A stretch of DNA of 50,738 bases from a virus (lineage: Duplodnaviria; Heunggongvirae; Uroviricota; Caudoviricetes). Under the pieces are notes generated by a model. The model made no database searches. It was not told the DNA's origin and saw nothing but the letters and a program-made list of their open reading frames with translations. Of this stretch, positions 1-50,738 are shown piece by piece. Location of the stretch: IMG/VR virus record IMGVR_UViG_3300010279_000007; one strand, 5' to 3'. The position numbers and the translations under genes were made by a program. Numbering within the stretch: the stretch's first letter is position 1; each line of letters opens with the position of its first letter.

Positions 1-22539: not shown

Positions 22540-23328
22540 ATGCTGGAAAAAGACTACCAGTTATCCGCATATAAAAAATTGGCCGCCGCCGGTGGGATGA
22601 AAACACCTGGTGCCATAACATCGGCACGAAACAGTGCTAACACAGCAAAACTGCTTGCAGAAGAATTGACCGGATTAATTCTGGATACAATTGTCTATCC
22701 CGACACTATTACCAGCTATGTTTCAACGATCAGAACAACCGCAACCGGTTTAACGAATATTGGAGGGCTGGCAACTCAGCACGCGGACCTGTTGGCTGGT
22801 TATGCTGATCTGTCAATGCTCCTTCAACTCGATATTGGTTGGGATGTTTACTGTCGTGCTAATGAGCGAGAAGTTTCAGAACTGCCGATCTCTATTGCCA
22901 TTGGTGATGTGACTATTACTAAATCGCTTGAGGACGCTGTAAACGCGCTTAATACATCAAGTTTAGTCGCTGCTATGGGGGAGATTAACCAGACCCTTAA
23001 CACTGGCTCAGGAAGCTCGTCAGGCTCTGGTTCAGGCGGCGGCACTGCCACTCCCCCACCAGCACTAACAGAAGAGCAAATTGAATCTCTGAAAGTAGCA
23101 ACTGAACAGTTTGGGGTTGTTTTCAACCAGACAACAGCACCCACAACTGCGTTACAACAGCAGTATGAACGAGCGAATGAAAGCGCCAACGTAGCCATAA
23201 CTGCTTATAACCATGCTATCGGTACCGCGCTTGCGGAAGCATCAGCAAATAAGGCCAGCACAGCCAGCGCAATCGCCGCTTTGGTTCCTGATTCTGTTCT
23301 TGATGAATTAAACAAAGCGGCACAGTAA
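22540..23328 (+). CDS. hypothetical protein with Gly/Ser linker
   Basis: ATG at 22540 after AGGAGAT RBS; central SGSSSGSGSGGG low-complexity linker. Confidence 0.5.
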   Translation: MLEKDYQLSAYKKLAAAGGMKTPGAITSARNSANTAKLLAEELTGLILDTIVYPDTITSYVSTIRTTATGLTNIGGLATQHADLLAGYADLSMLLQLDIGWDVYCRANEREVSELPISIAIGDVTITKSLEDAVNALNTSSLVAAMGEINQTLNTGSGSSSGSGSGGGTATPPPALTEEQIESLKVATEQFGVVFNQTTAPTTALQQQYERANESANVAITAYNHAIGTALAEASANKASTASAIAALVPDSVLDELNKAAQ

Positions 23329-23367
23329 CAAAGGACTTCATTGATAATTTTTCTTCAGGAGGAAGAC

Positions 23368-23790
23368 ATGTCATTCTTTTCTACATTAAAAACAGCTTTG
23401 TCTTTGAAGGAGAAACTTGCTGCTACTGGTGTTCTTGTTCTGATTTGCGCACTTGTTGGTGCTGGGTTTGCGTGGGAACGTCATCAGCTAAAGCAAGCCA
23501 TGGAGAAAATTGGCAGTCTTGATCAGGCTGTTAAGGAACGTGATAAGTCAATAATGGATCTTAACCAGACCATTGAGACGATGAACAAAGCAGAGCAACA
23601 TTTTCACAGCCAGGAAGTGAAAAATGAATCAGAACAAGCCAAGTATGCTGACAGGCAAATGGAACGAAAAGCTGAAGTTCAGAAACAACTTGTTGCGGCG
23701 GGTAATGTTCGCCAGCGTATTCCTGCTGACACTCAGCGGTTGCTCCGGGAGTCGATCAGCGAATTTAACGCCGACGCCGACAAAGGTTAA
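23368..23790 (+). CDS. i-spanin-like protein (N-terminal TM plus periplasmic coiled coil)
   Basis: AGGAGG RBS; TM segment LAATGVLVLICALVGAGFAW followed by coiled coil. Confidence 0.45.
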   Translation: MSFFSTLKTALSLKEKLAATGVLVLICALVGAGFAWERHQLKQAMEKIGSLDQAVKERDKSIMDLNQTIETMNKAEQHFHSQEVKNESEQAKYADRQMERKAEVQKQLVAAGNVRQRIPADTQRLLRESISEFNADADKG

Positions 23791-23956
23791 CCACCCTGCC
23801 CCAAAAAGTGCATTTATGTGCAGGATGCCAGAGTTTAGCAGTGAATATTTTGATGATCTGCCAGCGTATATCCTCGATACAGAAACGATGCTGATGGGGA
23901 TTAACAGGAAGAATCGCAACGTTAATGATTACAACCGCGCTATCAGCGGTAACTAA
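23705..23956 (+). CDS. o-spanin-like lipoprotein, overlapping in +1 frame
   Basis: MFASVFLLTLSGC lipobox; starts inside preceding gene and extends 166 nt beyond it. Confidence 0.45.
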   Translation: MFASVFLLTLSGCSGSRSANLTPTPTKVNHPAPKSAFMCRMPEFSSEYFDDLPAYILDTETMLMGINRKNRNVNDYNRAISGN

Positions 23957-23967
23957 AAGGGATTTTT

Positions 23968-24360
23968 ATGTCTGATAAAGTAACAGTAAAGCAAACTATC
24001 AACAAAGCGACTTCAATCTACAAAATTGAGCACATCACTGTTGGCAAGCCAGGATCTGAACAATACCGTCATGCTTTCGAGCTTGCCGATCAGCTTGGTT
24101 TAAAACACCCGGATTGCATCGAGCATGTATTTCCGACCTATGCTGATGAGCAATGTACTCATGTTCTTACCGAAGAGGATTTTTTCAGCACTGAAGAACG
24201 AGAAGGCGTTGATCGTTGCATTGGTGTGATTTGCTCTTCAGTGAGTTATGAGTTATTCCCTAATGTCCATGAAAATGGTGGTATTGGATACCAATTCCTG
24301 TACGAAGGCGATGAGCTTAAATGTTATGAACATGGTCTTCTTATCGAAAGCGTAGAATAA
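23968..24360 (+). CDS. hypothetical protein
   Basis: 130-aa ORF directly upstream of the plasmid origin. Confidence 0.5.
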   Translation: MSDKVTVKQTINKATSIYKIEHITVGKPGSEQYRHAFELADQLGLKHPDCIEHVFPTYADEQCTHVLTEEDFFSTEEREGVDRCIGVICSSVSYELFPNVHENGGIGYQFLYEGDELKCYEHGLLIESVE

Positions 24361-24400
24361 TACCCTTCCTTCCAACCGGCTATGTTGGCCGGTTTTTCAC

Positions 24401-24478
24401 TTATCCACATTATCCACTGGGTAGATCCAATAATTAGGTCCATACAGATCCCAATTAGATCCATATAGATCCCTGATC
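24401..24478. promoter_or_regulatory. origin elements: tandem DnaA boxes and five GATC sites
   Basis: TTATCCACA/TTATCCACT at 24401-24418; five GATC in AT-rich heptamer repeats 24424-24478. Confidence 0.6.
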
Positions 24479-24517
24479 GTTGCAGGCCGCGCCACGTCTG
24501 GCTTAGAAGTGTATCGC

Positions 24518-24621
24518 GATGTGTGCTGGAGGGAAAACGATGTGTGCTGACGGGATAAAAATGTGTGCTGACGGGTTGCTAATGTGTGCTGGCGGGATAT
24601 AGGATGTGTGCTGACGGGAAA
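24518..24621. repeat. five 19-bp iterons upstream of repA (incC-like)
   Basis: GATGTGTGCTGGAGGGAAA-like copies at 24518, 24539, 24560, 24581, 24603. Confidence 0.85.
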
Positions 24622-24677
24622 GCCCGGGTAGTTATCACCGCTTATAAAAACTATCCACATAATTCGGAAAAAGTAAT

Positions 24678-25538
24678 ATGAATCAATCTTTTATCTCCGA
24701 TATTCTTTACGCAGACATTGAAAGTAAGGCAAAAGAACTAACAGTTAATTCAAACAACACTGTGCAGCCTGTAGCGTTGATGCGCTTGGGGGTATTCGTG
24801 CCGAAGCCATCAAAGAGCAAAGGAGAAAGTAAAGAGATTGATGCCACCAAAGCGTTTTCCCAGCTGGAGATAGCTAAAGCCGAGGGTTACGATGATATTA
24901 AAATCACCGGTCCTCGACTCGATATGGATACTGATTTCAAAACGTGGATCGGTGTCATCTACGCGTTCAGCAAATACGGCTTGTCCTCAAACACCATCCA
25001 GTTATCGTTTCAGGAATTCGCTAAAGCCTGTGGTTTCCCCTCAAAACGTCTGGATGCGAAACTGCGTTTAACCATTCATGAATCACTTGGACGCTTGCGT
25101 AACAAGGGTATCGCTTTTAAGCGCGGAAAAGATGCTAAAGGCGGCTATCAGACTGGTCTGCTGAAGGTCGGGCGTTTTGATGCTGACCTTGATCTGATAG
25201 AGCTGGAGGCTGATTCGAAGCTGTGGGAGCTGTTCCAGCTTGATTATCGCGTTCTGTTGCAACACCACGCCTTGCGTGCCCTTCCGAAGAAAGAAGCTGC
25301 ACAAGCCATTTACACTTTCATCGAAAGCCTTCCGCAGAACCCGTTGCCGCTATCGTTCGCGCGAATCCGTGAGCGCCTGGCTTTGCAGTCAGCTGTTGGC
25401 GAGCAAAACCGTATCATTAAGAAAGCGATAGAACAGCTTAAAACAATCGGCTATCTCGACTGTTCAATTGAGAAGAAAGGCCGGGAAAGTTTTGTAATCG
25501 TCCATTCTCGCAATCCAAAGCTGAAACTCCCCGAATAA
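24678..25538 (+). CDS. repA: plasmid replication initiator RepA
   Basis: 286-aa ORF flanked on both sides by iteron arrays. Confidence 0.9.
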   Translation: MNQSFISDILYADIESKAKELTVNSNNTVQPVALMRLGVFVPKPSKSKGESKEIDATKAFSQLEIAKAEGYDDIKITGPRLDMDTDFKTWIGVIYAFSKYGLSSNTIQLSFQEFAKACGFPSKRLDAKLRLTIHESLGRLRNKGIAFKRGKDAKGGYQTGLLKVGRFDADLDLIELEADSKLWELFQLDYRVLLQHHALRALPKKEAAQAIYTFIESLPQNPLPLSFARIRERLALQSAVGEQNRIIKKAIEQLKTIGYLDCSIEKKGRESFVIVHSRNPKLKLPE

Positions 25539-25822
25539 GTGTGTGCTGGAGGGCAGCTGCATTCAAAAAATGTGTGCTGCCGGGAAGGCTTGTCCAATTT
25601 CCCGTTTTTGATGTGCGCTGGAGGGGGACGCCCCGCAGCTTGCTCAGACTTTCCCTCCAGCACACATCTGTCCATCCGTTTTTCCCTCCAGTGCACATGT
25701 AATTCTCTGTCTTTCCCTCCAGCACACATATTTGATACCAGCGATCCCTCCACAGCACATAATTCAATGCGACTTCCCTCTATCGCACATCTTAGACTTT
25801 TATTCTCCCTCCAGCACACATC
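25538..25822. repeat. nine 19-bp iterons downstream of repA (incA-like copy-control array)
   Basis: Three forward and six inverted copies of the same iteron family. Confidence 0.85.
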
Positions 25823-26095
25823 GAAGCTGCCGGGCAAGCCGTTCTCACCAGTTGATAGAGAGTGAAGCCGGGCTGCCCGTTGAAGCAGGAAATCACCAAA
25901 ATGATTCAGGCTACAACCTGAACATAGAAGAAATCCGCGTCCTTTATGCGTGGAGGATGCCAAAGCATGTTGTGACACACTTGGCAAAGGAGTAAACATG
26001 CAGGGAATGCTATGTACAAGCATCTACGCATACATTATTATTTTATGCAGCATTTTTAATTAAATTCAAAAATACAGCATAAAGGATGACTTTCG

Positions 26096-27292
26096 ATGAG
26101 TGATTCCAGCCAGCTTCACAAGGTTGCTCAAAGAGCAAACAGAATGCTCAATGTTCTGACTGAACAAGTACAGTTGCAAAAGGATGAGCTACACGCGAAC
26201 GAGTTTTACCAGGTCTATGCGAAAGCGGCACTGGCAAAATTGCCTCTACTGACTCGAGCGAACGTTGACTATGCCGTAAGTGAAATGGAAGAAAAGGGTT
26301 ATGTTTTCGATAAACGCCCTGCTGGCTCTTCAATGAAATATGCGATGTCAATTCAGAACATCATTGACATATATGAACATCGCGGAGTGCCAAAATACCG
26401 GGATCGCTACAGCGAAGCGTATGTGATTTTCATCTCCAATCTTAAAGGCGGTGTGTCAAAAACTGTATCGACGGTTTCTCTGGCGCATGCAATGCGTGCC
26501 CACCCTCATCTTCTGATGGAAGATTTAAGAATTCTGGTTATTGACCTTGATCCGCAATCTTCAGCAACGATGTTTTTAAGCCATAAACACTCTATTGGTA
26601 TCGTAAACGCAACATCTGCACAGGCTATGTTGCAGAATGTAAGCCGTGAAGAGCTGTTAGAGGAGTTTATTGTTCCTTCTGTTGTACCTGGGGTTGACGT
26701 TATGCCTGCGTCGATTGACGATGCCTTTATTGCATCCGATTGGAGAGAGCTGTGCAATGAGCATCTACCGGGTCAGAACATCCATGCAGTCCTGAAAGAA
26801 AATGTGATTGATAAGCTGAAGAGCGATTATGACTTTATCCTCGTTGATAGTGGTCCTCACCTTGACGCCTTCCTGAAAAATGCTTTGGCCTCGGCCAATA
26901 TACTGTTTACACCTCTGCCGCCTGCAACGGTTGATTTCCACTCATCGCTTAAATACGTTGCCCGCCTTCCTGAGTTGGTGAAACTCATTTCGGATGAAGG
27001 CTGCGAGTGCCAGCTTGCGACTAACATTGGTTTTATGTCCAAGTTGAGTAACAAGGCAGACCATAAGTATTGCCATAGCCTGGCTAAAGAAGTGTTCGGT
27101 GGGGATATGCTTGATGTCGTCCTCCCTCGCCTTGACGGTTTTGAACGCTGCGGCGAGTCTTTTGACACTGTTATTTCAGCTAACCCGGCAACGTATGTTG
27201 GTAGTGCTGATGCATTGAAGAACGCGCGAATTGCCGCGGAAGATTTTGCTAAAGCAGTTTTTGACCGTATTGAATTTATCAGATCTAACTGA
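26096..27292 (+). CDS. parA: plasmid partition ATPase ParA
   Basis: 398 aa with deviant Walker A (ISNLKGGVSKT) and extended N-terminal DNA-binding region. Confidence 0.9.
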   Translation: MSDSSQLHKVAQRANRMLNVLTEQVQLQKDELHANEFYQVYAKAALAKLPLLTRANVDYAVSEMEEKGYVFDKRPAGSSMKYAMSIQNIIDIYEHRGVPKYRDRYSEAYVIFISNLKGGVSKTVSTVSLAHAMRAHPHLLMEDLRILVIDLDPQSSATMFLSHKHSIGIVNATSAQAMLQNVSREELLEEFIVPSVVPGVDVMPASIDDAFIASDWRELCNEHLPGQNIHAVLKENVIDKLKSDYDFILVDSGPHLDAFLKNALASANILFTPLPPATVDFHSSLKYVARLPELVKLISDEGCECQLATNIGFMSKLSNKADHKYCHSLAKEVFGGDMLDVVLPRLDGFERCGESFDTVISANPATYVGSADALKNARIAAEDFAKAVFDRIEFIRSN

Positions 27293-27308
27293 GGAGTAAG
27301 AAACCCCC

Positions 27309-28310
27309 ATGTCAAAGAAAAACAGACCAACAATTGGGCGAACCCTTAATCCTTCAATATTAAGCGGATTTGATAGTTCTTCAGCCTCTGGCGATCGAGT
27401 CGAGCAGGTATTCAAGTTATCAACTGGTCGCCAGGCCACATTTATTGAAGAGGTAATACCTCCGAACCAGGTAGAAAGCGATACCTTTGTTGATCAGCAT
27501 AACAACGGGCGTGACCAGGCATCTCTTACGCCAAAATCATTAAAAAGTATCCGAAGCACTATTAAGCATCAGCAATTTTACCCTGCAATAGGTGTTAGAC
27601 GGGCTACAGGGAAAATTGAAATTTTGGATGGTTCCCGGCGTCGAGCTTCTGCCATCTTAGAGAACGTAGGGTTGCGGGTTTTAGTCACGGACCAGGAGAT
27701 CAGCGTTCAGGAAGCGCAAAATTTAGCGAAAGACGTTCAGACAGCATTGCAGCACAGCATTCGAGAAATAGGTCTGCGTTTGATGCGAATGAAAAATGAT
27801 GGGATGAGTCAGAAGGATATTGCAGCCAAAGAAGGGCTGTCTCAGGCGAAGGTCACGCGTGCTCTCCAGGCAGCGAGTGCTCCGGAAGAATTAGTCGCCC
27901 TTTTCCCTGTTCAGTCGGAATTAACCTTTTCGGACTACAAAACGCTTTGTGCTGTTGGCGACGAAATGGGGAACAAGAATTTAGAGTTTGATCAGCTTAT
28001 TCAAAACATATCCCCGGAAATAAACGACATCTTATCCATTGAAGAAATGGCCGAAGATGAAGTTAAAAATAAAATCCTGCGCTTGATAACAAAGGAAGCC
28101 TCACTACTCACGGATAAAGGTTCTAAAGATAAGTCCGTAGTTACTGAATTATGGAAATTTGAGGACAAGGATCGCTTTGCAAGGAAGCGCGTGAAAGGCC
28201 GTGCATTTTCTTATGAGTTTAATCGACTTTCAAAAGAGCTACAGGAAGAACTCGACAGGATGATTGGGCATATCCTTAGAAAGAGCCTCGATAAAAAGCC
28301 GAAGCCTTAA
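27309..28310 (+). CDS. parB: plasmid partition protein ParB
   Basis: 333 aa, immediately downstream of parA and followed by parS-like boxes. Confidence 0.9.
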   Translation: MSKKNRPTIGRTLNPSILSGFDSSSASGDRVEQVFKLSTGRQATFIEEVIPPNQVESDTFVDQHNNGRDQASLTPKSLKSIRSTIKHQQFYPAIGVRRATGKIEILDGSRRRASAILENVGLRVLVTDQEISVQEAQNLAKDVQTALQHSIREIGLRLMRMKNDGMSQKDIAAKEGLSQAKVTRALQAASAPEELVALFPVQSELTFSDYKTLCAVGDEMGNKNLEFDQLIQNISPEINDILSIEEMAEDEVKNKILRLITKEASLLTDKGSKDKSVVTELWKFEDKDRFARKRVKGRAFSYEFNRLSKELQEELDRMIGHILRKSLDKKPKP

Positions 28311-28400
28311 ACTTTCGCCATTCAAATTTCACTATTAACCTACTGTTTTTAAAGTAAATCCATCTAAAATTTCAAGGTGAAATCGCCACGATTTCACCTT
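28311..28400. other. parS partition site
   Basis: TCGCCA (28314), ATTTCAC (28325), AT-rich spacer, then GTGAAAT-TCGCCA-cg-ATTTCAC (28376-28397). Confidence 0.8.
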
Positions 28401-28455
28401 GGATTTTACCTTCCTCCCCTACTCCCGAAAAAAATAAAAAAATTGCTTGTCACGA

Positions 28456-28484
28456 GAAAGTCAACAAGTGACTTTCAATAAAAT
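28456..28484 (+). promoter_or_regulatory. candidate late promoter: inverted repeat plus -10
   Basis: GAAAGTCA-acaag-TGACTTTC followed by TAAAAT upstream of the capsid gene. Confidence 0.3.
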
Positions 28485-28535
28485 CTCTTCCGAAAAGGGA
28501 TTCACACAAGTGCCTTGTGTTTAAGGAAGAGTAAA

Positions 28536-30242
28536 TTGAGTAACTTACGCGAATACCAGAATCGTATTGCAGATATCGCAAAACGCTCTAAAGCTGTGCT
28601 TGGCTGGGCAAGCACTGCGCAGTTCGGTACTGATAACCAATTCATTAAAGATGATGCCGCGCGTGCCGCATCTATCCTTGAAGCTGCACGTAAAGACCCG
28701 GTTTTTGCGGGTATCTCTGATAATGCCACCGCTCAAATCGCTACAGCGTGGGCAAGTGCACTGGCTGACTACGCCGCAGCACATAAATCTATGCCGCGTC
28801 CGGAAATTCTGGCCTCCTGCCACCAGACGCTGGAAAACTGCCTGATTGAGTCCACCCGCAATAGCATGGATGCCACTAATAAAGCGATGCTGGAATCCGT
28901 CGCAGCAGAGATGATGAGCGTTTCTGACGGTGTTATGCGTCTGCCTTTATTCCTCGCGATGATCCTGCCTGTTCAGTTGGGGGCCGCTACCGCTGATGCG
29001 TGTACCTTCATTCCGGTTACGCGTGACCAGTCAGACATCTATGAAGTCTTTAACGTGGCAGGTTCCTCTTTTGGTTCTTATGCTGCTGGTGATGTTCTGG
29101 ACATGCAATCCGTCGGGGTGTACAGCCAGTTACGCCGCCGCTATGTGCTGGTGGCAAGCTCCGATGGCACCAGCAAAACCGCAACCTTCAAGATGGAAGA
29201 CTTCGAAGGCCAGAATGTACCAATCCGAAAAGGTCGTACTAACATCTACGTTAACCGTATTAAGTCTGTTGTTGATAACGGTTCCGGCAGCCTACTTCAC
29301 TCGTTTACTAATGCTGCTGGTGAGCAAATCACTGTTACCTGCTCTCTGAACTACAACATTGGTCAGATTGCCCTGTCGTTCTCCAAAGCGCCGGATAAAG
29401 GCACTGAGATCGCAATTGAGACGGAAATCAATATTGAAGCCGCTCCTGAGCTGATCCCGCTGATCAACCACGAAATGAAGAAATACACCCTGTTCCCAAG
29501 CCAGTTCGTTATCGCGGCTGAGCACACGGTACAGGCGGCGTATGAAGCACAGCGTGAATTTGGTCTGGACCTGGGTTCCCTACAGTTCCGCACCCTGAAG
29601 GAATACCTGTCTCATGAACAGGATATGCTGCGTCTTCGCATCATGATCTGGCGTACTCTTGCGACCGACACCTTTGACATCGCTCTGCCGGTTAACCAGT
29701 CCTTTGATGTATGGGCAACCATCATTCGTGGCAAATTCCAGACTGTATATCGCGACATTATTGAGCGCGTTAAATCTTCTGGTGCGATGGGGATGTTTGC
29801 TGGTGCTGATGCAGCATCTTTCTTCAAACAGTTGCCGAAGGATTTCTTCCAGCCAGCCGAAGACTATATCCAGACTCCGTATGTTCACTACATCGGTACC
29901 CTGTTCGGTAACGTGAAAGTGTACGAAGTACCTGCTGGTATTTGTAAGAACTTAACGACAGAGAACATTCAGTTCAGCTCGATGGATGTGCTGTGCTACG
30001 TCCGTGATGAAAATCCAGGTAAAGCAGGCTTCGTGACTGGTGATGCTGTCCCGGCCATCCCGTTCCAGCATCCGACCACTCCGGCGCTGGTCAACCGTAC
30101 CACGCTGTGGGGTTCGGCTATCAACGATATGCACCCACGCAACGGCGCTGATTACTTCACTCGTGTAACGCTGACAATGGCCAAAAAAGGCGGGCTTAAC
30201 TTCATAAGCGGCGACACGATTGATGCCGGTGACTCTGAGTAA
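28536..30242 (+). CDS. putative major capsid protein precursor
   Basis: TTG start 6 nt after AAGGAAGA RBS (longer ATG at 28515 lacks RBS); placement between parS and sheath gene; call by synteny. Confidence 0.45.
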   Translation: MSNLREYQNRIADIAKRSKAVLGWASTAQFGTDNQFIKDDAARAASILEAARKDPVFAGISDNATAQIATAWASALADYAAAHKSMPRPEILASCHQTLENCLIESTRNSMDATNKAMLESVAAEMMSVSDGVMRLPLFLAMILPVQLGAATADACTFIPVTRDQSDIYEVFNVAGSSFGSYAAGDVLDMQSVGVYSQLRRRYVLVASSDGTSKTATFKMEDFEGQNVPIRKGRTNIYVNRIKSVVDNGSGSLLHSFTNAAGEQITVTCSLNYNIGQIALSFSKAPDKGTEIAIETEINIEAAPELIPLINHEMKKYTLFPSQFVIAAEHTVQAAYEAQREFGLDLGSLQFRTLKEYLSHEQDMLRLRIMIWRTLATDTFDIALPVNQSFDVWATIIRGKFQTVYRDIIERVKSSGAMGMFAGADAASFFKQLPKDFFQPAEDYIQTPYVHYIGTLFGNVKVYEVPAGICKNLTTENIQFSSMDVLCYVRDENPGKAGFVTGDAVPAIPFQHPTTPALVNRTTLWGSAINDMHPRNGADYFTRVTLTMAKKGGLNFISGDTIDAGDSE

Positions 30243-30302
30243 TCAGGGGAAGTTCTCCGTTTAACATAGCGCCCCCGTGCGGGGCGCATAACAGGGAAAG
30301 TT

Positions 30303-31892
30303 ATGTCTCAATATTCAATTCAACAGTCATTAGGTAATGCATCCGGCGTCGCGGTTAGCCCGATCAATGCCGATGCGACGTTATCTACCGGTGTTGCATT
30401 AAATAGCAGCTTGTGGGCTGGTATTGGCGTATTTGCGCGTGGCAAGCCGTTTACTGTTCTTGCGGTTACTGAGTCCAATTACGAAGATGTTCTCGGCGAA
30501 CCGCTGAAGCCGTCTTCCGGCTCACAGTTCGAACCAATTCGCCATGTATACGAAGCTATTCAGCAAACGTCTGGTTATGTTGTCCGTGCTGTTCCGGATG
30601 ATGCGAAGTTCCCGATTATTATGTTCGATGAATCAGGCGAACCGGCTTACAGTGCGTTGCCATACGGTTCTGAAATTGAACTTGATAGCGGCGAAGCCTT
30701 TGCTATCTACGTTGATGATGGTGATCCGTGTATTTCACCTACCCGTGAGTTAACCATCGAAACGGCAACAGCGGACAGCGCGGGTAATGAACGCTTCCTC
30801 TTAAAACTGACCCAGACGACTTCGCTCGGCGTGGTAACGACCCTGGAGACACACACTGTGTCTTTGGCGGAAGAAGCGAAAGATGACATGGGCCGCTTGT
30901 GTTATCTGCCTACGGCTCTGGAAGCCCGTTCTAAATATCTGCGCGCGGTTGTTAATGAAGAGCTGATTTCGACGGCGAAAGTAACAAATAAAAAATCGTT
31001 GGCGTTCACTGGTGGTACCAACGGTGATCAGTCGAAAATCTCAACCGCTGCGTACCTGCGTGCGGTGAAAGTGCTGAACAATGCGCCGTACATGTACACC
31101 GCTGTTATTGGCCTGGGCTGCTATGACAATGCGGCTATCACCGCATTAGGTAAAATCTGTGCAGATCGCCTGATTGATGGCTTCTTTGATGTCAAACCGA
31201 CATTAACGTACGCAGAAGCACTACCAGCTGTTGAGGATACCGGTTTACTTGGTACCGATTATGTAAGCTGTTCTGTCTATCACTACCCGTTCTCCTGCAA
31301 AGACAAATGGACCCAATCCCGTGTGGTCTTTGGTCTGTCTGGCGTGGCGTATGCGGCGAAAGCTCGTGGCGTCAAGAAAAACTCTGATGTCGGCGGTTGG
31401 CATTACTCACCGGCTGGTGAAGAACGTGCCGTCATTGCTCGTGCGTCAATTCAACCGCTGTATCCGGAAGATACCCCGGACGAAGAAGCAATGGTCAAGG
31501 GCCGTCTCAATAAAGTATCTGTTGGCACCTCTGGCCAGATGATCATTGACGATGCTTTAACTTGCTGCACGCAGGATAACTATCTGCACTTCCAGCACGT
31601 CCCATCCCTGATGAATGCAATCAGCCGTTTCTTTGTCCAGTTAGCCCGACAGATGAAGCATAGCCCGGACGGTATTACTGCGGCTGGCCTGACTAAAGGG
31701 ATGACCAAACTTTTAGATCGCTTTGTCGCCTCCGGCGCTCTGGTGGCTCCTCGTGATCCTGATGCTGACGGTACAGAACCGTATGTGCTGAAAGTTACGC
31801 AGGCGGAATTCGATAAATGGGAAGTAGTCTGGGCCTGCTGCCCGACTGGCGTAGCCCGTCGTATCCAGGGCGTACCGCTGCTTATTAAGTAA
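30303..31892 (+). CDS. contractile tail sheath protein
   Basis: 529 aa; size and position upstream of tube-fold proteins; call by fold-family impression and synteny. Confidence 0.55.
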   Translation: MSQYSIQQSLGNASGVAVSPINADATLSTGVALNSSLWAGIGVFARGKPFTVLAVTESNYEDVLGEPLKPSSGSQFEPIRHVYEAIQQTSGYVVRAVPDDAKFPIIMFDESGEPAYSALPYGSEIELDSGEAFAIYVDDGDPCISPTRELTIETATADSAGNERFLLKLTQTTSLGVVTTLETHTVSLAEEAKDDMGRLCYLPTALEARSKYLRAVVNEELISTAKVTNKKSLAFTGGTNGDQSKISTAAYLRAVKVLNNAPYMYTAVIGLGCYDNAAITALGKICADRLIDGFFDVKPTLTYAEALPAVEDTGLLGTDYVSCSVYHYPFSCKDKWTQSRVVFGLSGVAYAAKARGVKKNSDVGGWHYSPAGEERAVIARASIQPLYPEDTPDEEAMVKGRLNKVSVGTSGQMIIDDALTCCTQDNYLHFQHVPSLMNAISRFFVQLARQMKHSPDGITAAGLTKGMTKLLDRFVASGALVAPRDPDADGTEPYVLKVTQAEFDKWEVVWACCPTGVARRIQGVPLLIK

Positions 31893-31901
31893 GGGAATAC
31901 A

Positions 31902-32717
31902 ATGAGCAAAAACTTTTTTCAATCCGGGGCATTTTTGGGGAATGGACTGTCTCGTTTCGCTTTGAACTCTGATCCTGTGCAGCTGATGGAGTCTGTCCGA
32001 GCAAGCGCCGAACCGCCAACAGATCCGGTTATTAATAATAATCCGGAACCGGCGGCACAGACTAACGATAACGTTCCATCTGCCCCGGCTCCTGAGCAAA
32101 TCCTGGAAGGGAAAGACGGTAAAGAATGGACCGTCGAACAGGCGCACCAGATGATTCTAGAAGCTGCAAATCGAAGTGCTATGCAGAATGCGTTGAGTGA
32201 TGCGGCCGACGCCGTTTTCGCCTGGGCTGATAGCGGTGATCTGACTTTCGACTCCCTTGATGGTTTCGTTCAGGCTATCGCTGGTATCTCTGATGACGAC
32301 GACTCCGAAGTTACAGAAGAACAGGACGATGCCTATAACGAAGCATGGGCAAATGTTGCTGACTTCCTCGCAGCATGCGGTGTAGATGATGACCTGATCG
32401 AAGCACTGGCTGACGATGAAGACGACGACGCAGCTGCTGATGTTGGTGCCTCTATCGCTGGTTTAGATAGCGACGACCGCGACGAACTGGAAGCGGCGTT
32501 TGTTGTTGCTGGCACTTCTGATGAAATGCTGACTGAAGCATTTAAGAAGGTTGTTCGTAACGGTGAGATCAAACTCATCCGTAAACGCCTGCGTAAAAAA
32601 CGTCTGACTGCGGCTCAAAAATCGGCGCTGAAAAAAGCGCGTCGAAAAGCCCAGACCGGCGCGGCAAAACTTGCCCGCAAAAAGTCAATGAAACTGCGCC
32701 GTAAGCGCCTTGGCTAA
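31902..32717 (+). CDS. bipartite acidic/basic protein
   Basis: 271 aa; poly-D/E central region, C-terminal KR-rich tail. Confidence 0.5.
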   Translation: MSKNFFQSGAFLGNGLSRFALNSDPVQLMESVRASAEPPTDPVINNNPEPAAQTNDNVPSAPAPEQILEGKDGKEWTVEQAHQMILEAANRSAMQNALSDAADAVFAWADSGDLTFDSLDGFVQAIAGISDDDDSEVTEEQDDAYNEAWANVADFLAACGVDDDLIEALADDEDDDAAADVGASIAGLDSDDRDELEAAFVVAGTSDEMLTEAFKKVVRNGEIKLIRKRLRKKRLTAAQKSALKKARRKAQTGAAKLARKKSMKLRRKRLG

Positions 32718-32752
32718 AGGAGGAGGCCGGAGAACTCCGGCCTTTAACTTGA

Positions 32753-33334
32753 ATGGCACCTATTCCTTATGGGGTTTACAGCCAGGCTGACGGTGTATCG
32801 CCATATCTGAAAGTTACTTTAACGAACTCTCAGTACCAGGTTACCGGATATATCAGCCAGGGAGCGGCAATGAACATGGCCCAGAATTGGGAAGCGCCGT
32901 TTACCGGTATGTCCATGGGATCTGTTGCTGGTGCCTTCAGTGGTTTTGCGCAGGTTGGTACTGAAACAACGTCGGTTGCCCGTTGGAACAGCTTAATGGT
33001 TTGGGAAGGGGGAACACCGCCGACTTTCACGCTGCCAGTAACTTTCATCGCTTTGTTTGACCCATTCACGGAGGTTTCAGGAGCTATCGCCGCATTGTCA
33101 GCGATGATTAGCCCGGAACTTAAAGATGCCAGTATTGGTGGTCGAATCCCGGAGCGTGTGACGCTAAACATTGGTCGCCGGATCAACATCATTGATGTCG
33201 CTATCCAGGACATAAGTTTCGATCTCGATGCGCCCAGGGACAGCAATGGGCATTTCCTGAAAAACACCGTCAACCTCCAGTTGACCGGTTCTTCGATATA
33301 TAACAGCTCCGATATTGTTCGGGCGTTCCAGTAA
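32753..33334 (+). CDS. hypothetical tail-associated protein
   Basis: 193-aa ORF within tail operon. Confidence 0.45.
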   Translation: MAPIPYGVYSQADGVSPYLKVTLTNSQYQVTGYISQGAAMNMAQNWEAPFTGMSMGSVAGAFSGFAQVGTETTSVARWNSLMVWEGGTPPTFTLPVTFIALFDPFTEVSGAIAALSAMISPELKDASIGGRIPERVTLNIGRRINIIDVAIQDISFDLDAPRDSNGHFLKNTVNLQLTGSSIYNSSDIVRAFQ

Positions 33335-33345
33335 AAGGATTTTAT

Positions 33346-33855
33346 ATGGGGCACAATAACACTAAGGGAAACCGTAAATTTATTAAGGGCCGCTATACTG
33401 CCAACGCGGCCAAAGGCGAACGACTGGTATCTTCTGAATTCCAGCTCACTTTTGCAGGCCATGAAGATATCAGCGTACTGGTTCGCACGTCGCAAATTCC
33501 TGAAATGACCCGCGAGGATGTGGAGGACTATGGTCCGAATGGTGTGAAGTTCAACCAGCACGGTCCAATTCGAAACTCTGGGGAAATCCAGGTCCAGTGC
33601 GTGGAGACTATCGAAGGCGATATTCTTCAGTTCATTAAAGATCGCATTGCGGCGAAGGACTATGTTGATATCACGATGGCTGCTACCCCTGAATCCAAAT
33701 CTTCCGGGGTTAACGCTGTGACAAAAGCTGCTACAACAATTGAAATGTTGGACTGCAAAATCTACAGTGATGCAATCGACTTTAGTACCGAAGATGTGAC
33801 TGCCGCTGTGCGCCCGTCACTTCGTATCGTCTACAACTGGATTGAGTGGGATTAA
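33346..33855 (+). CDS. tail tube-fold protein
   Basis: 169 aa; FQLTF...IQVQCVETIEGDILQFI pattern resembling T4 gp19-type tube proteins. Confidence 0.4.
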   Translation: MGHNNTKGNRKFIKGRYTANAAKGERLVSSEFQLTFAGHEDISVLVRTSQIPEMTREDVEDYGPNGVKFNQHGPIRNSGEIQVQCVETIEGDILQFIKDRIAAKDYVDITMAATPESKSSGVNAVTKAATTIEMLDCKIYSDAIDFSTEDVTAAVRPSLRIVYNWIEWD

Positions 33856-33870
33856 GAGTCATCCCTTGTA

Positions 33871-33899
33871 TTTTAAAGCTCCTTCGGGAGCTTTTTTAT
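33871..33899. terminator. bidirectional intrinsic terminator
   Basis: AAAGCTCC-TTCG-GGAGCTTT with A-run before and T-run after; between tail operon and hok. Confidence 0.7.
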
Positions 33900-33971
33900 T
33901 TGGAGAGGAAAGGGTGCATTGAGGATACCTGACACACGAAGAGTGGCGAGGATCTCTCCCCGCCAGGTCTC

Positions 33972-34127
33972 TTACCTTTCAGATTCGTAGGCTGTGAAGA
34001 CAGTGACCTCCGTCTGGCCGGTTCGGATTCGTACCTCGCAGAGGTCTTTCCTCGTTACCAGTGCCGTCACAATGACGGTTAAACAGATGACGATCAGAGC
34101 GATTAACATCGCTTTTTGCTGCTTCAT
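33972..34127 (-). CDS. hok: Hok/Gef-family type I toxin (51 aa)
   Basis: MKQQKAMLIALIVICLTVIVTALVTRKDLCEVRIRTGQTEVTVFTAYESER aligns with plasmid R1 Hok (TRKSLCEIRYR...AYES). Confidence 0.75.
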   Translation of the reverse strand: MKQQKAMLIALIVICLTVIVTALVTRKDLCEVRIRTGQTEVTVFTAYESER

Positions 34128-34185
34128 AGCCTGCTTCTCCTTGACCTTTTGGTCGGTAAGAGGCTAATCTACGTATGCTAAGCAT
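33979..34185 (-). CDS. mok-like overlapping reading frame
   Basis: 68-codon ORF in alternative frame covering hok and starting 58 nt upstream. Confidence 0.3.
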   Translation of the reverse strand: MLSIRRLASYRPKGQGEAGYEAAKSDVNRSDRHLFNRHCDGTGNEERPLRGTNPNRPDGGHCLHSLRI

Positions 34186-34308
34186 AGATATGGCCTCAGA
34201 TTAATGTTAAGCGTCTTGCAGGACGCGTAATGTTATCTGGGGCTTTCTTCTATCTGCTTTTCGGGTAATGCCTGAAGCAGATAGCCTCAAGCACCCGCAA
34301 CGATTGTA

Positions 34309-34554
34309 TCAATGTCTGGCTTTTTTTCTATAGAAATCACCTGGAAGGGTGAATATCCACATCAGAAGAAATGTTGCAGCAAACATGATCCCTAATGGCC
34401 AGACCGCGCCAAAGAAAATCCATACTAAGATCTCCTCTGCTTGTTCTTTGCGGTCGATATCGACAAGCATTTTTCGGCTGAACATGTATACACAGAAGCC
34501 AATACAAACATATCCTGCAAAAGCGATCGCTAACTGTAAAAAATCAGATTGCAT
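34309..34554 (-). CDS. small membrane protein (81 aa)
   Basis: GAGG RBS before internal ATG; two hydrophobic helices. Confidence 0.4.
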   Translation of the reverse strand: MQSDFLQLAIAFAGYVCIGFCVYMFSRKMLVDIDRKEQAEEILVWIFFGAVWPLGIMFAATFLLMWIFTLPGDFYRKKARH

Positions 34555-34604
34555 CTCCGACCTCAAACTGAAAACGCCAGGTGACTCCAGATTAGAGCAA
34601 TCTA

Positions 34605-35450
34605 TCACCCTCTGAATCCTGCCGGTATACCCCATTGTTCGTTATCTTTATTTTTGGCTAAAACCGCATTAAGAGCTTCGTTTACCGTCATGCAATGCGG
34701 CAGATTATCGAAGTTTGATACCCCGCCAATATCAGGAGAACGCTTGTTCTTCAGGTAAGCATATTTCCGCGCTGCCGCCTCTACCTTCTGCTTGAACTCA
34801 TGTTTTTGAGTGCGTTTTTTGGATAACCGCAGATTGTCAGCCTTTGCTTTTGCCTCAGCGATCCATGAAGTCAATTTTTTGAGTCTGGTCGTTCCGGCAC
34901 CGCCGGAAACTGATCTTTTTGTTTTTTTAACTTGTGACTTCTTATTCTTTATTGCCACGTCATCCTGACAGGGGGAGGGGGTATCATTTTGACATGGGGG
35001 TGTGGATAAAAAATTAAATAAAGCCAATGTCTTAGCGAGAACAGCTTTAACCTTGGTTGCCGCTGAAGAGATCTTTAATTTGCTTTCAATCAGCGCATTT
35101 TTGGCTTGTTGTGCGAAGGCCAAAAAGGATGGTGTAAACCGGTACAGGTTAGCGCGACGTTCACGGTGATCGCCGATAACAATCTCTACAGACAGAATTC
35201 CTTTGTTTACAGCTTCACGGAATGCACGAACGACGGTTGATTGGCTATAACCAGTTTCTGCCGCGATCAGGCGGTGAGGCTTGTGAATGAAGTATTCACT
35301 GGTTGTTGCCGCGAGATTTGCACATTGCGACAGGATATGCCCGGCGCTACGGGATAGACCGGAGTGTGTTACAAAGCAGGCCAATTCATAGCCAGAAAAA
35401 GTAAAATCGCTCATCGTTATACAGCTCAGGAAAGTGACTTTAGCCAGCAT
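34605..35450 (-). CDS. repL: RepL-like lytic replication initiator
   Basis: 281 aa; helix-turn-helix region; immediately downstream of kilA in the same operon. Confidence 0.6.
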   Translation of the reverse strand: MLAKVTFLSCITMSDFTFSGYELACFVTHSGLSRSAGHILSQCANLAATTSEYFIHKPHRLIAAETGYSQSTVVRAFREAVNKGILSVEIVIGDHRERRANLYRFTPSFLAFAQQAKNALIESKLKISSAATKVKAVLAKTLALFNFLSTPPCQNDTPSPCQDDVAIKNKKSQVKKTKRSVSGGAGTTRLKKLTSWIAEAKAKADNLRLSKKRTQKHEFKQKVEAAARKYAYLKNKRSPDIGGVSNFDNLPHCMTVNEALNAVLAKNKDNEQWGIPAGFRG

Positions 35451-35479
35451 TACAATGCTGGTGGTTCTTACTACGTCTG

Positions 35480-36280
35480 TTAGCGCGTTGCCGCGACAGG
35501 TACCAGCACACCAGCATCAAGCAATCGCTTCATCAGCCACTGCTGACCTTTGCCGGTTATACGAGTCGTGAAAGAAATCCTGCTTCCATTGCTTGTATCG
35601 ATCACGGTTTCTTTAAGGGTGAAATACCCACGGGATATGTATTCTTGTTTGGGGACGTTCCTGCGTTCACCGGTTGCGATCAGAATTCCGTTATCACGCA
35701 ACCAGGTGAAGAGATAGTTTTGGCCCAGGCCGAGCACTTTGGCATAGTTGCCGATTAGAACCCCGCTGGCGGTAGCAACGCGTTCGGCGAATTCGACTTT
35801 AGGTGCATCCATCAGCATTTTTTGCTCCAGCCGTTGCTTTTGCTCTGCCAGGTCAGCAGCCAAACGGAGAGCTTCTGGGAGGCTCTTCGGAATAGCAGGT
35901 TGTAATCTTCCGGCTCGATAGTCGATAAATGTCTGGTTTACCTTCAGCCGAAACGCGGGAGAAATCCAGCCTGCGTACTCCACTGCGAGCAATTCATGGG
36001 CAAAAGTGCCGCCGCCACGGCCTTCGAACGAAACTATGCAATTCTGCATAGTTTCTTTTTCAAGCTCTTCGATGAGCTGTTTGGCTGACAGCGTTCTTAG
36101 CCATTGAGCTGGCGCTTTATGGGCACCGAGTCCGCTCGCTCTGTGTAGAGCATTAAGGTTGTAACGGCCAGCGCGGTCGGTCGTAATTTCAACACCACAA
36201 ATAACGGGCAGAGTGGTTGAAGGATCGACATTTTGATGAAGGTTTGATATATTCATATCCGCATTGAATGTTTGTTGCAT
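35480..36280 (-). CDS. kilA: KilA (KilA-N domain plus antirepressor-type C-terminal domain)
   Basis: 266 aa; N-terminal VICGVEITTDRAGRYNLNALHRASG; C-terminal half homologous to Ant C-terminus. Confidence 0.8.
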   Translation of the reverse strand: MQQTFNADMNISNLHQNVDPSTTLPVICGVEITTDRAGRYNLNALHRASGLGAHKAPAQWLRTLSAKQLIEELEKETMQNCIVSFEGRGGGTFAHELLAVEYAGWISPAFRLKVNQTFIDYRAGRLQPAIPKSLPEALRLAADLAEQKQRLEQKMLMDAPKVEFAERVATASGVLIGNYAKVLGLGQNYLFTWLRDNGILIATGERRNVPKQEYISRGYFTLKETVIDTSNGSRISFTTRITGKGQQWLMKRLLDAGVLVPVAATR

Positions 36281-36349
36281 TTTTTCTCCAAATTTGCATC
36301 AACCTTCAATCACCAGCTCGAAATGGTGATTCTTTGCACTTAGAAAACG

Positions 36350-36366
36350 AAATTTATTAGAGCAAA
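36350..36366 (-). promoter_or_regulatory. C1-operator-like site upstream of kilA-repL
   Basis: AAATTTATTAGAGCAAA, 1 mismatch to consensus. Confidence 0.6.
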
Positions 36367-36444
36367 TTTTTCTAACTCGATCCAGATCGGGTTGGACGAT
36401 CTGCTCAGAAACCTGCCAGTTTGCTGGCAGGTTTTTTTCTTTTG

Positions 36445-37488
36445 TTAACCTATTGCTACTGGTTTTAACAAACCAGCATCAAGTAGCTTGCGAGTTAACC
36501 ACTGCTGGCCTTTACCCGTTAATTGGGGCGTCAGCCGTATCTGGTAGCCATTTTCATCATCCAGCACCACTTCTTTCACCGTGAAATACCCGGCGTTGAT
36601 GTACTGTTGGCGCGGTACGTTTTTGCGCGCTCCAAAAGCCATGAGAATGCCATTCTGGCGCAACCATGAGAAAAGGGCGTTTTGCTTAAGTCCAACGACC
36701 TTTGCAAAGTTCCCGATCAGGATTCCATTAGCCACTGATACCCGGTCGGCAAAATCGACTTTAGGGGCAGCGGCCACCAGCTGTTGTTCCAGCTGCATTT
36801 TCTGTTCTGCTAACTCGGCAGCCAGGCGTAGAGCTTCTGGTAATGTTTGGGGGATCGATGGGGTAGGGGAGTTTGCCTGCTGCAATTCTTCCAGTTTGTC
36901 GATCAGCGAACGGCGGACGGCTTTTGATTCGCGTGCGGCGACTCGCAGGGCTTGTTTGTAGGTCATGGTTATGACAACCATAGGCGTACCGCCACCTGGC
37001 GGCACGGTTGCACTTTTTGTGTAACCGTCCTCACCTTCTAATTCGTCGAGTATTTTTTCGATGAATTTGTTGTTCCGAACCTCTGGTTCCCCACATAACT
37101 TACGCGCTTCATTGACCATCTTTAACAGTGTCAGGCTGTCGATTGTGTCTCCGGTGTTGGGGATGATATTCACGGCTGGTGCTGGCGTAGCTGACGTAAC
37201 AGGTGCTGTTTTTTCAACATTCAAATTATTACCGGTCATTCTATGTGCCTCCTTTCTCATTTCTGCTGCCACTGTTGCGTAACGTAGACGTCCTTGTTCA
37301 ATCAAATAATCCCTGATCTCGGCTATCAGTAGCTTGTTGATCACAGCCTTATCTGTTCGGGTATAAAAACGTCTGGTTATCATGAAATAGTTGGCAATTG
37401 CGCCGGGGATCTCCCGTGTCGGCATACAGGCAGTATGCAGGGCGATCGCTTCGGCTATGTCATTACGGGTGACGAGAGGTTTTTTCAT
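36445..37488 (-). CDS. ant: antirepressor Ant
   Basis: 347 aa; C-terminal LPEALRLAAELAEQK...GKGQQWL domain shared with KilA; follows icd. Confidence 0.8.
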   Translation of the reverse strand: MKKPLVTRNDIAEAIALHTACMPTREIPGAIANYFMITRRFYTRTDKAVINKLLIAEIRDYLIEQGRLRYATVAAEMRKEAHRMTGNNLNVEKTAPVTSATPAPAVNIIPNTGDTIDSLTLLKMVNEARKLCGEPEVRNNKFIEKILDELEGEDGYTKSATVPPGGGTPMVVITMTYKQALRVAARESKAVRRSLIDKLEELQQANSPTPSIPQTLPEALRLAAELAEQKMQLEQQLVAAAPKVDFADRVSVANGILIGNFAKVVGLKQNALFSWLRQNGILMAFGARKNVPRQQYINAGYFTVKEVVLDDENGYQIRLTPQLTGKGQQWLTRKLLDAGLLKPVAIG

Positions 37489-37706
37489 AAACCCCCCTGA
37501 ACGTCGGCAGAGAAGGGGAGGCTCCAGTAACTAAGTGGATTGCGCGAGTTAGTTGAAAAACGGGCAGTAAAAATGCAGGGGCCGTCAGGCAATTGAGAGC
37601 GTGCTTCGTCTTCTGTTGCTGCGATAACGAAGTGATAGTGGTGTTTTTTACAGGAATAGAAACGCCAGATGAATTCTTGGCGTGCGCAAGGATTGGCATT
37701 AACCAT
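37485..37706 (-). CDS. icd: Icd-like small protein
   Basis: 73-aa ORF overlapping ant start by 4 nt, GAGG RBS; position between c4 region and ant. Confidence 0.55.
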   Translation of the reverse strand: MVNANPCARQEFIWRFYSCKKHHYHFVIAATEDEARSQLPDGPCIFTARFSTNSRNPLSYWSLPFSADVQGGL

Positions 37707-37759
37707 AGTTACGGCCTCACAATCAGGTTTAACAACCTGCTACCCGCTGTCAAACAGGT

Positions 37760-37840
37760 GGCAGGACGTGACAGGGTTGACAGACTGGCGATTGTGAAAC
37801 CAGCAGGCCGAAGCCTCCCCATCACGCCCCACCATAATTT
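37760..37840 (-). ncRNA. c4: c4-like antisense RNA (approximate bounds)
   Basis: Repeated targets GTTTGACAGC...TGATTGTG at about 37895-37930 and 37709-37755; complementary TCTGTCAACC and CACAATC at 37775-37797. Confidence 0.4.
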
Positions 37841-38020
37841 GGGCGTAACGCGGTTTAACGGACACAAAAATACCGCAATATCGGAAATCTGCGGTTGTCC
37901 GCACAATCATTCAGGCTGTCAAACCTGGTCGCAGAATTTGCTACGACGGCGGAACTATAAGCCTGAACGATTAAAAGGTCAATATGATGCGAAAAGATAG
38001 CATTCGTGACTTAAAAATAC

Positions 38021-38037
38021 AAATTTATTAGAGCATT
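38021..38037 (-). promoter_or_regulatory. C1-operator-like site heading the immI operon
   Basis: AAATTTATTAGAGCATT, 1 mismatch. Confidence 0.6.
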
Positions 38038-38133
38038 GTTTGTTTAATAAATGCACAATTGGATCTAATAACCTCTTTTTTTTAAAGGCGAAAATATGTA
38101 CCCTAAATGAGTTATAAGGCAGGTGAGGTTATA

Positions 38134-38625
38134 ATGAGAAAACTATTACTACCGTTATTATTTATGGCTGGGACTGTTAATGCAGCATCAAGCGTAAAGG
38201 AGATTTGTACCGATTATACGAAATACCTTGGGCACGTTTACGGATTTGCTGTCAGTGAAGACGAATCCATGCGCAAGAAGTTACTGTCAGATATGAAGCG
38301 CCTTAAACTTTCTGAAGCGATGGTGCAGCAGGAACTGTATAAAGTCTCAACCAACGCAAATGCTAAATACCAATATTCTCGCCTATTAAACCCCGATGCA
38401 AATGAGATCAATCGAAGCACTTTCGATTATATGGTAAAGGCATGCGAAACAGCTCCTGATTTTGCTATCCCTAGCTGGGGTGTGCTGGTGGCGAGCAATG
38501 CCGTTAATAAAGAAGATGTTGGAAGAAATGGCATTGACTCAATCAGAAATGCCCCAGGAATGCGCCATCAAAACGTGCAGGGTACGCTTGAAGAACGAGC
38601 CAGGGGGCCGGGTGTAGCTCCATAA
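38134..38625 (+). CDS. secreted protein with C-terminal Sit-like peptide
   Basis: Signal peptide MRKLLLPLLFMAGTVNA; C-terminal GMRHQNVQGTLEERARG matches Sit internal repeat; AT-rich. Confidence 0.55.
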   Translation: MRKLLLPLLFMAGTVNAASSVKEICTDYTKYLGHVYGFAVSEDESMRKKLLSDMKRLKLSEAMVQQELYKVSTNANAKYQYSRLLNPDANEINRSTFDYMVKACETAPDFAIPSWGVLVASNAVNKEDVGRNGIDSIRNAPGMRHQNVQGTLEERARGPGVAP

Positions 38626-38713
38626 TTTAATGAATAATATTAAATTCTCTGGGCATAGTGGATCTAACAATATGGACTATGCCTATAATATCTAAAACAA
38701 AAAGGATAAAAAT

Positions 38714-39220
38714 ATGAAATTATATAAGTCATTGTATAGCTTTTTATTAATGTCCTCTTTTCTGCCATTATCAGCAATGGCAGGTTCTACCGTTTGGACG
38801 GTAGGAGGTGAGCAAGGGTGGAGAGAAATCTCTGCAACCAATGACGATGGTTATACAATTAACTTTTCTTGTGATGCTGGAGCAAGGGAAGGTTCCGAAG
38901 ATCATATAGCTGGAAGAAATTTGTATGTAAGTGGAGGGAAAGAGAATGCTGATTTTTCTACACGCGACACAATTTCTCGTAAAGCTGATGTAATTACCTT
39001 AATTGTTGGTTCGGATAGCTTTAATATTGGTACGCAAAACACTGCTCCAAATCGTAGGGAATGGTATTCTTTTTGGAAGTCAGCGTCAGCCACAAAAGAA
39101 AAAAACATGGATGTATATATCGGATCGCGTCGAATTACATCATTCTCTCTTGATGGAATTTCAAGTATTTACAAGGAAGCTAAAAATGATGGATGTTTAA
39201 AGCAAGATGACGGTGAATAA
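38714..39220 (+). CDS. secreted protein
   Basis: 168 aa with signal peptide MKLYKSLYSFLLMSSFLPLSAMA; AT-rich codon usage. Confidence 0.55.
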   Translation: MKLYKSLYSFLLMSSFLPLSAMAGSTVWTVGGEQGWREISATNDDGYTINFSCDAGAREGSEDHIAGRNLYVSGGKENADFSTRDTISRKADVITLIVGSDSFNIGTQNTAPNRREWYSFWKSASATKEKNMDVYIGSRRITSFSLDGISSIYKEAKNDGCLKQDDGE

Positions 39221-40391
39221 AGTGAAGGATATTAAAAAACTTGCACTTGGCTCAGTAAGCGATCTCTATAATAGAGATTCAAATATTACCTGGCGTGATA
39301 ATTTAAGTAAAATCAAAATGCCAGGATATACATCGGCAAGTGATTTATTAAAATCAGAATATGCTTCTAATAATTTGGTTAGACAGTTGGCAGAACTGCA
39401 AAAAAACGCAATCATTCCATCGTATAGAGAACATATGGCAAACTTGCAAGAACAGTTAAGAATAGGGCGGCTAGCTCAAGAACAAATAGCAAGATTGAAT
39501 TTGCAATCGTTACTTAGTGATTCTGTTAAAAAACAGCTTGCGAACATGACGAGCTTGAGAAGAATAAATAGCAAGCATCGTGAATTTCTTGAAATTCTAC
39601 AGAAACAGGCCAAGGTTTATCCCCCGCATGATGCAAATAAATACATTCAAATGCTAAGGAAGCAGGCAGAAATTGCTATGCCGTTACGAAACCAGTTCGA
39701 GATGCTTAATAAGCAAGCTGGTTTAAATAACATGCAAGCAATACTTAATGAATTGCGACAAAATGTAAGTCATAAGATAGATTTAAACAATGAAATAAAA
39801 GAATCATTAAAACAATATACCCTAGCGCAAAAGGCTTCATTACATCAAATAATGGAGCAAAGTCTTTCATCAATTGCACAGGCTTATGTCGAAGGTGCTA
39901 TTGAAACATCTCACAACGAAAGTGATGTTCAAGACAAAGGATTAAATAAATCCAGTTCGACGTTCATTGATTCATTTAAGTCGCTCCCTCACCCGCTTCA
40001 GTTTATTATTATGTGGCTTTTAACAGAAGTGGTGCTTGGCGCTATTGCTGATTATGCAAAAGAACAAATCTTATCGCAAATACACAAGACAGAATCATAT
40101 TCTGTATCCCTATATGAGGATGCACCAATATCAAAACAAAAATTAATTAAAGAAAACACAGAAATTAAGTGGGAAGATCTCAATGGTTTTAGGTTTATAA
40201 CTGGTGATAACGTAAGATTACATGTCAGTCCTTCTTTAAATAGTGAAGTGATTGAATGCATTGGCAAAAACACAATTGTTGCTATTTTAGATAAGAAAGA
40301 TCGTCAATGGCTTTACGTGCAGGTTAAATCAGGGGATGAGTTTATTACTGGTTGGATTACACGAACATACACAAAGCCTCTTAAGGCTTGA
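39207..40391 (+). CDS. membrane protein with coiled-coil N-domain and C-terminal SH3b-like domain
   Basis: 394 aa; TM LQFIIMWLLTEVVLGAIADYA; C-terminal FRFITGDNVRLHV...WLYVQVKSGDEFITGWI. Confidence 0.55.
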   Translation: MTVNKVKDIKKLALGSVSDLYNRDSNITWRDNLSKIKMPGYTSASDLLKSEYASNNLVRQLAELQKNAIIPSYREHMANLQEQLRIGRLAQEQIARLNLQSLLSDSVKKQLANMTSLRRINSKHREFLEILQKQAKVYPPHDANKYIQMLRKQAEIAMPLRNQFEMLNKQAGLNNMQAILNELRQNVSHKIDLNNEIKESLKQYTLAQKASLHQIMEQSLSSIAQAYVEGAIETSHNESDVQDKGLNKSSSTFIDSFKSLPHPLQFIIMWLLTEVVLGAIADYAKEQILSQIHKTESYSVSLYEDAPISKQKLIKENTEIKWEDLNGFRFITGDNVRLHVSPSLNSEVIECIGKNTIVAILDKKDRQWLYVQVKSGDEFITGWITRTYTKPLKA

Positions 40392-40521
40392 ATTTTATCT
40401 CCGCATCTTCGGATTGGGTGTTGATGACGATGTGCTACTTGAAGCACTTGAGTTGTTTTAACGTAGTATCTGAAATGTGTAGACTGACCGGTAACAAATG
40501 ACAACTCGTAGAATCGGTTAA

Positions 40522-41112
<591 letters not shown>

Positions 41113-41122
41113 GGTCGTTGAT

Positions 41123-41734
41123 ATGGGACTTAATGTTGCATCAGTAAAGTCTTATATATCTTCGGCATTAACGACGACATTATTTGGCTCCGGCGTTGGT
41201 GAGCGGGAAGTTGGTAAGCTGACGTCAATCATCATGAACAAAATGCTGTTCGCGCAAGGATGGCAGTTCTCTGTCGAAGTTGATGGGCTGGAGGGGGCAG
41301 ACTTCTTTGCCAAAGACATTACCTACCACGATTACAGCATCGAATATGAAACGATTAAAATCGGCGGAGGGAATATCCTTCAGCCAACGGAGCGTTCGCC
41401 TGGGCAGATAACAATGATGGTCAGGGATACCGGTGATGGCCTCGTTTTGGACTGGTTTAAGACGGCAAAAAGTCGGGTGATCAATCCTGACGGCACCGTG
41501 AACATACCGTCTAAATATTTGCTCAATGTGCGTATTTATCGGTTGCTGTCTTCCGGTTTAACCAAACTGGAAAATGAGATGACGGTATTCCCGGTTACTA
41601 CCGGCGATGTCACCTATGCGCGGGATCAGGTCACGGAATTTAAGTCATTCCCAATGACCTTCGCATTGCACAGCACGTTTAACCAATCCTCAAGTTCTTT
41701 GGCTTCCCTTCTGGGCTTTAGTTTTTCTCTTTGA
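41123..41734 (+). CDS. tail tube-fold protein
   Basis: 203 aa; WQFSVEV...ITMMVRDTGDGLVLDWF pattern resembling gp19-type tube proteins. Confidence 0.45.
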   Translation: MGLNVASVKSYISSALTTTLFGSGVGEREVGKLTSIIMNKMLFAQGWQFSVEVDGLEGADFFAKDITYHDYSIEYETIKIGGGNILQPTERSPGQITMMVRDTGDGLVLDWFKTAKSRVINPDGTVNIPSKYLLNVRIYRLLSSGLTKLENEMTVFPVTTGDVTYARDQVTEFKSFPMTFALHSTFNQSSSSLASLLGFSFSL

Positions 41735-41748
41735 ATTAAGGAGCAAGG

Positions 41749-50738: not shown

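Follow-up and report, generated by a model that had tools for sequence, protein, structure and literature searches.

The hok/mok/sok locus of R1 and other IncF plasmids (parB) is the archetype of its kind, and its steps of mRNA 3' processing and post-segregational killing form the background for the mechanism considered below. A member of the same family, hokD (relF) of Escherichia coli K-12, resides in the Qin prophage and is described as lacking its promoter, mok and sok. The closest studied relative of the locus analyzed here is hokW-mokW-sokW of the Stx2 phages 933W and Sp5/VT2-Sakai, the two loci being 87.6% identical at the nucleotide level between the hok -10 element and fbi. In this system hokW is toxic and is neutralized by sokW, which is expressed from its own promoter, the neutralization being partly RNase III- and Hfq-dependent (PMC8621323). 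The sokW promoter was tested by mutation in the same work (PMC8621323). In P1-like phage-plasmids, the killing of cells that lose the plasmid prophage is the presumed job of phd-doc, which ranks with the best-conserved genes of these elements (PMC9603915). It shares this presumed job and the type of element with the present locus, but is a type II, protein-protein system, unrelated to hok/sok in sequence and mechanism.

The locus occupies positions 33912-34330 on the minus strand of a 50,738-nucleotide stretch of viral DNA (the whole stretch analyzed, hereafter referred to as the window), which is a part of a P1-like phage-plasmid. It is an intact type I toxin-antitoxin module of the hok/mok/sok kind (HokD/HokW subfamily) and, by analogy with its studied relatives, would very likely be active and serve as a second killing module beside phd-doc. 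All the hallmarks of such a module that can be read from the sequence are present, the Sok RNA and its promoter as predictions.

Compared with the R1-type locus (taken from an IncF plasmid found with a query that was 100% identical to thousands of plasmids), the window has the same order and spacing of elements, from tac and the 5' hairpin over the mok Shine-Dalgarno sequence and ATG, the predicted Sok promoter, the hok Shine-Dalgarno sequence and the 3' hairpin to fbi, and the same minimum-energy architecture of the mRNA, with mok out of frame with hok in both. The two differ in the toxin itself, only 22 of 52 residues being identical between the Hok proteins, in the predicted terminator hairpin of Sok, which is about 13-16 nt longer in the window, in the spacer of the Sok promoter (18 nt versus 17 nt in the R1-type locus) and in the mRNA length (about 385 versus 396 nt). 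The likeness to hokW-sokW is much closer: the toxins share 47 of 51 residues, tac is the same, fbi is near-identical, the long hairpin predicted for Sok is the same, and the carrier is a temperate phage as well. A 1-nt indel in 933W brings mokW into the reading frame of hokW, and Mok there equals Hok with a 19-aa leader, whereas mok of the window, like that of R1, lies in the +1 frame. In addition, the recognition region, formed by the Sok 5' tail and the mok start, differs from that of sokW at several positions. Unlike the carriers of hokW-sokW, the host element of the window is a plasmid prophage, and the killing of cured cells is therefore a realistic role. Other relatives include a hok locus of a Rac prophage (91% nucleotide identity) and the hokD-type loci that E. 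coli carries in prophages and chromosomes. Unlike hokD of K-12, the window copy is complete.

Site in P1-like phage-plasmids and distribution

Local blastn alignment with P1 (NC_005856) revealed that the homology breaks at 33897, just past the bplB terminator, and resumes at 34591, just past repL. The segment between these points (33898-34590, 693 bp) carries hok/mok/sok and orf81 in place of the 1,826-bp pmgF-rlfB-rlfA segment of P1; at megablast sensitivity, the 5-kb query had no matches in NC_005856 beyond this one place. The three genes of P1 and P7 occupy the same site, from the bplB terminator to the repL end, but have no sequence similarity to the hok/sok-orf81 segment. Thus, the comparison with reference P1, proposed in the preceding sequence-only reading of this DNA, confirmed that P1 is without the locus at this site. 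The position of the locus between the tail operon and repL was also read correctly: the pmgG and bplB tail/baseplate genes (bplB 33346-33855) precede it on the plus strand, and repL (34605-35450) and kilA (35480-36280) follow on the minus strand.

The same reading had ended the locus at a bidirectional terminator, of which only one half stood. The hairpin at 33875-33894 is the terminator of the bplB tail/baseplate operon on the plus strand, and the terminator scan passed it on this strand only; on the minus strand the stem is followed by UUUAAAAU, and it would be at best a weak terminator in this direction. Since the P1 homology runs to 33897, we count this hairpin as P1 backbone, outside the hok cassette. 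On the other side of the locus, the sole terminator-like element between repL-orf81 and hok is a weak hairpin with a 5-bp stem (34352-34337, minus strand).

The gene between repL and hok, orf81 (34309-34554, minus strand), encodes an 81-aa protein with two hydrophobic segments in the hydropathy profile. It matches PHROG 3772 (E=2.6e-53, with profile positions 1-81 corresponding to residues 28-108 of the longer ORF) and gave no match in Pfam and NCBIfam scans. We considered orf81 and hok as one travelling cassette and rejected this, as orf81 was found in P1-like phages only, including the hok-less SJ46 and 673R5, and is absent beside hokW. It lies beside the toxin-antitoxin module without belonging to it.

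The site corresponds to variable region 5, one of the eight recognized variable regions of P1-like phage-plasmids (PMC9603915), and in RCS47, SJ46 and vB_EcoM-673R5 it carries other cargo. Identical or near-identical hok cassettes are present in the phages phi456 and Ro157c2YLVW and in three records named 'P1'. The bplB-hok-orf81-repL arrangement was found in at least 206 PLSDB plasmids (repL-bearing plasmids in this database number about 515) and in 187 of 5,426 complete E. coli genomes. Hok loci with 80-95% identity over 33912-34299 are far more widespread, being detected in 4,748 of the same 5,426 genomes, mostly on the chromosome. Some P1-like plasmids have IS186 inserted between hok and fbi, with the 3'-UTR hairpin as its target, and some P1-like elements are without the hok coding region, those of the RCS47 and 673R5 type retaining the Sok gene. 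That the P1-like copies are highly identical to one another may be a sign of recent spread and not of selection.

The suggestion that this killer locus had been overlooked did not hold. An ORF identical to hok is named hokD, 'type I toxin-antitoxin system toxin', by RefSeq/PGAP in hundreds of P1-like plasmids, and in pSvP1 '2 orfs including antibacterial toxin' were described in place of rlfA-rlfB-pmgF (Venturini et al., 2019, PMC6906374). A literature search for papers devoted to hok/sok of P1-like elements returned only this passing 'antibacterial toxin' remark (PMC6906374). The locus is an ordinary, intact example of a well-known family and not a new kind of system, with near-identical copies annotated in hundreds of records and the nearest relative characterized.

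The relation to phd-doc was established through the plasmid pLAO38, which contains a 100% identical cassette together with phd-doc (65,375-65,976), so that the description of the locus as additional to phd-doc proved right. A tblastn search of the window with Phd and Doc as queries gave no hits, and the ORFs within 33900-34330 gave no Phd/YefM or Doc (Fic-fold) match in Pfam. Collinearity between pLAO38 and the window begins at about 71.4 kb of the plasmid, and phd-doc lies about 5.5 kb outside the corresponding part; judged from pLAO38, phd-doc is not in the window because the window starts about 5.5 kb past it.

Toxin gene, mok frame and predicted Sok antisense RNA

The hok gene (33972-34127, minus strand) comprises 51 codons and encodes a 51-aa peptide (MKQQKAMLIALIVICLTVIVTALVTRKDLCEVRIRTGQTEVTVFTAYESER) with a hydrophobic N-terminus in the hydropathy profile; its ATG at 34127 is preceded by a Shine-Dalgarno sequence. 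The assignment of this ORF to the Hok/Gef family, made initially from the letters alone, was upheld by the Pfam search, in which the peptide matched HOK_GEF (PF01848) along the entire profile (positions 1-42 of 42) with E=2.4e-22 and 78.7 bits at a cut-off of 22. It also matched PHROG 251 ('MokW-like host killing') with E=4.9e-32. The matches to the Hok subfamily and HokA models of NCBIfam remained under the curated cut-offs (49.5 versus 73 and 38.1 versus 89 bits, respectively), and no hokD equivalog match was returned for the Hok ORF in the NCBIfam scan; consequently, the RefSeq name 'hokD' must come from another rule.

At the RNA level, the Rfam model RF01794 ('sok') matched the minus strand from 34296 to 34122 over its whole length (positions 1-157 of 157), with 114.9 bits against a gathering score of 59 and E=7.9e-27. 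The consensus of this model is in the hok sense and ends at the hok start codon, therefore the match certifies the hok leader, and Sok is its complement. Other Rfam matches, namely CRISPR-DR46 (on the bplB terminator), ceN48, sbrA and a plus-strand 'sok' (21 bits), scored far under gathering and were taken as chance. A plus-strand ORF of 57 aa (33994-34167), antisense to hok, was taken as a by-product of the hok frame. We also considered a TadA-editing hairpin near Tyr47 of Hok; a UACG motif is located there, but a stable local hairpin was not predicted.

The 68-codon mok-like frame, which had been described as overlapping hok, was recovered at 33979-34185 (minus strand). It overlaps hok in the +1 frame and has GAGG 8 nt 5' of its ATG, and its translation is predicted. 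The ATG at 34185 aligns with the mok starts of R1 and 933W, and the frame matches PHROG 37205 with E=8e-21; Pfam and NCBIfam scans of Mok returned no match.

The antisense RNA is predicted on the opposite strand. Its putative promoter (34141-34170, plus strand) consists of TTGACC (34141-34146), an 18-nt spacer and TAATCT (34165-34170). Both the hexamer at 34141 and its placement at a Sok-type promoter site agree with the sequence-only reading, as TTGACC is situated between the ATG codons of hok (34127) and mok (34185). The predicted promoter aligns position by position with that of the R1-type locus (TTGCGC, 17 nt, TATCCT) and with that of the hokW locus. In the consensus promoter scan it fell under the threshold, the -10 element TAATCT having only three of six matches to the consensus. 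The predicted Sok RNA (34177-34247, plus strand, about 71 nt) has coordinates carried over from the sokW feature annotated in 933W, with which it matches at 64 of 72 positions. Its expected structure starts with a single-stranded 5' tail of about 15 nt, continues with a long hairpin and closes with a CUUUCUUCU tail; the predicted RNA is complementary to the region where mok starts. For the 86-nt stretch that contains it (34177-34262), a long hairpin ending in a U-rich tail was predicted, with an energy of -36.7 kcal/mol and a z-score of -5.2.

The predicted hok mRNA and its fold

The predicted hok promoter (34330-34303, minus strand) combines a -35 element TAGAAA (34330-34325), a 16-nt spacer and a TG-extended -10 element TGATACAAT (34311-34303). 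The promoter scan gave nine of 12 matches with TG ahead of the -10 element, this TG being supplied by the TGA stop codon of orf81, and the -10 element aligns with TAGAAT of hokW. The predicted full-length mRNA (33912-34296, minus strand, about 385 nt) has GGGUGCUUGAGG as its 5' end and extends through fbi; reading on to the next terminator-like hairpin would extend it to about 425 nt, and the predicted 3' end is therefore approximate. The similarity to hokW and to the chromosomal hokD-type loci (window positions 33912-34299, i.e., query positions 263-650) begins at the hok -10/+1 region and ends at fbi, hence the conserved unit is exactly the predicted transcription unit.

The two ends of this mRNA are complementary. 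In the minimum-energy fold, tac (34285-34296, minus strand), which is the mRNA 5' end GGGUGCUUGAGG, pairs with fbi (33912-33924, minus strand, CCUCAAUGCACCC). For the 5' 14-mer, the best partner in the whole mRNA is fbi (-21.0 kcal/mol), and the second one is the adjacent local hairpin (-20.6 kcal/mol). Both agree with the R1 folding model, in which the 5' end has these two alternative partners in the closed full-length mRNA and the opened truncated mRNA. The adjacent leader hairpin (34250-34284, minus strand) has a 10-bp stem formed by 34250-34259 and 34275-34284 (CUAUCUGCUU ... AAGCAGAUAG), and its counterpart in the R1-type locus is CUUUCUGCC/GGCAGAAAG. It had been recognized from the letters as a 10-bp-stem hairpin at 34251-34286, i.e., within 1-2 nt of its actual limits. 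A further GC-rich hairpin (33944-33965, minus strand, GGCGGGGAGAGAUCCUCGCC) is located in the 3'-UTR, between the hok stop codon and fbi, and probably blocks the 3' trimming of the mRNA. Fold prediction, which the sequence-only reading had named among possible checks, recovered the leader hairpin and the 5'-3' end-pairing in the minimum-energy structure, the extreme 5' end being joined to fbi whether the mRNA was taken as 385 or up to 425 nt long.

The conservation of this fold was analyzed in a set of 63 sequences: the window, the R1-type locus and 61 distinct hok loci out of 80 that had been collected from viral contigs. The structure of the window was paired in 92.8% of cells across the set, as compared to 36-43% when the partners were slid by 1-3 columns, and 22 pairs were changed on both sides, as compared to 6-8 in the slid controls; none of 500 shuffles reached the observed values. 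The tac-fbi helix (helix 1) was paired in 99.1% of cells, and the R1-type locus retains the end-pairing through the compensating GGCGC/GCGCC. Two pairs of the leader hairpin (helix 2) exhibited compensatory changes, AU to GC or the reverse in eight sequences and CG to UA or the reverse in 11, and five pairs of the 3'-UTR hairpin (helix 17) change on both sides in relatives. These data support an mRNA fold conserved with covariation, a part of the signal being expected anyway, since it was the window that supplied the structure and the loci are for the most part closely related.

Proposed mode of action and possible roles

By analogy with the studied systems, the weak extended -10 promoter would give rise to a stable hok mRNA of about 385 nt, which the tac-fbi pairing would hold untranslatable and closed to Sok. 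Slow trimming from the 3' end back to the 3'-UTR hairpin would then open the leader. In plasmid-bearing cells, the short-lived Sok of about 71 nt would pair with the mok start and block the translation of mok and, by coupling, that of hok, after which the Sok-mRNA duplex would be cut by RNase III. Upon the loss of the plasmid prophage, Sok would decay first, and Hok, a 51-aa inner-membrane peptide, would be made and would kill the cell. Such killing of cured cells by the locus in P1-like elements we infer from R1 hok/sok and hokW-sokW.

Several other roles have to be weighed against this one. It is possible, albeit doubtful, that the main role is a lytic one, compatible with that of an addiction module: on induction Sok would vanish, and early membrane damage by Hok would speed up growth arrest and lysis and raise the phage yield. 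Such a course is suggested by Sp5, in which sokW RNA vanishes after mitomycin C treatment, HokW appears about 1 h ahead of the endolysin, and deletion of the locus halves phage release (PMC8621323), and by the identity of 47 of 51 Hok residues to HokW. The arrangement of genes points in the same direction, as hok is co-oriented with, and directly downstream of, the lytic-replication genes kilA-repL-orf81, the weak hairpin at 34352-34337 with its 5-bp stem alone separating it from orf81, and in P1 kilA-repL is repressed by C1 through OrepL. The effect in Sp5 is, however, a modest, two-fold one, P1 is equipped with a holin, an endolysin and lysis-control genes of its own, and laboratory P1 lyses well without hok. 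A more specific version, in which hok/sok is wired into the P1 lytic switch beyond passive addiction, appears to us quite improbable. The Sok promoter would face head-on transcription from the kilA-repL-orf81 unit, the P1 counterpart of which is C1-repressed, and induced read-through would hinder Sok synthesis and yield 5'-extended hok transcripts unable to close by tac-fbi pairing. If true, a timed burst of Hok would aid growth arrest and lysis, providing a route to the hokW effect in Sp5. In a related and similarly improbable scenario, P1-like elements of the RCS47 and 673R5 type, in which hok is lost and the Sok gene kept, might use the latter as an 'anti-addiction' device against hok-bearing relatives.

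Abortive infection is an unlikely main function. A superinfecting phage that stops host transcription would let Sok decay, and Hok would kill the cell before the invader matures, thus protecting sister lysogens. R1 hok/sok reportedly excludes T4, as Pecota and Wood are said to have found in 1996. A recent survey of Hok proteins found hok enriched in prophages and raised a defence role, but found no enrichment of hok beside known defence systems (bioRxiv 10.1101/2025.08.07.668861). The location in a variable region, the cargo of which differs among P1-like elements (PMC9603915), would fit a defence role. Similarly unlikely, in our opinion, is a silent passenger, i.e., an intact sequence that confers neither killing nor any other phenotype and persists through recent acquisition with the backbone. 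Silence of this kind has been reported for several chromosomal hok loci, in which elements looked intact and no post-segregational killing was observed in earlier work (summarized in bioRxiv 10.1101/2025.08.07.668861), so an intact sequence is no guarantee of killing. Moreover, a subset of P1-like plasmids tolerates IS186 between hok and fbi, others have lost the hok coding region, and elements of this type already have phd-doc. Against a silent locus argue the regulatory elements, which are all intact, the kept fold, the activity of the near relative hokW-sokW and the fact that a large share of the P1-like plasmids found in nature retain the locus.

Returning to a second killing module beside phd-doc as the preferred reading, its presence would correct the picture based on laboratory P1, as an RNA-regulated killer module next to phd-doc is found in a large share of the P1-like phage-plasmids that occur naturally. 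P1-like elements spread ESBL and other resistance genes, and a second killer module bears on the persistence of these plasmids, on the rivalry of related P1-like elements and on attempts at their curing.

Surroundings of the hok locus

The interval between repL and hok is occupied by orf81 (34309-34554, minus strand). This ORF encodes 81 aa, among them two hydrophobic segments, is assigned to PHROG 3772 (function unknown) and was confined, within the phage collection searched, to P1-like phages; in SJ46, a copy with 44% identity lies at the same site. The ORF listing also holds a longer, 108-aa form of orf81, which starts inside repL. The TG that extends the -10 element of the predicted hok promoter is part of the orf81 stop codon (TGA). 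Just upstream of this promoter, within the 3' end of orf81, lies a weak terminator-like hairpin (34337-34352, minus strand; 5-bp stem, tail TTTCTATAGA), which is the sole candidate for a barrier against kilA-repL read-through into hok. The C1 operator Orlf (Op55; window 34585-34601, minus strand) contains the right-hand breakpoint between P1 and the window: of its 17 bases, the window shares just the first 11 with P1 (window ATTGCTCTAATCTGGAG versus P1 ATTGCTCTAATTATAAC), and the downstream P1 promoter PrlfA is absent.

Variation in the hok mRNA and its leader

Among the HokD/HokW-type loci aligned (alignment A5), the leader varies most directly 3' of the mok ATG (columns ~150-175, window ~34165-34190), that is, the counterpart of the Sok 5' tail, where the variation partly co-varies with a 3'-UTR segment (helix 6 of the window-derived fold). 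This pattern is consistent with diversifying Sok-target specificity among otherwise near-identical loci.

The 3' UTR itself is interrupted in a subset of P1-like plasmids, in which a 1,338-bp IS186 sits within the hairpin that separates the hok stop codon from fbi (window 33950-33960; 1153-2510 in the region compared from NZ_CP122864.1). The transposase of the element starts with MNYSHDNWSAIL, and the direct repeat GGATCTCTCC(C) is found on both sides of it; PMC6906374 reports this repeat for pSvP1 as well. Through the insertion, fbi would be separated from the hok mRNA and the fold-back lock would be lost. Within the coding region, the Tyr47 codon UAC (window 33987-33989, A at 33988) is followed by G, forming UACG, the motif at which TadA A-to-I editing (Tyr to Cys) is reported for the hokB, hokC, hokD and hokE mRNAs (bioRxiv 10.1101/2025.08.07.668861). 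Around this codon, fold prediction gave no stable local hairpin.

Distribution of the locus and Sok without hok

Phage records label the locus inconsistently: in MH422554 (4113-4268 of the region compared from MH422554.1), the 51-aa hok ORF is named 'MokW', the locus is left without annotation in phi456 (4001-4481 of the region compared) and two 'P1' records, and neither mok nor Sok is annotated in any of these records. Larger plasmids of other replicon types, such as the 134-kb IncHI1B plasmid NZ_CP073989.1 (3001-3475 of the region compared), also carry the hok segment (window 33950-34424) along with bplB-like genes. Because IS elements flank the segment in these non-P1-type plasmids, the data suggest that P1-derived fragments or cointegrates bring the hok locus into other backbones.

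In some P1-like phages, the hok promoter, the leader, the mok ATG and the entire Sok RNA region with its -10 element are kept (window 34162-34424; ~3655-3917 in the vB_EcoM-673R5 region and 3663-3922 in that of RCS47), and the hok coding region is replaced by an unrelated plus-strand gene. These hok-less phages carry a new -35-like TTGCTC 18 nt upstream of TAATCT. On sequence grounds, the remnant could represent an orphan Sok antitoxin, possibly serving as an anti-addiction device against hok-bearing relatives.

Follow-up and report, generated by a model that had tools for sequence, protein, structure and literature searches.

The closest described system to the locus studied here is simABC of phage P1, which encodes SimA (52 aa), SimB (111 aa), and SimC (264 aa). 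Its Sim phenotype is said in the older P1 literature to have been observed with multicopy clones, and to our knowledge the mechanism by which the locus excludes phages has never been worked out. The P1 record labels simC as 'superimmunity' and simA only as 'putative superimmunity accessory function'. In phage T4, Spackle (Sp) and Imm are periplasmic or membrane exclusion proteins whose targets are the tail lysozyme and DNA entry. T4 is virulent, whereas the locus described below belongs to a prophage. HK97 gp15 and TP-J34 Ltp are exclusion proteins directed against tape-measure or ejection proteins. The same kind of target has been described for P22 SieA (PMC10883804) and SNIPE (PMC13190303), both of which are inner-membrane proteins. 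All four stop infection after adsorption by disturbing proteins that take DNA across the envelope, are encoded by prophages or islands, and are specific for related phages. The sim locus itself is already on record as one of eight hypervariable, low-GC regions in P1-like phage-plasmids (PMC9603915).

The stretch of DNA analysed here (hereafter the window, 50,738 nucleotides) is a P1-like IncY phage-plasmid. By sequence comparison, its 38.1-40.4 kb stretch is the window's allele of the hypervariable low-GC simABC superimmunity locus of P1. The P1 features were mapped by alignment (at the left edge, window position = P1 locus + 33549), which places the locus between the C1 operator Op51 and the promoter PsimA on the left and the late promoter LPsit and pmgC on the right. 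Comparison of the window with P1 by blastn showed that homology stops at 38273 and restarts at 40493, leaving a segment without DNA homology to P1 (38274..40492, + strand), in whose place P1 has the last part of the simA stub together with simB and simC. The two junctions exactly bracket the 3' part of simA, simB, and simC. The flanks are 95-98% identical to P1, and the three ORFs of the island all lie on the + strand and are transcribed away from c4-icd-ant (immI), as is proper to the position of the sim locus. The island is not a novel insertion beside immI but one allele of a known low-GC hypervariable region (PMC9603915); the three genes and their coordinates were correctly predicted. The island is indeed AT-rich, at 37.0% GC against 47.6% for the window, but the predicted contrast of 27-35% against 50% was overstated. 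The lowest 300-bp windows of the island have 31.7-36% GC, and the values per gene are 44.5% for ORF1, barely under the backbone, 37.9% for ORF2, and 35.0% for ORF3.

Both edges of the locus are conserved. Op51 (Oc4; 38021..38037, - strand), transferred from the P1 annotation, has the same sequence in the window and in P1 (AAATTTATTAGAGCATT) and marks the left edge of the sim regulatory region. The right edge of the variable locus is marked by LPsit (40496..40514, + strand), upstream of pmgC, which was mapped from the P1 annotation and differs from P1 by one substitution. PsimA (38043..38069, + strand), a predicted sigma-70 promoter, was mapped by alignment from the P1 record, and its region is approximately 98% identical between the window and P1. 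A simple consensus promoter scan of the window did not list it, which indicates a weak match to the consensus. Since PsimA is predicted only and abuts the C1 operator, expression of the island in lysogens is uncertain.

The window allele lies at exactly the place of P1 simABC, between Op51/Pc4 and LPsit-pmgC, and the two have the same regulatory region. They also share export signals on all products, low GC, and hypervariability among P1-like phage-plasmids. They differ in gene content: we searched for SimB and SimC in the window and found no match, profile comparison showed no relationship of ORF2 to either, and the possibility that ORF2 or ORF3 is a diverged SimB or SimC was ruled out (hhalign probability <1%). 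They also differ in SimA. P1 SimA corresponds to the first ~45 residues of ORF1, with 85-90% identity over the 42-48 residues that it retains, whereas the window encodes a full-length protein of 163 aa (SimA-long), whose helical domain and Sit-like tail are both absent in P1. The stop codon of P1 simA arises from a GAA->TAA change, and the ATG of P1 simB aligns with Met46 of SimA-long, which makes P1 SimA a stub left by truncation of the full-length protein. On this alignment, P1, the reference phage, carries a degenerate allele. The full-length form is found on 126 of the 267 SimA-positive plasmids of PLSDB (about half). No homologues were found outside P1-like elements of about 90 kb, which come from Escherichia, Salmonella, Klebsiella, and Cronobacter.

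The gene of SimA-long (38134..38625, + strand) has a Shine-Dalgarno-like AGGTGAGG just 5' of the ATG at 38134, and an upstream ATG at 38107 is an alternative start. The protein is annotated as 'simA domain protein' in the record of an identical plasmid and matches phrog_3933 (E=1.9e-113), of which it has all the family features: a signal peptide, a helical domain of about 100 aa with C25 and C104, and the motif N-x-[PR]-G-M-R-H-Q. As read from the sequence, the signal peptide is MRKLLLPLLFMAGTVNA (38134..38184, + strand), followed by ASS. The NAAS cleavage site is kept in 21/21 homologues, and AF2 gives aa 1-15 a pLDDT <50. ORF1 and ORF2 each start with a signal sequence of the classical n-h-c type, with the junction between VNA and ASS in the former and between AMA and GST in the latter, without a lipobox Cys, and each family has two invariant or conserved Cys. 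In SimA-long these are the invariant Cys25 and Cys104 of the helical domain (aa 18-120; 38185..38493, + strand), which AF2 models with pLDDT >90. Fold searches with SimA-long gave no informative match. A Pfam match to PTPlike_phytase across this domain is regarded as spurious (25.4 bits, under the cut-off of 27). A relationship of SimA-long to YfjS, the K-12 neighbour of YfjT, was ruled out by comparison. NCBIfam and solved-structure sequence searches were negative, and PADLOC had no match for ORF1-3, P1 SimB, or P1 SimC.

ORF2 (38714..39220, + strand; phrog_3429) encodes a predicted exported protein of 168 aa of the YfjT family, with conserved C53 and the Cys of a DGCLK motif. Pfam PF27224 ('YfjT') is precomputed on ORF2 and on its relatives, and hhalign aligned ORF2 with YfjT of Escherichia coli K-12 over 128 columns (probability 97.3%, E=2.4e-11). 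YfjT, from the cryptic prophage CP4-57, resembles ORF2 in size, signal peptide, and prophage location, but is only about 25% identical to it. Membership in this family does not give ORF2 a function because YfjT is itself uncharacterised. ORF3 (39207..40391, + strand; phrog_7086), which overlaps ORF2 by 14 nt, encodes a single-pass membrane protein of 394 aa, with a hydrophilic N-terminal part, a transmembrane segment at aa 262-285 (nt 39990-40061), and an SH3b-like domain at aa 334-388 (nt 40206-40370). The original prediction of two signal-peptide proteins and a TM/SH3b protein stands for the two signal sequences and for the one hydrophobic segment of ORF3; its SH3b part falls slightly short in Pfam, where the C-terminus matches SH3_3 (PF08239) with E=1.1e-5 and 26.0 bits against a gathering cut-off of 27. 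PF08239 is precomputed on nearly all ORF3 homologues, and a C-terminal SH3b domain is probable. At the sim locus, proteins of the YfjT family and SH3b proteins resembling ORF3 are also present where SimA is missing, e.g., in L079. Within this hotspot, ORF2 and ORF3 are modules that can be separated.

The tail of SimA-long (aa 139-163, NAPGMRHQNVQGTLEERARGPGVAP; 38548..38622, + strand) is homologous to Sit, the tape-measure and injection protein (1124 aa; 42712..46086, + strand). Sit is a tape measure with a muralytic domain (PMC9024508). It is essential, its muralytic activity is tail-associated, and it is not resolved in virion structures (PMC10695390, PMC9024508, PMC12810830). Its SLT domain (aa 742-847, nt 44935-45252) precedes two copies of the shared motif, repeat 1 (GRGMRREVVQGTLEERARGKGTAT; 45514..45585, + strand) and the partial repeat 2 (GLFDKLRNSPGMRKNNV; 45694..45744, + strand). 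Similarity to Sit begins in BLASTP at aa 122 of SimA-long (nt 38497): aa 122-162 match Sit aa 921-957 with 21/41 identities (E=9e-8), and a second match covers Sit aa 997-1011 (9/15 identities). The peptide that was predicted to be shared with Sit repeats at about 45.50-45.75 kb is therefore real. The homology is also seen in other pairs of SimA and Sit: a class-B SimA matches a Salmonella-type Sit with 23/39 identities (E=2e-11), and the SimA P0028 matches another Sit with 28/44 (E=2e-15). We found no description of a Sit-like tail of SimA in the literature that we searched.

An independent line of evidence comes from a repeat HMM made only with the repeats of seven distant Sit-like tape-measure proteins, which share 26-43% identity with Sit in the ~130 C-terminal residues. 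When this profile was searched against 593 sequences, SimA-long ranked first among all ORFs of the window (E=3.7e-9, 31.6 bits), whereas the resident Sit scored only E=9e-4. The consensus of distant Sit-like proteins fits the tail better than does the Sit of the window, which argues against the predicted mimicry of the resident repeats in particular. A search for the genomic context of the distant proteins turned up no relatives in IMG/VR, and a genome scan returned one 4.9-kb Chimaeribacter contig. Their '..NAEG[LM]RHQ.Y' bears a tentative resemblance to the N-terminal catalytic 'EGxRxxxY' of GH24 lysozymes; P1 Lyz has 'IGNAEGCRRDPY'. A Pfam scan of the seven proteins (E<=1) gave no match to Phage_lysozyme, and in P1-type Sit and SimA the Glu of this motif is replaced by Pro or Arg.

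We propose, with a probability of about 0.4, that this allele of the P1 sim locus produces an exported SimA whose tail blocks the partner of Sit by competitive mimicry, resulting in superinfection exclusion. Full-length SimA would be exported by the Sec pathway and would form in the periplasm a small helical domain, probably stabilized by a disulfide, with a flexible C-terminal tail. This tail holds a segment of 25-40 residues descended from the conserved '..RNAPGMRHQ-V-QGTL-ERA-G..' of Sit, located after the SLT domain. Upon tail contraction by a P1-like phage and release of Sit into the periplasm, the SimA tail would take up a partner needed by the Sit segment, and passage through the cell wall or DNA entry would fail. 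The partner might be a host component of the periplasm or inner membrane, or another part of the injection apparatus. The homology of the tail with an injection protein points to the post-SLT repeat of Sit as the target, and the position of the island, together with analogy to other systems, suggests a role in superinfection exclusion. The models agree with such a display: the tail has AF2 pLDDT values of 45-62 and is probably flexible, and a helical domain of high pLDDT with a tail of low pLDDT is the usual layout for a displayed linear motif. We infer export, disulfide formation, expression in lysogens, the competition step, and the exclusion phenotype, and a decoy is one among several mechanisms compatible with the data.

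The tail is also under constraint. In a core of 24 codons, the DNA of the SimA tail and of Sit is identical at 47/72 positions (65%; roughly 70% had been predicted). Identity is 18/24 (75%) at codon positions 1 and 2 each and 11/24 (46%) at position 3, the pattern of a conserved peptide with diverged synonymous sites. Among SimA relatives that are 52-67% identical overall, the motif is 62-81% identical and the folded domain 55-71%, compared with 22-33% for the linker just upstream. Conservation of the motif thus equals that of the folded domain, whereas the linker has decayed and third positions have diverged, which bears out the prediction of selection rather than recent copying. The tail might instead be left over from an ancient recombination with sit and simply be tolerated, with exclusion carried out by ORF2 and/or ORF3, for instance by the SH3b protein, which could be tethered to the inner membrane while binding the wall where entry takes place. 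As a hotspot of recombination, the sim locus is mosaic and has breakpoints within simA, and ORF2-like genes are present in nearly all its non-P1 alleles, as this explanation would have it. However, a relic would not match the folded domain in conservation while the neighbouring linker decays, nor would it retain its peptide despite diverged third positions across lineages of Escherichia, Salmonella, and Klebsiella, and we consider this explanation very unlikely.

The specificity of the tail bears on whether it mimics Sit or carries a signal common to both proteins. With the 39-aa tail as tblastn query, a phage genome collection of 2.3 Gb yielded only SimA orthologues and the Sit of P1-like phages, plus two Synechococcus matches at E=2. 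Translation of the window in six frames showed the motif only in ORF1 and, twice, in Sit, with one further, probable chance match in a 94-aa ORF. Taken together, the sequence comparisons show a genuine and specific homology of the tail to Sit that is old and under constraint. Several relatives of SimA-long keep only N-x-[PR]-G-M-R-[HQ]-Q, followed by an unrelated module containing Cys, and hence the full Sit-like stretch is not obligatory in the family. Such conservation only through GMRHQ, followed by differing C-terminal modules, would be expected of a linker or processing site. The segment could thus be a generic periplasmic address or processing signal of Sit and SimA, which binds peptidoglycan, a host chaperone, or a protease, or is cleaved, with the function of SimA residing in its helical domain. 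SimA might then serve lysogenic conversion of the envelope or be an accessory to ORF2 and ORF3, and superinfection need not matter. The 'accessory' label of SimA in the P1 record and the presence of the YfjT-family and SH3b proteins at loci without SimA fit this explanation. Yet the tail matches SimA and Sit only in the 2.3-Gb collection, the motif is confined to the same two proteins in the window, and a similarity of 39-44 residues is longer than a minimal cleavage or binding site needs; we regard a shared signal as unlikely. Co-variation of the SimA tail with the Sit of the same element was not significant (permutation p=0.06-0.13 for 8 non-independent pairs), and the alleles of Sit repeat 2 showed no association with the type of sim cassette.

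Competition for a partner of Sit, as we propose, also has to be weighed against enzyme inhibition as exerted by Spackle. Like Spackle, SimA-long is a small helical phage protein with an export signal, and its plausible target is a tail-associated muralytic or injection protein in the periplasm. The helical domain of SimA could block the SLT domain of the incoming Sit or another ejected protein, with the tail as a recognition element or tether that imitates a contact made by the Sit segment within the injection apparatus. The outcome would be exclusion together with protection from lysis from without, obtained by inhibition instead of competition for a host partner. However, SimA-long has no sequence or fold similarity to Spackle, no fold match to other periplasmic muramidase inhibitors, no structural match to any lysozyme or transglycosylase inhibitor, and no family match. 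Nor is the motif linked to SLT, since three distant tape measures have it and no SLT domain recognisable by Pfam. This explanation is also improbable, to about the same degree as a shared signal.

The preferred reading, competitive mimicry by the tail, would set SimA apart from the exclusion systems described above. We know of no copying of a target segment by Spackle. In the abstracts consulted, none of gp15, Ltp, SieA, and SNIPE is said to share sequence with its target. These four are membrane-anchored proteins or lipoproteins, whereas SimA-long is a predicted soluble protein with a piece homologous to its putative target. A tentative generalization, doubtful at this stage, is that of mimicry by short linear motifs, in which a carrier exported by a prophage shows a conserved segment of a tape-measure or injection protein, competes in the periplasm for its partner, and blocks genome entry of the whole phage family that uses it.

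The sim locus and its hypervariability were already known, and a full-length SimA with a Sit-like tail could provide a testable idea of how re-infection is blocked. P1 is a standard transduction tool. Resistance genes are spread by P1-like phage-plasmids (PMC9603915). Transduction by P1 into natural isolates could be limited by resident sim alleles. If the proposed mechanism is true, target mimicry would be an added mechanism of superinfection exclusion, the GMRHQ repeat would stand out as a functional element of Sit-type tape-measure proteins that had escaped notice, and the tail of SimA would give the first molecular handle on the long-unexplained sim phenotype of P1.

The AT-rich stretch at 38.1-40.4 kb is the allele of the P1 superimmunity (sim) locus carried by this element, since simA, simB and simC fill the same slot in phage P1. 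The gene order around it is repL - kilA - ant1/2 - icd - c4 / island / pmgC - tub - pmgB - sit, and the flanks match P1 at 95-98%. A 2.4-kb query was 100% identical to several ~96-kb non-mobilizable plasmids of E. coli and Salmonella, one of which (pCFSAN004177G_03) is typed IncY. We regard the identity of the locus as established. Previous work had already counted simABC as one of eight regions of P1-like phage-plasmids that are hypervariable and low in GC (PMC9603915), and lytic growth does not need the sim genes (PMC10695390). The three genes claimed for the stretch were found where they had been placed, all on the + strand: ORF1 (38134-38625, 163 aa), hereafter SimA-long, ORF2 (38714-39220, 168 aa) and ORF3 (39207-40391, 394 aa). 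The stretch is AT-rich as claimed, with 37.0% GC relative to 47.6% in the window and a minimum of about 32% in 300-bp windows, but this is milder than the hand count had given, and per gene the GC content is 44.5% in ORF1, near the backbone, 37.9% in ORF2 and 35.0% in ORF3.

The original prediction also held that ORF1 ends in a peptide shared with Sit, the tape-measure/injection protein (42712-46086, + strand, 1124 aa; repeats at 45514-45585 and 45694-45744), and that the DNA has diverged (roughly 70% identity) while the peptide is kept. BLASTP aligned the two with 21/41 identities (E=9e-8) and also matched ORF1 to the downstream repeat, and DNA identity over the 24-codon core is 65%. By codon position, ORF1 and Sit agree at 18/24 first, 18/24 second and 11/24 third positions. 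Such divergence at third positions, next to conserved first and second ones, fits an old divergence under purifying selection and not recent copying. The observation of an island with a Sit-like peptide is correct and statistically solid.

A regular-expression scan of the six frames of the window found the motif once in ORF1 and twice in Sit; the sole other match to the loose pattern, VGAGLRHRV in a 94-aa ORF at 17552 (+ strand, frame 2), is probably due to chance. When the 39-aa tail was searched with tblastn against 50,697 phage records, matches were confined to SimA orthologues and to the Sit of P1, P7, SJ46, RCS47, phi456, JL22 and similar phages. Distant relatives, 26-43% identical to Sit over the C-terminal ~130 residues, were reached by an exhaustive HMMER search that used its C-terminal 264 residues. 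In these proteins, '..LGGDKLR-x-A-[EP]-G-[ML]-R-H-Q..' occurs once or twice in roughly the final 300 residues, ahead of a conserved C-terminal end and downstream of the muralytic SLT domain where this is recognisable. Their twelve repeats, leaving out P1 Sit and SimA, made an independent profile, which was searched against the 578 six-frame ORFs of the window and 15 SimA relatives. SimA-long ranked first (E=3.7e-9, 31.6 bits), the Sit of the window had E=9e-4, and the 94-aa ORF E=0.51. The SimA tail has the consensus form RNAPGMRHQ, from which P1-type Sit, with NGRGMRRE and NSPGMRKN, has drifted. A Salmonella-type Sit and a class-B SimA share 23/39 identities (E=2e-11), and the SimA protein P0028 shares 28/44 with another Sit (E=2e-15). 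SimA and Sit are thus homologous over about 40 residues, beyond a chance pentapeptide.

Sit itself varies across the P1-like elements of E. coli, from about 1100 to 1263 aa. Repeat 2 has two allelic forms, beginning with FDKLRNSPGMRKNN and YDKLINARGMRSNN (Sit genes of loci L003-L071; e.g., 45694-45744 in the window), neither of which is tied to a given sim cassette type. Three distant Sit-like proteins (P0093, P0094 and P0096) have GLRHQ repeats and the conserved C-terminal end, lack a Pfam SLT match, and carry a different, unrecognised domain at that position. The Sit structure was not resolved in recent P1 cryo-EM (PMC12810830). The SimA tail was not significantly more similar to the Sit of its own element than to others (p=0.06-0.13, eight non-independent pairs).

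In the alignment of 21 SimA-long homologues, the cleavage region of the signal peptide is conserved, Cys25 and Cys104 are invariant, and N-[AS]-[PR]-G-M-R-H-Q is nearly so. AlphaFold2 predicted a helical domain at residues 21-120 (pLDDT 93-97) and low confidence for the motif-bearing last 30-35 residues (pLDDT 45-62). We consider these export-type sequence features and the predicted domain-plus-tail layout established. SimA-long is unlikely to act as a Spackle-like inhibitor that uses the tail for recognition. Past the motif, the family diverges in three ways: window-type SimA ends after VQGTLEERARGPGVAP, in a common E. coli type the motif is followed by GTNSPMGNLSPEEL and a helical extension, and the Salmonella and Klebsiella types keep KVEGTLE[SE]RARG or have a Cys-containing module after GMRHQ. 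In divergent members that keep the extension, identity to the window SimA is 62-81% in the motif and 55-71% in the folded domain, against 22-33% in the linker just before the motif. With the motif conserved like the folded domain and the linker not, the tail looks as expected if a flexible segment bears a functional linear motif. Its homology to a deeply conserved injection-protein segment and its selective constraint we also take as established. That it is an address or processing tag shared by the two proteins, with a function unrelated to exclusion, seems improbable.

P1 and the window have in common the first ~46 simA codons and the regulatory region, including the C1 operator Op51, the predicted promoter PsimA and, ahead of the ATG at 38134, a Shine-Dalgarno-like sequence. 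The P1 sequence then reads TAT TAA, against GAC GAA in the window (38260-38285; 4700-4725 in the P1 locus), these substitutions producing the P1 simA stop codon. The internal Met46 codon of SimA-long aligns with the P1 simB ATG, and homology stops a few bases on, at 38273. By sequence comparison, P1 SimA is thus a stub and ORF1 the full-length protein. Given this stop and start, the P1 reference allele has the appearance of a recombination product, which exchanged the 3' part of simA for other sequence and took over an internal Met codon to start simB. SimA matched 267 plasmids in PLSDB, and in 126 the match spans 80% or more of the long protein; among rows taken at even intervals along the ranking, the shorter matches comprise the first 48 residues only, as in P1. 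Homologues of SimA-long, down to 52% identity, occur in contigs of Escherichia, Salmonella and Klebsiella (~90 kb where assembly allows) and in Cronobacter phage JK004. In one IMG/VR locus (UViG_3300015177_000010, L013 8663-9992), simA-long, beginning with MRKLLL, is directly preceded by a 1.3-kb insertion for a 402-aa protein that reads as TnpB-like in translation. The insertion parts the gene from Op51/PsimA, and the alternative upstream ATG is lost.

The survey of alleles, in 69 IMG/VR loci and further contigs, shows that the sim locus is a mosaic hotspot, whose recombination breakpoints lie within simA, near codons 47 and 72, and at its 3' end. The window type combines SimA-long, a YfjT-like protein and an SH3b protein; the P1 type has the SimA stub, SimB and SimC. 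The most frequent non-P1 type in the IMG/VR loci has a longer SimA and a 28%-identical YfjT-like protein without the SH3b gene, and L043 has SimA-long with a SimC-like protein. In L079-L081 (5077-7035), SimA is replaced by a 116-aa polytopic membrane protein with several hydrophobic segments, followed by the YfjT-like and SH3b-protein genes. Hence, modules like ORF2 and ORF3 also occur where SimA is absent. A Salmonella P1-like element (L076 6498-7451) has three small genes inserted beside ant of immI, with toxin-antitoxin-type Pfam matches (PrlF_antitoxin, dnstrm_HI1420 and Gp49).

ORF2 is a putatively exported protein with two conserved Cys, of the YfjT family (precomputed PF27224; hhalign with K-12 YfjT, probability 97.3%, E=2.4e-11). 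ORF3 has no signal peptide, a single TM segment at residues 262-285 and a C-terminal SH3b-like domain scoring just under the Pfam threshold; TM-plus-SH3 is the most conserved part among its homologues. As its large N-terminal part lacks an export signal, its topology is likely N-in/C-out, which would place the SH3b domain in the periplasm. That ORF2 and ORF3 are the effectors and the SimA tail a relic is very unlikely. ORF3 homologues are mostly in contigs reaching ~90-100 kb of Escherichia, Citrobacter and Salmonella, and those of E. coli that we examined are on P1-like elements. A Salmonella homologue (449 aa, 37% identical; L078 6001-7350) lies outside any sim locus, as a lone + strand gene amid - strand genes, near a very large helicase/methylase-like gene of a ~92-kb contig. 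The 14-nt overlap of ORF2 with ORF3 (39207-39220) may reflect translational coupling. A short palindromic hairpin, AAGCCTCTTAAGGCTT (40374-40389), spans the ORF3 stop codon, with a weak terminator score on both strands.

We tentatively favor competitive mimicry by SimA-long, with a probability of around 40%. The protein would encounter incoming Sit in the periplasm, its tail and the Sit segment would compete for a partner, and the outcome would be exclusion after adsorption. The original prediction of a periplasmic decoy for superinfection exclusion was reasonable, but exceeded the evidence and overlooked that the stretch is the known sim locus. Several points argue against a strong claim: the label 'superimmunity' sits on simC in the P1 record and the window lacks simC, part of the SimA family keeps the GMRHQ core only, and expression in lysogens is putative. 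In the papers that we searched and read, we found neither a full-length SimA nor a resemblance of SimA to Sit mentioned. What is new is that P1 simA is what truncation has left of a full-length gene that is widespread, and that the product of this gene displays a conserved segment of the tape-measure/injection protein.
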